Shown piece after piece: positions 1-64,000 of a stretch of 64,000 bases of DNA. The position numbers and the translations under genes were made by a program. The notes under the pieces are model-generated. The model saw only the letters and a list, made by a program, of their open reading frames with translations, did no database searches and was not told the origin of the DNA. Source of the DNA: Alphaproteobacteria bacterium. Its GTDB lineage: Bacteria; Pseudomonadota; Alphaproteobacteria; GCA-2731375. Location of the stretch: NCBI GenBank assembly GCA_965225945.1, contig CBDDBZ010000032.1, positions 192,001-256,000 of the forward strand, in the 5' to 3' direction. Within the stretch, counting starts at the first letter, position 1. Each line of letters starts with the position of its first letter.

Positions 1-1
1 G

Positions 2-223
2 GCACTGCAGCACCGCCATGGCCTCGCCTACATGTTCATCAGTCACGATCTGAAGGTGGTGCGCGCGATGGCCAACAAGGTGATCGTGATGCGCGAGGGC
101 AAGGTCGTCGAACAGGGGACGGCGGAGCGGATTTTCGAGGACCCGAGGACGGACTACACCCGGGCCTTGATGGCGGCGGCGTTCGATCTAGAGGCGACCG
201 AGAGCGGCGCCGTCAGTACCTGA
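2..223 (+). CDS. ABC transporter ATP-binding protein, C-terminal part (YejF/oligopeptide type); truncated by window edge
   Basis: AYMFISHDLKVVRAMANKVIVMREGKVVEQG...IFEDPRTDYTRALM is the H-loop and tail of peptide ABC ATPases. Confidence 0.85.
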   Translation, partial: ALQHRHGLAYMFISHDLKVVRAMANKVIVMREGKVVEQGTAERIFEDPRTDYTRALMAAAFDLEATESGAVST

Positions 224-261
224 GCCAAGGCCCGAGAACCTCGGCCGCCCCGGACACGACC

Positions 262-441
262 TCAGAGCACCAGCTTGAGCAACTCATACGGCCAGAGGAT
301 GCCGGCGATCGCCGCTTCCTCGAAGGTCTGCATGTTCGACCACGAGGTCTTGCGAACTTCCAAGAATTTTATCAAGAACGTGCCCAACGCGCCGAGCAAG
401 TAGCAAAAACCCCCAATCAGCCATCTCGTCGTGTTGTCCAT
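262..441 (-). CDS. small hypothetical membrane protein (59 aa)
   Basis: MDNTTRWLIGGFCYLLGALGTFLIKF...AGILWPYELLKLVL; two hydrophobic stretches; ATG at 441 preferred over the ORF start at 537. Confidence 0.55.
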   Translation of the reverse strand: MDNTTRWLIGGFCYLLGALGTFLIKFLEVRKTSWSNMQTFEEAAIAGILWPYELLKLVL

Positions 442-609
442 GTCCGATCCTCGTGCTACCTCGACTCCACGACGAATTTCCGAGGCGCGATCATGGGCCG
501 ATACAGCGCGGAGCCATCGCGCCGTCGGCGGCGCCACGCGGTCATCGAAAAGTCCGTGGGGAACGGCAAGGGGGCGAGGACACGGCCCGTCGACGACTCT
601 ATGACCATG

Positions 610-1086
610 CTAGTTCCCTCTGATCACGTCTTCCAGGATATCTAGCACAATTCCGGTCGCGGTTTCGACCAGAAGGACGTTCGCGTCGACGACGAACCGT
701 TCGGTGCCGTGGGGTGGCGGGCCGAGGCGACCGCTGAGGCCGGGCGGCAACTGGCGCTTGTCCAGGCCCGGCGGCAACGTCTTACGCTTGGCCAGGCCGG
801 GGGGAAGGGAACCTCGCTTGGCGAGGCCCGGCGGCAGCCCCTTCTGCCTGCCTTTCCCCTTGCCTTTGTGCTTGCCCTTGTACGAGGTTCGCTCCCGCAG
901 CTCGATGCCGAAATAATCCTCGATGACGCGCCGCTCCACCGTGGAGAAGACGACATCGAGCGCGTCGCGTTGCGCCAATGTGACAGACGATCCCTGAGCC
1001 GCCACCGGCGCGGCGACGAGCGAGCCCAGGGCGAGACAGGCGGCGGCTAGCAGGGCCGCAGAGTTTATCGGAAAATATCTCATCAT
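610..1086 (-). CDS. exported protein with LPPGLAK repeats (RcnB-like fold)
   Basis: Signal peptide-like N-terminus; LPPGL x4; C-terminal FVVDANVLLVETATGIVLDIL. Confidence 0.7.
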   Translation of the reverse strand: MMRYFPINSAALLAAACLALGSLVAAPVAAQGSSVTLAQRDALDVVFSTVERRVIEDYFGIELRERTSYKGKHKGKGKGRQKGLPPGLAKRGSLPPGLAKRKTLPPGLDKRQLPPGLSGRLGPPPHGTERFVVDANVLLVETATGIVLDILEDVIRGN

Positions 1087-1281
1087 CGCTAACCTCGCAC
1101 TTCGACTCTGATGATAATATAGTCTAAATTGCCCCGTCACGCTGTGTCGACGATCACTCGCGCCCTCCGCGTTTGCCGAGCGTGAGTGAAACCATGCCAC
1201 CTTTGGCAACCGCCCAGGGGCACGACTTCCGCGCCGCCATGCGGAGGTGCCTGCCGCCTGGGTCGAGCGAGTGCGCCCGGC

Positions 1282-2376
1282 CTACTGGTCGGCGCCGACC
1301 ATGGCGTCGATCTCTGATTGCGTCAGGCCGACGGCTCTCGCCGTGTCGAGGATCGCCCGCCACGCGCCCTCGGAGAGGGGAATGCCGTCGCGGCGACGCT
1401 CTGCTTCCAATCGACGTTCCGGCTCGCCCGGGACCAGCACCTCGCCGTCCGGGGCTACTGGCCGGCTGCTCTTCACGAAGTCGACATAGTCCCGCACCAC
1501 GCCGGTGACGCCGTGGCCGTCGTCGAAGCTCGCCACCATCAGATAGATCGACAGCATGCCGTTGGCGACCGGCCGCGCCTCGGGACCGGAGCAGCCCGAC
1601 CCGGTCAAGGCGCCGGCCAGCAATTCGCAGATCAGTGCCAGGCCCGAGCCCTTGTGATCGCCCATGGCGCGAAGCGCGCCCGGCCCCTGTCGCGGATCGG
1701 GGGCACCGCCGCTCGCCTCGGCGCCGTAAAGCAACAGCGGATCGCCGGACACCGTCCCGTCGGGGCCTACCAGGCTGTCCTCCGGCAGTGGCGTGCCACC
1801 GTTGTAGGCGACCAGCGCCTTGCCTTCGGCGATCACCGAGGTGGCGAAATCGAGGATAATCGGGGGTCCGTCGGCCGACGGCACGCCGACGGCGAAGGGG
1901 GCGGTGGAGAAGCGCCGGTCGACGCCGCCGAAGGGCGCCACCAGGCGGGCGCCGGCGACGTTGACGAAATGGACCGAGATCAAGCCCGCCTCGGCGGCGC
2001 GGCGCGGGTAGTCGCCGATGCGGCCGAGATGTCCGGCGTTTCTGAGCGCGACCACGCCGACGCCGCCCCGGGCCGCCCGTTCCATGCCCAGCCGTGCCGC
2101 CTTAGGTCCGACTGTCTGGCCGAAACCGAAATTGCCATCGACCAGCACGAAGGCGTCCGACTCGGCGACGACGTCGATGTCGGCGCCCGGCGTAAGCTTG
2201 CCGTCGTCGATGTAGCGGACGTAGCGGGGTACCCGGATCACGCCGTGGCTGTCGTGACCGGCGAGGTTGGCGTCGACTAGGGATTCGGCGATTCGCGCCG
2301 CCTCGTCGGCTGGGCAGCCCTTGCGGGCGAACACGGCTTCAACCAGACGACTCAACGGGCCGGTTTGGATACGCAC
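1282..2376 (-). CDS. malate/lactate/ureidoglycolate dehydrogenase (Ldh_2 family, YbiC/HcxB-like)
   Basis: GHDSHGVIR, HLGRIG, ILDFATS, HKGSGL, VLVPGEPE motifs. Confidence 0.9.
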   Translation of the reverse strand: MRIQTGPLSRLVEAVFARKGCPADEAARIAESLVDANLAGHDSHGVIRVPRYVRYIDDGKLTPGADIDVVAESDAFVLVDGNFGFGQTVGPKAARLGMERAARGGVGVVALRNAGHLGRIGDYPRRAAEAGLISVHFVNVAGARLVAPFGGVDRRFSTAPFAVGVPSADGPPIILDFATSVIAEGKALVAYNGGTPLPEDSLVGPDGTVSGDPLLLYGAEASGGAPDPRQGPGALRAMGDHKGSGLALICELLAGALTGSGCSGPEARPVANGMLSIYLMVASFDDGHGVTGVVRDYVDFVKSSRPVAPDGEVLVPGEPERRLEAERRRDGIPLSEGAWRAILDTARAVGLTQSEIDAMVGADQ

Positions 2377-2530
2377 GACATCGACCTCCCAGCTTGGAGC
2401 GTTGCCCGACTCGGGCGATTGTGCGGATGCGGATTACGCCATGACGACACCTTTTCGGCGCGGCCGCTGATAGCATGTCGCAAGCGGCGGCGCCATTGAT
2501 CAGGGCGCGGGGGAGCGGAGGGAAGAAAGC

Positions 2531-3325
2531 ATGAGCGATCGCCACGAAATCGAAGCGGTTCGAACGCCGAGCTTCGCGCTTCATGGACAGACGGCGCTGG
2601 TCACCGGCGCGGGGCGCGGCCTCGGCGCCGGGGCGGCGATTGCGCTGGCCGAGGCGGGTGCCGATCTGGTGCTGCTGAGCCGCACCGCCAGCGAGCTCGA
2701 GATCGTCGCCGAGCGGGTCCGGCGGGAGGGCCGCGAGGCCCGCCAGGTGGTCTGCGATGTCACCGACACGGCCGCCTTGGAGACCGCCTTCGGCGATCTC
2801 GACGAGCTCGACATCGTGGTCAACAACGCCGGCACGAACTTTCCGGGGCCCTTCCTGGAGCTGCCGATCGAACGGCTGGACATGATGCTCGATCTCAACC
2901 TGCGCGCAGCGCTGATGGTCGCCCGCCTGGCGGTCGATCGCATGCTGCGGGCGCCCGACCGGCGGGAGCGCGGCGGCGCCATCATCAACATGAGCTCGCA
3001 GATGGGCCACGTCGGGGCGCCCAACCGCGTCGTCTACTGTACCACCAAGCATGGTCTGGAGGGGATGACCAAGGCGCTCGCCCTGGAACTGGCGAAAACG
3101 GGGATTCGGGTCAATTCGATCGGGCCGACCTTCTTCGAATCTCCCCTCGCGCGGCCGATGCTCGCGGACCCGGAATTCCGCCGCGACGTGCTCGGGCGCA
3201 TCGCCCTCGGCCGTCTCGGCAAGACCGAGGACCTGATGGGCGCGATCGTCTTTTTGGCCTCCCCCGCCGCCGCCATGATCACCGGTACCAGCTTGCTGGT
3301 CGACGGAGGTTGGACCGCGCGCTGA
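2531..3325 (+). CDS. SDR family oxidoreductase
   Basis: TGAGRGLG, NNAG, YCTTK, VDGGWTA. Confidence 0.92.
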   Translation: MSDRHEIEAVRTPSFALHGQTALVTGAGRGLGAGAAIALAEAGADLVLLSRTASELEIVAERVRREGREARQVVCDVTDTAALETAFGDLDELDIVVNNAGTNFPGPFLELPIERLDMMLDLNLRAALMVARLAVDRMLRAPDRRERGGAIINMSSQMGHVGAPNRVVYCTTKHGLEGMTKALALELAKTGIRVNSIGPTFFESPLARPMLADPEFRRDVLGRIALGRLGKTEDLMGAIVFLASPAAAMITGTSLLVDGGWTAR

Positions 3326-3337
3326 AGCGGCTCCGAC

Positions 3338-4429
3338 CTAGCGACGGCGGATCCGGGTGACGTGACCCATCTTGCGGCCTTCCCGGACGTCCTCCTTGCC
3401 GTAAAGATGGAGGTGGTTTTCCGGGTCGGTCAGCAACTCCCGCCAGCCATTCACCTCGTCGCCGATCAGATTTGTCATCACGGCTTCGCCGAGGCTCGTC
3501 GTGTCGCCGAGCGGCAGACCCAAAATGGCGCGAATATGCTGCTCGAATTGCGAAGTGACCGCACCCTCGATGGTCCAATGGCCCGAATTGTGGACCCGCG
3601 GCGCGATCTCGTTCAACAGCAAGGCGCCCGACGGCAAGTGGAACAGCTCGATGCCCATCACACCGACATAGTTCAGGCCTTCCAGCAGCCGGGTCGCGAT
3701 CTCCCGCGCCCGCGCCGCCGTCTCGGCCGAAATTGCGGCCGGCGCGATGCTGGTCCTGAGGATGTGGTCTCGATGCCGGTTCTCTACCGCCTCGTAGCAA
3801 GCGACGGCGCCGTCGCGACCCCTGGCGGCGATGACCGAGATCTCCCGCTCGAAGGCGACGAAGCCTTCCAGGATCGCCGGCGCGCCGGCCAGCGCGGCGG
3901 CAGCGACCTCGACATCCGCCGGCGACGCGAGCCGGACCTGCCCCTTGCCGTCGTAGCCGAGACGGCGTGTCTTCAATACCGCCGGCGCGCCGATCTCGGC
4001 GAACGCCCCGGCCAACCCGGAGGCGTCGTCGACGGCGCGGAACGGCGCCGTCTCGATCCCCAGCTCAGCCACGAAGCGCTTCTCCGCCAAGCGATCCTGG
4101 GTCGTCGCCAGCGCCTCGGGGCCGGGGTGGACCGGCACGCGCTCGGCCAGGCGCCGCGCCGCCGCCAAGGGTACGTTCTCGAACTCGTAGGTCACGACGT
4201 CGACCCTCTCGGCGAAGCGGTCGAGCGCGCCGGAATCGTCGTAGAGCGCAACCGTTTCCCGGGCGGCGACTTGCGTCCCGGGCCCGCCCGCCTCGGGGCT
4301 GTAAACGTGCGTGACAACGCCGAGGCGCGCGGCGGCCAGGGCCAGCATGCGGCCCAGCTGACCACCGCCGAGGATACCGACGACGGCGCCGGGGCCGGCC
4401 TCTCTCGGCCCGACCGTCCGGCTAGTCAT
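3338..4429 (-). CDS. purK: N5-carboxyaminoimidazole ribonucleotide synthase
   Basis: [38 protein letters not shown]; overlaps purE. Confidence 0.97.
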
Positions 4430-4916
4430 CCACGGGCGAATCGGGAACCTGCTCGGTCTGCCGCCGTCGCCAGCCGGCCAGCGCCTCGGCGACCGCCTCG
4501 TCTTCCAAGGCCACGATCTGGGCCGCCAGGAGACCGGCGTTGACCGCGCCGGCGCGGCCGATGGCGAGGGTCGCGACCGGGATGCCGGCGGGCATCTGCA
4601 CGATCGAGAGCAGGCTGTCGAGACCGGAGAGGATGCGGCTCTCGATCGGGACGCCGAGCACGGGAAGCGAGGTCATGGAGGCGGCCATGCCCGGCAGATG
4701 CGCCGCCCCGCCGGCCCCGGCGATGATCGCCCTGAGGCCCCTCTCGGCGGCGGAGCGCGCGTAGGCGTAAAGCCGGTCCGGGGTCCGATGGGCGGAGACG
4801 ACGCGCCGTTCGTGGGCGACGCCGAGTTCGTCCAGCATCGCGCTGGCGTGACACATGGTTTCCCAGTCCGAGCGGCTGCCCATGATCACGCCGACCTTGG
4901 GTGTCGATGTCTCCAT
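4422..4916 (-). CDS. purE: N5-CAIR mutase
   Basis: [39 protein letters not shown]; RBS GGAGGA before ATG 4916. Confidence 0.97.
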
Positions 4917-5112
4917 GCTTTCCTCCCGGCGACGGTCCGGAATTATAGGCGGCTGGCCGGCGGCGCCGCAATTTCCGTTCAACTGATTGAGAAGATTTGG
5001 TAATCTTTTCGTGCCCAGGTAAGTTGCGAGCTTTATCCTCGGCGCTGGCTCGGGCCGGAAAAGGCCGCGCCCGGGGCTCGACGCGAGATCGATCGTCTGG
5101 GAAACGGACGGT

Positions 5113-5871
5113 ATGAAAATCGGCGACAACAGACCACTCGGCAGTCCCAGCGCGGCCCGCACGGGCGCGCGGGACGCCGCGCGCGCTTACGCCGGCACGG
5201 AAGCCTCCGCGCCGCGCGCGACGGAAGACAGCACCACCATTCTCGGCATTCCCGAGTCGGAACTGACGCCCAAGGTGCGCGAGGCGATCATGAAATTGAT
5301 GCACGAAGTGGAGACACTTCGTCGCGAGCTCGATCGCACCCATGAGCGCCTGAATCACATGGAGAAGCTGGCCGATCTGGACCCCCTGGCACCGATCGCC
5401 AATCGGCGCGCCTTCGTGCGCGAACTCACCCGCGCGATTTCCTTCGCCGAACGCAATCAGAGCCCGCCGAGCTTGGTTTATTTCGACGTCAACGGCTTCA
5501 AGGCGATCAACGACAATTACGGCCACGCGGCGGGCGACAAGGCGTTATTGCACGTGGCGAGCGTCCTGCTGGAGCGGGTGCGCGAATCGGACGTCGTCGG
5601 TCGCTTGGGCGGCGACGAGTTCGGTGTCATCCTGGCCCAGACGAGTGAGACGCGCGCGCGCGAAAAAGCCCAGACGAGTGAGACGCGCGCGCGCGAAAAA
5701 GCGATGCAACTGGCCGAGGCGATCGAAAACGAACCGGTGGCGTGGGAAGGCACCGATCTGCTGATAAAGGTCGCCTACGGGATCACCACCTTTCAGGGCG
5801 GAGAAGATGCCCTGGCGGCGGCCGACCGGGAGATGTACGAGCGCAAGGCCAGCATGAAATCCGAGGGCTGA
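5113..5871 (+). CDS. GGDEF diguanylate cyclase with N-terminal coiled coil
   Basis: [31 protein letters not shown]-site and RLGGDEF. Confidence 0.92.
5635..5700 (+). repeat. perfect 33-bp in-frame tandem duplication ([11 protein letters not shown] x2)
   Basis: gcccagacgagtgagacgcgcgcgcgcgaaaaa at 5635-5667 and 5668-5700. Confidence 0.95.
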
Positions 5872-5964
5872 ATTCTCGGCCCGGCCCGGCGTGAGCCCGA
5901 GTCATGGCGACGGCCCCGGCGGGGGACGTCCGGACCGCTCCGCTCATTGGTGCACCCTTTGATC

Positions 5965-6240
5965 GGTGAGCGTTGCGAATCGGCGTACCGTGCACCATCC
6001 GAGCGTCCGCCGCGACGGCCTGCTCCGCTTGCCGCTCGCCGGCCAGGGGGAGACCCGCCGCGCGGCGGTGCACCACCCGAGCGTCCGCCGCGACGGCCTG
6101 CTCCGCTTGCCGCTCGCCGGCCAGGGGGAGACCCGCCGCGCGGCGGCCGGGAGCGTTGAACGGACCACAGGGTGTTGCGCCAAGGCCTCTCGGCCAGAGC
6201 GCCGGTCAATGAGCGATCCGCGCAGGCTCCCAGCTCGGGA
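5965..6240 (+). ncRNA. putative IS110 bridge RNA with two target-binding loops and one donor-binding loop (ends approximate)
   Basis: GCTCCGCT (6022-29, 6100-07) equals left target 5937-44; AGGGGGAGAC (6045-54, 6123-32) is the revcomp of right junction 7494-7503; CACAGGGTGT (6166-75) equals donor 7486-95; CAATGAGCG (6207-15) is the revcomp of left junction 5941-49. Confidence 0.82.
5990..6145 (+). repeat. 78-bp tandem duplication (1 mismatch) in the IS110 left end
   Basis: Units 5990-6067 and 6068-6145 differ only at caccaTcc/caccaCcc. Confidence 0.95.
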
Positions 6241-6270
6241 CAACTTATCGCAATCGAGGAGGTAGGGAAC

Positions 6271-7485
6271 ATGGGATATTGTGTGGGAATAGATTGGGGT
6301 GGCCTCGCACATGCCGTTTGCGTCGTCGACGACGCAAACGGCATGTGCGTCGAAAATTTCGAGGTGGCCCACGGCGCCGCCGGGATAGCCGAGCTGCTCG
6401 CCCGCCTGGCCCGCATCGCGCCGCCGGAGGAAATGCCGATCGCCATCGAGCGACCTTCCGGCCTGCTGGTCGAGAGCTTGATCGAGGCCGGCCATCCGGT
6501 GATCCCGATCCACCCCAACGTCGTCAAGGCCTGCCGCCCGCGCTACCGCGCCGCCGGCGGCAAAAGCGATCCGGGCGATGCCTACATGATCGCCGATATC
6601 CTGCGAACCGATGGCCATCGCTTCCGCGCCCTCACACCGTGCTCCGACGAGATCGAGGCCTTGAGCGCTCTGGTCCGCACCCGCGACGACCTGGTCGCCA
6701 AGCGCGTCGCCATCGCCAATCAGCTGCGCGGCCTGCTCGACGGCTTCTGGCCCGGCGCCGGCGCCGTCTTCGCCGATATCGACAGCAAGATCGCGCTCGC
6801 CTTCCTCGAACGCTATCCCACCCCCGACAGCGCCCGGAGCCTCGGCGAGAAACGCCTGGCCGCTTTCCTCGCCCGAAACCACTACAGCGGCGGCCGGAGC
6901 CCCCGCCAGCTGCTCGATCGCCTCGGGGCCGCCGCCCGCGGACGCGCCGGCCCCGCCGAAGTCGAGATGAAAGGCGAACTGGTGCGTGCCCTCGTCGCCG
7001 TCCTCCGCCCGCTGGTCGAGCGCCTCGGTGAACTCAGCCGACGCCTCGAGCGAGAGGTCGCCGCGCTTCCCGATGGACGGATCATCATGTCCTTTCCCCG
7101 CGCCGGCCGTGTCTGCGCGGCTCAGATCCTGGCCGAACTCGGTGACGTCAGGGAACGATACCTCTCCGCCGATCACCTCGCCGCCGAGGCCGGCGCCTGC
7201 CCCGTCACTCACGCGTCCGGAAAATCCAGGGGCGTCAAATTCCGATGGGCCTGCAATCATCGCCTGAGGCGCGCGATCACGACCTTCGCCGATAACTCCA
7301 GGCACGAATCCCAGTGGGCACAAGACATCTATCTCGCCGCCAAGAAGCGCGGATGTCGCCACGCCCATGCCATCAGAATCCTCGCCCGCGCGTGGATCAG
7401 GGTCATCTGGAGAGCATGGACCGACGGAAAACCCTACGACCCGCAAAAACATCGAGCCGCAATGCGCGCCACCGAGATAGGTTGA
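6271..7485 (+). CDS. IS110 family transposase/recombinase
   Basis: RuvC-like DEDD: GIDWG, AIERP, KSDPGDA; C-terminal AGACPVTHASGK with the conserved Ser; RBS GAGGAGG. Confidence 0.95.
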   Translation: MGYCVGIDWGGLAHAVCVVDDANGMCVENFEVAHGAAGIAELLARLARIAPPEEMPIAIERPSGLLVESLIEAGHPVIPIHPNVVKACRPRYRAAGGKSDPGDAYMIADILRTDGHRFRALTPCSDEIEALSALVRTRDDLVAKRVAIANQLRGLLDGFWPGAGAVFADIDSKIALAFLERYPTPDSARSLGEKRLAAFLARNHYSGGRSPRQLLDRLGAAARGRAGPAEVEMKGELVRALVAVLRPLVERLGELSRRLEREVAALPDGRIIMSFPRAGRVCAAQILAELGDVRERYLSADHLAAEAGACPVTHASGKSRGVKFRWACNHRLRRAITTFADNSRHESQWAQDIYLAAKKRGCRHAHAIRILARAWIRVIWRAWTDGKPYDPQKHRAAMRATEIG

Positions 7486-7497
7486 CACAGGGTGTCT
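7482..7497 (+). promoter_or_regulatory. -35 box (TTGACA) at the IS110 right end; forms a junction promoter on circularisation
   Basis: Circle junction would read TTGACA-cagggtgtctcattggtg(18 nt)-CACCCT; established IS110 behaviour, the -10 assignment is inference. Confidence 0.6.
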
Positions 7498-7590
7498 CCC
7501 CCTCCGGGCCGCCCGGAAAAGCTCCCCTCAATGGGTGGCCCGGAGGGGTCCCGGAGGGGGAGCGGAGCGGCCGAGACTTATGTCCATCGC
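7498..7590. repeat. remainder of a REP-like palindromic element targeted by IS110 (left arm begins about 5900-5944)
   Basis: Rejoined ccgctccgctccccctccggg is the inverse complement of cccggagggggagcggagcgg (7550-7570). Confidence 0.7.
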
Positions 7591-8813
7591 CACAGTACAC
7601 GACTCGTTCATGCTGGCTTTGGCCTGGGCACCTGGACTGGTGGTTTTCCGGGGACGAGGAAACGAATCAGCTCAATGGCTTGACGCCTGTCGATAGGATT
7701 GACGAGCTGTCGCCTTATCCACTCGAAACCGTATCGGAAGATGGATTTTGCCATCCTTTTGTGGGTTTTGAGGCGGATCGGCTCGGCCTCGTGGAGCCAA
7801 TCGCCGACTTTGTGCGCCCAGCAGAAGGTGATGGAAAGGACGGCGGTGAGCTTGGAGATGCGCTCCGGGTCGGTCATGTGGGTGTCTTCGAGGTTGAAGC
7901 CACGGGTTTTCAAGGCGGCGAAGAGGGTCTCGATTTGCCAGCGCTGGGCGTAGATGGCCAAGGCCTCCTCGGGCGCGTCGTTGGTCACGACGATCAACAG
8001 TTCGCCGGTCTTGAGATGGAGCGCGGCGACGAAGACGGGCCTGGCCTTGGGTTTTCTGGCCTCCGAGAGGCGCCTGGCGTTGGAGAGGATGCGGCTTTCC
8101 CCGGGTTTGAGGTCGCGAAACAGCTCCCTCGCCTTGACCATGCGACCACGCGTGTTGGCGATCTTGATGTTGGATCGGATGCGGATGTGAAAGGGGATGG
8201 CCTTTTCCTGCAACCATGCCAGCCAGGCGTCGCCGATGAATTCCCGGTCGGCCAGGAGGCTGGCGATCTTGTCGACCCCGAAGAGCCGGAGGACGTGTTC
8301 GAGGATCGCGATCCGCTCCTTGGTATTGGAATTGCCCGCCTTGTCGAGCACCCGCCAGCACACGGGAATGGCGATGGCGCGGTTGACGATGCCGATCATC
8401 AAGATGTTGACGTCGCGGCGACCCAGCCGCCAGTTGGTCCGGTCCATGGTCAGCCGCCACGGCCCCGCCTGGAGCCCCATCATCGCGACCAGGAACTCGG
8501 CGAGGCGATCGTAATCGAAATCGACTTGCTCGAAAAACCGTTGCAGGCGCCGATAGTTGGAGCTGGATCGCGCGCGCCCCGGAAAGTGGCAGGCCAAGTG
8601 AGAGAGGTTCACCGTCCGGGCGACGAACACGCCGAAGACCAAGACGCAAAGGCTCTCCAGACGGCTCTTGCGAAAGGCGAAGCCGCATCGTAGCGTCTCA
8701 CGCAGGGCGTTGATCGGGTTGTCTCGCATGATTTCCCTCTTGACTCGTCGTGGAGTGAATCGGGAATCCTACAACCTTTTCAACGTCCTACGTAAATGCC
8801 GTCGTGTACCATG
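7591..8813 (-). mobile_element. IS4-family element copy 1 (1223 bp)
   Basis: Ends CACAGTACACGAC / GTCGTGTACCATG; 9-bp target duplication GTCCATCGC (7582-90, 8814-22). Confidence 0.93.
7608..8729 (-). CDS. IS4 family DDE transposase
   Basis: MDRTNW, LLADREF, YAQRWQIETLFAALK (YREK motif). Confidence 0.95.
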   Translation of the reverse strand: MRDNPINALRETLRCGFAFRKSRLESLCVLVFGVFVARTVNLSHLACHFPGRARSSSNYRRLQRFFEQVDFDYDRLAEFLVAMMGLQAGPWRLTMDRTNWRLGRRDVNILMIGIVNRAIAIPVCWRVLDKAGNSNTKERIAILEHVLRLFGVDKIASLLADREFIGDAWLAWLQEKAIPFHIRIRSNIKIANTRGRMVKARELFRDLKPGESRILSNARRLSEARKPKARPVFVAALHLKTGELLIVVTNDAPEEALAIYAQRWQIETLFAALKTRGFNLEDTHMTDPERISKLTAVLSITFCWAHKVGDWLHEAEPIRLKTHKRMAKSIFRYGFEWIRRQLVNPIDRRQAIELIRFLVPGKPPVQVPRPKPA

Positions 8814-8824
8814 GTCCATCGCTA

Positions 8825-9112
8825 TCAGTCGGGCCGTTCGACGATGACGCGGCCCCGGCCGCGACGCAGCACATAGCCGCCCCTCGGAATGGAGAGTTTT
8901 CCCGCCTCGATCAGCGTCCGCAACGCATCTTGAATTCGTACCGCGTTACGATCGACCTGCGTCTTCGTCGGCGCGGGCTTGCGCGCCAGCCATTCGGCAA
9001 ACGTCCTGTTCGCGATGTCGTCGCCGAGCGATTTTCTGAGCGCGTTGAGTTTCCGCACCTCCATGCGAGTCAGCGCGCCTTCGTCGATTGCACCCTTGGA
9101 ACCTTTGGCCAT
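8825..9112 (-). CDS. small basic hypothetical protein
   Basis: 95-aa Lys/Arg-rich ORF with natural composition and AT-rich upstream region. Confidence 0.7.
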   Translation of the reverse strand: MAKGSKGAIDEGALTRMEVRKLNALRKSLGDDIANRTFAEWLARKPAPTKTQVDRNAVRIQDALRTLIEAGKLSIPRGGYVLRRGRGRVIVERPD

Positions 9113-9481
9113 GTTACCCTAATTCCCTAACCGAAAACGACACCACTTAGCTGGTGCCGATGACCAAAATAGTTCAAATGCAACCCTGGTCAAGGAATTC
9201 GTGGGAATGATTTGGTAAGCTCGGCGAGAATCATTTTCGAAGTCACGCATTTGATGTGGTTCCACGAGCCGATTGCGATATACATGCAGCCTCTACTGGG
9301 AATCCGTCGATCCACGACCACGGTATGGCGAGTTGCTTGGCCATGCGCGTTCGGTTTTCGATTATTTCGCCTATATTGCCGAGCGTGCCGCGTCGGGCCG
9401 GACAAGGCGCTAGAGCGCTTCAAGTTTGCAGCGAATCGCCGGGCCGGGGGAGTGGGCGGCCTCGACCAGGCTTGAAACGTG

Positions 9482-11403
9482 CTAGCGGAACTGAGCGCAG
9501 TCGTAGATATGAAAGCGCCTGACCGAGCGCCGCTCGGGACCGCCGCCGCGCGAAACTTCGTCGACCCGCGCCAACGGCGCGGTCCAGGTCCGATGTCGGA
9601 CATCGGCCAATTCCGCGTCCAACACCAACAGGTCGAGATCGGGAAGCTTCTGCAGGCATGGGCGAGCCGTTCACCCGGCTCGCCCTCCGCCATCCGGCGC
9701 GCCTCGGAGCGGCGGGGTCGACAGACCGAGACGCCCCGGAACTCCGCCAATTCCATGGCCGCGAGCACAGCGTGACGACGACCGTAGGCGATGGCCAGAT
9801 CACGATTGAAAATCGATGCACTGCCCTGCACGCAGGAGAGATAGCTGGCACGGCCGAGCGCGAACCAGAGAAAGGTGACACCGCTTTCCCAATAGACGCT
9901 CCGGCCCTCCGGCAGCAGGCGGCGGAGTTCCGCGTCGACCTCACGAGTCGCGTGGTAGCGCATCCAATCGCTGCGCCGATCGGCGATTCCCAGCGCCAGC
10001 GCGAGGACGACCACACCGCCCACGACGCTTGCGACACGCCGGCGGGGCGCCAGCACCGCGACCAGGAGGACGACGGCGGCCGGCGCCATGACCGTCATCT
10101 CGCGCACGAAGATGGTATCGAGGTCGAGCACCGGGGCGATGAAGAACAGGCTCCCAACCGTCCCCACCGCCGCCAGCGCGGATCCCACCACGCAGAGCGC
10201 GAGCAGCACCCGCGCCAGCATTCGGAGCCCCCCGCCCATCAGTCGCTCTCGGGCCAAAATCGCAAGTCCCGCCGCCGACAATGCCACGACGGTCATCACG
10301 CCGCCGACGTGGAAGAAGCGGTCGAGAAACCACACCAGCAGCGCGCCGAGGTAGAGCGCGAGAGTCCAGCGCTCGCCCTCCGAACTGCCCGACCAGAGGC
10401 CGAGCAGGATCCGCGCCGCGCTCAGGTTGGCGATGACCGTCAACAGCCAGACCGCCCGCCACGGCTGCGCGTTGATCACCAGCAGGTCCCGCAAGCCCTC
10501 GCCGAGAGCCCAGGAGGCCGCGAAGCCGCCGGCGACCACCCCCAGCAACACCGCGCCCAAGCGGCGCTCGTTGCCTGAGACGAAGCGGCGGGCCAGCAGG
10601 ACGAAAAGCGTCAGGGCGACGGGTCGGGCGTATTCGTCGAAGTTCCAATTGCCGACCAGCGCATAGGCGTCGCGATGCTCGACGACGGCGTACCAAGCCT
10701 CGTCCATGACCTCGAAAAGACGCGAGAAAGGCGCCACGCCCGCGAGCGCCAGGACGATCGGCAACGTCGCCGCCGCCGCCACCGCGAGCCACCAGCGCCA
10801 GCGCGCACGCCCGGGGCGGCTCGCCTCGAACAGCAGCGCCACCCCGGCGCCCGGCCAAGCGATCAAGGGATGGAGAACAAGCGCCGCCGCCAGGGCGAGA
10901 CCGGCGAGGAGACGGCGTCGCCCGAGCAAGAGGGCGAGGCCCAGCAACACCATCGCCTCGGCGAAGAGACGCGGCGTCGCATAGGGCTCGGCGTAAGCGA
11001 AGATCCGGTTGGCTCCGTATTCCCCCGGCAGCGCGGCGAGCGCCAGCAGCAGGATCCACCGCGCGCTCGGCGCGGCCACCATCACCCCTATCAGGGCGAG
11101 CGCGCCGATCAGCCACGAGGCCTGTCCCAGGACGTAGAGGGTGAAGGTGGCGCCCTCCAGGCCCAAGGCGGCGGCGAGGCTCCCGTAGAGCGCCGGAAAG
11201 ACCGTGAAACGCCCCTGAAAGCCGTGGGCGAAGAGAATATCGTCGTCGAGGAACCCCGGGTCGAGCCAACGCAACGCTTCCGCCGCGTAGAAGGGGCCGT
11301 CGTGATCGATCCCGAAATAGGGATGCCCGGCGAGCCAGATCGCCGCCAGCAGCACGGCGAACGTCAGCGTCCAAAGACCACCATCCCTGACGCTATCTCG
11401 CAT
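9482..11403 (-). CDS. multi-pass membrane protein (GT-C glycosyltransferase-like by inference); apparent 1-nt frameshift near 9648
   Basis: HPYFGIDHD...YAEPYATPR...HPL with many TM segments; alternative frame after ACR gives PDLDLLVLD...FHIYDCAQFR* (stop 9482-84). Confidence 0.7.
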
Positions 11404-11437
11404 GACGGCGTCCCGGCCGGCGTCGCCGCGCCCCGGG

Positions 11438-12592
11438 TCAGGCCTTGGCGAGGGCTTGGTCGAGGTCGGCGATGATGTCTTCCACGTCCTCGATGCCGAC
11501 GGAGAGGCGCACCAGCCCATCGGAGAGACCGCGGGTGTGGCGTTCCTCGGCCGGCACCTCGGCGTGCGTCATCGTCGCCGGATGGGTGATCATGGTCTCG
11601 ACCGCGCCCAGGCTCTCGGCGAGGCCGCAGAGCTCGACCCCGTTCATCACCGCCCGACCGGCGGGAAGGCCGCCCGTCAACTCGAACGAGATCATGCCGC
11701 TGTAGCCGGACATCTGGGCCTTGGCGATCTCGTGGCGCGGATGGGATTCGAGACCCGGATAGATCACGCTCGCCACCTTTGAATGGTCTTCCAGGTATTC
11801 CGCCACCTTCTGCGCGTTCTCGGCGTGCCGCGCCATGCGCAGATGCAGCGTCTTCACGCCCGCCAGCGTCAGCCAGCAGTCGAAGGGGCTCGGTACCGCG
11901 CCGATGGTCTTCTGCAGGAACTTGAACTCGTCGTGAATGTCCTCTCGGTCGGTCACCACCACGCCGCCGATGATCTGGTTGTGGCCGCTCAGATACTTGG
12001 TGGTGCTGTGCATCACGATGTCGGCGCCAAATTCCAGCGGGCGCAGGAACACCGGCGTCGCGAAGGTGCTGTCGACGGCGTAGATCAGGTCGTGCTCCTC
12101 GGCGATCACGGCCATCGCCTCCAGGTCGGTCACCTTCAGCAGCGGATTGGTCGGGGTCTCGATCCAGAGCATCTTGGTCTCCGGCCTGATGGCTTGGCGG
12201 ACGATGTCGGCATCCGAGGTGTCGACGTAAGTGAAGTTCATGCCGTAGCGCGGCGTGAGCACCCGATTGAAGTAGCGGGTGACGCCGCCATAGACGTCCT
12301 CGGAGCAGACCACGTGGTCGCCGCTGGAGAGAATCTGCAGGCAGGTGCTGATCGCCGCCATGCCACTGGCGTAGCAGACAGCGTACTTGCCGCCCTCGAT
12401 ATGGGCGAGGTTGCTTTCCAGCACCTGACGGGTCGGGTTGGTGGATCGGGTGTAATCGAAGCCCTTGTCGCGGCCGACTTCCTCGAGCACGTAGGTCGCG
12501 GTCTCGTAGATCGGCGGCACGATCGAGCCGGTGGTCGGATCGGGCTCGATACCTGCGCGCACGACGGTGGTGTCGAACTTCACGGGCGGCAT
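11438..12592 (-). CDS. cystathionine gamma-synthase/gamma-lyase family PLP enzyme
   Basis: YTRSTNPT, SGMAAI, IETPTNP, HSTTKYLSGH, AESLG, RLSVGIE; start ATG 12592 or GTG 12583. Confidence 0.93.
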   Translation of the reverse strand: MPPVKFDTTVVRAGIEPDPTTGSIVPPIYETATYVLEEVGRDKGFDYTRSTNPTRQVLESNLAHIEGGKYAVCYASGMAAISTCLQILSSGDHVVCSEDVYGGVTRYFNRVLTPRYGMNFTYVDTSDADIVRQAIRPETKMLWIETPTNPLLKVTDLEAMAVIAEEHDLIYAVDSTFATPVFLRPLEFGADIVMHSTTKYLSGHNQIIGGVVVTDREDIHDEFKFLQKTIGAVPSPFDCWLTLAGVKTLHLRMARHAENAQKVAEYLEDHSKVASVIYPGLESHPRHEIAKAQMSGYSGMISFELTGGLPAGRAVMNGVELCGLAESLGAVETMITHPATMTHAEVPAEERHTRGLSDGLVRLSVGIEDVEDIIADLDQALAKA

Positions 12593-12745
12593 TCCTTCTG
12601 CTGGGCGAGCACGGCGCCAACATAATGAAGCCGGCGGGAGATGTATATGATCGGCGCGCGCGCCTCGGTCGGACTCGGAGCGGTTTTCCGGCGCCGTTGC
12701 CGCGAGGTACTTTTCCCGGGGTCTCGAGCGCCCTATATCCCGGCC

Positions 12746-13252
12746 ATGAACGTCGCGCTTCCAAACCCTCGAGTCAGCGCCTGGCTGCTTCTGGCGGCAA
12801 GCGTCATGGCGCTCGCCGGCGCCTTCGCGGCACAGTACGGCCTCGATCTGGAGCCCTGTGTGCTCTGCATCTATCAGCGCTGGCCACATGCGGTGGTGAT
12901 CGCGCTGGCCGCCCTCGCGCTGGCGGCGCCAGACGGCCCGGCCCGGATCGGGCTACTGGGCCTGGCGGGACTGGCGCTGCTGCTCGGCGCGGGCGTCGCC
13001 GGATATCACGTCGGCGTCGAGCAGCATTGGTGGCGGGGAAGCCAGGCCTGCACGGCAAATATCGGCGGCGCGGCGAGCCTGGAAGAGTTGAAGGCCCAAA
13101 TCATGGCGGCGCCGATCGTTCGCTGCGACGAAATCGCCTGGTCGTTCCTGGGAGTCTCCATGGCGGGCTATAATTTCCTCCTCTCGATGGGCGCGGGCGG
13201 CTTCGCCCTGCTGGCGGCGGGACGGTTGGCGCGAACGCGGAGAGCGGCATGA
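12746..13252 (+). CDS. dsbB: disulfide bond formation protein B
   Basis: PCVLCIYQRWP, YHVGVE, second Cys pair, GVSMAGYN. Confidence 0.9.
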   Translation: MNVALPNPRVSAWLLLAASVMALAGAFAAQYGLDLEPCVLCIYQRWPHAVVIALAALALAAPDGPARIGLLGLAGLALLLGAGVAGYHVGVEQHWWRGSQACTANIGGAASLEELKAQIMAAPIVRCDEIAWSFLGVSMAGYNFLLSMGAGGFALLAAGRLARTRRAA

Positions 13253-13854
13253 GCAAGCCTTCGGGGCCCCGCCGGCGACGGCCGACGAGCGGCACCACGC
13301 CGCCGCCCCGACCGGCGGAGGCCCGCCTGCCGGGCGATCTCGCCGCCGAGGCGGAGCTCCACCGGATGATCCGGGTCGACCACGCGGGCGAATTCGGCGC
13401 CGCCCGGATCTACGATGGCCAACTGGCGATCCTCGGCGGCACCAAGGCCGGCGCGGCGATCGCCCTCATGGCGGCGGCCGAGCGGGAGCATCTGCGGACC
13501 TTCGAGGAGTTGGTGCTGGCCCAAGGCGTCCGCCCGACGGTGCTGTCGCCGCTTTGGCATCTCGCGGGCTTCGCGCTGGGCGCCGGCACGGCGTTGATGG
13601 GTCCGCGTCACGCCATGGCCTGCACCGAGGCGGTGGAGGAGGTGATCGACCAGCACTATCGCCGCCAGGTGGAGCGGCTGGGCGCGGCGGAGCCCGAACT
13701 GAGGCGGACGCTGGAGGCCTTTCGCGCCGACGAGCGGGGCCACCGCGACACCGCGATCGCCGAGGGCGCGCGCGAGGCGCCGGGCCACCGGCCGCTCACC
13801 CGCGCCGTCAAGGCCGGCACCCGCCTCGCCATCTGGCTCTCGGAACGGATCTGA
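13249..13854 (+). CDS. coq7: demethoxyubiquinone hydroxylase
   Basis: MIRVDHAGEFGAARIYDGQ, EREH, AMACTEAVE, DERGH di-iron motifs. Confidence 0.95.
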   Translation: MSKPSGPRRRRPTSGTTPPPRPAEARLPGDLAAEAELHRMIRVDHAGEFGAARIYDGQLAILGGTKAGAAIALMAAAEREHLRTFEELVLAQGVRPTVLSPLWHLAGFALGAGTALMGPRHAMACTEAVEEVIDQHYRRQVERLGAAEPELRRTLEAFRADERGHRDTAIAEGAREAPGHRPLTRAVKAGTRLAIWLSERI

Positions 13855-13904
13855 GGCGCCGCCGATCTTTGACCGCCCATCCGAGGCGCCGTAAGCTCGG
13901 CGCC

Positions 13905-14594
13905 ATGGCGAATGTCATGATCACCGGGGCGAGTCGGGGTCTCGGCCTCGAGTTCGCCCGCCAATACGCCGCCGACGGCTGGCGCGTTCTCGCCTGCTGT
14001 CGCGATCCGTCCGGCGCCGAAAGCCTCGCGAGCCTCGTCGAAGGGAGTGGCGGCGCCATCACCTCCCACCCGCTGGACGTCGACGACGATGCCTCGGTCG
14101 CCCGCTGCCGGGACGAAATCGACACAGCCATCGACGTCTTGCTCAACAACGCGGGCGTCATGGAGGGCCGTGACGCCGGCCTCGGCGACATGGACTACCC
14201 GGCCTTCGAGCGGTCGCTGCGAACCAACGTCTTGGGGCCGATGCGGGTGGCGGAGGCGTTCCACGATCTCGTCGCGCGGGGGGCTGAGCGGAAGCTCGTC
14301 ACCATATCGTCGCGCATGGGCTCGATCGAGGAGGCGGCGCCCAACGCCATCATCTACCGCACCAGCAAGGCGGCGGTGAACATGGTGGTACGCTGCATCT
14401 CGCAAATCCTGGAACGCGACGGCATCATCAGCGTCGTGCTCCACCCCGGTTGGGTCCGGACCGACATGGGCGGTCCCGCCGCCGCCCTTTCGCCCGAGGA
14501 GAGCGCCACTGCGCTTCGCCGCGTCGTCGCCGGCCTCGGCGCCGGCGACAACGGCGGCTTCTTCAACTACGACGGCACGCCCATCCCCTGGTGA
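13905..14594 (+). CDS. SDR oxidoreductase (CsgA/C-factor-like)
   Basis: TGASRGLGLE, NNAG, YRTSKAA, HPGWVRTDMGG. Confidence 0.92.
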   Translation: MANVMITGASRGLGLEFARQYAADGWRVLACCRDPSGAESLASLVEGSGGAITSHPLDVDDDASVARCRDEIDTAIDVLLNNAGVMEGRDAGLGDMDYPAFERSLRTNVLGPMRVAEAFHDLVARGAERKLVTISSRMGSIEEAAPNAIIYRTSKAAVNMVVRCISQILERDGIISVVLHPGWVRTDMGGPAAALSPEESATALRRVVAGLGAGDNGGFFNYDGTPIPW

Positions 14595-14604
14595 GGCGCC
14601 GCCG

Positions 14605-15225
14605 TCAATCGGGCCGGTCCATCGAGAAGACGCGCTCGACGGCCGAGTAATCCATGTAGCCGAGCCGGGCGATCGGGCGCATGGCCAAGACGTCGACCCG
14701 GCCGTCGACGATCAGCCGATCGTCGACGTGGATGCCGACGACCTGGCCCAGCACCATGTAGTTGCCGTGGCCCTCGCGATGGCTGGGGAGCGTCATCGTC
14801 TGCAAATACTTGCACTCCAGATGCGCCGGGCTTTCCTTCACCCGGGGCGGCGCCACCTTGACCGACGCGACGGCGGTGAGGCCGACCTCGGCCATCTCGT
14901 CGACGCTCCTCGGCATGTGGGCCGAGGTGGCGTTCATCGCCTCGCGCAAGTCCCAAGTCGAGAGGTTGCAGACGAATTCGCCGGTCTCCTGAACGTTGCG
15001 CAGCGAATCCTTGATCCCGCCGTCGGGGTGGCTGCCGTTGGGGCAGTACATCACGCAATGCGGCTCGTCGCAGACCGCGTTGAAATAGCTGAAGGGCGCC
15101 AGGTTGAGCGCGCCGGAGGACGCAATCGTGGTGACCCAGCCGATCGGCCGGGGCGCCACCAGGGCCTTGAAGGGATCGCGGGTCAGCGGCGCGGGCCGCG
15201 GGTCCACGTCGGGATCGATAAACAT
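14605..15225 (-). CDS. flavin reductase family protein
   Basis: PRPIGWVTT, NLAPFSYFN, KDSLRN, PIARLGYMDY. Confidence 0.92.
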   Translation of the reverse strand: MFIDPDVDPRPAPLTRDPFKALVAPRPIGWVTTIASSGALNLAPFSYFNAVCDEPHCVMYCPNGSHPDGGIKDSLRNVQETGEFVCNLSTWDLREAMNATSAHMPRSVDEMAEVGLTAVASVKVAPPRVKESPAHLECKYLQTMTLPSHREGHGNYMVLGQVVGIHVDDRLIVDGRVDVLAMRPIARLGYMDYSAVERVFSMDRPD

Positions 15226-15234
15226 GCGCGCTCC

Positions 15235-16149
15235 TCAGATCGGGTCCCAGTCGAAGTATTCGCCGGTGTCGTCGAGCGCCAGCAGGTCGTTGCGCAAGCT
15301 CGGCACCAGCATCGCCGCCAGGTCGGCGGGCGACCAGCCGTCGCCCTTGTGGAGGGTGCGGATGGGGCGCGGCTGGCTCATCAGATAGATCTCGTTGCCG
15401 CGCACGCCGAAGACCTGGCCGCTCACCCCCGCCGACGTATCGCTGGTGAGATAGACCACCATCGGCGCCATGTGCGCCGCCGTGGAGCCGACGCGGAACT
15501 TCTCGAAGGCTTTGGCCATCTCCTCGCTCTGCACGGGGATCGATTCGATCATCCGGGTCCAGGCGAAGGGTGCGACGCAGTTCGACCGAATGGCGTAACG
15601 CTTGCCCTCCAGCGCGATCACCCGGCTCAAGCCGACAATCCCCATCTTGGCGGCGGCGTAGTTGGCCTGGCCGATGTTGCCGTTGAGGCCGGAGGTCGAG
15701 GTGAAGTGGACGAAGGCGCCCGACGCCTGCTCGCGCATATGCGGCAAGGCCGCGCGGCTGGTGAAATAGCTGCCGTTCAGATGCACTTCGATGACGGCGC
15801 GCCATTCCGCCTCGGTCATCTTGTGCATCATCGAATCGCGCAGAATTCCCGCGATATTGACCACCGCGTCGATGCGGCCGAAGTCCGAGACCGCCTGGGC
15901 CACCATGCGTGTCGCGCCGTCGGCCTCGGCGACGCTGTCGGTATTGGCGCTCGCGCGCCCGCCCTCCGCCTCGATTTCGCCGACGACGTCGCCCGCCGGG
16001 CCCTCGTCCCGGCCCTCGCCGCCGAGCCCGGCGCCGAGATCGTTCACCACCACGCGCGCACCCTCGCGCGCCAGCAGCAGCGCCACCTCGCGCCCGATAC
16101 CCCGCCCGGCGCCGGTCACCAGCGCCACCTTGCCGTCCATCACGCCCAT
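15235..16149 (-). CDS. SDR oxidoreductase (3-hydroxyacyl-CoA dehydrogenase-like)
   Basis: TGAGRGIG, VVVNDLG, AGILRD, GQANYAAAK. Confidence 0.92.
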   Translation of the reverse strand: MGVMDGKVALVTGAGRGIGREVALLLAREGARVVVNDLGAGLGGEGRDEGPAGDVVGEIEAEGGRASANTDSVAEADGATRMVAQAVSDFGRIDAVVNIAGILRDSMMHKMTEAEWRAVIEVHLNGSYFTSRAALPHMREQASGAFVHFTSTSGLNGNIGQANYAAAKMGIVGLSRVIALEGKRYAIRSNCVAPFAWTRMIESIPVQSEEMAKAFEKFRVGSTAAHMAPMVVYLTSDTSAGVSGQVFGVRGNEIYLMSQPRPIRTLHKGDGWSPADLAAMLVPSLRNDLLALDDTGEYFDWDPI

Positions 16150-16252
16150 GTTTCCTCTCCCTGGTTCCGAAGCGTCGGCACGCTATCGCATTATCCGCCG
16201 ACGCGACACCAGGCAGCGACCAGCGGCCACCCCATGACCGCGCCGCCTTCCG

Positions 16253-16546
16253 TCATTCGAAACTCTCGGGCCAGAGACGGGCGCCGTGTATCACCGCGGC
16301 GACCTCGATCTCACGGCGCGAGCGGTGGAAGCGGTAGGCGACGGTGTAAGGCGTACCGGATATGACCAGTTCACGCGTGCCCACGGCCTTGCCGGGCCGC
16401 CCCATGTGAGGATGAACCCTCAGCTCTTCGAGCCGGTCTCTAATTCGGTCTCTAATTCGATAACCGGCATCCGGATTTCGTTCCGCGATATATTGGAAAA
16501 TGTCCCGCAGTTGGCGCTGGGCACGCGACGACCAAAAGACTCTCAT
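16253..16546 (-). CDS. RelE/ParE family toxin 1
   Basis: MRVFWSSRA, HPHMGRPG, GTRELVI, HGARLWP. Confidence 0.92.
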   Translation of the reverse strand: MRVFWSSRAQRQLRDIFQYIAERNPDAGYRIRDRIRDRLEELRVHPHMGRPGKAVGTRELVISGTPYTVAYRFHRSRREIEVAAVIHGARLWPESFE

Positions 16547-16794
16547 CAGGTACGGGCTTTTGCCGCGTCCAGGATCGCTGTCATTTCAGCCATCACCTCT
16601 TCATGCGAGACCCGATTGCCGCGATCGAGATCTTCCAACCCGGCGCGGACCTCGGCGAGCCACTCCCGCTCCTCTCGGAGGTAGCGCTCCAGGGCATCCG
16701 TGACGACCCAAGTCCGCGAGCGGTCGACGGCGCTGGCGATCTCGTCGACCTCGGCCGCGACTTCATCACTAACCCTGACGGTGATGGACGGCAT
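16546..16794 (-). CDS. CopG/RHH antitoxin 1
   Basis: MPSITVRV...DRSRTWVV..AL..YL; TGATG overlap with toxin. Confidence 0.9.
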   Translation of the reverse strand: MPSITVRVSDEVAAEVDEIASAVDRSRTWVVTDALERYLREEREWLAEVRAGLEDLDRGNRVSHEEVMAEMTAILDAAKART

Positions 16795-16860
16795 GAGACA
16801 ATCCCTCGAAATCATCGTAAGACAACGAAAGCATAGCATTTCTCATGGGCTCCGGCACGA

Positions 16861-17154
16861 TTATTCGAAGCTCTCCGGCCAGAGACGGGCGCCGTGGACG
16901 ACGGCGAGAATTTGGATCTTCGGCGAGGTAGCCTCGATTCGATAAGCGATGATGAAAGGCTCGCCTGGCACGACGAGTTCCCTTGTACCGGCGATACGGC
17001 CCGGTCGGCCCCTATTCGGATGGTCCGTCAAATCGGCCGCGCGCTGGCGGATATCCTCATGAATCCTTCGCGCGGCGCGAGGATCATGATCATGGATGTA
17101 TTGGTAGATCCCTTCGAGATTTCGAAGCGCGCGATCGGACCAATCTATCCTCAC
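16861..17154 (-). CDS. RelE/ParE family toxin 2
   Basis: MRIDWSDRA, HPNRGRPG, GTRELVV, HGARLWP. Confidence 0.92.
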   Translation of the reverse strand: MRIDWSDRALRNLEGIYQYIHDHDPRAARRIHEDIRQRAADLTDHPNRGRPGRIAGTRELVVPGEPFIIAYRIEATSPKIQILAVVHGARLWPESFE

Positions 17155-17157
17155 CGC

Positions 17158-17409
17158 TCATTCGGCCTTCGCGTCGAGCGCGTTCAAATGAGCCTCGAGC
17201 CGTGCCATGGCCTCATCGTGGGGAATGCCTTCACCCCGGTCGTGATCGGCGATGCCGGCGCGGATTTCGTCGATCCAGTGTTTCTCGTCTCGTAGGTAGC
17301 GCCTCAACGCGGTCCCGGCGATCCAGGATCGCGAACGATCCATGATGCCCGCCAGTTCGTCGACCTCTTTCGCGGTATCCTCGTCGAGACGAATGGTGAT
17401 TGATGGCAT
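17158..17409 (-). CDS. CopG/RHH antitoxin 2
   Basis: MPSITIRL...DRSRSWIA..AL..YL. Confidence 0.9.
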   Translation of the reverse strand: MPSITIRLDEDTAKEVDELAGIMDRSRSWIAGTALRRYLRDEKHWIDEIRAGIADHDRGEGIPHDEAMARLEAHLNALDAKAE

Positions 17410-17528
17410 GGCGGCGTCCGTTTTCATTTGAATCAGATGATTTCAATAATGTCGTACAATATTCGTTCTCCCGCCAACCGTCAAAGACTGGCGCCCGATC
17501 GCGCGACTCGGGCACCTTTCTTCGACCG

Positions 17529-19028
17529 TTAGCGCGCCGCGCCGACGCCCGTCCGCGCGTTGAAGTCGTCGATCAGCTCGTCCCACAGCGAGGGGTAGGC
17601 CAGGAGATCACGCCAGAAATCAGGCGCACGGCGGGCATCGAAATCGGCTTGGCGGACACCCTGCTGCTCGACCCAGGTGTAGTAGCCGAGGTTGAAGATC
17701 CGCTCCCGCCCGGTTCGGTCCAGTTCCTCCAGATGGTCGACACCGATGTCGGCGAGGTGGCGGGCGAAAACGGCGCCCGCCGCCATCTCGTCGAAGCCGT
17801 CGGGGAAACAGCGCTGGATCGTGCGCGCCCGTTCGCTGTCGTAGAGCTCGGCCCCGTCGGTCGCCACGGTGAGAATTGCGTCGTCGGCGCCGAGGTCGAG
17901 CCGCTTGGCGAGCTTGATCGACGCCACCACGTTGCAGATGCTCGACAATCCGAGGTGCGACAGGCGCGCCACCCCTTCGGGATCGAGGCCCCGGCGCGCC
18001 ACCAGATGGCGGCGGCCGATATCGCTGTTGAAAAGGACGTTCAGGCTGTCGGTCGCGCGGTCGGAGACGGCGATCACCGCGTCCATGTTCATCACGTTCT
18101 GAATCAGCGGGATGTGCTTGTCGCCGATCCCCTGGATGTTGTGCGCGCCATAGCCGTTGTAGAGCATGGTCGGACATTCGAGCGCCTCGACCGCGGCGAT
18201 CCGGGCACCGTGCCGGGCCTTCAGATAGTCGCCCGCCGCGAGCGTGCCGGCCGAACCGGTCGCGGCGACGAAGGCGGCGAGGCGCAACGCGGGCTGGCTT
18301 TCGCGCCGCTGCTCGAAGACCCGCTCCAGCGCGCGGCCGGTCACGAAATGGTGCGCGACGTAGTTCCCAAATTCGGCGAACTGGTTCAGGATGACGGCGT
18401 CGGGCAGCGCCGCGAGCTCGGCGCAGGCGTCGTAGATTTCCTTGACGTTGCTCTCGGAACCCGGCGTGCGGTGGATGTCGTCGGGCGAGCCGACCCAGGC
18501 CTCGAGCCAGCGGAAGCGCTCGGCGCTCATCTCTTCCGGCAGGACCGCGACGCTCCTGCAGCCGATGATCCGCGAGATCGCGACCCCACCCCGGCAGTAG
18601 TTGCCGGTGGACGGCCAGACGGCGCGATGGCGGCCCGGATCGAAGCGGCCGGTGACGATGCGGGGCACCAGGCAGGCCATTGCCGCCAGCACCTTGTGCG
18701 CGCCGATCAAGGGAAAACGATCGCCGAGCACGACGAGGATCTTTGCCGCCACGCCGCTCAAGGCCTCGGGCAAGAGCAGATGCATCGGCACCGCGACTAG
18801 GCCACGGCGATCCGGACCGTTGTGCCAGGTGACGCGAAAGAGATTGCGAGGATCGGCCTCGTCCGGCCCGACGCCTCGGAGCCCCGCTGGAATCGCTTCG
18901 GGCATGGTGGCTGGATCGGCCAGTTCGGAGAACCTGGGCAGCCGCACGCCCGCGTCGCGCAATCGGGCGACCGCTCGGTCGCGCGTCTCGACGTCGACCA
19001 CGTCGCGTTCGAGCGTCGATTGGCTCAC
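17529..19028 (-). CDS. PLP-dependent beta-family enzyme (cysteine synthase-like, extended)
   Basis: [33 protein letters not shown]. Confidence 0.85.
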
Positions 19029-19148
19029 CGTCGGTCCTTCCCGCGCGCTTTCAGGGCCCGCCGGTCCCGGCCTGCCTCGACACGGCGAGGCGCGAGCGCT
19101 CCGGCGCCGAGCGATGCCCTCGGTGGATCCATGCCGGTGCGTGGTCGA

Positions 19149-19235
19149 TGGTGCGAGCGGTGAGACTCGAACTCACACTCCCTTACAGGAAATGGCTTTT
19201 GAGGCCATCGCGTCTACCGATTCCGCCACGCTCGC
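19149..19235 (-). tRNA. tRNA-Leu(CAA)
   Basis: Revcomp GCGAGCG acceptor stem, ATGGC-CT CAA AA-GCCAT anticodon arm, long variable arm, GTTCGAG T-loop, CCA end. Confidence 0.97.
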
Positions 19236-19408
19236 CCCGACCGCCACCTGAATAGACGACGGCGCCGGGCAAGGCAACCGCGCGTCCAGGGCGGCGCCGG
19301 CCGGCGAGCGCGAGACGCCTCGTCGAGATGGTGAAAACTCGACTGGCGGCGCCTTCCCGGCGCCCGTAACATCGTTTCCGTCAGGCCGAACCGGGCGGGA
19401 GGAAGCGC

Positions 19409-20911
19409 ATGAGTGTCCAGCCGATCAAAAACGCCGCCGCGCACGTCGCGAGCCTCCGGGACGGCCGCTCGGTCCATCTCGACGGGCGGCGGATCGACGA
19501 CGTCACCACCCACCCCGCCTTCCGCAACGCGGTCGAGACGGCGGCGGGGCTTTACGACTTTCAGGCCGATCCGGCGAACGCAGAGCTGATGACGTTCGAA
19601 TCGCCGACGAGCGGGCGGCGGGTCAACCGCGCCTGGCAGATGCCCGAGAGTTACGACGAGCTGGTGCTGCGGCGCCGGGCACTGGTCGCCTGGGCGGAAT
19701 GCCACGCGGGCTTCTTGGGCCGCTCGCCGGATCATCTGGCCTCGGCCGTGACCGGCCAGTTGATGGGCCTCGACATCTTCGAGGCGCACGATCCGGCCCG
19801 CGCCAAGGCCTACTGGAACTATTACGTCGACGCCCGCGACAGCGACCTCTACCTCACCTACGTCATCATCAACCCGCAGGTCGACCGCTCGAAATCCGCA
19901 GCTGAGTTGGACCGCGACGATCCCATGCTCAAAATCGTCGACGAGGACTCGCGCGGCGTGACGGTTCGGGGCGCCAAGATGCTCGGCACCAGCTCGATCA
20001 TGGCGAACGAGGTCTTCGTCGCGCATTTGCAACCCCTGCGGCCGGACGAGGTGGACTACGCCATCTGCTTCGCGCTGCCGATGGGAACGAAGGGGCTGGA
20101 GGTGCTGTCGCGCCGGTCCTACGAGGCCCGCGCGGTCTCGGATTTCGACGATCCCCTCGCCGCGCGCTACGACGAGAACGACGCCCTGCTCTATTTCGAC
20201 GATGTCCAGGTCCCCTGGGAACGGGTCTTCGTCCACCGCGACCCGGAGATGTGCCGGCGCCAGTTCCACGACACGCCGGGCCACATCTATCAGAACTACC
20301 AGGCGCAGATCCGGCTCACGGTGAAGCTCAAGTTCCTGGTCGGCCTCGCCCGACAAATCACCGAGATCATCGGCACGGTGAAGATCCCCTCGGTGGTCGA
20401 ATCGCTCGGCCGGATGGCGGCCCGCGCGGCCCAGGTCGAAAGCATGCTCTGGGGCATGGAGGCGAAGGGGGGCCACTGGGGCAAGTATTTCGTGCCCGAT
20501 CGCCATTCGGTCTACGCCGCCCAGACGCTGACCCAAGAGCTCTATCCGGAGATGATCACGACGCTCCGCGAGCTCGCCGGAGGTGCCTTGGTGATGCTGC
20601 CGTCGTCGGCCGCCGACTTCGCCGATCGCAAGCTCGCCCGTATTCTCAAGAGCGTCCAGACCTCCGCCGACGGCCGCTCGGACCGAGAGCGGGTGAAGCT
20701 GTTGAAACTGGCGTGGGACGCCGTCGGCTCCGAGTTCGCCGGCCGCCACGTGCAGTATGAGATGTTCTATGCGGGCGCCCCGTTCGTGACCCGCGGCCAC
20801 AGCTTCCGCACCTACGACTGGGCCGGCGCCGAGCGCCTGGTCGCCACCATCGCCGAGCGCTACGACCTGGCCGGATCGATCCGGGAATTGGCCGAGCCGG
20901 CGGCGGAGTGA
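19409..20911 (+). CDS. 4-hydroxyphenylacetate 3-monooxygenase family oxygenase component (HpaB/PvcC-like)
   Basis: SLRDGR, DVTTHPAF, GRSPD, YDENDA, VPWERVF, GSEFAGRHVQYEMFY. Confidence 0.92.
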   Translation: MSVQPIKNAAAHVASLRDGRSVHLDGRRIDDVTTHPAFRNAVETAAGLYDFQADPANAELMTFESPTSGRRVNRAWQMPESYDELVLRRRALVAWAECHAGFLGRSPDHLASAVTGQLMGLDIFEAHDPARAKAYWNYYVDARDSDLYLTYVIINPQVDRSKSAAELDRDDPMLKIVDEDSRGVTVRGAKMLGTSSIMANEVFVAHLQPLRPDEVDYAICFALPMGTKGLEVLSRRSYEARAVSDFDDPLAARYDENDALLYFDDVQVPWERVFVHRDPEMCRRQFHDTPGHIYQNYQAQIRLTVKLKFLVGLARQITEIIGTVKIPSVVESLGRMAARAAQVESMLWGMEAKGGHWGKYFVPDRHSVYAAQTLTQELYPEMITTLRELAGGALVMLPSSAADFADRKLARILKSVQTSADGRSDRERVKLLKLAWDAVGSEFAGRHVQYEMFYAGAPFVTRGHSFRTYDWAGAERLVATIAERYDLAGSIRELAEPAAE

Positions 20912-20959
20912 GCCGGTGGCACGCGGTTCGAGCCCGGGGCTGCGCCGGGACGGGAAATG

Positions 20960-20978
20960 ATGTAATAACCTTTTACAT
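20960..20978. promoter_or_regulatory. putative TetR operator ATGTAA-N7-TTACAT
   Basis: Perfect 6-bp inverted repeat overlapping the tetR start codon. Confidence 0.7.
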
Positions 20979-21621
20979 GAAGCGGACGGACAAGGGGCGC
21001 AAGCGGCGAGGCTATCACCACGGTAATTTGCGCGAGACCCTGGTGCAGGCGGCCTTGGCCTTGATCGGCGACAAGGGGTCGGCCGGCTTCACTTTCGCCG
21101 ATGCCGCGCGGTGGGCCGGCGTCAGCCCGGCCGCGCCCTACCGACACTTTCGCGACCGCGACGAGCTGATGGCCGATGTCGCCAAGCGAGGCTTCGAGCG
21201 GTTCACGGCGCATCTGGCGAAGGCCTGGAACGAGGGACGGCCGGAACCATACCGGGCCTTCGAAAACATCGGACGCGCCTATCTCTCCTTCGCCCGGAAC
21301 GAGACCGCATATTACGCCGCGATGTTCGAATCCCGGTTGCCCCTGGATTTGAGCCCCGAGTTGGCGGCGGCCGGCGACGAGGCCTTCGCCGTGCTGCGCC
21401 GGGCGACAGAGGCGCTCTGCAACTTGATGCCCGAAGACGAGCGTCCGCCCGTATTGATGATGAGCCTGCATTTCTGGTCGCTCCTGCACGGCATCGCCTC
21501 GCTCTTCGCCCGCGGCGACGCGGCCCGACGCCCGCTCCCGATGCCGCCCGAGGAACTGCTGGAGTCCGCCCTCCTGGTCTACCTCGGCGGCCTCGGCCCG
21601 CCGGGCGATGGCAAGCCCTGA
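20977..21621 (+). CDS. TetR/AcrR family regulator
   Basis: YHHGNLR, AGVSPAAPYRHF HTH, WSLLHGIASL. Confidence 0.93.
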   Translation: MKRTDKGRKRRGYHHGNLRETLVQAALALIGDKGSAGFTFADAARWAGVSPAAPYRHFRDRDELMADVAKRGFERFTAHLAKAWNEGRPEPYRAFENIGRAYLSFARNETAYYAAMFESRLPLDLSPELAAAGDEAFAVLRRATEALCNLMPEDERPPVLMMSLHFWSLLHGIASLFARGDAARRPLPMPPEELLESALLVYLGGLGPPGDGKP

Positions 21622-21657
21622 CGCGGCCATTTTTTCGCCGCCGTCCACCATCGGGTG

Positions 21658-21710
21658 CTTGACACCTCGAGGTTTCGGCCCATTTATGTTAATGTAAAAA
21701 ACATTCACAT
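21658..21710 (+). promoter_or_regulatory. RpoH/sigma70-like promoter plus second operator ATGTAA-N7-TCACAT
   Basis: CTTGACA...CCCATTTA upstream of DUF2852; operator at 21692-21710. Confidence 0.6.
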
Positions 21711-21716
21711 GAGGGT

Positions 21717-22130
21717 GTGATGGAACTAGCCGCGAGAGTGGACGATTACGGCAAGCCGGCCTGGATCGCGTTGACGATCCTCGGCTTCGTCATTTACTGG
21801 CCCTTGGGCTTGGCCCTTCTGGCCTACCTGATATGGAGTGGACGAATGGGATGTTGGAACGGCCGTGGCTCGAACTACCGGCGCAATTTCGACGGCGCGC
21901 GCGAACGGTTTCGGGACGTCTGGTGGAGCGGCGTGCGTCGCCGCGCGCCGTCCAGCGGAAACAGTGCCTTCGACGAATACCGCGACGAGATGCTGCGCCG
22001 GCTGGACGAGGAGCAGCGGGAGTACAAGGCCTTCCTCGCGCGCTTGCGCCACGCCAAGGACAAGGCCGAGTTCGACCAGTTCATGGCCGAGCGCCGGAGT
22101 TCGGGCGCGACGGACGGGCCCACGGCCTGA
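21717..22130 (+). CDS. DUF2852 family protein
   Basis: WPLGLALLAY, SSGNSAFDEYR, AKDKAEFDQFM. Confidence 0.9.
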   Translation: MMELAARVDDYGKPAWIALTILGFVIYWPLGLALLAYLIWSGRMGCWNGRGSNYRRNFDGARERFRDVWWSGVRRRAPSSGNSAFDEYRDEMLRRLDEEQREYKAFLARLRHAKDKAEFDQFMAERRSSGATDGPTA

Positions 22131-22150
22131 GCCGAAACCGGGGCACATGC

Positions 22151-22177
22151 CGGCGCCGGGCGCCACGCCCGGCGCCG
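22151..22177. terminator. 12-bp GC hairpin between convergent genes
   Basis: cggcgccgggcg-cca-cgcccggcgccg; no clear U tract. Confidence 0.55.
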
Positions 22178-22182
22178 TCTCG

Positions 22183-22941
22183 TTATTCGAGGCCCTGGGC
22201 CAGCGTCTCGACGGTGGCGAGTAGGCGGGCGATGTCGGCGGGCTCCGACAGCCGGTGGTCGCCCGACTTGACGAAGGTGACCTCGACGTCGTCGCTGGCG
22301 AGCAATTCGACGATGTCGAGGGAGCCTCGCCAGGGGACGTCCGGATCGGCCATGCCGTGGAGGATGCGGAGCGGACAGCGGATCGCCATCGGCGCCTGGT
22401 CCAGCACCAGGTGCCGGCGGCCGTCCTCGATCAGGTTCATGGTGATCTCGTAGGGCTCGTCGCTGTATTCCGAGGGGCGGCGGTAGACGCCCTCGCTCTC
22501 CAGCTCGCGGCGAATTTCGGGGCCGAAGCTCTCCCACATGCGCTCCACGAAATCCGGCGCCGGCGCGATGCCGACCAGACCCGCCACCCGCTCCGGCCGG
22601 GCCAGCGCGACCAGCAGCATGATCCAGCCGCCCATGGAGGAGCCGACCACGACCTGCGGTCCCTCGCACACCTCGTCCAGGAGGTGAATCGCGTCCTCGG
22701 CCCAAAGTCCGATGGTGCCGTCGGCGAAGCGGCCGGAGGAGCGGCCGTGGCCGCGATAGTCGAAGCGGGTGAAGGCGCGGCCGACCTCGCCGCAATGGGC
22801 CTCCAGCGCCACCGCCTTGGTGCCGCTCATATCCGACATGAAACCGCCGCAGAAGAGCACCCCGGGCCCTCGGCCGGGCGTTCGGTGGTAGGCGATCGTC
22901 GTGCCGTCGGGGCGGTTCAGGATCTTCTCGGGCGGGCTCAT
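22183..22941 (-). CDS. alpha/beta hydrolase (ABHD10-like)
   Basis: GFMSDMSGTKA, RFDYRGHG, GSSMGGW, GDHRLS. Confidence 0.92.
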   Translation of the reverse strand: MSPPEKILNRPDGTTIAYHRTPGRGPGVLFCGGFMSDMSGTKAVALEAHCGEVGRAFTRFDYRGHGRSSGRFADGTIGLWAEDAIHLLDEVCEGPQVVVGSSMGGWIMLLVALARPERVAGLVGIAPAPDFVERMWESFGPEIRRELESEGVYRRPSEYSDEPYEITMNLIEDGRRHLVLDQAPMAIRCPLRILHGMADPDVPWRGSLDIVELLASDDVEVTFVKSGDHRLSEPADIARLLATVETLAQGLE

Positions 22942-23072
22942 GGCCGGTTCTCCCAGCGTTCGCGAAACGGGCGGCGACCATCCCATCGCCCGACCGGCGC
23001 GAGCTATTCCGTCTTCTCGGGTGCCGGCATCTCGGCGCAGATCGCCTTCAAGGCCCGCCATTCCTCCCGGCT
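22927..23072. repeat. diverged direct repeat copy A (M48 gene 3' end, intergenic region and hydrolase start)
   Basis: Aligns with 28716-28863; minus strand encodes SREEWRALKAICAEMPAPEKTE* versus SPEEWRALKAICGQKPAPGKVE*. Confidence 0.85.
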
Positions 23073-23086
23073 TGTCAGCGCTCTGG

Positions 23087-23113
23087 GAATTAGGTGCACT
23101 GTCACCGTAATTC
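23087..23113. repeat. REP-like imperfect palindrome
   Basis: gaattaggtgcactgtcaccgtaattc; related copy aattacggcgtgtcaccgtaattc at about 23924-23947. Confidence 0.65.
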
Positions 23114-23585
23114 ATTTGGTCCTTTCGACAAAAAGGCAAGAACATCCCTATCCATCGAATCCTTAGAATCGACCAACCACCCTCTGTCAAACGAAATCTA
23201 GACCGTCAGCGCCCCAAACCCACAAAATCTGCCCCCAGAGACCCAATCCGCAGCCTCATCGAAATCAGCTACCTGGGTAGTTACCTTTCCCCTATACTTC
23301 TCATGGCGGAGTACGGGAGCGAGGGGACGGGGGCTGTCAAGGCCGAGGCCGCGAAGCGGGGAGCCGGAGGCTCAGCCTTTACAGCCCTCGGCGCCTCGCT
23401 CACCATTGAAGGTGAGAAGGATTGGTGCCACCAGGCTCGAGCGTTCGAGTTCCGGTTGTCTAACTGAGTTTTGTCCTACCGGTCGAGGAGACCGGCCTAG
23501 TTGATTATCAGGCCTCTGATGTTGAATTGGCTCGGGCTTCCCATGCCTTGATTACCTTCAATTCATCATTCAAAGGGTGACCCCA

Positions 23586-23841
23586 CGTTCGCGCAGACGC
23601 AGACCACCGCCACCCCTCTCTCTCGCAGTCCATGGAAGAGGAGGCTCGAGAGCGGGCCGGTCTCAAGCACTGCCCGGACCAGCGAGGCCGTCAGCTTCGC
23701 CGTGTGTTTGGCCAGGGTCTTGGCGATCACCACGGGATCGGTTGCGCAGCGCCCGCGCTAGAGCACCTCTCCGGCGCCGTCGACCAGGCAAATGTGGATC
23801 TGCTTGTCGGAAACGCCCAAACCGGCATAGACTTCACGCAT
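23586..23841 (-). pseudogene. IS110 family transposase N-terminal fragment
   Basis: MREVYAGLGVSDKQIHICLVDGAGEVL*RGRC...VLETGPLS...HGLRERGVAVVCVCA; catalytic D replaced by G, internal stop, truncated. Confidence 0.8.
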
Positions 23842-24313
23842 GGGTCATCTTCCTTCTCGAAGCCGCCCGATGGACATCAGACCAGGGCGGGCTTCGTGGT
23901 TGTTGGGAGGATGACCCTAACTCAATTACGGCGTGTCACCGTAATTCAGAAGACACGACGCATCATGTTGTCAATAGATAAGTTCGTGATTGTCAAAAGT
24001 TTTGTGGTGCAGTTACAATGGCCCCGTTATTTCTCGGTTACGAAGGTTTGACTGAAATCACTGGGCGAAGGGATTCGATCATGATTCTGCCTAAGAGAGA
24101 AAGGGGACTGATTAATACGGTGATCCTGTTGCTAATGCTAAGCGCATGTGTGACCCAAACGGCTAGTCATAAAAAACAGACAGCGCAGGTTTGTAGTAAA
24201 TACTTCTTCAGTGCTGCCAGAGTTGAAAATTGCGCAGCCAGTGAAAGAGCACCTCAAGATGTTGAAATTGCATACGCGCTATCTCAAGTTTATAGGAAGG
24301 GGAAATATTGGTA

Positions 24314-25451
24314 TACCCCGACTCCCCGCAGACCCGAAAAAGTTCTGGCAATCCGGCTGCGGATCGATTCTTCTCGCGGTCATGATTCGCGGTGGATTTC
24401 TGAGCATCGAGGAACGCGCGGCCCTGGAGGCGGTGATGGGGCATCCGAGCGAGACCCACGGGGTGGCGCGCCGCGCGAACGCCGTTCTGCTCTTGGATGA
24501 CGGCTTGAGCTGCGTCGAGGTGGCGAAGGTGCTCTACCTCGACGACGACACGGTGCGGACGTGGCTGAAGCGCTACCGTGCGGGCGGCCTGGATGAAATG
24601 ACGCTGTTCGACTGGCATGGCCGGTCGGGCCATCTGAGCCGGGAGCAAGAGGCGGAGCTTTCGGCCCATCTGAGCCAACGGCTTTACCGCGATACCGGCG
24701 AGGTGGCGGCCCATATCAAGGCGACCTACGGAGTGATCTACAGCCATTCGGGCTGCATCAAGGTGATGCATCGCCTGGGCTTCGAATACAAGCGCCCGAA
24801 AAGCCTGCCGGCTCAGGCCGATGAGGCCGAGCAGGCCGCCTTTATCGAGGCCTATGATAAGTTGCTCAACGGCTTGGCCGCCGACGAGGTGGTCTACTTC
24901 GCCGATGCGGTGCACCCGGAATTCCAGTCCCGCCCAGTCCATGGCTGGGTCAAGAAGGGCGACAAAGTGGCGTTACGCCGGACCTCGGGGCGCCAGCGCA
25001 TCAATCTCCACGGCGCGCTCAACCTGGAAAACTTCCACTGCCCCTTGGTCCAGGCCGAGAGGATCAACGCCGCCTCGACGATCGCGCTGTTCGAGATGCT
25101 GGAGGCCACCAATCCCGGCAAGTCGCGGATCTATGTCTTCGCCGACAATGCCCGCTATCACCACGCCCGCCTGGTCCGACAATGGCTGGAGAGACCGGGT
25201 TGCCGCATCAAGCTCATCTTCCAACCGTCCTACGCTCCCCACCTCAACGCCATCGAGCGATTATGGGGCGTCATGCATCGCGAGGTGACCCACAACAGCT
25301 TCTACGCCAGCTTCGCCCTCTTCACCGAAGCCATCGACGATTTCTTCCGCCGACGACTGCCACGAGAGTGGACGACGTGGCGCGACACCATCACCGACAA
25401 TTTCCGAATCATCTCGCACAAGGATTTTCGGGCTCTGGGGTGAGGCGAGTA
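24314..25451 (+). mobile_element. IS630 family element A
   Basis: TA duplication (24312-13, 25452-53); imperfect inverted ends TACCCCGACTC / TACTCGCCTC; removal restores the host reading frame. Confidence 0.9.
24382..25443 (+). CDS. IS630 transposase (single ORF)
   Basis: HTH N-terminus; YFADAVHP, ADNARYH, PSYAPHLNAIERLW. Confidence 0.93.
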   Translation: MIRGGFLSIEERAALEAVMGHPSETHGVARRANAVLLLDDGLSCVEVAKVLYLDDDTVRTWLKRYRAGGLDEMTLFDWHGRSGHLSREQEAELSAHLSQRLYRDTGEVAAHIKATYGVIYSHSGCIKVMHRLGFEYKRPKSLPAQADEAEQAAFIEAYDKLLNGLAADEVVYFADAVHPEFQSRPVHGWVKKGDKVALRRTSGRQRINLHGALNLENFHCPLVQAERINAASTIALFEMLEATNPGKSRIYVFADNARYHHARLVRQWLERPGCRIKLIFQPSYAPHLNAIERLWGVMHREVTHNSFYASFALFTEAIDDFFRRRLPREWTTWRDTITDNFRIISHKDFRALG

Positions 25452-26617
25452 TATAAGGGAGATAGTGCCAAAAAGGATGATGCAAAGTACTTCTATTGGC
25501 TAAAGAAATCGGCAAGCTTGGGGCATTCCAAAGCAGCCAAACGGGTTTTCGATTCTTATGAAAGGGGTCGAGGTGTCGTGCCTGAGGACAAGTTGACAGC
25601 TTCAAAATATCTAAAAATTTACTCAGATCGCCGAATGCACTGGGCTCAAATTCTATTAGCATCAAAAATTTGGGATAACGAGCCCGATAAATCAGTTTCC
25701 TTGATAAAATCTGATGCGATCTCAGGAACTGCTGCGATCTCAGAAAACTGTCATGCTCAGGCTTTTTTTGGCCAAGATATATTTTGATGGTAGGTATACA
25801 GAGAAGAACTGGTCAAAAGCATTCTTCTGGTCTCTTCTGGCTCGAGTTGGCGGTATAGATCGACGATCAGAATTTCATTTTTCCACTTCCCGGCCTTTGG
25901 CCGTAGGAGATAAAAGTGGTTTCAGTATAAGTGGGTTCGATGAGCGCTGCACCAGACATGGTTACGGGATGGCAGGAACAGTTAAGAGAAAGATCGAAGA
26001 TGTTCTTCCAAAGAAAATCATTGCATTAGCATCGAAAGAAGCAGGTTCCTGGAGCGCTGGCATACCAGAACCGAACCTTGAAGTGCCATCTGAAAGTGAT
26101 ATGGCTGCTTTACAACAACCGAAAGAGAAAGGGAAGAGAATAGCATTCAGCAAAAAGAATGATGGAGCTATCAAATTCAAGAAAGATAAGCCAAGATTGG
26201 ATAATCCTAAAAAGATGGCGCGACCACCGTTACCGAAGCCGAGACCAGAATACCGGGACAAGAAGAAGAGGCCAACTGTATTGGACTTAGCTTTACCACC
26301 TTGGTTACCCACTTCAATTTCTTCTGGTGCAAGTTCAAGCAATGAACCATTGCGCCCGGACGAGTTTTTCTCCTTAGTTAATGATTACGTTTGGATCATC
26401 TTAGCGTATAGTGAGAATGGCTTGGCACAAGGCTCGGCGGTCGCCATAAAATCTGATATTTTATTAACGAACTGTCATATTATAAGCCAAAGAAATAATA
26501 TTCTCATTCAATCTGGGAAAAAGAAATATTCAGCTTCTATTGTAGCTGCAGATACTGAGACGGATAGATGCATTGTGAAAGTACGTCACAAGAGCTTGGA
26601 TTACATCAAGGGTATTA

Positions 26618-27788
26618 TACCAATTGGCCTTGAGGGAGACTCACTTTGAGGATTCCCATGGTGGATGATTTCTGACTCAATTCCGGTGATTCGGAGTTGA
26701 GGAGGTTCACCATGGGAGCGGCGATCGGGTTACGAGAGGATTTCGATGCGGCGGAGCTGCGTCGCTTGGCGAAGCTTTCCAAGGATGCCGGCCAGAGCCG
26801 CCGGCTCTTGGCTCTCGCGGTGATCTATGACGGTGGGCGGCGGACGGATGCGGCACGGACCGGCCACGTGGGGCTTCAGGTGATCCGAGATTGGGTGTTG
26901 CATTTCAACGCCGAGGGCCCGGACGGCTTGATCGATCGCAAGGCGCCCGGTGCGGTGGCGAAGCTCGACGATGCACAACGCCAGGCGCTGGGGGCACGCG
27001 TCGATGCGGGGCCGAACCCGGCGGTCGACGGCGTGGTGCGCTGGCGGCTGAAGGATCTGGCGGGCTGGATCCGGGATATGTTCGCGATCTCGCTCGACGA
27101 GACCACGGTGAGCCGGGAATTGAAGGCGACGGGCTTCACGAAGATGACGGCGCGTCCGCGCCACCATGCCCAGGAGGAGGGCGTCATCGAGGATTTTAAA
27201 AAAAATTCCCCGAGCTGGTGGCGCAAGCTCGCCGGCGCCTGCCCGACGGCACCGAGATAGAAATCTGGTGGCAGGACGAAGCCCGTGTCGGCCAGAAGAA
27301 CAAGATCACTCGGCGCTGGGCGCGGCGCGGAACCCGGCCCCGCGCACCGCATGACCAGCGCACCAAATCAGCCTATATCTTCGGCGCCATCTGTCCCGAA
27401 CGCGGCGTCGGCGCCGCCCTCGTGCTCCCCCACTGCGACACCCAGGCCATGCAGCTGCATCTGGAGGAGATCTCCTCCCGGGTAGGCGCGCGCGCGCATG
27501 CCCTCCTGCTCCTCGATCAGGCGGGTTGGCACACCACGGACAAGCTGAAGATCCCCGCCAACGTTACCCTCCTGCCCCTGCCACCACGCTCGCCGGAGCT
27601 CAATCCGACCGAAAACATCTGGCAGTTCATGCGCGACAACTGGCTGTCCAACTTGGTCTTCCAATCCGACGAGCAGATCATCACCTCCTGCTGCGAAGCC
27701 TGGAACAAGCTCATCGATCAACCATGGAACATCACGTCCATCGGGCGGCGTAAATGGGCGCATGAGTTCTGATTAATGCCGATTGGTA
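26618..27788 (+). mobile_element. IS630 family element B
   Basis: Ends TACCAATTGGC / GCCGATTGGTA, each flanked by TA. Confidence 0.9.
26712..27772 (+). CDS. IS630 transposase, OrfA/OrfB joined by probable programmed -1 frameshift
   Basis: HTH OrfA; slippery TTTTAAAAAAAA at 27194-27205; WWQDEAR, LDQAGWH, SPELNPTENIW. Confidence 0.9.
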
Positions 27789-28715
27789 TAAGACGCTATA
27801 AAAGTCTCAAGGTAGGCGAGCGAGTCTTTTCTGTCGGCTCACCAAGAGGCCTAGAGAACACGCTTGGCGAGGGCTTAATATCGGGACTGCGGACGTCGAA
27901 TAATGTTGAGTTAATTCAAACTACGGCACCCATATCATCCGGCTACTCAGGAGGCGGTCTTTTTGACGAGAATGGAAATCTAGTCGGCATTACTACCTTC
28001 CGTATCAAGAATTCAGAGTCTCTTAATTTCGCGATATCCGTAGATAGTTTCCTAAGATGAAGGTTCGCGGGTCAGGTCTTGCTTATTGAATTGGCCAAAA
28101 ACTAGTCATTGAACTTTTCCCGAACACATCGTGAGCCATGGCCCGCCCTTCGTCTCATGGTAGGGGTCGCCCGGGCCGCCCGTCGGGGCATCCCGTATTC
28201 GAGGAGAAGCCCGAGCCCAGAGTACGGGCGGCGACGGTTCGAGGGCGAGGGCTCGGATACGGGAGCGGCACGTCGGCCGAGATGCGAAGGTTCGCGATAC
28301 TCGCCCAGCCGGGCGATTCGATGAGAACAACAACCCGCGCGCGACCCAAAAATAATTTCTAGATATACAGTAATAATATAATACTTCCGAAAATGGCCGA
28401 TTTTGCAAAACGAAATCCCGTCATGCCAGGGCGAAGCCCGAACGGCGTTGGCCATCAAGCCTTTGCTTGTCTCACGCATATTCAGACCTTGAGATGTATG
28501 CGTTCGGGAACGTCGTCTTGGCGCGCGAATCGCCGATTTTCGTGAGGGTTCGCCGCGCGCGAACGTCCCAAACCGGGCGCGAACCGGGGGATCGCACGAT
28601 CGCGGAGCGAGGGGTCACCAATTTTGCATACGCTCTTCCCTCCCATGCCTCGATGATCTTGGAGTCGGAGCCATGGTGGCGGCCTACCTCGTCCAAGATC
28701 CTTTCGCCCCCTGGG

Positions 28716-28863
28716 CTCGGGCGGGCTCATGGCCGGGCCTCCCAGCGTCTTCGCGAAAAGCGCGGCGATCGTAGCATCGGCCGACGAGCGCGAGCTATTC
28801 CACCTTTCCGGGCGCCGGCTTCTGGCCGCAGATCGCCTTCAAGGCGCGCCATTCCTCCGGGCT
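28716..28863. repeat. diverged direct repeat copy B
   Basis: ctcgggcgggctcatggccgg...gagctattcc...gcagatcgccttcaaggc..gccattcctcc shared with 22927-23072. Confidence 0.85.
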
Positions 28864-29946
28864 CAACACCGGCCTCGGGTTCCGGACCCGGGCCTCGCGG
28901 GCGCGGCGCTCGCGTTCGGCCAGGACCGGATGGGTGCTGAGATAGGCCAGCAGCGAGAAGCCTTTATCCTCGCCCTTCTTCTCGCCCTTCTTCTCGTCCT
29001 GTTTCTCGCCCTTGTCCTTGGCCTTGTCGAGGCGGGCGAAGAAACGCGCCAGGCCCACCGGGTCGATGCCGACCTCGGCCAGCATGGCGACGGCGACGGC
29101 GTCCGCCTCCGCCTCCGCCTTGCGGCTGTGCGAGAGCAGGAGCAGCAAGCCGCCGGCCTCGCCCAACACTTCCAGCAGGGTGGCGCCGTCGCCCATGACG
29201 ATGTCGATCAGCGTGGTGACGCCCAGCACGCGAATGAAGTTTTCGGTCGGGTGATACTTCAGCACGTGGCCCAGCTCGTGCGCCAGGACGCCGGCCACTT
29301 CCTCGGCCGTCTCCGCCTTCTCGATCAGGCCGCGCAGCAGCAGCACGCGCCCGCCGGGCGCGGCGAAGGCGTTCACCATCGCGTGGTCCACCACCTTCAC
29401 CCGGAGCTGTCTATCCCAAACGTAGCCCGGCGCCAGGCGTGTCAGCATCTTGTCGAGCGCCCGGCGACCCGCCGGATCCTCGCAACGCTTGCCCCGGAAC
29501 AGGAAATGGTTCTCGAAGCTCCGGCCGAGTTCGTCCTCCCAACCGTGCGGTATCACGCGGGCGCCGATATGGGCGAGCGAGGGGATGCCGTAGACCAGGG
29601 CGAGACCCAGGGCCGCCACCACGGCGATGGCGAGCCCGGCTTCCTTGCCGATCCGCCAGACCCGGCCCCGGCTGGAGACGACGCCCGGCGCGACACGGGC
29701 CAGGTCTTCGGCGAAGCTCGCCGACTCGACGACCAGTTGCGCCTCCGCCATGGTCTTGGACGACAGCCGGAAGGCGTCGACGCCGGGGATCGCCTCGGGG
29801 CTGGTCAGATCCTCGTAGCGCCAGAGGTGGAACCGCCGGCTCTCGGTCTCGTCGATCCGGATGCCCTGCGCCGTCAAGGTGACGGTGGCGGTGCGTCGGG
29901 CGGCGGACTTGCCGTCGTGGAAGGTCGCGGCGTGGCGGAGGTTCAT
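28795..29946 (-). CDS. M48 family metallopeptidase
   Basis: NAFAAPGG, AHELGHV, HSRKAEAEAD, STHP; coupled to DUF898. Confidence 0.92.
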   Translation of the reverse strand: MNLRHAATFHDGKSAARRTATVTLTAQGIRIDETESRRFHLWRYEDLTSPEAIPGVDAFRLSSKTMAEAQLVVESASFAEDLARVAPGVVSSRGRVWRIGKEAGLAIAVVAALGLALVYGIPSLAHIGARVIPHGWEDELGRSFENHFLFRGKRCEDPAGRRALDKMLTRLAPGYVWDRQLRVKVVDHAMVNAFAAPGGRVLLLRGLIEKAETAEEVAGVLAHELGHVLKYHPTENFIRVLGVTTLIDIVMGDGATLLEVLGEAGGLLLLLSHSRKAEAEADAVAVAMLAEVGIDPVGLARFFARLDKAKDKGEKQDEKKGEKKGEDKGFSLLAYLSTHPVLAERERRAREARVRNPRPVLSPEEWRALKAICGQKPAPGKVE

Positions 29947-31082
29947 CAGATCGAGGCGACGTCGAAGGCGTCGGCCAAGCCCTCGCCGCTCCTGGGCCGC
30001 TCCCTGGCGCTCTGTTGGATCGCCTCGAAGTCGATCTCGCCCACGATTTCCAGCCGTCCGCAGACATAGCGGAAGAGCCGAAGCTGCGCGAACGCGCGAC
30101 CGAGCGTGAGTGTGAATAGCAAAATCAAGGCGTTCCCCAAGATGAGCCAGAGGAAGCTCCAATAGGTCGCTCCGAGGCGGAACGACAGCCCCTCGTAACT
30201 CAGGCATTCGACGAAATATTCATACTCCCTCTGCTTGTAGATCACCCAGAGCGGCAGCAGCGCCAGAAGCGAGAGAGGCAAGAGTAGGCCCGCGATCACA
30301 TACCATGCGCCGGCCTCGCCAAATTCGCCGTCGGCGGGGGAGAGCGCCGCCAATCCGCTCGCCAGCGTGACGCCGAGGACTATCGCGAGGATGCCTGCCG
30401 GAACGCTGAGCAGCCAGCAGAGGGCGAAGCGGGGGTATAGCACGCCCGCCGTGCCCTCGAATCGGAAGCGGCGGTCGCCGAATTCGGTCGCCGACATCAT
30501 CTGGCGAAAGAGCCGCATTCGGCCCCAGGGATAGGTCCAGCCGAGGGTGGCGCCACTCAGCAGATAGATCGCGGCGTAGAGCAGGCCGTAGAGCCAGGAG
30601 GAGCCGTCGAGGGCCGGGCGGATACCTCGCCAACGAGTCCGCGACAGACGGTAGCGCTGGGCCCGATACGTCGCGACGCCGATCAGATAGAGGATCAGCA
30701 GATAGAGCGGCGAGGTGATCGCGCCGGCCAGCAGCGGATTTTCCATCCCGATGTAGCTATCAACCGCCAATTTAAAGCCGGCCAACGGCACCAAGACGAC
30801 GACGACGACGATCACGAAGCCGATCAGCAATTCGAGACCGGTGCCGGTGTATTCGGGCCGATCGCCCTCGACCACGGTGCCGGCCCAGAGCATGCGGCGG
30901 ATCCGGGTCTTCGCCCAGAAGCGGTAGAAGGTGAGGGTCAGGATGCTGAGCACGATGTTGACCAGCACCACCGGCACCATCGCGCCGATCCCGAGGTCGT
31001 GATCGATCGAGAGGCGTCGTGACGGCGGGGGCTCGCCCTCGGGCGCCCCGGGATCGAGTGCGGCCGCTTCGCTGTCGGACAT
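29946..31082 (-). CDS. DUF898/YjgN family membrane protein
   Basis: LTLTFYRFWAKTR, YTGTGLEL, YRLSRTRWRGIR, GEGLADAFD. Confidence 0.92.
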   Translation of the reverse strand: MSDSEAAALDPGAPEGEPPPSRRLSIDHDLGIGAMVPVVLVNIVLSILTLTFYRFWAKTRIRRMLWAGTVVEGDRPEYTGTGLELLIGFVIVVVVVLVPLAGFKLAVDSYIGMENPLLAGAITSPLYLLILYLIGVATYRAQRYRLSRTRWRGIRPALDGSSWLYGLLYAAIYLLSGATLGWTYPWGRMRLFRQMMSATEFGDRRFRFEGTAGVLYPRFALCWLLSVPAGILAIVLGVTLASGLAALSPADGEFGEAGAWYVIAGLLLPLSLLALLPLWVIYKQREYEYFVECLSYEGLSFRLGATYWSFLWLILGNALILLFTLTLGRAFAQLRLFRYVCGRLEIVGEIDFEAIQQSARERPRSGEGLADAFDVASI

Positions 31083-31375
31083 GCCCCTGGATGCTCCCGA
31101 ATCGCGCTGCCACGACCCCACTCTAGGAGCCGCCTCCGGCCACGTGCAAGGCAGGGGATCGCCGAACGCCGGCGCCGGCTGGCCGGAGCGATGCCCGCGA
31201 AGGTATATCGCGAAAGATGCCCCCGATGGCCTCAATGATGGTATATAGAGTTCTTGGAAGGGGCCGCTCAAGAGCCCCTCCATATGCTACGCGCACCGAG
31301 CGGGCGGCCCATGGCGGCGAGGGAAGTCCAGATTGCGAGGGCGTCGCGGACGACACTTCGACGGGACGTGAATAA

Positions 31376-31666
31376 ATGGACACCGGTTGGGAACGCGGCT
31401 TGTTCTGGTTCTGGCTCACCGGCACCATAGCCTGGCTCGGCGGAATCGGCTTCTACATCTATCTGGAAACGGTCGGCTTTTCGCTGCACCTGACGGGGAA
31501 AGAATGGGTGCCCCATCTTCTCGTCTGGTTTTTGCCACCGATCATCACCTTCGGCGTCTTCATCTTCGTGCGGGCGGTCGGCCGCAAACTGCTCGACGAC
31601 GGCGTCAAGGAGTGGGAGCGCGACGACTACGAAAATCCGGGCAGCCGTTTTCGCCGTCGCGGGTAA
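31376..31666 (+). CDS. small hypothetical membrane protein
   Basis: 96-aa ORF with two TM-like segments, fills the intergenic gap. Confidence 0.65.
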   Translation: MDTGWERGLFWFWLTGTIAWLGGIGFYIYLETVGFSLHLTGKEWVPHLLVWFLPPIITFGVFIFVRAVGRKLLDDGVKEWERDDYENPGSRFRRRG

Positions 31667-31714
31667 CGGTGGCGCCCGCCGCTTGACCCGGGCCCTCGCC
31701 GTCATGCGGTCGCC

Positions 31715-34486
31715 ATGATGGGCGAGCTTCTTTTCGTCTTCGTCCCCGGCGGCCTCCTCCTCTTCGTCTTTTGCGGCGCCATTGCGGCTTTCGTCGCGAT
31801 CGCGCGGATCAACCGGCTGACCCTTCAAATCGTGCGCCTGGAGCGGGCGCGGCTGACCGACGCCGGCGCACTCGCCCCGCCGCCGGCCGTGCCACAACCA
31901 CCACCACCGTCCGCCGGTCCGGAGGTCGCGCCGCCCGAGCTCGAGAGGCGAGAGGCGGTGGAGGACATCGCGCCGGCGGAAAACGCGGCGCCTTCCGAGC
32001 CCGAGACGATCGAGTCGCAGGAGGAGGCGCCGATCGAGGCGCCGGAAGCGCCGCCCACCGCCGCTCCGGAAGCCCGGTGGGAGGAGATCTTCACCGGTCG
32101 CTGGCTGGTCTGGCTCGGCAGCGTGACCCTGGCGCTGGGTGGCTTCTTCCTGGTCAAGTACTCGATCGACCGCGGTTGGATTGGCCCCGTGTTCCGGGTG
32201 CTTTCCGGCCTCGTCATGGGCTTGGCGCTGATCGGCGGCGGTGAGTGGTTGCGCCGGCGACCGCTGGAACAGGCCTTGGCGCACATTTCGCCCTCCTACA
32301 TTCCGCCGGCCCTCGTCGCCGCCGGTGTGGCGACGATCTTCGCCTCCCTCTACGCCGCGCATGGCCTCTACGATCTGATCGGCGCCGCGCTCGCCTTCGT
32401 TCTGCTGGCGCTGACGGCGGCGTCCGCGGTACTGCTCGCCCTGCTGCACGGCTGGTTCGTCGCCGTGCTCGGCGTGCTCGGCGCCTTCGCCGTGCCGGCG
32501 CTGGTCTCTACGGGCCGTCACAGCACCGAAATCCTCTTCCCCTATATCTTCGTCCTGGTCGCCGGCATCCTGGCGGTGGTCCGCCATACCGGTTGGTATT
32601 GGCTCAACTGGCTGGCGCTGCTCGGCGCGGTGGGATACACGGTGCTCTGGTTCGGCAATTGGCGGGCTGGCGACGACCTGATCGTCGGCCCGTTCCTGAT
32701 CCTGCTGGGCGTCATCATGGTGCTCGCCCGCCCCCCCGACCGCCCGCCCTCGGCGCGGGAGCCGGATCTCTTCGAAATACGGGCGCTCTCCCAGGGCGAG
32801 CAATTCGCCGCCGTGGCCGCCGTCGTGTTGGCGCTTCTCGTGCTGGCGCTGGTCGGAGTCGACGAGGGCGCGCTCGCCTCGCTGATCGCCGCGACGGCGG
32901 CGATCGCCCTCTTGTTGATCGAGGCGCGCAGGGAGAGTCGGCTCGACGGGCTCGCCCTGCTGGCCGTGCTCCTCGCTCTCGCGGTCGCGCTTTTCTGGCA
33001 GATGCCCGGCACGGTCAGCCGCCTGGCGCCGATCTGGGACCTCGACGGCGAGGCCATCGGGAAAGTCGCCGGCCCGCTGCTCCCGCCGGAGCTCAAGACC
33101 TATTTCACCCTCGCGATCGGCTATGGCGGGCTGCTCGGCCTCGGCGGCTTCGCGGCGCTCTGGGGCGCGCGGCGGCCGGGCTATTGGGCGGCGCTCTCAG
33201 GCATCCCGCCGGTCCTGCTCTTGGCCGTCGCCTACCTCCGGATCGAGCGCTTCGAGCTGGATTTGAGCTGGGCGCTGGCGGCCGTGATCCTGGCCGGTCT
33301 GCTGGTGCTCGCGGCCGAGCGGGTCGCGCGATTCCGCGACCATGCCCTGATGCGCGCCGCCCTCGGCGCCTATGCGGTCGGCGCCGTCGGCGCGCTGGCC
33401 GTCGCCTTCGCGATAAGCATGGAGAACGCCTGGTTGACCGTGGCGCTGTCGCTCCAGGTCGCCGCGATCGTGTGGATCGACGAGCGGCTGGAGGTTCCGG
33501 CCTTGCGCCGCGCGGCCGAGGTCGTGGCTTATATCGTGCTCGCGCGCCTGGTTCTCAATCCCCAGGTCCTCGACTATTCCCTCGGCTCGACGCCGGGGCT
33601 CAACTGGCTGCTATACGGCTATGGTCTGCCGGCGCTCGCCTTCTGGTGGGCCTCGCGCCGCCCCGGAGCGAGACGCGATCCCAGGCTCGCCGACGTGCTG
33701 GAGGCGGCGGCGCTGCTGTTCCTGGTGCTGCTGGTGACACTGGAGATCCGCCACCTGATCGCCGGCGGACGGCTCGACGCCTTCGGCTACATGTTGGCGG
33801 AGCAGTCGCTCAATACCATCACCTGGCTCACCATCGCCTATGTCCTCTATCACCGCCTGACGGCCGATAGCCGCCTGGTGCACAGATACGGCTGGCGCAT
33901 TCTGGCGAGCCTGGCGACGGCGCAGGCGGTCTTGCTGCAACTCGGCCTCTCCAACCCGCTGCTCACCGGACGGCCGGTCGGCGAGTGGCCGATTTTCGAC
34001 CTGCTACTGCTCGCCTATGGCGGGCCGGCGGTCTTCGCGATCCTGTTCCTCCGCAAGGCGCGGGCTCGCGGCGACGTATGGCCGGCGCGGATCGCCGGCG
34101 CCGCCGCGCTGCTGTTCGGCTTCGTCTGGATATCCCTGGAGGTGCGGCACGCCTTCCAGGGATCGAATATCGGCCTCTTCCGGCCGACCAGCGACGCCGA
34201 GTGGTACGCCGACAGCGTCGCCTGGCTCGCACTTGCCGGCCTGTTGCTGGCGCTAGCGATCCTCAGAGACTACGCCGCGCTCCGCTTCGCCTCGCTGGGC
34301 GTGGTCATGTTCACCGTGGGGAAGGTGTTCCTCTTCGACATGGCGGCGCTGACCGGAATCTTCCGGGCGCTCTCCTTCATCGGACTCGGATTGTGTCTGG
34401 TCGGCGTCGGCTTCCTCTACCGCCGCTTCGTCTTCCCGCCCCGGCCACCGACGCTCGACAGCGAGACGCGGATGGAGGACGGCTGA
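31715..34486 (+). CDS. DUF2339 membrane protein
   Basis: WEEIFTGRWLVWLG, FFLVKYSI, KVFLFDMAAL.GIFRALSFIGLG. Confidence 0.92.
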   Translation: MMGELLFVFVPGGLLLFVFCGAIAAFVAIARINRLTLQIVRLERARLTDAGALAPPPAVPQPPPPSAGPEVAPPELERREAVEDIAPAENAAPSEPETIESQEEAPIEAPEAPPTAAPEARWEEIFTGRWLVWLGSVTLALGGFFLVKYSIDRGWIGPVFRVLSGLVMGLALIGGGEWLRRRPLEQALAHISPSYIPPALVAAGVATIFASLYAAHGLYDLIGAALAFVLLALTAASAVLLALLHGWFVAVLGVLGAFAVPALVSTGRHSTEILFPYIFVLVAGILAVVRHTGWYWLNWLALLGAVGYTVLWFGNWRAGDDLIVGPFLILLGVIMVLARPPDRPPSAREPDLFEIRALSQGEQFAAVAAVVLALLVLALVGVDEGALASLIAATAAIALLLIEARRESRLDGLALLAVLLALAVALFWQMPGTVSRLAPIWDLDGEAIGKVAGPLLPPELKTYFTLAIGYGGLLGLGGFAALWGARRPGYWAALSGIPPVLLLAVAYLRIERFELDLSWALAAVILAGLLVLAAERVARFRDHALMRAALGAYAVGAVGALAVAFAISMENAWLTVALSLQVAAIVWIDERLEVPALRRAAEVVAYIVLARLVLNPQVLDYSLGSTPGLNWLLYGYGLPALAFWWASRRPGARRDPRLADVLEAAALLFLVLLVTLEIRHLIAGGRLDAFGYMLAEQSLNTITWLTIAYVLYHRLTADSRLVHRYGWRILASLATAQAVLLQLGLSNPLLTGRPVGEWPIFDLLLLAYGGPAVFAILFLRKARARGDVWPARIAGAAALLFGFVWISLEVRHAFQGSNIGLFRPTSDAEWYADSVAWLALAGLLLALAILRDYAALRFASLGVVMFTVGKVFLFDMAALTGIFRALSFIGLGLCLVGVGFLYRRFVFPPRPPTLDSETRMEDG

Positions 34487-34490
34487 AGCC

Positions 34491-36302
34491 ATGGCGCCAC
34501 CCCTGCTGAGGCTCGCCGGGGTCGTCTTCGGTCACGATGGCGGCCGGCCCCTGTTGGACGGGCTCGCGCTGACGCTCGCCAAGGGCGAACGCGCGGCGCT
34601 GGTGGGGCGCAACGGCGCCGGCAAATCGACCCTGCTGAGGCTTCTCGCCGGCGACCTCTCGCCCAATTCCGGAGAGCTCCATCGCCAGCCGGCGCTCGAG
34701 GTCGCTTATCTGCCGCAGGCCCCGGACGGAAACGGCTACGCCCGCGTCGCCGACTATGTCGCGGCCGGCCTGCCGGAAGCGGCGGGCCCGGACGATTACC
34801 GCGTGGCCCGGGCCCTGGCGGAGGCGCGGATCGAGGGCGCCCGGGACCCTGCATCGCTTTCCGGCGGCGAGTTGAAGCGGGTGGCGCTGGCCCGGGCCTT
34901 CGCCCGACGGCCGGTGCTGCTGCTGCTGGACGAGCCGACCAACCACCTCGATCTGCCGGCGATCGAATGGCTGGAAGGCCGCTTGCGCGACTTCCCGGGC
35001 GGCGTCGTGCTGGTGAGTCACGACCGAACGTTGTTGGAGCGCATCGCCACCTCCATCCTCTGGCTCGACCGGGGCCGGGTCCGCCGCCATGGGCGGAGTT
35101 TCGCCGAATTCGACGCCTGGGCGGAGACGGTGCTGGCCGAGGAGGCGGAGGCCCGGGCCAAGCTCGACAAGAGGATCCGCGACGAGACCCGCTGGTCGCA
35201 CGAGGGCATCACCGCGCGGCGGCGCCGAAACCAGGGCAGGCTGCGTCGTCTCGACGAGATGCGTCGGGAACGCCGCGAGGCGCTCCGCGCGCTGGATCGA
35301 GCCCGGATGCGAACGCCGGACGCCCCGCTCTCCGGCCGGCTGGTGATCGAGGCGCGCGAGATCGTGAAGCGTTTTGACGAGACGACTGTGATCGCGGGCG
35401 CCTCGGTGCGGATAATGCGCGGCGACCGGATCGCGATCCTGGGCCCGAACGGGGCCGGCAAGACCACGCTCGTGCGTCTGCTCACCGGCGAATTGGCGCC
35501 GGACGAAGGCACCGTGCGCCATGGCGCCAACCTCGCCACCGTCTACCTGGAGCAGCAGCGCGGCTTCGACGACGAGCGGCTGACGCCGCGCGAGGTGATC
35601 GCGCGGCACGGCGGCGAACATATCGAGATCGGCGGTGCCCGGCGGCACGTCGCCAGCTACCTCCGCGATTTCCTGTTCGAGAGCGACCGGCTCGAGGTGC
35701 CGGTCTCGACGCTGTCCGGCGGCGAGCGCAGTCGGCTGCTGCTGGCCCGTGCCTTCGCCCGGCCGGCCAACCTGCTGGTGCTGGACGAGCCGACCAATGA
35801 TCTCGACCTCGAAACCCTGGAGGTGTTGCGGGAGATCCTGGCCGACTGGCCGGCGACGGTCCTGCTGGTGAGCCACGACCGCGCCTTCGTCGACGCCGTC
35901 GCCACCGCCACCCTGGTGTTGACGGGTGACGGCCTGGTGACGGAATACGCCGGTGGCTATTCGGACTATATGGCGCAACGAAGTGATGGCGGGCCGAACG
36001 TCGTGGCGGACCGTGCCAAGCCCCGCAAGGCGCCCCGGGAGCGCGCGCGGGGGGCGCCGAGCCGTCTCGACTACGCGCGCCGCCGTCGCCTCGACATGCT
36101 GCCGGAGCTGATCGCCACCTTCGAGGCCGAGATTCGCGGGGCGCGGTCCGTTCTGGCCGAGGCCGACCTCTATAGGAGCGACATCGCCCGGTTCAACGCG
36201 ACCACGCAGACGCTGGCGCGGCTGGAAGCAGAGCGGACGGCACTGGAAGAGGAGTGGCTCGAACTCGAACTACTGCGGGAGGCGCGCGAGGGCGCGGGGT
36301 AG
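34491..36302 (+). CDS. uup: ABC-F family ATPase (Uup-like)
   Basis: Two ABC domains (GRNGAGKST, GPNGAGKTT), LDEPTNHLD/LDEPTNDLD, ARRRRNQGR linker, LEEEWLEL tail. Confidence 0.88.
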   Translation: MAPPLLRLAGVVFGHDGGRPLLDGLALTLAKGERAALVGRNGAGKSTLLRLLAGDLSPNSGELHRQPALEVAYLPQAPDGNGYARVADYVAAGLPEAAGPDDYRVARALAEARIEGARDPASLSGGELKRVALARAFARRPVLLLLDEPTNHLDLPAIEWLEGRLRDFPGGVVLVSHDRTLLERIATSILWLDRGRVRRHGRSFAEFDAWAETVLAEEAEARAKLDKRIRDETRWSHEGITARRRRNQGRLRRLDEMRRERREALRALDRARMRTPDAPLSGRLVIEAREIVKRFDETTVIAGASVRIMRGDRIAILGPNGAGKTTLVRLLTGELAPDEGTVRHGANLATVYLEQQRGFDDERLTPREVIARHGGEHIEIGGARRHVASYLRDFLFESDRLEVPVSTLSGGERSRLLLARAFARPANLLVLDEPTNDLDLETLEVLREILADWPATVLLVSHDRAFVDAVATATLVLTGDGLVTEYAGGYSDYMAQRSDGGPNVVADRAKPRKAPRERARGAPSRLDYARRRRLDMLPELIATFEAEIRGARSVLAEADLYRSDIARFNATTQTLARLEAERTALEEEWLELELLREAREGAG

Positions 36303-36525
36303 GGCGCAGGTAATCGACCGCTCGTTTCGTCGTCATCAACCCGGTTGGCGAAGTTATTTCTCGTGGTCTCCGAGGCGCGAGATGAAGGCTCGAAAGCCTG
36401 GAATTCGGGCTCGGGGCTCACTCTGGCTCACCAAGGGAAACGGCCCACCTTCCCCCCTCCGCCCCCGTCGCTCGCCTGATGGGGCGAGCGAGCGACCAAT
36501 TCGGCAATCCAGAGTTCGATGCGCC

Positions 36526-39297
36526 TCACTCGGCGGCGCTGGCCGGCACCGTGACGCCCGGGGCCGGCGCGGAGAGCACCGAGAGCAGCGCCACCCGCAT
36601 TCGGTTCAGCCGCTGCTCGCCGTCGATTTTTAGGCCGAACAGGTCCTTGACGTAGAACACGTCGACCGCCCGTTCGCCATAGGTCGCGATCCGCGCGTGG
36701 GCGATGGTGAGCGAGAGATCGAAGAAGGCCCGCGTCAGGTCGTGCAGCAGCGCCGGCCGGTCGCGACCGTTCACCTCCACCACCGTGTGGGTGTTGGAGG
36801 CTTGGTTGTCGATCAGTACCCTGGGCTCGACGGTGAAGACCGCGCTCCGACTCGGCAAGCGGTCGCGCCGCTTGGGCAGCTCCAGGCGCAAATTCAGTTC
36901 GCCGGAAAGCGTGCGCTCGATGTTGGCGGAGAGCCGCGCCAGCCGGTCCGGCCGGTCGAACGCGGCGCCGTCGAGGTCCTGGATCCAGAAGACGTCGAGC
37001 GCCATGCCGTCGCTCGTCGTGTGAATCCGCGCCTCCACGATGCCGGCGCCACTGGCGGCGACGGCGCCGGTGAGCCGGGTGAAGAGACCGGGGTGGTCGA
37101 CCGTGTAGACCATCACTTCGGTCACCGAGTGGAAGCGGCTGATGCGGGTATCGATGGTCAGCGGCGCGCCGCGCGCATCGGCGTCCCGCATCAGCCGGGC
37201 GCGGCGCTCGTGGCTATCGAGGTCGGTCGCCAGCCAGAAGCCTTCCTGGCCGCGCGCAAAGTGGCGGCGGCGGTCTTCCTCGGGCCAGTCGGCGAGGCGT
37301 TCCGCCAGCTCCGCCTGCAGCGCGGCGACGCGGGAATCGCGGGCGATCGCCGCATGACCGCCCAGCATGTATTCCTCGGCCCGGTGATAGAGCTCACGCA
37401 GGAGCTGGCCCTTCCAGCCGTTCCAAACCCCGGGCCCGACGGCGCGGATGTCGGCCACCGTCAGCACCAGCAGCAGACGTAGCCGCTCCGGGCTCTGCAC
37501 CACGGCGACGAAGTCTTCGATGGTCTTCGGATCCTCGAGGTTGCGCTTGAAGGCGGTGGCGCTCATCACCAGATGCCAGCGCACGAGCCAGGCCACGGTC
37601 TCGGTCTCGTCCGCTTCCAGGCCGAGTCGGGGGCCGAGCCGTTCGGCCACCTCCTCGCCCAGCATCGAATGATCGCCGCCACGTCCCTTGGCGATGTCGT
37701 GCAACAGCACGGCGAGATAGAGGGCGCGGCGCATCTGAAGCTTGGGCAAGATCTCGGCGGCCAGTGGATGGTCGTCGGCAAATTCCCCGTTCTCGATCCG
37801 CGCCAGCACGCCGATCGCCCGGATGGTGTGCTCGTCGATCGTATAGACGTGATACATGTCGTGCTGCATCTGCGCCACGACCCGCCCGAAATCGGGCACG
37901 AAGCGGCCGAAGACACCGGCCTCGTTCATCCGCCTGAGCGTCGTCTCCGGGTTCTTGCGCGAGGTCAGGATCGTCATGAAGAGGGCGTTCGCCTTCGCGT
38001 CCTCGCGCATCTCGCGATCAATCAGCCTGAGGTTCCGGGTAATGAGCTGCAAGGCTCGGGGGTGAATGTCGAGATCGCGCTCGTGCGCCACCAGGAACAG
38101 CCGGATCAGCTTCACCGGATCCTCGGCGAAGGCGGTCTCGTCGGCGACGTTCAGCCGCTCGCCCTCGGCGACGAAGCCCTCGATCTCGCGCCGTCTGAGG
38201 CCGAACCTCGGCATCCGGAAGCGCGGCTTGCGGCGGTGCTGGTCCTCCATCGCGGCACAGAAGATCCGCGTCAGGTCGCCGACCTCCTTGGCGATCAGGA
38301 AGTAGTGCTTCATGAAGCGCTCGACGCCTCGGGTGCCGGCATGATCGGTATAGCCGAGGCGGTCGGCGAGCTCCGGCTGGACGTCGAAGGTCAGCCGCTC
38401 CTCGGCCCGGCCGGCCAGAAAGTGCAGGTGGCAGCGCACGGTACAAAGGAACTCATGGGCCTTGTCGAAGCTCCGCTCCTCCTCCGCCGTCAGCACGCCG
38501 CGCTCGACCAGGGCAGCGACCTCGTCGGTGCCGTAGAGATATCTGGCGATCCAGAAGAGGGTGTGCAGATCGCGCAAGCCCCCCTTGCCCTCCTTGATGT
38601 TGGGCTCCAGCAGGTAGCGCGAATCGCCGAGCCTCAGATGGCGTTCGTCGCGCTCGGCGAGCTTGGCCTCGACGAAGTCCGGGCCGCTGCCGGCCATCAC
38701 CTCGCGCCGGAAGCGTTCCTCGAAGTCCAGGAAAAGCCGCTGCTCGCCCCAGACGTAGCGCGCCTCCAGCAGCGAGGTGCGGATGGTGAGGTCGGATGTG
38801 GCCAGCCGCGCGCATTCGTCAATCGAGCGGGTCGAGTGGCCGACCTTCAGCCCCATGTCCCACAAGAGGTAGAGCATGAACTCCACCACCTGCTCGCCCC
38901 AAGGCGTCTGCTTGTAGGGCCGCAGGAACATCAGGTCGACGTCGGAGAAGGGCGCCAGCTCGCCCCGCCCGTAGCCGCCGAGTGCCACCAGCGACAGATG
39001 CTCGCCGGCGGTCGGGTTGGTCGCCGGATAGACCCGCGTCGAGGCGGCGTCGAAGATCACCCGGATCAGTTGGTCCATCGCCCGGCTGCCGGTCGCCATC
39101 ACCTCGCCGCCGCCGGCGCCCGCCTCGACACGGGCGCGCAAGCTCTCGCGGACTTGGGCCTGGGCCTCGCGCAGCAGCGCCAACAGCTCGGCGCGAAATG
39201 CCGGTTCGCTCGGCGCGCGCCGTTCGGCGATCTCCGCCACCGCCACGTCGAGTTCGGCCCGCTCGACGATACGCTCACCCTTGGCGCCCGCGCTCAT
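36526..39297 (-). CDS. glnD: [protein-PII] uridylyltransferase
   Basis: GGYGRGELAPFSDVD, EPNIKEGKGGLRD, HD domain, two ACT domains. Confidence 0.97.
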   Translation of the reverse strand: MSAGAKGERIVERAELDVAVAEIAERRAPSEPAFRAELLALLREAQAQVRESLRARVEAGAGGGEVMATGSRAMDQLIRVIFDAASTRVYPATNPTAGEHLSLVALGGYGRGELAPFSDVDLMFLRPYKQTPWGEQVVEFMLYLLWDMGLKVGHSTRSIDECARLATSDLTIRTSLLEARYVWGEQRLFLDFEERFRREVMAGSGPDFVEAKLAERDERHLRLGDSRYLLEPNIKEGKGGLRDLHTLFWIARYLYGTDEVAALVERGVLTAEEERSFDKAHEFLCTVRCHLHFLAGRAEERLTFDVQPELADRLGYTDHAGTRGVERFMKHYFLIAKEVGDLTRIFCAAMEDQHRRKPRFRMPRFGLRRREIEGFVAEGERLNVADETAFAEDPVKLIRLFLVAHERDLDIHPRALQLITRNLRLIDREMREDAKANALFMTILTSRKNPETTLRRMNEAGVFGRFVPDFGRVVAQMQHDMYHVYTIDEHTIRAIGVLARIENGEFADDHPLAAEILPKLQMRRALYLAVLLHDIAKGRGGDHSMLGEEVAERLGPRLGLEADETETVAWLVRWHLVMSATAFKRNLEDPKTIEDFVAVVQSPERLRLLLVLTVADIRAVGPGVWNGWKGQLLRELYHRAEEYMLGGHAAIARDSRVAALQAELAERLADWPEEDRRRHFARGQEGFWLATDLDSHERRARLMRDADARGAPLTIDTRISRFHSVTEVMVYTVDHPGLFTRLTGAVAASGAGIVEARIHTTSDGMALDVFWIQDLDGAAFDRPDRLARLSANIERTLSGELNLRLELPKRRDRLPSRSAVFTVEPRVLIDNQASNTHTVVEVNGRDRPALLHDLTRAFFDLSLTIAHARIATYGERAVDVFYVKDLFGLKIDGEQRLNRMRVALLSVLSAPAPGVTVPASAAE

Positions 39298-39312
39298 CCG
39301 GACTTCCGCCGT

Positions 39313-39352
39313 TCTTTTCGCCTCATACTGGCTCTTTTCGTCTCATACTGGC
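39313..39352. repeat. 20-bp tandem duplication in the glnD leader
   Basis: tcttttcgcctcatactggc / tcttttcgtctcatactggc. Confidence 0.85.
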
Positions 39353-39493
39353 CGCCCTCGCTGGCGCTCCCCGTCGCGGTCAATTCCCATGGGCCTCACG
39401 CCAGCGCGATAGGGCGGCCAGCATAGCCGAAATCGCGCCGCGCGCCATTCCGCCGTAATGTCCGCCGAAGTGTCCGGCGAAGCGGCGGCGCCG

Positions 39494-42181
39494 TCACTCG
39501 CTCGCCAACAGTTCCCGCAGCCGGTAGAGGGCGTCCAGCGCCTCCCTCGGCGACATCGAATCCGGGTCGAGCGCGGCCAAGGCTTCCCGCGCCGGATCGG
39601 CCGCCTTTGGCCCGGCGGAGCCGCCCTTGGGCCGGGCGGCGGCGAACAGCGGCAAGTCCTCGGCGAGCTTGGCCGTCGCGGCGCCGCCCTCGGTATCGCT
39701 CTTCTCCAGGACCGCCAGCACCGTTTCCGCCCGGGCCAGCGCGCTGGGCGGCAGGCCCGCGAGCCTGGCCACCTGGATGCCGTAGGAGCGGTCGGCGGCG
39801 CCGGCCACCACCTCGTGCAGGAAGACCACCTCGCCCCGCCACTCGCTCACCCGCATGGTGTGGTTGGCGAGCGAGGGTAGCCGCCCGTGGAGCGCCGTCA
39901 GCTCGTGGTAGTGGGTGGCGAAGAGGGTGCGGCAACGGTTGACCTCGGCCAGATGCTCGACCGCCGCCCAGGCGATGGCGAGGCCGTCCCAAGTGGCGGT
40001 GCCGCGGCCGATTTCGTCGAGGATCACCAGCGCCCGTTCGCCCGCCTGGTTCAGGATCGCCGCCGTCTCCACCATCTCGACCATGAAGGTCGAGCGTCCG
40101 CTGGCGAGATCGTCCGAGGCGCCGATGCGAGAGAACAACCGGTCGACGACGCCGATCCGGGCCGAGGCCGCCGGGACCCAGGCGCCGGACTGCGCGAGGA
40201 CGCAGACCATCGCGTTCTGGCGCAGGAAAGTGCTCTTGCCGGCCATGTTGGGACCGGTCAAGAGCCAGATCCGCGCCTCGGCGCCGAGATCACAATCGTT
40301 GGCGACGAAGCTCCCCTCGCGCCGGGCGCGAAGTGCCGCCTCGACCACCGGATGGCGGCCGCCGGCGATCTCGAAGTGAAGCGAATCGTCCACCACCGGC
40401 CGGCACTGGCGCTCCGTCGCCGCCAGTTCGGCGTTGGCGGCGGCGACATCGAGCGCCGCCATGGCGGTGGCGGTCAGGCGGATCGGCTCGCTCGCCGCCA
40501 GCACGCGCGCGACCAGGGCCTCGAAGACCTCGAACTCGATCGCCAGCGCGCGCTCCGCGGCCTCGGCCATCGCCCGCTCCAGCTCCGAGAGCTCGGTGGT
40601 CGAGAACCGGAGCGCGTTGGCCATCGACTGGCGGTGGTGGAAGGTCTCGTTCAAGGGCGGCGCCAACAACGGATCGGCGCGCCGGGCCGAGGCTTCGAGG
40701 TAATAGCCGAGGACGTGATTGTGGCGGATCTTCAGCCCCTCGATCCCGGTTTCCTCACGGTACTTGCTCTCGAGGCCCGCGATCAGCCGGCGGCCCTCGT
40801 CGCGGAGCCGACGCTGCTCGTCGAGATCGGCCCGGTGACCCGGCGCGACGAAGCCCCCCTCGCGGGCCTGCGCCGGGACCTCGGGCGCCAGCGCGCGCGC
40901 CAGCGCGTCGACCAGCGCGCCGTGGCCGCCGAGGCCGGCCACCGCCTCGGCGATCCCGCTCGGCGGCGGCGCCAGTCCGGCGGCGGGCACCACGTCGCGG
41001 AGCCGGCCGGCCCGCTCCAGCCCACGGGCGATGGCTGCGAGGTCGCGGGGGCCACCTCGATCGAGCGCCAGGCGAGAGAGGGCGCGCGCGAGATCCGGGG
41101 TCCGTGACAGCAGTTCCCGCGTGTTCGCGCGGACGGCGCCGTCTTCGACGAAGAAGCCGACCATGTCGAGCCGCTGGTTGATCGCCGCCGCGTCGGCCAA
41201 GGGGGCGGCGAGGCGGGCGGCGAGCAGGCGCGCGCCGGCGCCGCTGACGGTGCGATCGACGCACGCCAGCAGGCTTCCCTCGCGATTACCGCTGAGCGTC
41301 CGGATCAGCTCCAGGCCACGCCGCGTGGCGGCATCTATTCTGAGCTCGTGCCCGCTTTCCACCCGGCGGGGTCGCTCGAGCCGGGGTATCCGGCCTTTCT
41401 GTGTCGTCTCGACATAGTCGAGCAGCGCGCCGGCCGCCGCCAGCTCGGCCCGGGAAAAGGCGCCGAAGGCCTCCAGCGTCGTGACGGCGAAATGTTCCGC
41501 CAGGCGCCGTGCCGCCCGGCCGCTATCGAGAACCGGCGCCTCGCCCGGCACGCGACGGGCGCGCCAGGCAGCGAGCGCGGGCGCCAGCTCCCCCGCCGTG
41601 GCCAGGGCCTCTGGCAGGATCAACTCGCTCGGCGCCAGCCGAGCGAGGTCGGCCTCGAGGTCGGCGGGGGTGGTCTCCATGGTCCGGAACTCGGCCGTCG
41701 AGAGGTCGAGCCATGCCAACCCCAGGCGCGATTCCGCCCGCGCCAGGGCGACCAGATAATTGTCGGCCCGGGCATCCAGCAGCGCTTCCTCGGTGATCGT
41801 GCCCGGCGTCACCAAGCGGACCACCTCGCGCTTCACCACAGCCTTGTGGCCGCGCCGCTTGCGGGCCTCGGCCGGATCCTCGGTCTGCTCGCAGACGGCA
41901 ACGCGGAAGCCCTTGCGGATCAGCCGGGAAAGATAGCTCTCGGCGGCGTGTACGGGGACGCCGCACATCGGGATCTCAGCACCTTCGTGCTTGCCCCGTT
42001 TGGTCAGCGTGATGTCCAGCGCGTCGGCCGCCGCCACCGCGTCCTCGAAGAACAACTCGTAGAAATCCCCCATGCGGTAGAACAGCAGGCAGTCCGGCGC
42101 GCCGGCTTTGATGGCGAGGTACTGCGCCATCATCGCCGTTGGCTGCGCGGATTTCGGGGATATCGTGCCTTTCGCGGTCAT
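39494..42181 (-). CDS. mutS: DNA mismatch repair protein MutS
   Basis: [35 protein letters not shown]. Confidence 0.98.
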
Positions 42182-42304
42182 GGCGCGGCAATTTAGGCCA
42201 CGGGCCCACTCGGCTAGGCAAGAGCTTTCGATGTGTTAGCCTGAGGCATGCGCCGCCCGGTTGGGCCGGTGCTCCGGGGGGCCGGCTTCGGGGATGGGGT
42301 TGGG

Positions 42305-44566
42305 ATGGCATCGAAGAGCAGTTACACCAACGACGAAGCGCTCAGGTTTCATACCGACGGGCGCCCGGGCAAGCTCGAGATTACGCCGACCAAGCCGATG
42401 GCGACGCAGCGCGATCTCAGCCTCGCCTATTCCCCGGGGGTGGCCGCGCCCTGCCTGGAGATCGAGCGCGACCCCGACACCGCCTACGACTACACCTGCA
42501 AGGGCAACCTGGTCGCTGTGATCTCCAACGGGACCGCCGTGCTCGGCCTCGGCAACATCGGCGCGCTCGCCGGCAAGCCGGTGATGGAGGGCAAGTCGGT
42601 CCTCTTCAAGCGCTTCGCCGACGTCGATGCGATCGATATCGAGGTCGGCACGGAAGACGTCGACGCCTTCGTCGAGTGCGTGCGCTATCTCGGGCCCACT
42701 TTCGGCGGCATCAACCTGGAGGACATCAAGGCCCCCGACTGCTTCATCATCGAGGAACGGCTGCGCGAGCTGCTGGACATCCCGGTGTTCCATGACGACC
42801 AGCACGGCACCGCGATCATCACCGCGGCCGGCCTGATCAACGCCATGGACCTCACCGGTCGCGACATGGCCTCGACCCGCCTGGTGGTCAACGGTGCCGG
42901 CTCGGCCGGCATCGCCTGCGCCGAACTCTTGAAAGCGATGGGCATGCCGCACGAAAACGTCGTGATGTGCGATACCCGGGGCGTGATCTATTCGGGCCGC
43001 GCCGAGGGCATGAACCAGTGGAAGTCGGCGCACGCGGTTCCGACCGACGCCCGGACCCTGGAAGAGGCCATGGTCGGCGCCGACGTCATATTGGGCCTCT
43101 CGGCCAAGGGCGCGGTGACGCCCGAGATGGTCGCCTCCATGGCCGACAAGCCGATCATCTTCGCCATGGCCAATCCGGATCCGGAGATCACGCCCGAGGC
43201 GGTGCGCGAGGTCCGCGACGACGCCATCGTCGCCACCGGCCGCTCCGATTATCCGAACCAGGTCAACAACGTGCTCGGCTTCCCCTACATCTTCCGGGGC
43301 GCGCTCGACGTCCGGGCCTCCACCATCAACGACGCGATGAAGATCGCCGCGGCCCATGCCTTGGCCGAGCTCGCGCGCGAGGACGTGCCGGACGAGGTGG
43401 CGGCGGCCTACGCGGTCGATCGGCTGCAATATGGCCCCGACTACATCATCCCCTCGCCGTTCGATCCCCGGCTGATTTCCCAAATCCCCGCGGCCGTGGC
43501 CCGCGCGGCGATCGACTCGGGCGTGGCGCGCAGCGAGATCGTCGATTTCGCGCCTTACGAGATCGAGCTCCGGGCCCGGCTCGACCCGACCATCGACACG
43601 CTGCAATTGCTGTTCACTCAGGTCCGCGCCGAGCCCAAGCGGGTGGTCTTCGCCGAGGGCGAGGAGGAGAAGGTGATCCGCGCCGCGCTCGGCTACCACG
43701 AATCGGGTTACGGCACGGCGGTGCTGATCGGGCGCGAGGACCGGGTGCGCGAAACCATGCGGCAGATCGGCATGAGCGGCTTCGAGGGCCTGGAGATCCA
43801 CAACGCGCGGATCAGCGAGGATAACGCGCGGTTCACCGATTTTCTCTACGCGCGCCTGCAGCGCCAGGGCTACCTCTACCGCGACTGTCAGCGCATGGTG
43901 AACCAGGACCGCAACATCTTCGGCGCCCTCATGGTGGCGCTGGGCGTGGCCGACGCCATGGTGACCGGCGCCACCCGCAACTATAACGTCGCCTACGAGG
44001 AGGTCCGCCGGGTGCTGGACGCGGAACCCGGACGCCGGGTCTTCGGCCTCTCGGTGATTCTCTCGCGCGACCGCACGGTGCTGGCCGCCGACACCACGGT
44101 GCACGAGCTGCCGAGCGCGGAGGAGTTGGCCGACATCGCGATGCAGACGGCGGAGGTCGCCCGCTGGCTCGGCCAGGAGCCCCGGGTCGCCTTCCTCTCG
44201 TTTTCCAACTTCGGCAATCCGCCCTGGGCCACCGGCGACAGGGTGCGCGACGCGGTCCGGCTGCTGGGCGAGCGCGAGCCGGATTTCGAGTTCGAGGGCG
44301 AGATGGCGGCGGACGTAGCACTCAACCCGGAACTCCGGCGGATCTATCCGTTCTCGCGGCTCTCGGGCCCGGCCAACGTGTTGATCATGCCGGCGCTGCA
44401 TTCGGCCTCGATCGCGTCGAAATTGATGCAGGAGCTCGGCGGCGGCGCGGTGGTCGGACCGATCCTGGTCGGCCTCGCCAAGCCGGTGCAGATCGCCGGC
44501 ATGGGCGCCACGGTGACCGATCTGGTCAACCTCGCCGCCTTCGCCGCCCGCGAGGCCGGGCGCTGA
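42305..44566 (+). CDS. maeB: NADP-dependent malic enzyme with PTA-like domain
   Basis: [51 protein letters not shown]. Confidence 0.96.
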
Positions 44567-44768
44567 GGGGCTGAGCGGCGGATCCGGGGAGGCAGGCCCA
44601 GCCGGGGAATGGCCGAGGCGTCGCGGCGAGTTCGTTTCGGATAACTGTGATTTGCGCCCGGCGATCGATGATTTATCCCCTACATTCGCCGGAAATACCC
44701 AAGCGTGAGGGATTTGCGCAACGAAAAATAGTATAACAGAATTTCAAATACTCAAAAATACGACTCGA

Positions 44769-44826
44769 CTTCCGATCGCGTCGATTCGACGGCGCGGCTT
44801 CCGATCGCGTCGATTCGACGGCGCGG
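44769..44826. repeat. perfect 29-bp tandem duplication
   Basis: cttccgatcgcgtcgattcgacggcgcgg x2. Confidence 0.9.
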
Positions 44827-44873
44827 CGGCCGCGACGCCGGCTACGTGCTCGACCGCCCGCTCCGGGCGCAGA

Positions 44874-44936
44874 GAAAAAGGGGTCATTGTACTTTATTCG
44901 GCGGAACGGACTAAAAAGCAGAATGACCCCTTTTCC
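44874..44936. repeat. REP-like palindrome copy 1 (AAAAGGGGTCATT...AATGACCCCTTTT)
   Basis: 13-bp inverted arms; second copy at 46575-47672 is split by IS1595. Confidence 0.85.
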
Positions 44937-45178
44937 GGCCGGGAAATCGAACTTTCGGCGCGCGATCTCGCGCTCAGGGAGGAACTGGAAGGCGTGCTCG
45001 CTGAGGCCGGGGCGATGGTCGCGCGAAATTGCCATCTGACCTCGCGCGGCGTGGCCCATCATCTGGCGCGAAGCGGAGAATTCCGTTTCAAGGAAGCGAC
45101 GCTCAGGGAAATCGTCGGCCGTCGCTACCCGCCCTTGCGCCGCCTGGGAATTCTCGGCGGGACCTGATCGCGGCGCGG

Positions 45179-46564
45179 CTCAGAGCGCGATGCCTTCCTC
45201 GCGGGCGAAGGCCTCCAGCCGCTCGCGGCAGCTCGGGTCGGGCAGCTCGATCAGCGCCTCGACGAAGGGGCCGAGGCGGGCGAGGTCGACGCCGCGCACC
45301 ATCCGTTTCACCGGTCCGATCGAGGCGGCGGCCGTGGAAATGGCGCGAAAGCCGAGGCCGATCAGGGCCAGGGCCTCGATCGGCCGGCCGGCCGCGTCGC
45401 CACAGACGCTCAGCGGAATATCCGCCGCCTCGCAGCGCACGACGACGTCGCGCAACAGGCCGAGGGCGGCCGGACTCAGCACGCCGTAACGTCCCGCGAG
45501 CCGGGGATTGCCGCGGTCGCTGGCGAACAGGAACTGCATCAAATCGTTGCTGCCGATGGAGATGAAATCGACCTCCCCCAACAGCGTCGGCAATTGCCAG
45601 ACCAGGGCCGGCACCTCGAGCATGGTGCCCACCCGGATCCGGACCGGCAACGCCTCGTCCAGCTTGCGCTGGCGCCGCACCTCGCGGTCGAGCAGCGCGC
45701 GGGCTTGGCGAAACTCGGCGACGTCGGCGATCATCGGGAACATGACGTTGAGCCGGCGCCCCGCCGCCGCGCGAAGCAGCGCGCGAAGCTGCATCCTGAG
45801 CAGGACCGGCCGGTCGAGCGAGAGGCGAATCGCCCGCCACCCCATCGCCGGGTTGGGCTCGTCGTGGCGGGCGAGGTAGGGCAGCACCTTGTCGCCGCCG
45901 ACGTCGAGGGTGCGGAACAGCACCGGCCGTTCGCCGGCGGCATCGAGGACCTGGCCATAGAGGCTCGCCTGCGCGGCGACGTTGGGCATGGTCGCGCGAA
46001 CCATGAAGTGCAGCTCGGTCCGATAGAGCCCGATGCCGTCGGCGCCGGTCTCCGCGAAGTGCGTTAGATCCACCAGCAGACCCGCGTTCATGGCGAGCTC
46101 GATGCGGACGCCGTCCTTGGTCTCGCCGGGCAGGTCGCGGAGCACGTCATATTGCGCGACCTCCGCCTCCCGGTTCGCCAGGCTTTGCGCGAAGGCGGCC
46201 TCGACGTCGGCGGCGGGGCGGAGGAAGACTTGGCTATGATCGCCGTCGACCAGGATGGTGTCGCCCGGATCGACGTGTTCGAGCAGGCGATCGATCCGCC
46301 CGATCACCGGAATTTGCAAGGCCCGGGCGACGATGGCGACATGGGCGATGGGCGAGCCCTCCTCCAGCACCAGGGCGCGCAGACGCGACTCGCCATAATC
46401 CAGCAGCTCCGCCGGCCCGAGGTTGTGGGCGACCAGGACGGCGTCGTCGGGAAGCGCGTCGGCGGCGGCGGAATCGGCGTGGCCGGTGAGCGTCCGCAGC
46501 AGCCGGTTGGAGAGGTCGTCGAGATCGTGCAGGCGTTCGCGCAGATAGGGATCGGCGATCTCGG
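45179..46564 (-). pseudogene. duplicated 3' 1.39 kb of ptsP (no 5' part)
   Basis: Matches 52965-54350 at constant offset 7786; one visible SNP (AISTAA versus AISMAA). Confidence 0.93.
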
Positions 46565-46595
46565 AAAAAAGGGGAAAAAAGGGGTCATTGTACTT

Positions 46596-47624
46596 CCTGA
46601 TTACGCACTAACCTCAGCCAACTTCAGGAGCCGATATGGCATGGGCGGCGTGCGCAGGGCATCGCGGCCGAGGGCTTCGATCATGTCGGCGAGCCGGTAG
46701 CGGCGGTTGTATCGGTACTGGAATGCCGCCAGATAGCGCGGCACATGCTTGGGTCGGATCGCATGGTAGGTACCGCGCAGGGTGTTTTTGAGGTTGCCGA
46801 GGGTGGTGTTGACCCATTTGAAGGCGGGCACGGCGACGGCCCCGGGTCCGGAGCCGGTGGATATCGGATGATGCGCACAGCCCCGCGTGGTGACGGCGGT
46901 GAAGCAGTTGAGCCCGTCGCTGAAAACGGTCGCCCCAGGGCTCAGGTCGCGCTTGGCCATCTTGGCGATCTCTCTCTTGCGGAAGCCCTTGACGCGGCGC
47001 AGCTTGATGCGCACGGGCTGGCCCTCCGCCGTGGTCTGGACGGCGGCGACGAACGGCGTCTTGCCCGGCGCGCCCCGGCCGCGCTTGGCCCCGGAACGGC
47101 GGCCGCCGAGGTGGGCATCGTCCATCTCCACCCGCCCGGTGAGCGGCAATTTGGCATCGCGCTCGAGCATGGACTGCATCAGTTTCTGCTTGATCTTCCA
47201 GGCCGTGGTCTGGGTGACGCCGAGCCGCCGGCCGAGTTCGAGGGAGGAGATCCCTTTCTTCGATTGGGTCATGTGATAGATCGCCGAGAACCACAGGGTC
47301 AGCGCCAGCTTGGTCGCGTGGAAGAGCGTGCCGGCGGTCAGCGAGACTTGATGACGGCAGGCGGCGCATTGGTAGAGTTTTCGCCCGGCGATCTCGCAAT
47401 GGCGCGTGGCGCCACATCGGGGCAGGCGAACCCCTCCGGCCAGCGCCAGCGGAAAAGGGCCTCGCGACACTGCTCCTCGGTACCGTACAACTCACGAAAA
47501 CGCGGCTCGCTGAGCCCCTTCTGGAACTGAACCTTGTTGCGTGGCATTGTGAATCTCCAGAAAAACCGCCATTTGTTCATTATTTGTACCACATCAACCC
47601 GGCTGAGTAAAGTGCGTAATCAGG
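46596..47624 (-). mobile_element. IS1595 family element (1029 bp)
   Basis: 24-bp inverted ends CCTGATTACGCACT(AAC/TTA)CTCAGCC; 8-bp duplication TTGTACTT (46588-95, 47625-32). Confidence 0.93.
46601..47547 (-). CDS. IS1595 transposase (Zn ribbon plus ISXO2-type DDE); 1-nt frameshift in the G run at about 47420
   Basis: [11 protein letters not shown]...RWPEGFACP / CG...YQCAAC; VEMDDA, FSDGL, GTYHAI. Confidence 0.88.
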
Positions 47625-47680
47625 TTGTACTTTATTCAACGGAACGGGCCAAAAAGCAGAATGACCCCTTTTCTCCCAGT

Positions 47681-47782
47681 CACCTGACCACCCGCCAGTT
47701 CGGCCGGGCCTGCAAGGCGGCGGCGCTCGCCGCCGGGATCGATAAGCGGGTCTCCCTTCACACCTTGCGTCATTCCGTCGCC
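47681..47782 (+). pseudogene. tyrosine recombinase fragment
   Basis: LTTRQFGRACKAAALAAGIDKRVSLHTLRHS (box II HxxR); no catalytic Tyr region follows. Confidence 0.75.
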
Positions 47783-47920
47783 ATCCGTCTCTACGGGTGG
47801 TCTAGCGGCGTTGAGGACCTATTGCGGTGGATACTCAAAAAGTGGATCGGCAGGTGCCGGCGCGATAAAGCGCGGTGTGCCAGCTGCGAGGGTGTCCTCG
47901 AGGTAAGCGTCAGCGGCTGT

Positions 47921-49821
47921 CTATTGGTCCTTCAGGCGAACGATGTTGTATGCGGCGACAGGTCGGTGAAAGCCTTTCAGTGTAAGGTTTCCGACCGGCT
48001 CCGAGACCACCAGGGCTTCTACTTTCGTGTTGACGGACTGGCTAATTAGGGTCTGCCCGGCTTTAGCGTCATCGCACAGCCGGGAAGCAAGATTTGTTAC
48101 GCTGCCGATGGCCGAATAATCGAAACGTCCCTCGAATCCGATCCTTCCCAGTGTTGCATAACCTTGGGAAATCCCCACGCCAAAGCCCAACTGATGGCCG
48201 TGCTTCGGCCATTTCCCGATTAGCGCATCGACACACTCGTGCATGGCCACCGCCATGCGTACCGCCCGCGCCTCCGCATCAGGGCACGGCAAGGGATCAT
48301 TGAAAAAACCATCAGTCCGTCGCCGATAAAGCTATCTAAGGTTCCCTCAAATCGGAATATCAGGGATCCCAAGGCACTGTGATATTCAGAAAGAACCTCC
48401 ATGACCGCTTCCGGCTCGGCTGTCTCGGCGAAAGCCGTAAATCCCCGTAAGTCGCAGAAGACCACGGTAATCTCCCGGCGGTGGCTTTCAAGGAGATGCT
48501 CGTCACCGGAGGAGACTATAAGGTCCGCAAGCTGAGGGGGAAGGAATCGCTTTAACCTCCCCGCTCGCTCGAGTTCGTCAAGCTGCTCGCTCACCCGTTG
48601 CTCCAGCTGCCGGTTCCACTCGGCAAGTTCGACTGACTGAGTCTCGAGCCGAGTGGCCTGTTTCTGAACCGTCTGGTGCGCCTCGCTCAGTTCGCGGGTT
48701 CTCTCCTCGACCCTCTGCTCTAGGTGGGCGTAGGACTCCTGGAGCTGGGCGGTCATGTGATTAAATTGATCCGCTAAGGCCTCCAGCTCGTCGCCGGTCC
48801 GAATGTCAATACGTCGGCTTAGATCACCCGCACCAATCCGCGCCGCCTCGCTCTGCAGAGCCCGAATGGGTATGACCATCTTTCGGACCAGAAGGAGACT
48901 CGCGAGCGCCGACAAAAACACGCCCAGTAACAAGAGCACCATCATCCGGAGGATGGAGGAATAAAGCGGTGCAAAGGCCTCATTCAGCGGCGATTCTACA
49001 AAGACAATCCACCCCAACGGCCCCATGGCCGCGTGTGCCGTGAGCACTTGGACACCACTAATGTTTGATGCGATTACGGCCTCGTTTCGCTCCTCGACGG
49101 GAGTCGATGGAGCCGTGCGGGCGGCTTCGACCTGCGGTAGCGAGGAGAGGTCGGTTTGGCGCAACACCAGACTGATGTCCGGATGGGCAATGAGACGACC
49201 TTGCGAATCAACCACATAGGCATACCCGGCTTTGCCGACCTTGATCGCTAGAATCACATCCCACATAAATTTGAGATTGACCTCGGCAACGTTTACGCCC
49301 GAATTCTTTGCCCTATCCGCCATCGCGAGGGTTAGGTACGGTTCAGATTCCTGGCGGAAATACACGGGGCTGTAGTAGGTCCTCAGGGCCTTGGCCTCCA
49401 GAAACTCCGGCGCCCACGAAAAATCCTTCTTGCTTCCCACGACATCCATGGCCAAGCGGGAGACTCGGAGTTGCTCTTTACCCGATGGATCGAGGTGAAT
49501 GATTTCCATTATCGCTGGGACCTGCCGGAGCAAACGCAGATAATCTAAACGCCGCTGCTCCAGGCCCTCTGTGTCCAAGACAAACGGTAATTGCGTCGTC
49601 CAACCAAGCTGGCGTTCAAATTGATGCATAAACTGCTGGATCGTCGAGGCGGCCGCCGTAGCTATTTCACTCTGGATTCGCGCCAGAGCGGTCTTGTTCT
49701 CCTGGTAGGAGAAATATATCTCAAGGCCACCGCTAGCCAGCAGAACCCCGCTTATCAGGGGTACAAAAAGGACAACGTACTTCCAGAATAGCCGGCCCCG
49801 AGTCTTACGCTGATATACCAT
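47921..49821 (-). CDS. TM-Cache-HAMP class III adenylate/guanylate cyclase; 1-nt frameshift in the A run at 48303-08
   Basis: YAYVVDSQGRLIAHPD, GDELEALADQFN, VVFCDLRGFT, FIGDG, then F(N)DP...GFEGRFDYSAIGSVTNLASRLC in the next frame. Confidence 0.88.
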
Positions 49822-50008
49822 GATGCTGTTCCGCCCGGACGAACAGTCGCATCCCTTTTTAGACGACTTTAGTCGCCAAAAGAGGAATGGACCAGAGCAT
49901 CGTTCGGCCGAGAGCTTGGCACTGTAACCACGCCGGCGCACTGGCAAGGACACGCCCGTCCATCATGGACAGGCTCTCGACGTTGGTCTGCGCGACGTCC
50001 GATTGTGA

Positions 50009-50416
50009 TCACATCGCCGGAGCTTCGATGACCGTCACCTCCGTATCCGTAACCTGCTGGATCGTCGGGCCGGTGATGGTAAGAAACTCCAGGTTGACGC
50101 CGGCCTTCGCACCCGGCACGAGAACCGGCTCCTTGGTTGAGGCGGTGGCCTTCCCGAGCAAGGTCCTTTCGGGACCGTATGCTTTGCCAGCAACCCGGAT
50201 TTGCCCAAGGACAACCCCAGCCAGGTTCTCTATGGTTGCCTTGACGTGCAAATGATTTCCCGCGCACACGTACATCCCTGGATCCAGCCCTGGGTGAAGC
50301 CCGACGCTGTCAATCGCCACCGTAACTCGATCCTTCATGTTCGCGGCATGGCCAGGAGCAAATGCCCCAAGGATGATGATGAGAGCTGCAATCGCTGAGA
50401 CCAGTGTTTGCTTCAT
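50009..50416 (-). CDS. exported hypothetical protein (beta-sandwich-like)
   Basis: Signal peptide ...APGHA; RBS AGGAGA. Confidence 0.7.
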   Translation of the reverse strand: MKQTLVSAIAALIIILGAFAPGHAANMKDRVTVAIDSVGLHPGLDPGMYVCAGNHLHVKATIENLAGVVLGQIRVAGKAYGPERTLLGKATASTKEPVLVPGAKAGVNLEFLTITGPTIQQVTDTEVTVIEAPAM

Positions 50417-50519
50417 TTTGTCGTTCTCCTCTATTAGTCCACATTGACCAGATGCTTGGAATAACGCTGCGGGTTAAGCGGTATCGATCATTCCCGCTTT
50501 ATTTACGCGCTCCCATTAG

Positions 50520-51497
50520 CTATTCGATGATGCGATCGGCTCGAAACAAGACCGTTTGCGGCACTTGCAGGCCAATCTTCTTCGCTGTCTTGAGGTTGAT
50601 GACGAACTCAATCCGATCGGGGCGTTCGACAGGCAATTTATGGGGCGCGGTCCCGGTCAGAATTCTAGCAGCCAGACGGCCGGCCTGTCGCCCCTGAAGA
50701 TACTGGTCGGGCCCGTACGAGGCGAGCGCGCCATACTTCGTCCAGAACGAAGACGGATACATATTGGGCAGGTTGTTGGAGGTAGCTACCTCGAGGCTTC
50801 GCCCAGGGATATTGAGGTTCAGGCCGGACTGAACAACCAAAATTCCATCGCGGCCGCCCTCCTTCAGCGCAGCAAGCGCGGGCTCCATATCCAACCGATC
50901 CAGTATCGCGTGTTCGAGCAGCGTCAGACCGAGTTGGCTTGCCGCGATTCTTGCGAACTTGACCGCCTCCTGCTCTTCCGGCTCCCGCGGGTCATAGGTC
51001 ACCAGAACTTGGCGCAGAGATGGGACCACTTCCTTGAAAAGCGCCAAACGCTTTGCGCTTAGTTCCGCCCGCAGGCTCGCGATCCCCGTGATGTTCCCTC
51101 CCGGTCGGGCCAGGCTTTCCACCAACCCAATCGCGACAGGATCACTAACCTGGGTGAACACTATGGGAATAGCGGCCGTCGCCTGCTGACACGCCCGAGC
51201 ATCGGGACCGGCAACACAGTACAATATGTCCAGTTCTTGGGCGACCAACTCCGCCGCGAGCTCCGCCAAGCGAGTCGGATCACCCTTGGCGGCTCGCGCC
51301 ACAAAGATGATGTCTTGCCCTTCCACGTAACCCAATTTCTCGAGTGCGTCCCGAAATCCCTCGGTGTTGCTATGCCACGGCGCCCATGCCGTGGTTAAGA
51401 TCCCGATTCGAAAAGCCTCGGGCTCCTTAGCTAGCCCCAGGGGCAGGGCGTAGAGTAGAAACGCCAGTAGCCCTCCGATAGCCAAGGTTTTGGACAT
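50520..51497 (-). CDS. ABC_sub_bind family substrate-binding protein
   Basis: LGYVEGQDI, DPVAIGLVESLARPGGNITG, LASYGPD, FVINLKTAKKIGL, RADRIIE. Confidence 0.92.
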   Translation of the reverse strand: MSKTLAIGGLLAFLLYALPLGLAKEPEAFRIGILTTAWAPWHSNTEGFRDALEKLGYVEGQDIIFVARAAKGDPTRLAELAAELVAQELDILYCVAGPDARACQQATAAIPIVFTQVSDPVAIGLVESLARPGGNITGIASLRAELSAKRLALFKEVVPSLRQVLVTYDPREPEEQEAVKFARIAASQLGLTLLEHAILDRLDMEPALAALKEGGRDGILVVQSGLNLNIPGRSLEVATSNNLPNMYPSSFWTKYGALASYGPDQYLQGRQAGRLAARILTGTAPHKLPVERPDRIEFVINLKTAKKIGLQVPQTVLFRADRIIE

Positions 51498-51584
51498 CCA
51501 TATCTCGCGCTTCGGACTGCCGATCCCGGGCATCAGCATAGCCATCTGGGCTCGCGACGACAACTTGGAACTTGAGGCGCGTGG

Positions 51585-52807
51585 CACAGTACACGACTCG
51601 TTCATGCTGGCTTTGGCCTGGGCACCTGGACTGGTGGTTTTCCGGGGACGAGGAAACGAATCAGCTCAATGGCTTGACGCCTGTCGATAGGATTGACGAG
51701 CTGTCGCCTTATCCACTCGAAACCGTATCGGAAGATGGATTTTGCCATCCTTTTGTGGGTTTTGAGGCGGATCGGCTCGGCCTCGTGGAGCCAATCGCCG
51801 ACTTTGTGCGCCCAGCAGAAGGTGATGGAAAGGACGGCGGTGAGCTTGGAGATGCGCTCCGGGTCGGTCATGTGGGTGTCTTCGAGGTTGAAGCCACGGG
51901 TTTTCAAGGCGGCGAAGAGGGTCTCGATTTGCCAGCGCTGGGCGTAGATGGCCAAGGCCTCCTCGGGCGCGTCGTTGGTCACGACGATCAACAGTTCGCC
52001 GGTCTTGAGATGGAGCGCGGCGACGAAGACGGGCCTGGCCTTGGGTTTTCTGGCCTCCGAGAGGCGCCTGGCGTTGGAGAGGATGCGGCTTTCCCCGGGT
52101 TTGAGGTCGCGAAACAGCTCCCTCGCCTTGACCATGCGACCACGCGTGTTGGCGATCTTGATGTTGGATCGGATGCGGATGTGAAAGGGGATGGCCTTTT
52201 CCTGCAACCATGCCAGCCAGGCGTCGCCGATGAATTCCCGGTCGGCCAGGAGGCTGGCGATCTTGTCGACCCCGAAGAGCCGGAGGACGTGTTCGAGGAT
52301 CGCGATCCGCTCCTTGGTATTGGAATTGCCCGCCTTGTCGAGCACCCGCCAGCACACGGGAATGGCGATGGCGCGGTTGACGATGCCGATCATCAAGATG
52401 TTGACGTCGCGGCGACCCAGCCGCCAGTTGGTCCGGTCCATGGTCAGCCGCCACGGCCCCGCCTGGAGCCCCATCATCGCGACCAGGAACTCGGCGAGGC
52501 GATCGTAATCGAAATCGACTTGCTCGAAAAACCGTTGCAGGCGCCGATAGTTGGAGCTGGATCGCGCGCGCCCCGGAAAGTGGCAGGCCAAGTGAGAGAG
52601 GTTCACCGTCCGGGCGACGAACACGCCGAAGACCAAGACGCAAAGGCTCTCCAGACGGCTCTTGCGAAAGGCGAAGCCGCATCGTAGCGTCTCACGCAGG
52701 GCGTTGATCGGGTTGTCTCGCATGATTTCCCTCTTGACTCGTCGTGGAGTGAATCGGGAATCCTACAACCTTTTCAACGTCCTACGTAAATGCCGTCGTG
52801 TACCATG
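51585..52807 (-). mobile_element. IS4-family element copy 2 (1223 bp)
   Basis: Same ends as copy 1; 9-bp duplication GGCGCGTGG (51576-84, 52808-16). Confidence 0.93.
51602..52723 (-). CDS. IS4 family DDE transposase
   Basis: Protein identical to 7608-8729. Confidence 0.95.
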   Translation of the reverse strand: MRDNPINALRETLRCGFAFRKSRLESLCVLVFGVFVARTVNLSHLACHFPGRARSSSNYRRLQRFFEQVDFDYDRLAEFLVAMMGLQAGPWRLTMDRTNWRLGRRDVNILMIGIVNRAIAIPVCWRVLDKAGNSNTKERIAILEHVLRLFGVDKIASLLADREFIGDAWLAWLQEKAIPFHIRIRSNIKIANTRGRMVKARELFRDLKPGESRILSNARRLSEARKPKARPVFVAALHLKTGELLIVVTNDAPEEALAIYAQRWQIETLFAALKTRGFNLEDTHMTDPERISKLTAVLSITFCWAHKVGDWLHEAEPIRLKTHKRMAKSIFRYGFEWIRRQLVNPIDRRQAIELIRFLVPGKPPVQVPRPKPA

Positions 52808-52965
52808 GGCGCGTGGATAAAGCGCTCTGGCGACCTGCCAAGGCTCGCCGACCGCTCGGGTGGTTGGGCGGGGGAGCGGGCTGGCCGGGCCAGGCCACGC
52901 CGAAGGCGTGGCGACAAAGACTCACGGGAGAGCGGGCCGGCCTGGGCGACTTTCGGGTCAGACCC

Positions 52966-55245
52966 TCAGAGCGCGATGCCTTCCTCGCGGGCGAAGGCCT
53001 CCAGCCGCTCGCGGCAGCTCGGGTCGGGCAGCTCGATCAGCGCCTCGACGAAGGGGCCGAGGCGGGCGAGGTCGACGCCGCGCACCATCCGTTTCACCGG
53101 TCCGATCGAGGCGGCGGCCATGGAAATGGCGCGAAAGCCGAGGCCGATCAGGGCCAGGGCCTCGATCGGCCGGCCGGCCGCGTCGCCACAGACGCTCAGC
53201 GGAATATCCGCCGCCTCGCAGCGCACGACGACGTCGCGCAACAGGCCGAGGGCGGCCGGACTCAGCACGCCGTAACGTCCCGCGAGCCGGGGATTGCCGC
53301 GGTCGCTGGCGAACAGGAACTGCATCAAATCGTTGCTGCCGATGGAGATGAAATCGACCTCCCCCAACAGCGTCGGCAATTGCCAGACCAGGGCCGGCAC
53401 CTCGAGCATGGTGCCCACCCGGATCCGGACCGGCAACGCCTCGTCCAGCTTGCGCTGGCGCCGCACCTCGCGGTCGAGCAGCGCGCGGGCTTGGCGAAAC
53501 TCGGCGACGTCGGCGATCATCGGGAACATGACGTTGAGCCGGCGCCCCGCCGCCGCGCGAAGCAGCGCGCGAAGCTGCATCCTGAGCAGGACCGGCCGGT
53601 CGAGCGAGAGGCGAATCGCCCGCCACCCCATCGCCGGGTTGGGCTCGTCGTGGCGGGCGAGGTAGGGCAGCACCTTGTCGCCGCCGACGTCGAGGGTGCG
53701 GAACAGCACCGGCCGTTCGCCGGCGGCATCGAGGACCTGGCCATAGAGGCTCGCCTGCGCGGCGACGTTGGGCATGGTCGCGCGAACCATGAAGTGCAGC
53801 TCGGTCCGATAGAGCCCGATGCCGTCGGCGCCGGTCTCCGCGAAGTGCGTTAGATCCACCAGCAGACCCGCGTTCATGGCGAGCTCGATGCGGACGCCGT
53901 CCTTGGTCTCGCCGGGCAGGTCGCGGAGCACGTCATATTGCGCGACCTCCGCCTCCCGGTTCGCCAGGCTTTGCGCGAAGGCGGCCTCGACGTCGGCGGC
54001 GGGGCGGAGGAAGACTTGGCTATGATCGCCGTCGACCAGGATGGTGTCGCCCGGATCGACGTGTTCGAGCAGGCGATCGATCCGCCCGATCACCGGAATT
54101 TGCAAGGCCCGGGCGACGATGGCGACATGGGCGATGGGCGAGCCCTCCTCCAGCACCAGGGCGCGCAGACGCGACTCGCCATAATCCAGCAGCTCCGCCG
54201 GCCCGAGGTTGTGGGCGACCAGGACGGCGTCGTCGGGAAGCGCGTCGGCGGCGGCGGAATCGGCGTGGCCGGTGAGCGTCCGCAGCAGCCGGTTGGAGAG
54301 GTCGTCGAGATCGTGCAGGCGTTCGCGCAGATAGGGATCGGCGATCTCGGCCATCCGGTTCCGATTCTCGACCTGGACCCGCTCGACCGCCGCCTCGGCG
54401 GTGAACCCGCCCACGATCGCGCTCTCCATGCGCGCGACCCAGCCGCGGTCGTGGGCGAACATGCGATAGGTCTCGAGAATCTCTCGGCTTTCGCCCCCGG
54501 GCTCGGCGATCGCCATCCTCAACATGGTCTCGATCTGCGCCCGCAGGGCCTCGATCCCGACGCGAAGCCGTTCGGACTCCTGCGCCGGATCGTCGGCGAC
54601 GTGGCGTTCGACGACGATGCGCGGTTGGTGTAGCACCGCCGTGCCGCGGGCCAGCCCCTCGTTGAAGACAGTACCGGCGAGCCGCGCCGGCAGGCCGGTC
54701 ATGCCCTCCCTCGCCGTCGCCTCGCCGCCGGCGCGGAGCAGGCTCGCGACCATCTCGGCCAGCACCATGGCGATGGTCAGCATCGCCTCGATCTCGTCGT
54801 CGTTGTAGTCCCGAAGCGTGCGGTTCTGCACTACCAGCACGCCCACCTCGCGACCGCCGCGCAGGATCGGCACGCCCATCAGCGAGTGATAGATCTCCTC
54901 CCCGGTTTCCGGGCGATAGGCGAAGTTGGGGTGGGATTGGGCGTCGGAAAGCGCCAGCGGGCGGCCGCGCGCGGCGATCAGTCCGACCAGCCCCTCGCCC
55001 GGCGCGAGGCGGGTGCGGTGCACGGCCTCGGGGTTCAGGCCCTCGGTGGCGAACAGCTCCAACATGCCGTCGCGGATCAGATAGACCGAGCAGACCTCGG
55101 CGATCATGTTGGCGGCGATCACGCGGACGACCTGGTCCAGGCGCTCCTGCGCGCTGCCGGAACCGGCCATCACCTCGCGCAGGCGGCGCAGCAACACCCG
55201 GGGACCGGTGGCGCTGGGGGCGTCGGCCGTGTTGCTCCAGTACAT
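52966..55245 (-). CDS. ptsP: PTS(Ntr) enzyme I
   Basis: N-terminal GAF (AEVCSVYL, ATEGLN), AHVAIVARA, GLYRTE, EPNPAMGWRAIR, SIGSNDL; downstream of lysC. Confidence 0.96.
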   Translation of the reverse strand: MYWSNTADAPSATGPRVLLRRLREVMAGSGSAQERLDQVVRVIAANMIAEVCSVYLIRDGMLELFATEGLNPEAVHRTRLAPGEGLVGLIAARGRPLALSDAQSHPNFAYRPETGEEIYHSLMGVPILRGGREVGVLVVQNRTLRDYNDDEIEAMLTIAMVLAEMVASLLRAGGEATAREGMTGLPARLAGTVFNEGLARGTAVLHQPRIVVERHVADDPAQESERLRVGIEALRAQIETMLRMAIAEPGGESREILETYRMFAHDRGWVARMESAIVGGFTAEAAVERVQVENRNRMAEIADPYLRERLHDLDDLSNRLLRTLTGHADSAAADALPDDAVLVAHNLGPAELLDYGESRLRALVLEEGSPIAHVAIVARALQIPVIGRIDRLLEHVDPGDTILVDGDHSQVFLRPAADVEAAFAQSLANREAEVAQYDVLRDLPGETKDGVRIELAMNAGLLVDLTHFAETGADGIGLYRTELHFMVRATMPNVAAQASLYGQVLDAAGERPVLFRTLDVGGDKVLPYLARHDEPNPAMGWRAIRLSLDRPVLLRMQLRALLRAAAGRRLNVMFPMIADVAEFRQARALLDREVRRQRKLDEALPVRIRVGTMLEVPALVWQLPTLLGEVDFISIGSNDLMQFLFASDRGNPRLAGRYGVLSPAALGLLRDVVVRCEAADIPLSVCGDAAGRPIEALALIGLGFRAISMAAASIGPVKRMVRGVDLARLGPFVEALIELPDPSCRERLEAFAREEGIAL

Positions 55246-55296
55246 TCCCCGTCCCCGTGTTCGGGTTCGCGCCGTCTCGAAGCCGCGAGGCGGGCT

Positions 55297-56517
55297 TCAG
55301 GCGGCGTCGAGACCATAGGCGCTGTGCAGCGCGCGGACCGCGAGTTCGGTGTATTCCGCGGCGACCAGCACGCTGATCTTTATCTCCGAGGTCGAAATCG
55401 CCTGGATGTTGATGCCGCGTTCGGCCAAGGTCTGAAACATCCGCTTGGCGACGCCGGCGTGGCTGCGCATGCCGACACCGATGACCGAGATCTTGACCAC
55501 TTCGGCGTCGGCGATGACGGAGTGGTGGCCCAGCTCTTCCCGCGCCGCCTCCAGGCAGGCGAGCGCCTGCTCGACGTCGCCGCGCTCGACCGTGAAGGTG
55601 ATGTCGGCGCTTTGGCCGTCGGGCGAGGCGCTCTGCACGATCATGTCGACGTTGATGTTGGCATCGGCCAGCGGGCCGAAGATCGCCGCCGCCACGCCCG
55701 GCCGGTCGGCGACGGCGAGGATGGTGACCTTCGCCTCGGCGCTGGAGTAGGTGATGGCGCTCACGACTTCGAATTCCACGATCTCGTCCTCGTCGACGAC
55801 CAATGTCCCCGGGGCGTCGGAAAAGCTGGAGCGCACCTGCACCCGAACCCGATGGTTCATGGCGATCTCGACCGATCGCGTCTGCAGGACCCTGGCCCCT
55901 TGCGAGGTCAGCTCCAGCATCTCCTCGTAAGTAATCCTATCAATCTTGCGGGCCCGGGTCACGATGCGCGGATCGGCCGTATAGACGCCATCGACATCGG
56001 TGTAGATGTCGCACCGCTCGGCCCCAATCGCGGCGGCCAGCGCCACCGCCGAGGTGTCCGAGCCGCCCCGGCCGAGGGTGGTGATCCGGCCGTCGGGGCC
56101 TAGGCCCTGGAAACCGGCGATCACCGCGACTTGGCCCTCGTCGAGGCAGCGGGTGATCTCGCCGGCGTCGATCTCGGCGATGCGGGCGCTGCCGTGGATG
56201 CCATCGGTGCGCACCGGCACCTGCCAGCCGAGCCAGGATCGGGCCTGGACGCCCTGGTCCTGCAGCATCATCGCCAACAGCCCGACCGTCATCTGCTCGC
56301 CGGCGGAGACGACGACGTCGTATTCCCGGGCATCGTGGAGGCGCGAGGCCTCGCGGGTCCACTCGATCAGCTGGTTGGTGGTCCCGGCCATGGCGGAGAC
56401 CACGACGGCGACCCGGTCGCCATCCTCGACGGCCACCTTGACGCGCGTTGCGACATTGCGAATGTGGCTGATATCGGCCACCGAGCTGCCGCCGAATTTC
56501 TGCACCATCCGCGCCAT
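55297..56517 (-). CDS. lysC: aspartate kinase
   Basis: VQKFGGSS, VVVSAM, TTLGRGGSDTSA, YTDVDGVY, two ACT domains. Confidence 0.97.
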   Translation of the reverse strand: MARMVQKFGGSSVADISHIRNVATRVKVAVEDGDRVAVVVSAMAGTTNQLIEWTREASRLHDAREYDVVVSAGEQMTVGLLAMMLQDQGVQARSWLGWQVPVRTDGIHGSARIAEIDAGEITRCLDEGQVAVIAGFQGLGPDGRITTLGRGGSDTSAVALAAAIGAERCDIYTDVDGVYTADPRIVTRARKIDRITYEEMLELTSQGARVLQTRSVEIAMNHRVRVQVRSSFSDAPGTLVVDEDEIVEFEVVSAITYSSAEAKVTILAVADRPGVAAAIFGPLADANINVDMIVQSASPDGQSADITFTVERGDVEQALACLEAAREELGHHSVIADAEVVKISVIGVGMRSHAGVAKRMFQTLAERGINIQAISTSEIKISVLVAAEYTELAVRALHSAYGLDAA

Positions 56518-56648
56518 GTTCCGTCTCGATCTGGGCCGCCGACGCGGCCTCGAAAGATGCACCCGATCGGGGACGGCGACCTTGTCCGGTCGAGGTGGCG
56601 TATACATACTCATCCGCCTTCGGGGTGACAAGCCGAGAGCCCCGGAGG

Positions 56649-56693
56649 AGAGCCGGGGGGAGAGCCGGGGGAAGAGCCGGGGGAAGAGCCGGG
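56649..56693. repeat. 12-bp VNTR (AGAGCCGGGGGR x3.75)
   Basis: Directly abuts the ubiG ATG in the lysC/ubiG divergent region. Confidence 0.9.
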
Positions 56694-57446
56694 ATGGTCC
56701 GCGCCGAGAGCCGAGCGGAGGTGGCAAGCGTCGACCGCGACGAGGTCGCGCGCTTCGAGCGAATCGCGGACGCGTGGTGGGACGAGGACGGCCCGCAACG
56801 TCCGCTGCATCGCCTCAACCCCACGCGACTCGCCTTCCTGAGAGCCCGCCTGGTCGCGCATTTCGACCGCGATCCCGCGAGCCCGCGGCCGCTCGAGGGG
56901 TTGGACATCGTCGATGTCGGCTGTGGCGGCGGCCTGGCGACGGAGCCCCTGGCGCGTCTCGGCGCGGCGATGGTCGGGATCGACCCCGGGCCCGAGATTA
57001 TCCGGGTGGCGCGGGCGCACGGGTCCGCGATGGGGCTCGAGATCGACTACCGGGTGGCGACCGCCGAAGCACTATTGGCGGCCGGCGCGCGCTACGACGT
57101 CGTCGTCTCGTTGGAAGTGGTGGAGCACGTCGGCGACCTCGCCGGCTTTCTCGATGCCTGCGCCGGCCTGGTTCGCCCCGGAGGCGCCGCCGCCTTCGCC
57201 ACGCTCAACCGGACCGCGAAGTCCCTGGCCCTGGCCATCGTCGGGGCCGAGTACCTCTTGCGTTGGGTGCCGCGGGGAACGCACGACTGGCGCCGCTTCG
57301 TCCGCCCGGCGGAACTCCGCCGCCACCTGGCGCGGGGTGGCCTGCGCCTGCACTCGGTCGCCGGGATCGGCTTCGACCCGCTCGCCGGCGAATGGCGGGA
57401 GACGAGGGATACCGCCGTCAACTACATGGCCTTCGCGGTGAAGTGA
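56694..57446 (+). CDS. ubiG: ubiquinone biosynthesis O-methyltransferase
   Basis: WWDEDG..RPLHRLNP, DVGCGGG, LEVVEHV, GAEYLLRWVPRGTHDW. Confidence 0.95.
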   Translation: MVRAESRAEVASVDRDEVARFERIADAWWDEDGPQRPLHRLNPTRLAFLRARLVAHFDRDPASPRPLEGLDIVDVGCGGGLATEPLARLGAAMVGIDPGPEIIRVARAHGSAMGLEIDYRVATAEALLAAGARYDVVVSLEVVEHVGDLAGFLDACAGLVRPGGAAAFATLNRTAKSLALAIVGAEYLLRWVPRGTHDWRRFVRPAELRRHLARGGLRLHSVAGIGFDPLAGEWRETRDTAVNYMAFAVK

Positions 57447-57485
57447 TCGCGGGTGGCGGGCGGTTCCGTCGGATCGTGGACGCCT

Positions 57486-57905
57486 CTAGTGCTCGGCGCG
57501 GGGCAGCCAGGGGATGCGACCGAACTCGATCCCCTCCTCTTCCAGCTCCTTGGCGTCGCCGTCCGTGGCCTCGCCGTAGATGTCGCGCTTCTCGGTCTCG
57601 CCGTAGTGGATCTTGCGGGCCTCCTCGGCGAACTCCGGGCCGACGTAGTCACAGTTGCTCTCGACGTGCTCGCGCATCTTCGAGAGCATCGCCATGGCGG
57701 CCGCCGCCTTTTGCTCTTCGCGCCCGGCTTCCTTGCGCTTGGAGGTGGCGACGTTCGGCGCCATCAACGCCTTCTCGACATCGCTCGCGCCACAGACCGG
57801 GCAACGGATTTCATCCCCGCGGCGCTGCCGCTCGAAGGCCTTGCTGTCCGGAAACCACCCCTCGAAGGGGTGGTCATGCGCGCACTTGAGATCGAACAGG
57901 ATCAT
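57486..57905 (-). CDS. DUF1178 family protein
   Basis: LKCAHDHPFEGWF, CPVCG, KALMAP, FAEEARKIHYGE. Confidence 0.93.
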   Translation of the reverse strand: MILFDLKCAHDHPFEGWFPDSKAFERQRRGDEIRCPVCGASDVEKALMAPNVATSKRKEAGREEQKAAAAMAMLSKMREHVESNCDYVGPEFAEEARKIHYGETEKRDIYGEATDGDAKELEEEGIEFGRIPWLPRAEH

Positions 57906-58016
57906 CGCCGCAATCCACTTCACTGGTCCGCACGCCCGAGGCGACGCGCTCGCAAGCTCTATGTAATATCTTTTAACAGTAAATTGAACAAACGATTAAG
58001 GCCAACGAGCGAGACC

Positions 58017-58589
58017 ATGGCGCCTCGTCACCACGATGGCGGGCCGGACGGGCCGAGCCCCTGGATACGACGGTTCGCGCCGCTCGCCATGCCGGGCGGT
58101 ACGGTGTTGGACCTGGCCTCGGGGCGTGGCCGCCATGGGCGATATTTCCGCGCGCGCGGCCATCCGATCACCTTCGCCGACATCGACGTCTCCGGCCTCG
58201 CCGACCTGGCGGCGGCGAGCGGCGTCGAAATCGTGGCTGGCGACCTCGAGGGCGCGGCGCCCTGGCCGTTCGCGGGACGTCAATTCGACGTCATCGTGGT
58301 CGTAAACTACCTTTTTCGGCCGCATTTTCCGCTCTATGTGCAGGCCTTGGCGCCGGGCGGGCTGCTGCTGCACGAGACCTTCGCCCACGGCAACGAGCGG
58401 CATGGCCGGCCGCGCAAGCCGGATTTCCTGCTCCGGCCGGGCGAGTTGGCGGCGGAATACGGTGAGCGGCTCCACGTCGTCGCCTACGAACACGGGCTGG
58501 AGACGGCGCCGAGGCCCGCCGTCCGCCAGCGGATCGCCTGCGTCGACCGGGCGCCGCCCGTGGCTATTCCGCCGCCTGACGCCCCGTGA
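58017..58589 (+). CDS. class I SAM-dependent methyltransferase
   Basis: PSPWIRRF, VLDLASGRGRH, VVNYLFRP, PDFLLRPGEL. Confidence 0.88.
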   Translation: MAPRHHDGGPDGPSPWIRRFAPLAMPGGTVLDLASGRGRHGRYFRARGHPITFADIDVSGLADLAAASGVEIVAGDLEGAAPWPFAGRQFDVIVVVNYLFRPHFPLYVQALAPGGLLLHETFAHGNERHGRPRKPDFLLRPGELAAEYGERLHVVAYEHGLETAPRPAVRQRIACVDRAPPVAIPPPDAP

Positions 58590-59412
58590 GCGGCGGGGGC
58601 ACGGCGATGGGCCGATCGTGCTCCAGCGAGGGCACCCGGCCGCGCGCCTCGGCGATCCGGTCGGTGTCGATTTCGGCGCTGAAGATGCCGACCTCCTCGC
58701 CGGCGTCGAGCAACACTTCGCCCCAAGGCGCGACGACGAGCGAATGGCCATGGGTCTTGCGGTTCCCGACGTGCACCCCGGTCTGTGCCGGGGCGATCAC
58801 GAAGCAACCGGTCTCGATCGCCCGCGCCCGGAGCAGGATTTCCCAGTGGGCCCGCCCGGTGACGCGGGTGAAGGCCGACGGCACGGTGAGGAAATCGGCG
58901 TTCGCTTGGGCCAGCGCGCGATAGAGCGCGGGAAAGCGCATGTCGTAACAAACCGTCATCCCCAGGACGCCCCACGGGAGCCGGGCCAAGGCGGTCTCGC
59001 CGCCCGGCCGGTAGCTGCGGCTTTCCAGGTAACTTTCGCCGTCCGGCAGGCTGACGTCGAACATGTGCATCTTATCGTAGCGTTGCACCAAGGCGCCCGA
59101 GGGATCGAACAGGAGGGAGCGGTTGGCCATCCGCCCGTCCTCGGCGGCGACGGCGATGGAGCCGGCGAGGAACCAGGCCCCGGTCTCGGCCGCGAGCTCG
59201 GCGAAGGCGAGCCGGGCCGGGTGTTCGTCCTCGGCCACCGCGTGAGCCCTGACGGCGGCGCCCCGATCCATCAGCGAGACGTTTTCCGGCGTGGTGATGA
59301 ATTCCGCGCCTCCGTCGCGCGCCCGGCGGGTCATCGCGGCCACCATCTCGATGTTGGCGGCCATGTCGTCGCCGGTGGTGATCTGCAGGCAGGCGAGTTT
59401 GAAGCGGCTCAT
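58564..59412 (-). CDS. carbon-nitrogen hydrolase (Nit1/deaminated glutathione amidase-like)
   Basis: TPE, YDKMHMFDV, VCYDMRFP, HWEILLRARAIE. Confidence 0.93.
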   Translation of the reverse strand: MSRFKLACLQITTGDDMAANIEMVAAMTRRARDGGAEFITTPENVSLMDRGAAVRAHAVAEDEHPARLAFAELAAETGAWFLAGSIAVAAEDGRMANRSLLFDPSGALVQRYDKMHMFDVSLPDGESYLESRSYRPGGETALARLPWGVLGMTVCYDMRFPALYRALAQANADFLTVPSAFTRVTGRAHWEILLRARAIETGCFVIAPAQTGVHVGNRKTHGHSLVVAPWGEVLLDAGEEVGIFSAEIDTDRIAEARGRVPSLEHDRPIAVPPPLTGRQAAE

Positions 59413-59687
59413 CGCGCGGCCTCCCCGCCCTTGCCGGCGAGCAGGGCATCGAGCTCGCCGGCGCGATCCAGCGCCGCCAGATTGTCCCAGCCGCCGACGT
59501 GACGCGCGCCGATGAAGATCTGCGGCACCGTGTGGTGTCCCTCGGCCCGGCGCATCATCTCAGTCCGGGCACCGGCGGTGAAGCCGATGTCGATTTCCTC
59601 GAACTCGGCACCCTTGGCCCCCAGCAACCGCTTCGCGCGCCAACAGAAGCCGCAGAACATCGAAGTGTAAATAGTGATTTCCGGCAA
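59409..59687 (-). CDS. grxC: glutaredoxin 3
   Basis: CGFC, TVPQIFI, GGWD; TTG start with AGAGGA RBS; comF-grxC-nit order. Confidence 0.9.
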   Translation of the reverse strand: MPEITIYTSMFCGFCWRAKRLLGAKGAEFEEIDIGFTAGARTEMMRRAEGHHTVPQIFIGARHVGGWDNLAALDRAGELDALLAGKGGEAAR

Positions 59688-59755
59688 TTGACGTCCTCTT
59701 TGCCCAAGCTTGCGTTGCGAAGGTCGAGATCGATCCCCTTCGCGCCTAATGTAGA

Positions 59756-60529
59756 TCAACCACCGGGCCGCACAACCCGGGCCAGGGTCAGCACCTCGAT
59801 CCGCGCCGCGCCCGCACGCCTGAGCGCCCGGGCGCAGGCATTCACCGTGGCGCCGGTCGTCAACACGTCGTCTATCAGCACGACCGACCTGCCGCGCACC
59901 CTATCGCCGTGGCGGGAGGGGACGGCGAAGGCACCGCGGACGTTCAGCCGCCGCTCGCGCGGGTTCAGGCCTTGCTGCACGCGGGTGGCCTTGCGGCGGC
60001 GCAGCAGGTCCGGCGCTACCTCGACCCCCGACCGGCGGCCCAGCGCCAGCGCGAGCAGTGCCGACTGGTTGTAGCGCCGCAGCCAAAGTCGTCGCCGGTG
60101 GAGCGGCACCGGCGCGATCAGATCCGCCGCCGACAGCACTTCGCCGCCCACCCGCGCCAGCCAGTCGCCGTAGGTCCGCGCCGCGTCCGTCCGGTCGCCG
60201 TGCTTGAAGCCCAGCAGCAGCGGCCGGGAGGCGTCGTCGTAGACCACCACGGCCCGCGCCCGGTCGAAGCGCGGCGCCTCGCGTGCGCAGGCACCACAGA
60301 CCGCGCCCTCGCCCACCTCGTGGGGAAAGGGATAGCCGCAAATGCGGCAACATGGCTCGGCGATGAAACGAATCGCGCGCCAGCAGGCGACGCAAAGCCC
60401 GCCCTGTTCCGCCACCGGCGCCTGGCAGCCGAGGCAGCAGGGCGGTAGCACGACGTCGAGCAGGCGAGTCGCGACGGCCGTGAAGCGTGCGCGAAGCGGC
60501 GGGGAACCCGTTTTCCCGTGGAGCGCCAT
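59756..60529 (-). CDS. comF: ComF family protein (Zn fingers plus PRTase)
   Basis: CxxC pairs, PVPLH, RRYNQS, LIDDVLTTGAT. Confidence 0.92.
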   Translation of the reverse strand: MALHGKTGSPPLRARFTAVATRLLDVVLPPCCLGCQAPVAEQGGLCVACWRAIRFIAEPCCRICGYPFPHEVGEGAVCGACAREAPRFDRARAVVVYDDASRPLLLGFKHGDRTDAARTYGDWLARVGGEVLSAADLIAPVPLHRRRLWLRRYNQSALLALALGRRSGVEVAPDLLRRRKATRVQQGLNPRERRLNVRGAFAVPSRHGDRVRGRSVVLIDDVLTTGATVNACARALRRAGAARIEVLTLARVVRPGG

Positions 60530-60597
60530 CGGCCGTTTATGACTCGGGCCCGCGAGCCTGTCAAAATGGGTCCCCGTCCGTCCGCCCGGAACCCGCC

Positions 60598-61521
60598 ATG
60601 GCCGCCGATCCTCAAGCCCCTTTCGATCGCCGCCTGCTGCGGCGGCGCCGGGAGCGCCGGGCGGCGGATCTGGATGCGCACGACTTTCTTTTCGTCGAGG
60701 TGGCGGAACGACTGGCCGATCGCCTGCTCGACGTGGCTCGGCGCTTTCCGTTGGGCGTCGATCTCGGCTGTCATACCGGCCAGCTCGCCCGCGCGCTCGA
60801 AGGGAGTGGCCGGGTCGAGCGGCTGATCAGCGCCGATCTCGCAGCCGCGATGGCGCGGCGCGCGCCGCCGCCGCGCCTGGTGCTGGACGAGGAGGCGTTG
60901 CCCTTCGCCGAGGCCAGTCTCGACCTCGTGGCGAGCAGCCTGTCGCTCCACTGGGTGAACGACCTGCCGGGGACGCTGGCGCAGATCCGCCGGGCGCTGA
61001 AGCCGGATGGCCTGTTCCTGGCCGCGATTGTGGGGGCTTCGAGCCTCGAGGCGCTTCGACGCGCCCTGCTGCTGGCGGAAAGCGAGACCCTGGGCGGCGC
61101 CAGCCCTCGCGTCTCTCCCTTCGTCGAGCTGCGCGACGCCGGTGCCCTGCTGCAGCGCGCGGGCTTCAGCCTTCCCGTGGTCGACCGGGACCGCATCACG
61201 GTCCGCTACCGAGAGCCGGCGAAGCTGTTCCACGATCTCTCAGCGATGGGCGAGAGCAGCGTGCTGGTCGAGGCGCCGCGAGGGCTCGCGAGCCGGCGGA
61301 TGCTGGCCCGCGCGGCCGAGATCCTCGGCCAGGATGGTGGCGAGGGGGAGGGCGGCGCGGCCGTCGACTTCGAGGTGCTCTATCTCACCGCCTGGGCCCC
61401 GGCCGAGAGCCAGCCGCGCCCGCTTCCCCCGGGGAGCGCCACCGCCCGCCTGGCCGACGCGCTGGACACCACCGAAGCCCCCCTCGCGAGCGACGGCGAC
61501 ACGCGGCCGCGCCGGCGTTGA
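60598..61521 (+). CDS. SAM methyltransferase (BioC/NDUFAF5-like)
   Basis: DLGCHTG, SLHWVNDLPG, PRVSPF, LLQRAGFSLPVVD. Confidence 0.9.
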   Translation: MAADPQAPFDRRLLRRRRERRAADLDAHDFLFVEVAERLADRLLDVARRFPLGVDLGCHTGQLARALEGSGRVERLISADLAAAMARRAPPPRLVLDEEALPFAEASLDLVASSLSLHWVNDLPGTLAQIRRALKPDGLFLAAIVGASSLEALRRALLLAESETLGGASPRVSPFVELRDAGALLQRAGFSLPVVDRDRITVRYREPAKLFHDLSAMGESSVLVEAPRGLASRRMLARAAEILGQDGGEGEGGAAVDFEVLYLTAWAPAESQPRPLPPGSATARLADALDTTEAPLASDGDTRPRRR

Positions 61522-61695
61522 GGCTCGATGGGGACGGTTTCACCTTCGAGGATTGCCGCGTATCCAGGCGAAATGGCGCGCCATTAGACTCCGCGTTGCA
61601 TCTGGGGTATCGATTCGTCGTTGAAAATCGGGCTCGACGCCGGTTCGGCGCGCCGGGCGCGGCGAACGGCCCACAACCCACGGGAGTTTCCCGAT

Positions 61696-62229
61696 ATGGC
61701 AGACCCCGCCAAGCGCTATTCCCTGATGCCGATCCCCCCGGTCGAGGAGCACACCAGCTACTTCGATGCCGGCCCGATCACGATCGGCGTCGAATACCGC
61801 CTGTTGAACGACGCGATCGTCAACCAGTACATGGAGGCCCAACAGCAGCCGATCGAGGTCCGCGACGGCATCGACGACCGCGGTGTCTCGCTGCATGTGT
61901 TCGCCACCCAGGACGACGGCGAACGGCTCGAGCGCCTGCGCTTCGACTGCTTCGACGAGGACCCGCACTACCACTATGTGGATTGGCGAGGCCAAGCCAA
62001 CGACATCGTGCCGATCGATGCCGTCGCCGACGGCGATCCGCTGACCTGGGCGCTCGATCGCATCCGCACCCGCCTGCCGCAGATGCTCGCGCGCGCCGGT
62101 GCCGGTGAGATCGCGCGGCGCGTCGACGCCTCGGCGCTCGAAGCGGTTCTGCCGCGGGTCTCCGAAGCGGCCTACCGCGCGCGCTATCACCACGACGACC
62201 AGGCGACGTTGAAGGGCGCGCTCGGCTGA
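61696..62229 (+). CDS. hypothetical protein
   Basis: AGPITIGVEYR, GVSLHV, LRFDCFDEDPHYHY; RBS GGGAG; coding-like GC3. Confidence 0.75.
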   Translation: MADPAKRYSLMPIPPVEEHTSYFDAGPITIGVEYRLLNDAIVNQYMEAQQQPIEVRDGIDDRGVSLHVFATQDDGERLERLRFDCFDEDPHYHYVDWRGQANDIVPIDAVADGDPLTWALDRIRTRLPQMLARAGAGEIARRVDASALEAVLPRVSEAAYRARYHHDDQATLKGALG

Positions 62230-62309
62230 CGGAATACCAACCGCCATAAATGGCGACTCCCCGGCCGCTCCGCTCGCCTGGCGAGTTTCGAGGGATCGGC
62301 GCGATTCCC

Positions 62310-63908
62310 TCAGCCCGCGTCCTCGATCATCATGTCGGCCGCCTTCTCGGCGATCATGATCACCGGCGCGTTGATGTTGCCGGACGGCATCGTCGGCATG
62401 ATCGAGGCGTCGACCACGCGAAGGCCCTCCAGCCCGCGCACCCGGAGCCTCGGGTCGACCACCGCCATGGAATCGTCTTCCGGCCCCATCTTGCAGGTCC
62501 CCATGACGTGATAGGTGGTGCAGCCGGTCCGCCGCGCGTAATCCAGCAGCTCGTCGTCGCTTTGGCAAGCCTCGCCCGGGTTCATCTCGAAGGCGCGGTA
62601 TTTCGCCAGCGCATCCGCCTCGCCCACCTGGCGGGCGATCCGGATCCCGCCCACTAGCGTCTCGCGATCGATCCGTTGGTCGAGGAAATTCGGGCGGATC
62701 TTGGGCGCGGCGAAGGGGTCGGGCGAGCCGATGTGGATCGAGCCCTGGCTCTCCGGCCGGCACTGGTAGACGGCGATGGTCATGCCGGGCTCGCGGTCGA
62801 GATCGCGGGTATCGGCGCTCGCATAGCTGGCGTGGGCGAAAAAGAACTGGCAGTCCGGTGTCGCCAGCTCGGGCCGGGAGCGGACGAAGCCGTGGCCGAT
62901 GCCGCCGCTGAAGGTGAGGACGCCCTTGCGCGTCAGCGCATATTTGAGGATCTCCTTGGCGAAGCGGAGTCCCCGGGTGTCCTCGTTCAAGGTGATCGGC
63001 TGGCGGACCCGCCAGTTGAGCCGGGCGGCATAGTGATCGCGATAGTTCTCGCCGACGCCGGGCAGCGCGTGGGCGACCTCGATGCCGTTGGCGCCCAACA
63101 CTCGAGGATCGCCGATGCCGGAGAGCTCCAGCAGTTGCGGTGATTGCACCGCGCCGGCCGAGAGCACCACGGCGCCGTCGGCCCGGACCCGAGCGCGCCG
63201 GCCGCCGACGTCGAATTCGACGCCGACCACGCGCCTGGCCTCGAGCAGCAGCCGCGTCGCCCGGGCGTGGGTCTCGACCTCCAAGTTCGCCCGCCCGCGC
63301 GCCGGCTTCAAGTAAGCCGCCGCCGTGCTTTCGCGCCGGCCCTTGCGCTGGGTGACCTGGTAGTAGCCGAAGCCGTCCTGCTTCTCGCCGTTGTAGTCGG
63401 GGTTGCGCTCATGGCCGCATTCGACGCCGGCCTCGATGAAGGCGTCGATCAGTTCGTGATGCTCGTACATGTCGGCGACGTTCAAGGGCCCGCCGCCGCC
63501 CCGGATGGCGCTGCCGCCGCGCTCGAAGCGTTCGGCCTTGTTGAAGTAGGGCAGCACGTCGCCATGGCTCCAGCCGGGATTGCCGAGCTGGGCCCAGACG
63601 TCGTAGTCGAGCTGCTGGCCCCGGACGTAGAGCATGCCGTTGATCGAGCTGGAGCCGCCCAGCACCTTGCCGCGCGGGATCGGGATCCGCCGGCCCATGA
63701 CGTTGTCCTCCGGCTCGGTCTCGAAGCGCCAGTTGAGCCTCGGGTGGTTCAACAGCTTGGTGAAGCCGACCGGCACGTGGATCCAGATGTTGCGGTCCTT
63801 GCCGCCGGCTTCCAGCAGCAGGACCTTGTTCTTGGATTGCGCGCTCAACCGGTTGGCCATGACGCAGCCGGCCGAGCCGGCGCCGACGACGATGTAGTCG
63901 TAGCTCAT
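62310..63908 (-). CDS. GMC oxidoreductase (choline dehydrogenase-like)
   Basis: [44 protein letters not shown]. Confidence 0.93.
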
Positions 63909-64000
63909 CGCTTCCCCTCCCCCGCGACCTGCCCGCGAGAGCCTAGCGCGACGGCGCGCGCGAGCGAAGCGAAGGATTTTTTAATCGCGAACTACAGTCC

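What the first reader, a model, noticed from the sequence alone, without database searches (positions are those of the whole stretch)
5937..7503. Complete target, donor and handshake guide code readable from one IS110 insertion
Seen: removing the element gives target GCTCCG-CT-CCCCCT, and circularising it gives donor CACAGGGTGT-CT-CATTG. The left end contains matches to all four halves. The two right guides also extend 2 nt to match the post-recombination junctions: AGGGGGAG-AC with GT-CTCCCCCT, and CAATGAG-CG with CG-CTCATTG. Established: this is the pattern of the IS621 handshake guides that favour strand exchange. The recombinase keeps DEDD and the Tnp Ser. Inference: a probably active bridge system with a donor sequence unlike that of IS621, so potentially orthogonal for engineering.
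Basis: partly seen in the sequence, partly recalled or inferred. Interest (0 to 1): 0.72.

Follow-up and report, generated by a model that had tools for sequence, protein, structure and literature searches.

The report
Bridge-RNA insertion sequence, duplicated target loop
This is an ordinary member of the known IS110 family of RNA-guided jumping genes whose target and donor code can indeed be read from this one insertion; its only oddity is that the part of the guide RNA that reads the target is present twice.

Summary
A 1,553-bp IS110-group element (5945-7497) sits between CT cores, and its left end carries all four guides in the IS621 strand scheme. Both 2-nt handshake extensions fit only the post-exchange junctions. 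Chance does not explain this: 0 of 200,000 random left ends held all four words. Orthologs at 41-71% identity change guides and flanks together. The true guide-flank pairing beat all other 40,319 permutations, and 17 of 27 RNA pairs covary.

The recombinase has D8/E60/D100/D103 and S316. Its model matches IS621 and ISCro4 best.

The genome's second, decayed copy lacks it, as do contigs of three public runs.

A further insertion seen in two runs lies at a related target that is empty in this genome. The family was therefore mobile recently and keeps its target preference.

Whether this copy is active is not shown. The argument for orthogonality from donor sequence is weak, because IS621 donors are reprogrammable. 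Verdict: a new member of a known kind, of modest interest.

The parts
5937..5942 (+). left target half (LT, last 6 nt; handshake bases CG at 5941-5942)
5943..5944 (+). CT core, left copy
5945..6270 (+). left end (326 nt) encoding the bridge RNA; starts with right donor half CATTG (5945-5949)
5965..5996 (+). predicted 5' stem-loop of the bridge RNA
   Evidence: MFE folds, (prediction only)
5990..6067 (+). tandem unit 1 (78 nt): linker + complete target-binding loop; LTG GCTCCGCT 6022-6029, RTG AGGGGGAG 6045-6052, handshake AC 6053-6054; carries T at 5998
6068..6145 (+). tandem unit 2 (78 nt): second complete target-binding loop; LTG 6100-6107, RTG 6123-6130, handshake AC 6131-6132
   Evidence: absent as a second unit from own copy 2 and from contigs of runs X2, X4, X9
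6147..6233 (+). donor-binding loop: LDG CACAGGGTGT 6166-6175, RDG CAATGAG 6207-6213, handshake CG 6214-6215
6271..7485 (+). bridge recombinase gene, 404 aa (D8, E60, D100, D103, S316); GGAGG Shine-Dalgarno-like motif upstream
7482..7487 (+). TTGACA, candidate -35 box of the circle-junction promoter (overlaps the stop codon), 8 nt before the core
   Evidence: same position in 9 of 9 elements
7486..7495 (+). left donor half (LD; handshake bases GT at 7494-7495)
7496..7497 (+). CT core, right copy
7498..7503 (+). right target half (RT)
7554..7567 (-). unoccupied twin of the 14-nt target in the opposite arm of the palindrome; the only other exact copy in the genome

Best explanation
Window 5945-7497 is a complete insertion sequence of the IS110 group of the IS110 family. 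It encodes a DEDD/Ser bridge recombinase and, in its long left end, a bridge RNA. Inferred by analogy with IS621: the excised circle joins the right end to the left end. That join places a conserved TTGACA upstream of the left end, from which the bridge RNA is made. One internal loop of the RNA (LTG GCUCCGCU, RTG AGGGGGAG) reads the target GCTCCG-CT-CCCCCT on both strands. The other loop (LDG CACAGGGUGU, RDG CAAUGAG) reads the circle junction CACAGGGTGT-CT-CATTG. After top-strand cleavage at the CT cores, the dinucleotides AC and CG next to the right guides pair with the incoming partner strand (donor GT, target CG) and favour strand exchange. Shown here: the sequence matches, their covariation across orthologs, the RNA scaffold, the catalytic residues and fold, and a strain-polymorphic second insertion at a related target. 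Not shown: RNA expression, circle formation or recombination. In this genome's copy, the segment holding the whole target-binding loop is tandemly duplicated, so the RNA would carry two identical target loops and one donor loop. In IS621, separate target- and donor-loop molecules support recombination and the two loops of one synapse come from different RNA molecules. I therefore expect the duplication to be tolerated rather than inactivating, at about 55:45.
For: Matches and chance control: (0 of 200,000 random left ends hold all four words). Orthologs: 16 loci; 13 left ends were aligned. RNAalifold gives two stem + internal-loop modules, with 17 of 27 pairs showing compensatory changes. Guides change with flanks: RDG CAATGAG with CATTG versus CAGTGAG with CACTG; LDG GGGTG / GGAAG / GGACG / GGGCT with the same letters in the right end; target-loop handshake AC with donor GT versus TT with donor TA. 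For the 8 elements with both flanks, cognate guide-flank scores average 9.5 of 14 against 5.3 for 56 non-cognate pairs, and only the true assignment reaches the observed sum among 40,320 permutations. Protein: Pfam DEDD_Tnp_IS110 9.3e-33 and Transposase_20 5.5e-15. D8, E60, D100, D103 and S316 are invariant in 26 of 26 aligned homologs. ISCro4 aligns KTDAVD to KSDPGD and YESGSS to HASGKS. The AlphaFold model (pLDDT 85.9) has IS621 and ISCro4 chains as all ten top PDB hits, E 3e-12 to 3e-11, TM 0.63-0.70. Mobility and specificity: a contig end in runs X2 and X4 continues from the right end (...CT-CCCC) into sequence that lies at G000:C38:311028-311051. There this genome has the empty site CCACCCCG-CT-CCCC-ACCGG. 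The LTG can pair with all 9 positions there if G-T/U-G wobbles count, and the RTG has 6 contiguous matches. The decayed second copy has left flank TACCCCG-TT, pairable at 8 of 9. Mechanistic rules: passages of PMC11208158 and of bioRxiv 10.1101/2025.05.14.653916.
Against: There is no direct evidence of activity. No circle-junction or empty-site joint for the window's own site appeared in contigs of 4 runs, although contigs cannot show rare forms. The consensus scan finds 0 sigma-70-like promoters in 5700-7700. The best -10 candidates at the computed junction are weak (CACCCT at spacer 18). This genome has only one full copy. The perfect twin target 57 nt downstream is unoccupied. The duplicated target loop is unique among the 13 aligned left ends and could disturb folding or stoichiometry. 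Not all orthologs fit. L025 and L028 match poorly on the right target half (4 and 5 of 9). The Pseudonocardia-type elements L030 and L023 match poorly on the left half (5 and 6 of 9), and L026 reaches only 5 of 9 on the left. Handshake position 7 of the target is G in every element seen, so the donor-loop handshake is consistent but shows no covariation here. Rfam has no matching family. phmmer finds no IS621 chain and only a weak ISCro4 match (E 3.8e-5).
Confidence: 0.85

Rival explanations
1. The element type is right, but this particular copy is disabled. The 78-nt duplication, together with the 3-nt difference at its end relative to the single-unit form, spoils the bridge RNA, so the copy is stranded.
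For: The duplication is absent from own copy 2, from 11 orthologous left ends and from contigs of X2, X4 and X9, which read ...GGT-C-GCCGGG where the window reads ...GGCCGGG. This genome has one full copy, whereas X2/X4 show a further right junction. The twin target is unoccupied.
Against: Both loops are intact and predicted to fold separately. In IS621, separate TBL and DBL molecules support recombination, and the two loops of one synapse come from different RNA molecules (PMC11208158 passages). The recombinase frame is intact with all catalytic residues.
Confidence: 0.4
2. The tandem duplication is an assembly artefact and the real element has one target-binding loop.
For: All four laid runs read C at 5998, and three show the one-unit joint. 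The window holds other perfect two-copy tandem duplications at 5635-5702, 39313-39352 and 44769-44827.
Against: The two units differ by one base, and the end of unit 2 differs from the one-unit form by 3 nt. A collapse or expansion error would not create that. The assembly carries 48 full-length hits of a 1.2-kb IS inside contigs, which suggests reads long enough to span 156 nt (inference). The laid runs also differ from the window by 9 nt after 5805, so they are other strains.
Confidence: 0.2
3. The guide matches are chance, or merely reflect the terminal sequences being repeated inside the element without any RNA role.
For: GC-rich short words are common. LTG and RTG are partly self-complementary.
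Against: 0 of 200,000 random left ends hold all four words. Guides and flanks covary across orthologs. The scaffold shows compensatory pairs.
Confidence: 0.01
4. It is an IS1111-group (seekRNA-type) element with the guide RNA in the right end.
For: Same protein family.
Against: The right end is only 12 nt after the stop codon, and the guides lie in the 326-nt left end. Durrant et al. place the RNA in the left end for the IS110 group and in the right end for the IS1111 group (PMC11208160 passages).
Confidence: 0.01

Closest known systems
IS621 (E. coli) bridge recombinase and bridge RNA
   Same: Long left end with 5' stem-loop, target-binding loop and donor-binding loop. Left guides in the sense of the top strand, right guides complementary to it. 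CT core. 2-nt handshake guides directly 3' of RTG and RDG. A 7+2+5 donor flanked by a 3-bp inverted repeat (here CAC...GTG). -35 box in the right end. DEDD + Ser. Predicted fold (PMC11208158 and PMC11208160 passages).
   Different: Only 19-21% identity in the structural alignment, and no phmmer match. 404 aa against 305-319 residues in the solved IS621 chains. RTG of 8 nt instead of IS621's natural 4. Contiguous RDG. A unique intergenic palindrome as target rather than a many-copy REP. Duplicated target loop in this copy.
ISCro4 / IS622 (Citrobacter rodentium)
   Same: The only PDB sequence match (9t56, E 3.8e-5), aligning the D-x-x-D and SG motifs; same fold.
   Different: About 20% identity. 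ISCro4 is the ortholog engineered for human cells (bioRxiv 10.1101/2025.05.14.653916 passages). Nothing is known about the activity of the present clade.
Unnamed IS110-family elements of Alphaproteobacteria (Acetobacteraceae MAG contig L020, metagenome contig L024; Mesorhizobium plasmid pMLa element, L038)
   Same: 59-71% identical recombinases with the same RNA scaffold. The donor end TTGACACAGGGTGT-CT is identical in L020, L024 and L026. More than 120 protein clusters at 67-98% identity, some named 'IS110 family transposase' by their sources.
   Different: Different target guides and flanks (for example RTG CGCATGAG with flank CT-CATGCG in L024). None has the tandem duplication.
ISPpu10 (Pseudomonas putida)
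   Same: An IS110 element whose target carries a GC-rich stem-loop that adds specificity (abstract only, bioRxiv 10.64898/2026.03.19.712850). Here the target lies in one arm of a long GC-rich hairpin.
   Different: The second site seen here (C38) shows no obvious palindrome in the 201 bases read. No test of a role for target structure was possible.

Membership tests
IS110 family, IS110 group (bridge recombinase + bridge RNA) | RuvC-like DEDD domain with the four acidic residues | tested here: met
   PF01548 at 9.3e-33. D8, E60, D100, D103 invariant in 10 of 10 and 26 of 26 aligned sequences. D100/D103 align to the ISCro4 D-x-x-D.
IS110 family, IS110 group (bridge recombinase + bridge RNA) | C-terminal Tnp domain with the nucleophilic Ser | tested here: met
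   PF02371 at 5.5e-15. S316 in HASGKS aligns to the ISCro4 ESGSS and is invariant in 26 of 26. Among the 10 more distant sequences, L030 has Thr and L023 is frameshifted. The equivalence to IS621 S241 rests on a residue-count offset plus the paper's numbering, not on a direct alignment.
IS110 family, IS110 group (bridge recombinase + bridge RNA) | Fold like the solved bridge recombinases | tested here: met
   Foldseek top 10 hits are all IS621 (8wt9, 8wt6) or ISCro4 (9t56), E 3e-12 to 3e-11, TM (target) 0.63-0.70. Model pLDDT 85.9, but low at 96-100 and 312-326, the two catalytic loops.
IS110 family, IS110 group (bridge recombinase + bridge RNA) | Long left end, short right end, no terminal inverted repeats, dinucleotide core at both junctions | tested here: met
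   Left end 326 nt (about 250 without the extra unit), right end 12 nt, CT at 5943-5944 and 7496-7497.
IS110 family, IS110 group (bridge recombinase + bridge RNA) | Left-end RNA with two stem/internal-loop modules kept by covariation | tested here: met
   RNAalifold on 13 left ends: 27 pairs, 17 with compensatory changes. The single-sequence fold is not significant on its own (z -1.7 and -1.3). No Rfam family matched.
IS110 family, IS110 group (bridge recombinase + bridge RNA) | [quoted passage not shown] | tested here: met
   (1 of 40,320 permutations reaches the cognate score). Exceptions: right half in L025 and L028; left half in L026, L030 and L023.
IS110 family, IS110 group (bridge recombinase + bridge RNA) | Handshake guides that pair with positions 6-7 of the non-cognate DNA after strand exchange | tested here: met
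   Window: AC with donor GT and CG with target CG, 2 of 2 each, and neither pairs with its own DNA. Target-loop handshake position 7 covaries (A with T, T with A) across clades. Donor-loop handshake position 7 is always C with G, so it is uninformative. Position 6 is matched in only part of the orthologs.
IS110 family, IS110 group (bridge recombinase + bridge RNA) | [quoted passage not shown] | tested here: inconclusive
   TTGACA lies exactly 8 nt before the core in 9 of 9 elements. The -10 candidates are weak in the window (CACCCT, spacer 18) and better in L025 (TATTCT, spacer 17). No RNA 5' end data.
IS110 family, IS110 group (bridge recombinase + bridge RNA) | Circular intermediate and RNA-dependent recombination | not testable with these tools
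   Only indirect evidence: an insertion present in runs X2/X4 at a site that is empty in this genome.
IS1111 group (guide RNA in the right end, long subterminal inverted repeats) | Long right end holding the RNA; 7-17-bp subterminal inverted repeats | tested here: not met
   Right end of 12 nt. Only a 3-bp CAC...GTG repeat flanks the 14-nt donor. Definition from PMC11208160 passages.

The most novel reading that the evidence does not exclude
The two-loop left end is a working natural variant: a bridge RNA with two tandem target-binding loops and one donor-binding loop. Duplication followed by divergence of one loop would be a simple natural route by which an IS110 element gains a second target specificity without losing the first. 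It would also be a ready-made design for multi-target bridge RNAs. At present the two loops carry identical guides.
Probability: 0.1. Interest if true: 0.55.

Novelty: new member of a known kind. Interest (0 to 1): 0.3.

Why it matters
It gives one more fully decoded bridge system, from a large alphaproteobacterial clade only about 20% identical to IS621 and ISCro4. Target, donor, guides and handshake are all defined. Natural evidence, one polymorphic insertion and one old copy, shows that the guide code predicts where the element lands, wobble pairs included. That makes it a usable candidate for ortholog screens, but thousands of such elements are already catalogued and the mechanism is established. 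The duplicated target-binding loop is the only feature I have not seen described. The one search made for it returned 7 papers, judged from titles and abstract starts only.

Tried and rejected
Rfam scan of 5800-7700 at E<=1: no family.

DNA search in 60 relatives found only short spurious hits. Protein searches in 32 other genomes of the order (E<=1e-100) and 400 other genomes of the class (E<=1e-90) found no close homolog, with only 4 candidates scored per genome in the class search. The element is therefore not shared with the sampled kin.

The plasmid collection gave 3 records that are one and the same insertion (Mesorhizobium). Its ends look decayed: the RDG-predicted left junction was not found and the right end differs from the LDG. 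I left it out of the flank counts.

REP hypothesis: the 14-nt target occurs only twice in the genome (its own palindrome), and the right flank has no multi-copy relatives. The many 17-19-nt hits are the end of the neighbouring IS4-like element, which starts at 7591. The target is therefore neither a high-copy REP nor the end of that IS.

X9 left flank: a contig joins other sequence to the window at 5934, and I first read this as a further insertion site. Its right flank is the window's own (7498-7590), and the other sequence is not in this genome. It may be a different insertion 10 nt upstream, so I do not count it.

Depth ratios of Logan contigs hint at more copies in X2/X4. Contig depth is not a copy number, so I do not rely on it.

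RNA run X17 has contigs over 5806-6069 and 7280-7457. DNA carry-over cannot be excluded, so I do not claim expression.

phmmer against the PDB did not find IS621 even at E<=10; the fold search did.

Supplements were not requested; Durrant's supplementary tables of IS110 elements might already list this clade.

Ten rows were left out of the 8-element permutation test: L020, L021, L022, L029, L033 and own copy 2 (one flank missing or cut); L031, L032, L034 and L035 (partial genes, not analysed).
Full report
OBSERVATION. The left junction is GCTCCG-CT-CATTG (5937-5949) and the right junction is CACAGGGTGT-CT-CCCCCT (7486-7503). Taking the element out gives the target GCTCCG-CT-CCCCCT. Closing it into a circle gives the donor CACAGGGTGT-CT-CATTG.

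Inside the left end lie four guide words:
- GCTCCGCT at 6022 and 6100, same sense as left target + core;
- AGGGGGAG+AC at 6045 and 6123, the reverse complement of GT-CT-CCCCCT;
- CACAGGGTGT at 6166;
- CAATGAG+CG at 6207, the reverse complement of CG-CT-CATTG.

In 200,000 first-order Markov versions of the left end, the four core words occurred singly in 1.7%, 0.97%, 0.008% and 0.77% of cases and never together.

ANATOMY. The element spans 5945-7497 (1,553 bp). It has a 326-nt left end, a 404-aa gene (6271-7485) preceded by GGAGG, and a right end of only 12 nt.

The strand scheme is the one solved for IS621. LTG and LDG read the bottom strand, RTG and RDG read the top strand, and the handshake dinucleotides sit directly 3' of RTG and RDG (passages of PMC11208158). 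Target positions 6-7 (CG) and donor positions 6-7 (GT) differ. Each handshake guide therefore mismatches its own DNA and pairs only with the partner after exchange. This is the arrangement that bioRxiv 10.1101/2025.05.14.653916 requires when choosing sites (passages).

The 14-nt donor (7+2+5) is flanked by CAC...GTG, a 3-bp inverted repeat like the short STIR that Durrant et al. describe (output; PMC11208160 passages).

ORTHOLOGS. Scans of genome and metagenome contigs gave 16 loci at 33-71% protein identity. Thirteen left ends align on a conserved scaffold. RNAalifold finds two stem/internal-loop modules, and 17 of 27 pairs carry compensatory changes.

The guide columns vary and follow the flanks:
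- RDG CAATGAG goes with CATTG, and CAGTGAG with CACTG.
- LDG GGGTG/GGAAG/GGACG/GGGCT goes with the same letters in the right end.
- RTG CGCATGAG goes with the flank CT-CATGCG in L024, GACGGAG with CT-CCGTC in L027, and CGGCATGAG with CT-CATGCCG (9 of 9) in L030.
- The target-loop handshake is AC where the donor ends in GT, and TT where it ends in TA.

For the 8 elements with both flanks, cognate scores average 9.5 of 14 against 5.3 for the 56 non-cognate pairs. Only the true assignment reaches the observed total among all 40,320 permutations.

Not everything fits. L025 and L028 match poorly on the right half. L026, L030 and L023 match poorly on the left half. This may reflect half-matched insertions of the kind reported for IS621 (abstract only, bioRxiv 10.64898/2026.08.31.748434), or decay. 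The donor-loop handshake position 7 is C opposite G everywhere, so it is consistent but uninformative.

PROTEIN. Pfam finds DEDD_Tnp_IS110 and Transposase_20. D8, E60, D100, D103 and S316 are invariant in 26 of 26 homologs. Among more distant loci, one has Thr at the Ser position and one is frameshifted.

Sequence search of the PDB finds only ISCro4, weakly (E 3.8e-5). That match aligns the D-x-x-D and SG motifs. The AlphaFold model (pLDDT 85.9; low at the two catalytic loops) has IS621 and ISCro4 as its ten best structural matches, at 19-21% identity.

More than 120 protein clusters at 67-98% identity exist in public data. Their sources call them 'transposase' or 'IS110 family transposase'. 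No close homolog was found in 32 other genomes of the order or in 400 other genomes of the class.

THE DUPLICATION. Each unit holds a complete target-binding loop: stem, LTG, inner hairpin, RTG and handshake. The RNA of this copy would therefore have a 5' stem-loop, two identical target loops and one donor loop.

The genome's second copy has one unit (G000:C5, locus L002). That copy has ACG in place of the start codon, is cut after about 58 codons by an IS1595-like element, and is 98% identical. All 11 orthologous left ends also have one unit. Contigs of runs X2, X4 and X9 show a one-unit form that reads ...GGT-C-GCCGGG, as in copy 2, and all four laid runs read C at 5998.

The one-base difference between units, and the 3-nt difference at the end, argue for a real strain-specific event rather than an assembly slip. 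I could not lay the best holder to prove it.

In IS621, separate target-loop and donor-loop RNAs support recombination, and the two loops of a synapse come from different RNA molecules (PMC11208158 passages). An extra target loop therefore need not be harmful. This is inference.

OTHER COPIES AND MOBILITY. Runs X2, X4 and X17 carry the same left junction as the window; X2 and X4 also carry the same right junction. In addition, X2 and X4 have a contig that runs from the right end through CT-CCCC into other sequence. That sequence lies at G000:C38:311028-311051. There this genome has the uninterrupted site CCACCCCG-CT-CCCC-ACCGG.

The shared stretch is 6 nt, too short for a k-mer chimera. It is therefore an insertion present in those strains and absent here, or the reverse through precise excision.

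The LTG (UGCUCCGCU) can pair with all nine positions of CACCCCGCT if three wobble pairs count. The RTG has six contiguous matches. Copy 2 has the left flank TACCCCG-TT, pairable at 8 of 9 with a TT core; such cores are tolerated by IS621 (PMC11208158 passages).

TARGET CONTEXT. The site lies 72 nt after a GGDEF gene, in the left arm of a long GC-rich palindrome with 21-bp perfect arms. The other arm holds the only other exact copy of the 14-nt target in the genome (7554-7567, minus strand), and it is unoccupied. The palindrome is not a multi-copy REP, and it is not part of the neighbouring 1,224-bp IS4-like element, which starts at 7591 and has 48 full-length hits in the genome. A role for target hairpins has been reported for ISPpu10 (abstract only).

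PROMOTER. TTGACA sits exactly 8 nt before the core in 9 of 9 elements and overlaps the stop codon here. The -10 candidates at the computed junction are weak (CACCCT at spacer 18). The linear locus has no consensus promoter or terminator. The IS621-like junction promoter is thus plausible but not shown.

COMPARISON AND VERDICT. Every defining sequence feature of an IS110-group bridge system that I could test is met. Activity and the junction promoter remain untested. Bridge RNAs were predicted in 85.7% of catalogued IS110 elements, and covariation was shown on thousands of RNA-target pairs (PMC11208160 passages). This is therefore a new member of a known kind.

The orthogonality argument from donor sequence does not hold, because donors are programmable in IS621. 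Orthogonality of protein and RNA scaffold is likely at about 20% identity but untested. The duplicated target loop is a small curiosity worth one experiment.

LIMITS. All run data are contigs, which cannot show rare circles, RNA ends or absence. IS621 residue numbers come from the paper; their mapping to this protein goes through ISCro4 and motif alignment.

Noticed in passing
window 7591-8814 (transposase gene 7608-8729, minus strand): A 1,224-bp IS4-like element (Pfam DDE_Tnp_1) begins 94 nt after the IS110 element. The genome holds 48 full-length hits (>=1,200 nt, mostly 99-100% identical) plus fragments, an unusually large recent expansion. In metagenome run X9 the same right flank continues without it.
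   Followed up: partly
window 5635-5702 (inside the GGDEF gene 5113-5871): A perfect 33-nt in-frame tandem duplication (protein repeat [11 protein letters not shown] x2) lies 290 nt upstream of the 78-nt duplication. Further perfect two-copy duplications lie at 44769-44827 (29 nt) and 39313-39352 (20 nt, 95%). This strain or assembly seems prone to short tandem duplications.
   Followed up: no
window 5805/5806: Contigs of all four laid runs carry 9 extra nucleotides (in frame) in the GGDEF gene relative to the window, so the public strains differ from this genome by small indels.
   Followed up: no
L002 (G000:C5), locus coordinates about 1500-440 on the minus strand: The second, decayed IS110 copy is cut after about codon 58 by an IS1595/ISXO2-like element whose transposase frame itself contains stops. 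This is nested IS decay.
   Followed up: no
L030 and L021 (Pseudonocardia-type contigs): Two loci carry the same element with identical left ends and the same right flank start (CT-CATGCC, a 9 of 9 or 8 of 8 RTG match) but unrelated left flanks that do not match the LTG. Their recombinase has Thr where the others have the catalytic Ser.
   Followed up: partly
G000:C38:311028-311090 (L040): The site that is occupied in runs X2/X4 and empty here lies in the 5' part of, or just upstream of, an open frame with an amidohydrolase-like DSHHHLWD motif (label recalled, not tested).
   Followed up: no

Follow-up and report, generated by a model that had tools for sequence, protein, structure and literature searches.

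An IS110-family insertion sequence at positions 5945–7497 (+ strand) of the 64,000-nucleotide stretch of alphaproteobacterial DNA analyzed here (the window) has, judged from its sequence, a canonical bridge RNA locus at its left end, and in the present assembly the target-binding loop of this locus occurs twice, as a tandem repeat of a 78-bp unit. On balance, the duplication is likely to be a real, recent event that is private to this strain and under no selection. The evidence comprises the anatomy of the left end and its guide matches, covariation among related elements, the absence of the repeat elsewhere, and the load of small tandem duplications in the genome as a whole; the existence of the duplication in the strain, the production of the RNA and the fold described below are inferences.

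The element is 1553 bp long including one copy of the core dinucleotide (1475 bp if only one unit is counted). It starts at 5945 and ends at 7495, where it is followed by CT at 7496–7497, and CT is also found at 5943–5944. The empty site is seen in a relative, in which a contig of public sequencing run X1 joins 5942 to 7496 and skips exactly 1553 bases; this precise empty site, the 2-bp core on both sides and the lack of terminal inverted repeats place the element in the IS110 group. Its recombinase gene (6271–7485, + strand) is an open frame of 404 aa with matches to the N-terminal, RuvC-like domain DEDD_Tnp_IS110 (PF01548; E = 9.3e-33, model positions 1–155 of 155) and the C-terminal domain Transposase_20 (PF02371; E = 5.5e-15). 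The only match to a solved structure is a weak one to the ISCro4 transposase (9t56; E = 3.8e-5), and the SG motif of the recombinase is aligned with the SG of the ISCro4 chain. The source genome (G000) holds one full and one decayed copy of the element. The decayed copy (L002; contig C5, 17742–18168, minus strand) is 98% identical and has one repeat unit; one base is changed in its right guide, 3 nt are inserted after its target loop, its left flank agrees with its left guide at 5/8 positions, ACG replaces the ATG start codon, and the copy is interrupted at the equivalent of 6445.

Near the beginning of the recombinase gene lies a perfect 44-bp palindrome (6306–6349; 22-nt arms, no loop), which the C5 copy shares; searched over the initial 200 nt of the gene, 11 relatives yielded inverted repeats with arms of 5–8 nt at best. 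The protein departs from its close relatives exactly at the palindrome, which suggests an origin by templated (quasi-palindrome) mutation. Perfect inverted repeats with arms of at least 14 nt number 99 across the genome, compared with 2 in a block-shuffled control, and 33 of the 99 share one loop-less 18-nt arm and probably form a single repeat family. Downstream of the IS110 element, at about 7590–8800 (gene 7608–8729, minus strand), lies another insertion sequence, about 1.2 kb long and with a DDE_Tnp_1 (PF01609) domain, of which the genome has roughly 50 near-identical copies (71 BLAST rows); in public runs X15, X16, and X19 its contigs reach about 100-fold the depth of the flanks.

The IS110-group element lies downstream of a GGDEF gene (5113–5871), in one arm of a 19-bp inverted repeat that was split by the insertion. 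The second arm (7550–7568, minus strand) retains an intact, unoccupied 14-bp target at 7555–7568; the 14-mer occurs nowhere in the 6.27-Mb genome but at this minus-strand site, about 60 bp from the element. In lying within GC-rich intergenic sequence able to form a stem-loop, the target resembles that of ISPpu10 as described in the accessible part of bioRxiv 10.64898/2026.03.19.712850; it differs in that the 14-bp sequence is unique apart from its mirror copy in the other arm, whereas the ISPpu10 target there is a multi-copy intergenic repeat. The left flank supplies a 6-nt left target followed by the CT core (5937–5944, + strand), and the left guides of both repeat units (6022–6029 and 6100–6107) are equal to it at 8/8 positions each. 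The right flank supplies the other core copy followed by a 6-nt right target (7496–7503, + strand; right target 7498–7503), to which the right guides of both units (6045–6052 and 6123–6130) are the exact reverse complement, again 8/8 each. Left and right guides are thus identical between the two loops. The donor-binding loop (6147–6232, + strand) carries a left donor guide (6167–6175) that equals the right end of the element (7487–7495, 9/9) and a right donor guide (6207–6213) that is the reverse complement of the core plus left end (5943–5949, 7/7).

Two of these relationships were compared in related elements. Compared by eye rather than counted by a program, the right donor guide covaries with the left end of the element among the relatives. 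In a comparison by eye of left guides with left flanks, the only flanks considered, the match is 8/8 in L014, L019, and L025, seven contiguous positions in L020 and 8/9 in L017, and it is weaker in L013, L016, L018, and L022.

Structure prediction with RNAalifold was applied to 13 left ends, of which 11 come from relatives and the other two are the C5 copy and, for the window, unit 2 (L022, which is identical to L013 in this region, and L023, L024, L026, and L027, which have no upstream sequence, were left out). Of 34 predicted pairs, 25 show compensatory changes. The covarying elements are a basal stem that encloses both loops, the outer stem of the target loop and its inner hairpin, and stems of the donor loop are also predicted. 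In the basal stem (alignment columns 21–27 with 191–197), both sides are changed in 2 to 5 of the 13 sequences at each of the seven pairs. A scan of 5700–7800 against Rfam 15 (E up to 10) returned six chance-level matches to miRNA and sRNA families and no bridge RNA, and Rfam 15 may hold no such family, so membership among the bridge RNAs rests on the alignment made here. A promoter and terminator scan of 5800–7700, treated as linear DNA, returned no sites; TTGACA is present at the right end (7482–7487), but inspection by eye in the presumed order of a circle junction found no convincing −10 element 16–18 nt away. Among the public runs listed for the stretch, none is recorded as an RNA data set. 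The earlier proposal, made without database searches, that this IS110 left end encodes a bridge RNA is borne out by the Pfam domains, the guide matches and the covariation.

The best characterized bridge RNA, that of IS621, is a non-coding RNA encoded by the left end, in which a 5′ stem-loop is followed first by a target loop and then by a donor loop, according to the portion of the report available (Durrant et al., 2024, PMC11208160). So far as IS621 is described in such portions, the present element shares with it a recombinase with DEDD and Tnp domains, the CT core and the order of RNA elements, as well as a left guide equal to left target plus core, a right guide complementary to core plus right target, and donor guides that match the element ends. 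It differs in its recombinase, which is distantly related and gives no direct sequence match to IS621 chains; in the covarying basal stem, which in this subfamily encloses both loops; and in the target loop, which occurs twice in this assembly.

The tandem repeat spans 5990–6146 (Tandem Repeats Finder: period 78, 2.0 copies, 98% matches, no indels, score 307) and lies 125 bp upstream of the recombinase frame. Unit 1 (5990–6067, + strand) and unit 2 (6068–6145, + strand) are identical at 77 of 78 positions, an adjacent repeat far beyond what chance could produce; the sole mismatch, T5998 vs. C6076, lies outside both guides. The ancestral base is C, which is present in the C5 copy, in all four public runs and in L012 and L016, so that unit 1 carries the derived T. 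In alignment, covariation and predicted fold, unit 2 contains the target-binding loop of the canonical RNA (outer stem 6085–6092/6139–6146, inner hairpin 6109–6112/6118–6121), and unit 1, by sequence and predicted fold, a spare one (outer stem 6007–6014/6061–6068). The 5′ stem-loop of the RNA occupies 5949–5996 (+ strand), and its 7-nt 3′ strand (5990–5996) lies within unit 1 and recurs at 6068–6074. The 5′ strand of the basal stem (6076–6082, + strand), which is duplicated at 5998–6004, pairs with a 3′ strand (6233–6239, + strand) supported by covariation and fold. The 78-bp unit thus takes in the target-binding loop as a whole and one strand of each of two stems: of the basal stem it includes the 5′ strand, of the 5′ stem-loop the 3′ strand, and the partner strands of both are single-copy despite the duplication. 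Within the duplicated basal-stem strand the mismatch affects the first pair, which changes from C-G to U-G and remains a pair.

On these points the sequence-only reading of the locus was accurate. It had reported a 78-bp unit present twice with one mismatch, on which Tandem Repeats Finder and the sequence agree, for this assembly only; both target guides in each unit, which match the insertion site at 8/8 and 8/8 positions; a lone donor-binding loop after the units, with guides that match the element ends; and duplication of the entire target module, of which the outer stem and both guides fall inside the unit. Its further proposal, that the locus is a natural guide with two target loops followed by a donor loop, fared differently, as described below.

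A partition-function fold of 5945–6245 indicates how a two-unit RNA would behave. The basal stem is predicted to form through unit 2 (pair probability 0.99) and hardly through unit 1 (0.01), and the 5′ strand of the 5′ stem-loop is predicted to pair with its partner copy in unit 2 (mean 0.93) and not with that in unit 1 (0.02). The outer stem of the target loop is predicted in both units (0.82 in unit 1, 0.98 in unit 2), and in the resulting model the 5′ stem-loop is enlarged and holds a spare, identical target loop, the rest being a normal bridge RNA. If transcribed, the RNA would consist of a normal bridge RNA (5′ stem-loop, target loop and donor loop closed by the basal stem, with unit 2 as the target loop) and, ahead of it, an additional, redundant target loop whose guides are identical. 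The extra loop would add no new specificity and would at most alter loop stoichiometry or folding efficiency.

The mechanism described for IS621 bears on how such an RNA would behave. One synaptic complex probably draws its target loop and its donor loop from two RNA molecules, loops supplied separately support recombination in trans, and recombination between two targets does not take place, as stated in the accessible parts of two studies (Hiraizumi et al., 2024, PMC11208158; bioRxiv 10.1101/2025.05.14.653916). Since the loops of IS621 work separately, a spare identical target loop should be tolerated and would provide no new target. Likewise, in the split bridge RNAs of IS622 and ISCro4, as far as the same preprint was available (bioRxiv 10.1101/2025.05.14.653916), the target loop is self-contained and works apart from the donor loop, which would make an extra copy in cis mechanistically tolerable. 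Those split RNAs are engineered, with one target loop per reaction, and transpososomes with two target-binding loops (TBL-TBL) do not form; in the locus described here, by contrast, the extra loop stems from a natural or artefactual duplication and its guides are identical.

These properties bear on the proposal that the two-loop RNA is a selected, functional guide, whether an intermediate in retargeting, the seed of a guide array or a guide tuned in stoichiometry. It has in its favor that both units are predicted to be complete, foldable target loops, that the mismatch preserves pairing in the duplicated basal-stem strand, and that loops of IS621 and IS622 act as independent modules in trans, at least in the published portions cited above. 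Against it, the guides of the two loops are identical and hence confer no second specificity; the two-unit form was found in none of the four public runs, nor in the second genomic copy or any of the 15 relatives that could be compared; the element has a single full copy, the sole intact target in the genome, 60 bp away, is unoccupied, and there is no sign of enhanced activity; and a chance overlap is plausible in a genome with 107 comparable duplications. Selection for the two-loop form is for these reasons considered very unlikely. The looser reading, that the duplication is real, that it is transcribed as a target-target-donor RNA and that both target loops load recombinase dimers, is unlikely as well, if somewhat less so.

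The question of whether the strain has the duplication at all was approached through four public sequencing runs (X1, X15, X16, and X19, from among X1–X24 listed for the stretch), whose Logan contigs were compared with the window over 5000–8000. All four show a one-unit left end: a single contig runs from 5940/5944 to 6069, continues after one letter with 6146–6335 and has C at 5998. These contigs represent this very left end and are distinct from the C5 copy. None of the four runs has among its listed joints a backward one of the kind expected from two units, and a dominant two-unit form would probably break the contig at the unit borders in a 31-mer graph; Logan contigs may drop rare variants, so that a two-unit form could exist in the four runs as a minority, and segments for which no contig piece is listed do not speak for absence. 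Run X15 otherwise agrees letter for letter with the window over about 2.9 kb, with 0 differences at 5000–5623, 5673–5973, and 6416–7616 and with the contig for 5673–5973 spanning the same insertion junction, yet it has neither the duplication nor T5998. The read check thus found one unit in four of four runs and no instance of the two-unit form.

These observations give weight to an alternative that is distinctly possible, though not favored: a single unit is present in the strain, and the T-bearing second copy stems from long-read assembly, polishing or a minor subpopulation. Besides the four one-unit runs with C at 5998, this alternative has in its favor that the window differs from X15, otherwise identical, in nothing but the additional unit and one base within it. 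A real duplication with a point change inside it, and with no other nearby difference from X15, is somewhat improbable, and the same pattern would also fit an artefact. The assembly is probably a long-read one, as roughly 50 near-identical 1.2-kb copies of the DDE-type insertion sequence lie inside its contigs. The perfect duplications of the genome are unusually many, show no frame bias, mostly have 0–1 nt of microhomology and truncate frames in at least nine cases, all of which could be a property of the assembly. Clean direct duplications of 78 bp, however, are rarely created by long-read assemblers. The four runs, moreover, may not be the source of this assembly; the contig break points of three independent runs support a neighboring 33-bp duplication; and duplications with 1–3 mismatches elsewhere in the genome resemble an age series of real events.

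The neighboring duplication is a perfect repeat of 33 bp (5635–5702, 2.1 copies) that lies in frame (11 aa) in the GGDEF gene, 350 bp upstream of the 78-bp repeat. In X15, X16, and X19 the contigs break off at 5664 and resume at 5673, as is expected of a 31-mer graph that meets a 33-bp duplication, whereas X1 is single-copy here. The support from three runs indicates that such duplications do occur in nature in this lineage, and a real, strain-specific event remains the preferred reading of the 78-bp repeat.

Genome-wide, Tandem Repeats Finder identified 168 non-overlapping arrays with a period of at least 25, many of them with exactly 2.0 copies at 100% identity, and a minority of the duplications of about 2.0 copies carry 1–3 mismatches. 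An exact scan of the 6.27 Mb found 107 perfect two-copy tandem duplications with periods of 20–400 (e.g., C32:171175, C34:243021, and C36:352599), among them the 33-bp one in the GGDEF gene. Their periods are distributed 41/36/30 modulo 3 and thus show no in-frame bias, the junctions of 73 of the 107 have 0–1 nt of microhomology, and at least 9 of the 66 out-of-frame duplications truncate a long open frame, a test weakened by the many stop-free frames of a GC-rich genome. Either the lineage has an unusual mutational signature or the load is a property of the assembly. Given 107 comparable events, the 78-bp repeat needs no explanation specific to IS110, and a very recent duplication by the same generic process that may lie behind more than 100 similar events in the genome would account for it. 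Two array types of another kind were also seen: one and the same 38-nt unit is tandemly repeated, in 2 to 6.4 copies, at six loci (C33:304616, C34:398108, C35:410472, C38:141849, C38:555991, and C39:92121), and a period-67 array of 7.5 copies at C10:7731–8228 looks like a CRISPR array of repeats and spacers.

Tandem non-coding repeat units that adjoin IS110 transposases have been explained by a model of half-match recombination (bioRxiv 10.64898/2026.08.14.744561), and by analogy the element's own recombinase might have made the 78-bp repeat. In the part of that preprint at hand, the repeats resemble the present one in their length of at least 50 bp, their identity of at least 95% and their position in the non-coding part of an IS110 locus; they are expansions with half-matches to the donor end at unit boundaries, which the 78-bp repeat lacks, and the main text has no mention of a target-binding loop within a repeat unit. 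At the unit boundaries of the present repeat (5989/5990, 6067/6068, and 6145/6146) there is neither a CT core nor a match to the donor end, and more than 100 duplications in the same genome lie far from any IS110 element. An IS110-mediated origin was rejected on the former ground and is the least probable of the explanations considered. Classic slippage between direct repeats was also rejected, as the repeat junction has 1 nt of microhomology only (and no CT core).

The repeat was also sought in related elements. A protein search found related loci on 4 genome contigs and 12 metagenome contigs, together with 3 Mesorhizobium plasmid copies of one insertion; 4 of the 16 genome and metagenome loci had too little upstream sequence and were dropped, leaving 12 for the repeat check. 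No tandem repeat was found in the left end of any of these 12 loci or of the 3 plasmid copies (0/15). A DNA search with the left end in 101 genomes, the source genome among them, gave outside the latter only short matches with E-values of 4.7e-5 or weaker and no usable homologue, and a search with the recombinase in 401 genomes of the class, again including the source genome, gave no match at E = 1e-40 or better outside it, so that none of the other genomes searched yielded a member of this subfamily. The survey of copies and relatives suggested by the sequence-only reading thus yields a one-unit second genomic copy and no multi-loop relative among 15, and as far as public data allow, both observations that would speak against a natural two-target guide (one unit in the reads, no multi-loop homologue) have been made. 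With identical guides in both loops, one unit in all four runs and in the C5 copy, and 0 of 15 relatives with the repeat, the proposal of a natural target-target-donor guide finds no support; for the same reasons, and in view of the 107 comparable duplications, neither does that of a retargeting intermediate or guide-array seed. The duplication, if real, would be private to this strain or assembly and without selection.

As regards novelty, no bridge RNA with two target loops was found described in the literature as far as it was accessible, although the bridge-RNA tables of PMC11208160 and the repeat catalogue of bioRxiv 10.64898/2026.08.14.744561 may include left ends of this kind, and tandem repeats in the non-coding regions of IS110 elements have already been published in general terms, as the accessible text shows. 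The element adds a new member to the IS110 family and has a canonical bridge RNA, of which the duplicated loop is a trivial, unverified variant.

Were the duplication real, transcribed and loaded at both loops, it would be the first captured duplication in cis of a bridge-RNA module, one from which a second specificity could be shaped and which would set a natural precedent for multiplexed guides. A real and functional copy would mean that a bridge-RNA module can be duplicated while the guide stays intact, and it would represent a first step by which IS110 elements could gain a new target specificity through duplication and divergence, with hints for multiplexed scaffolds. The evidence points against a functional copy, as the duplication is young, unselected, possibly artefactual and without a second specificity. 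The locus is of value chiefly as a new, well-annotated IS110 subfamily whose bridge RNA has a covarying basal stem and whose target lies within an inverted repeat; it also draws attention to the unusual abundance of small tandem duplications across the genome.
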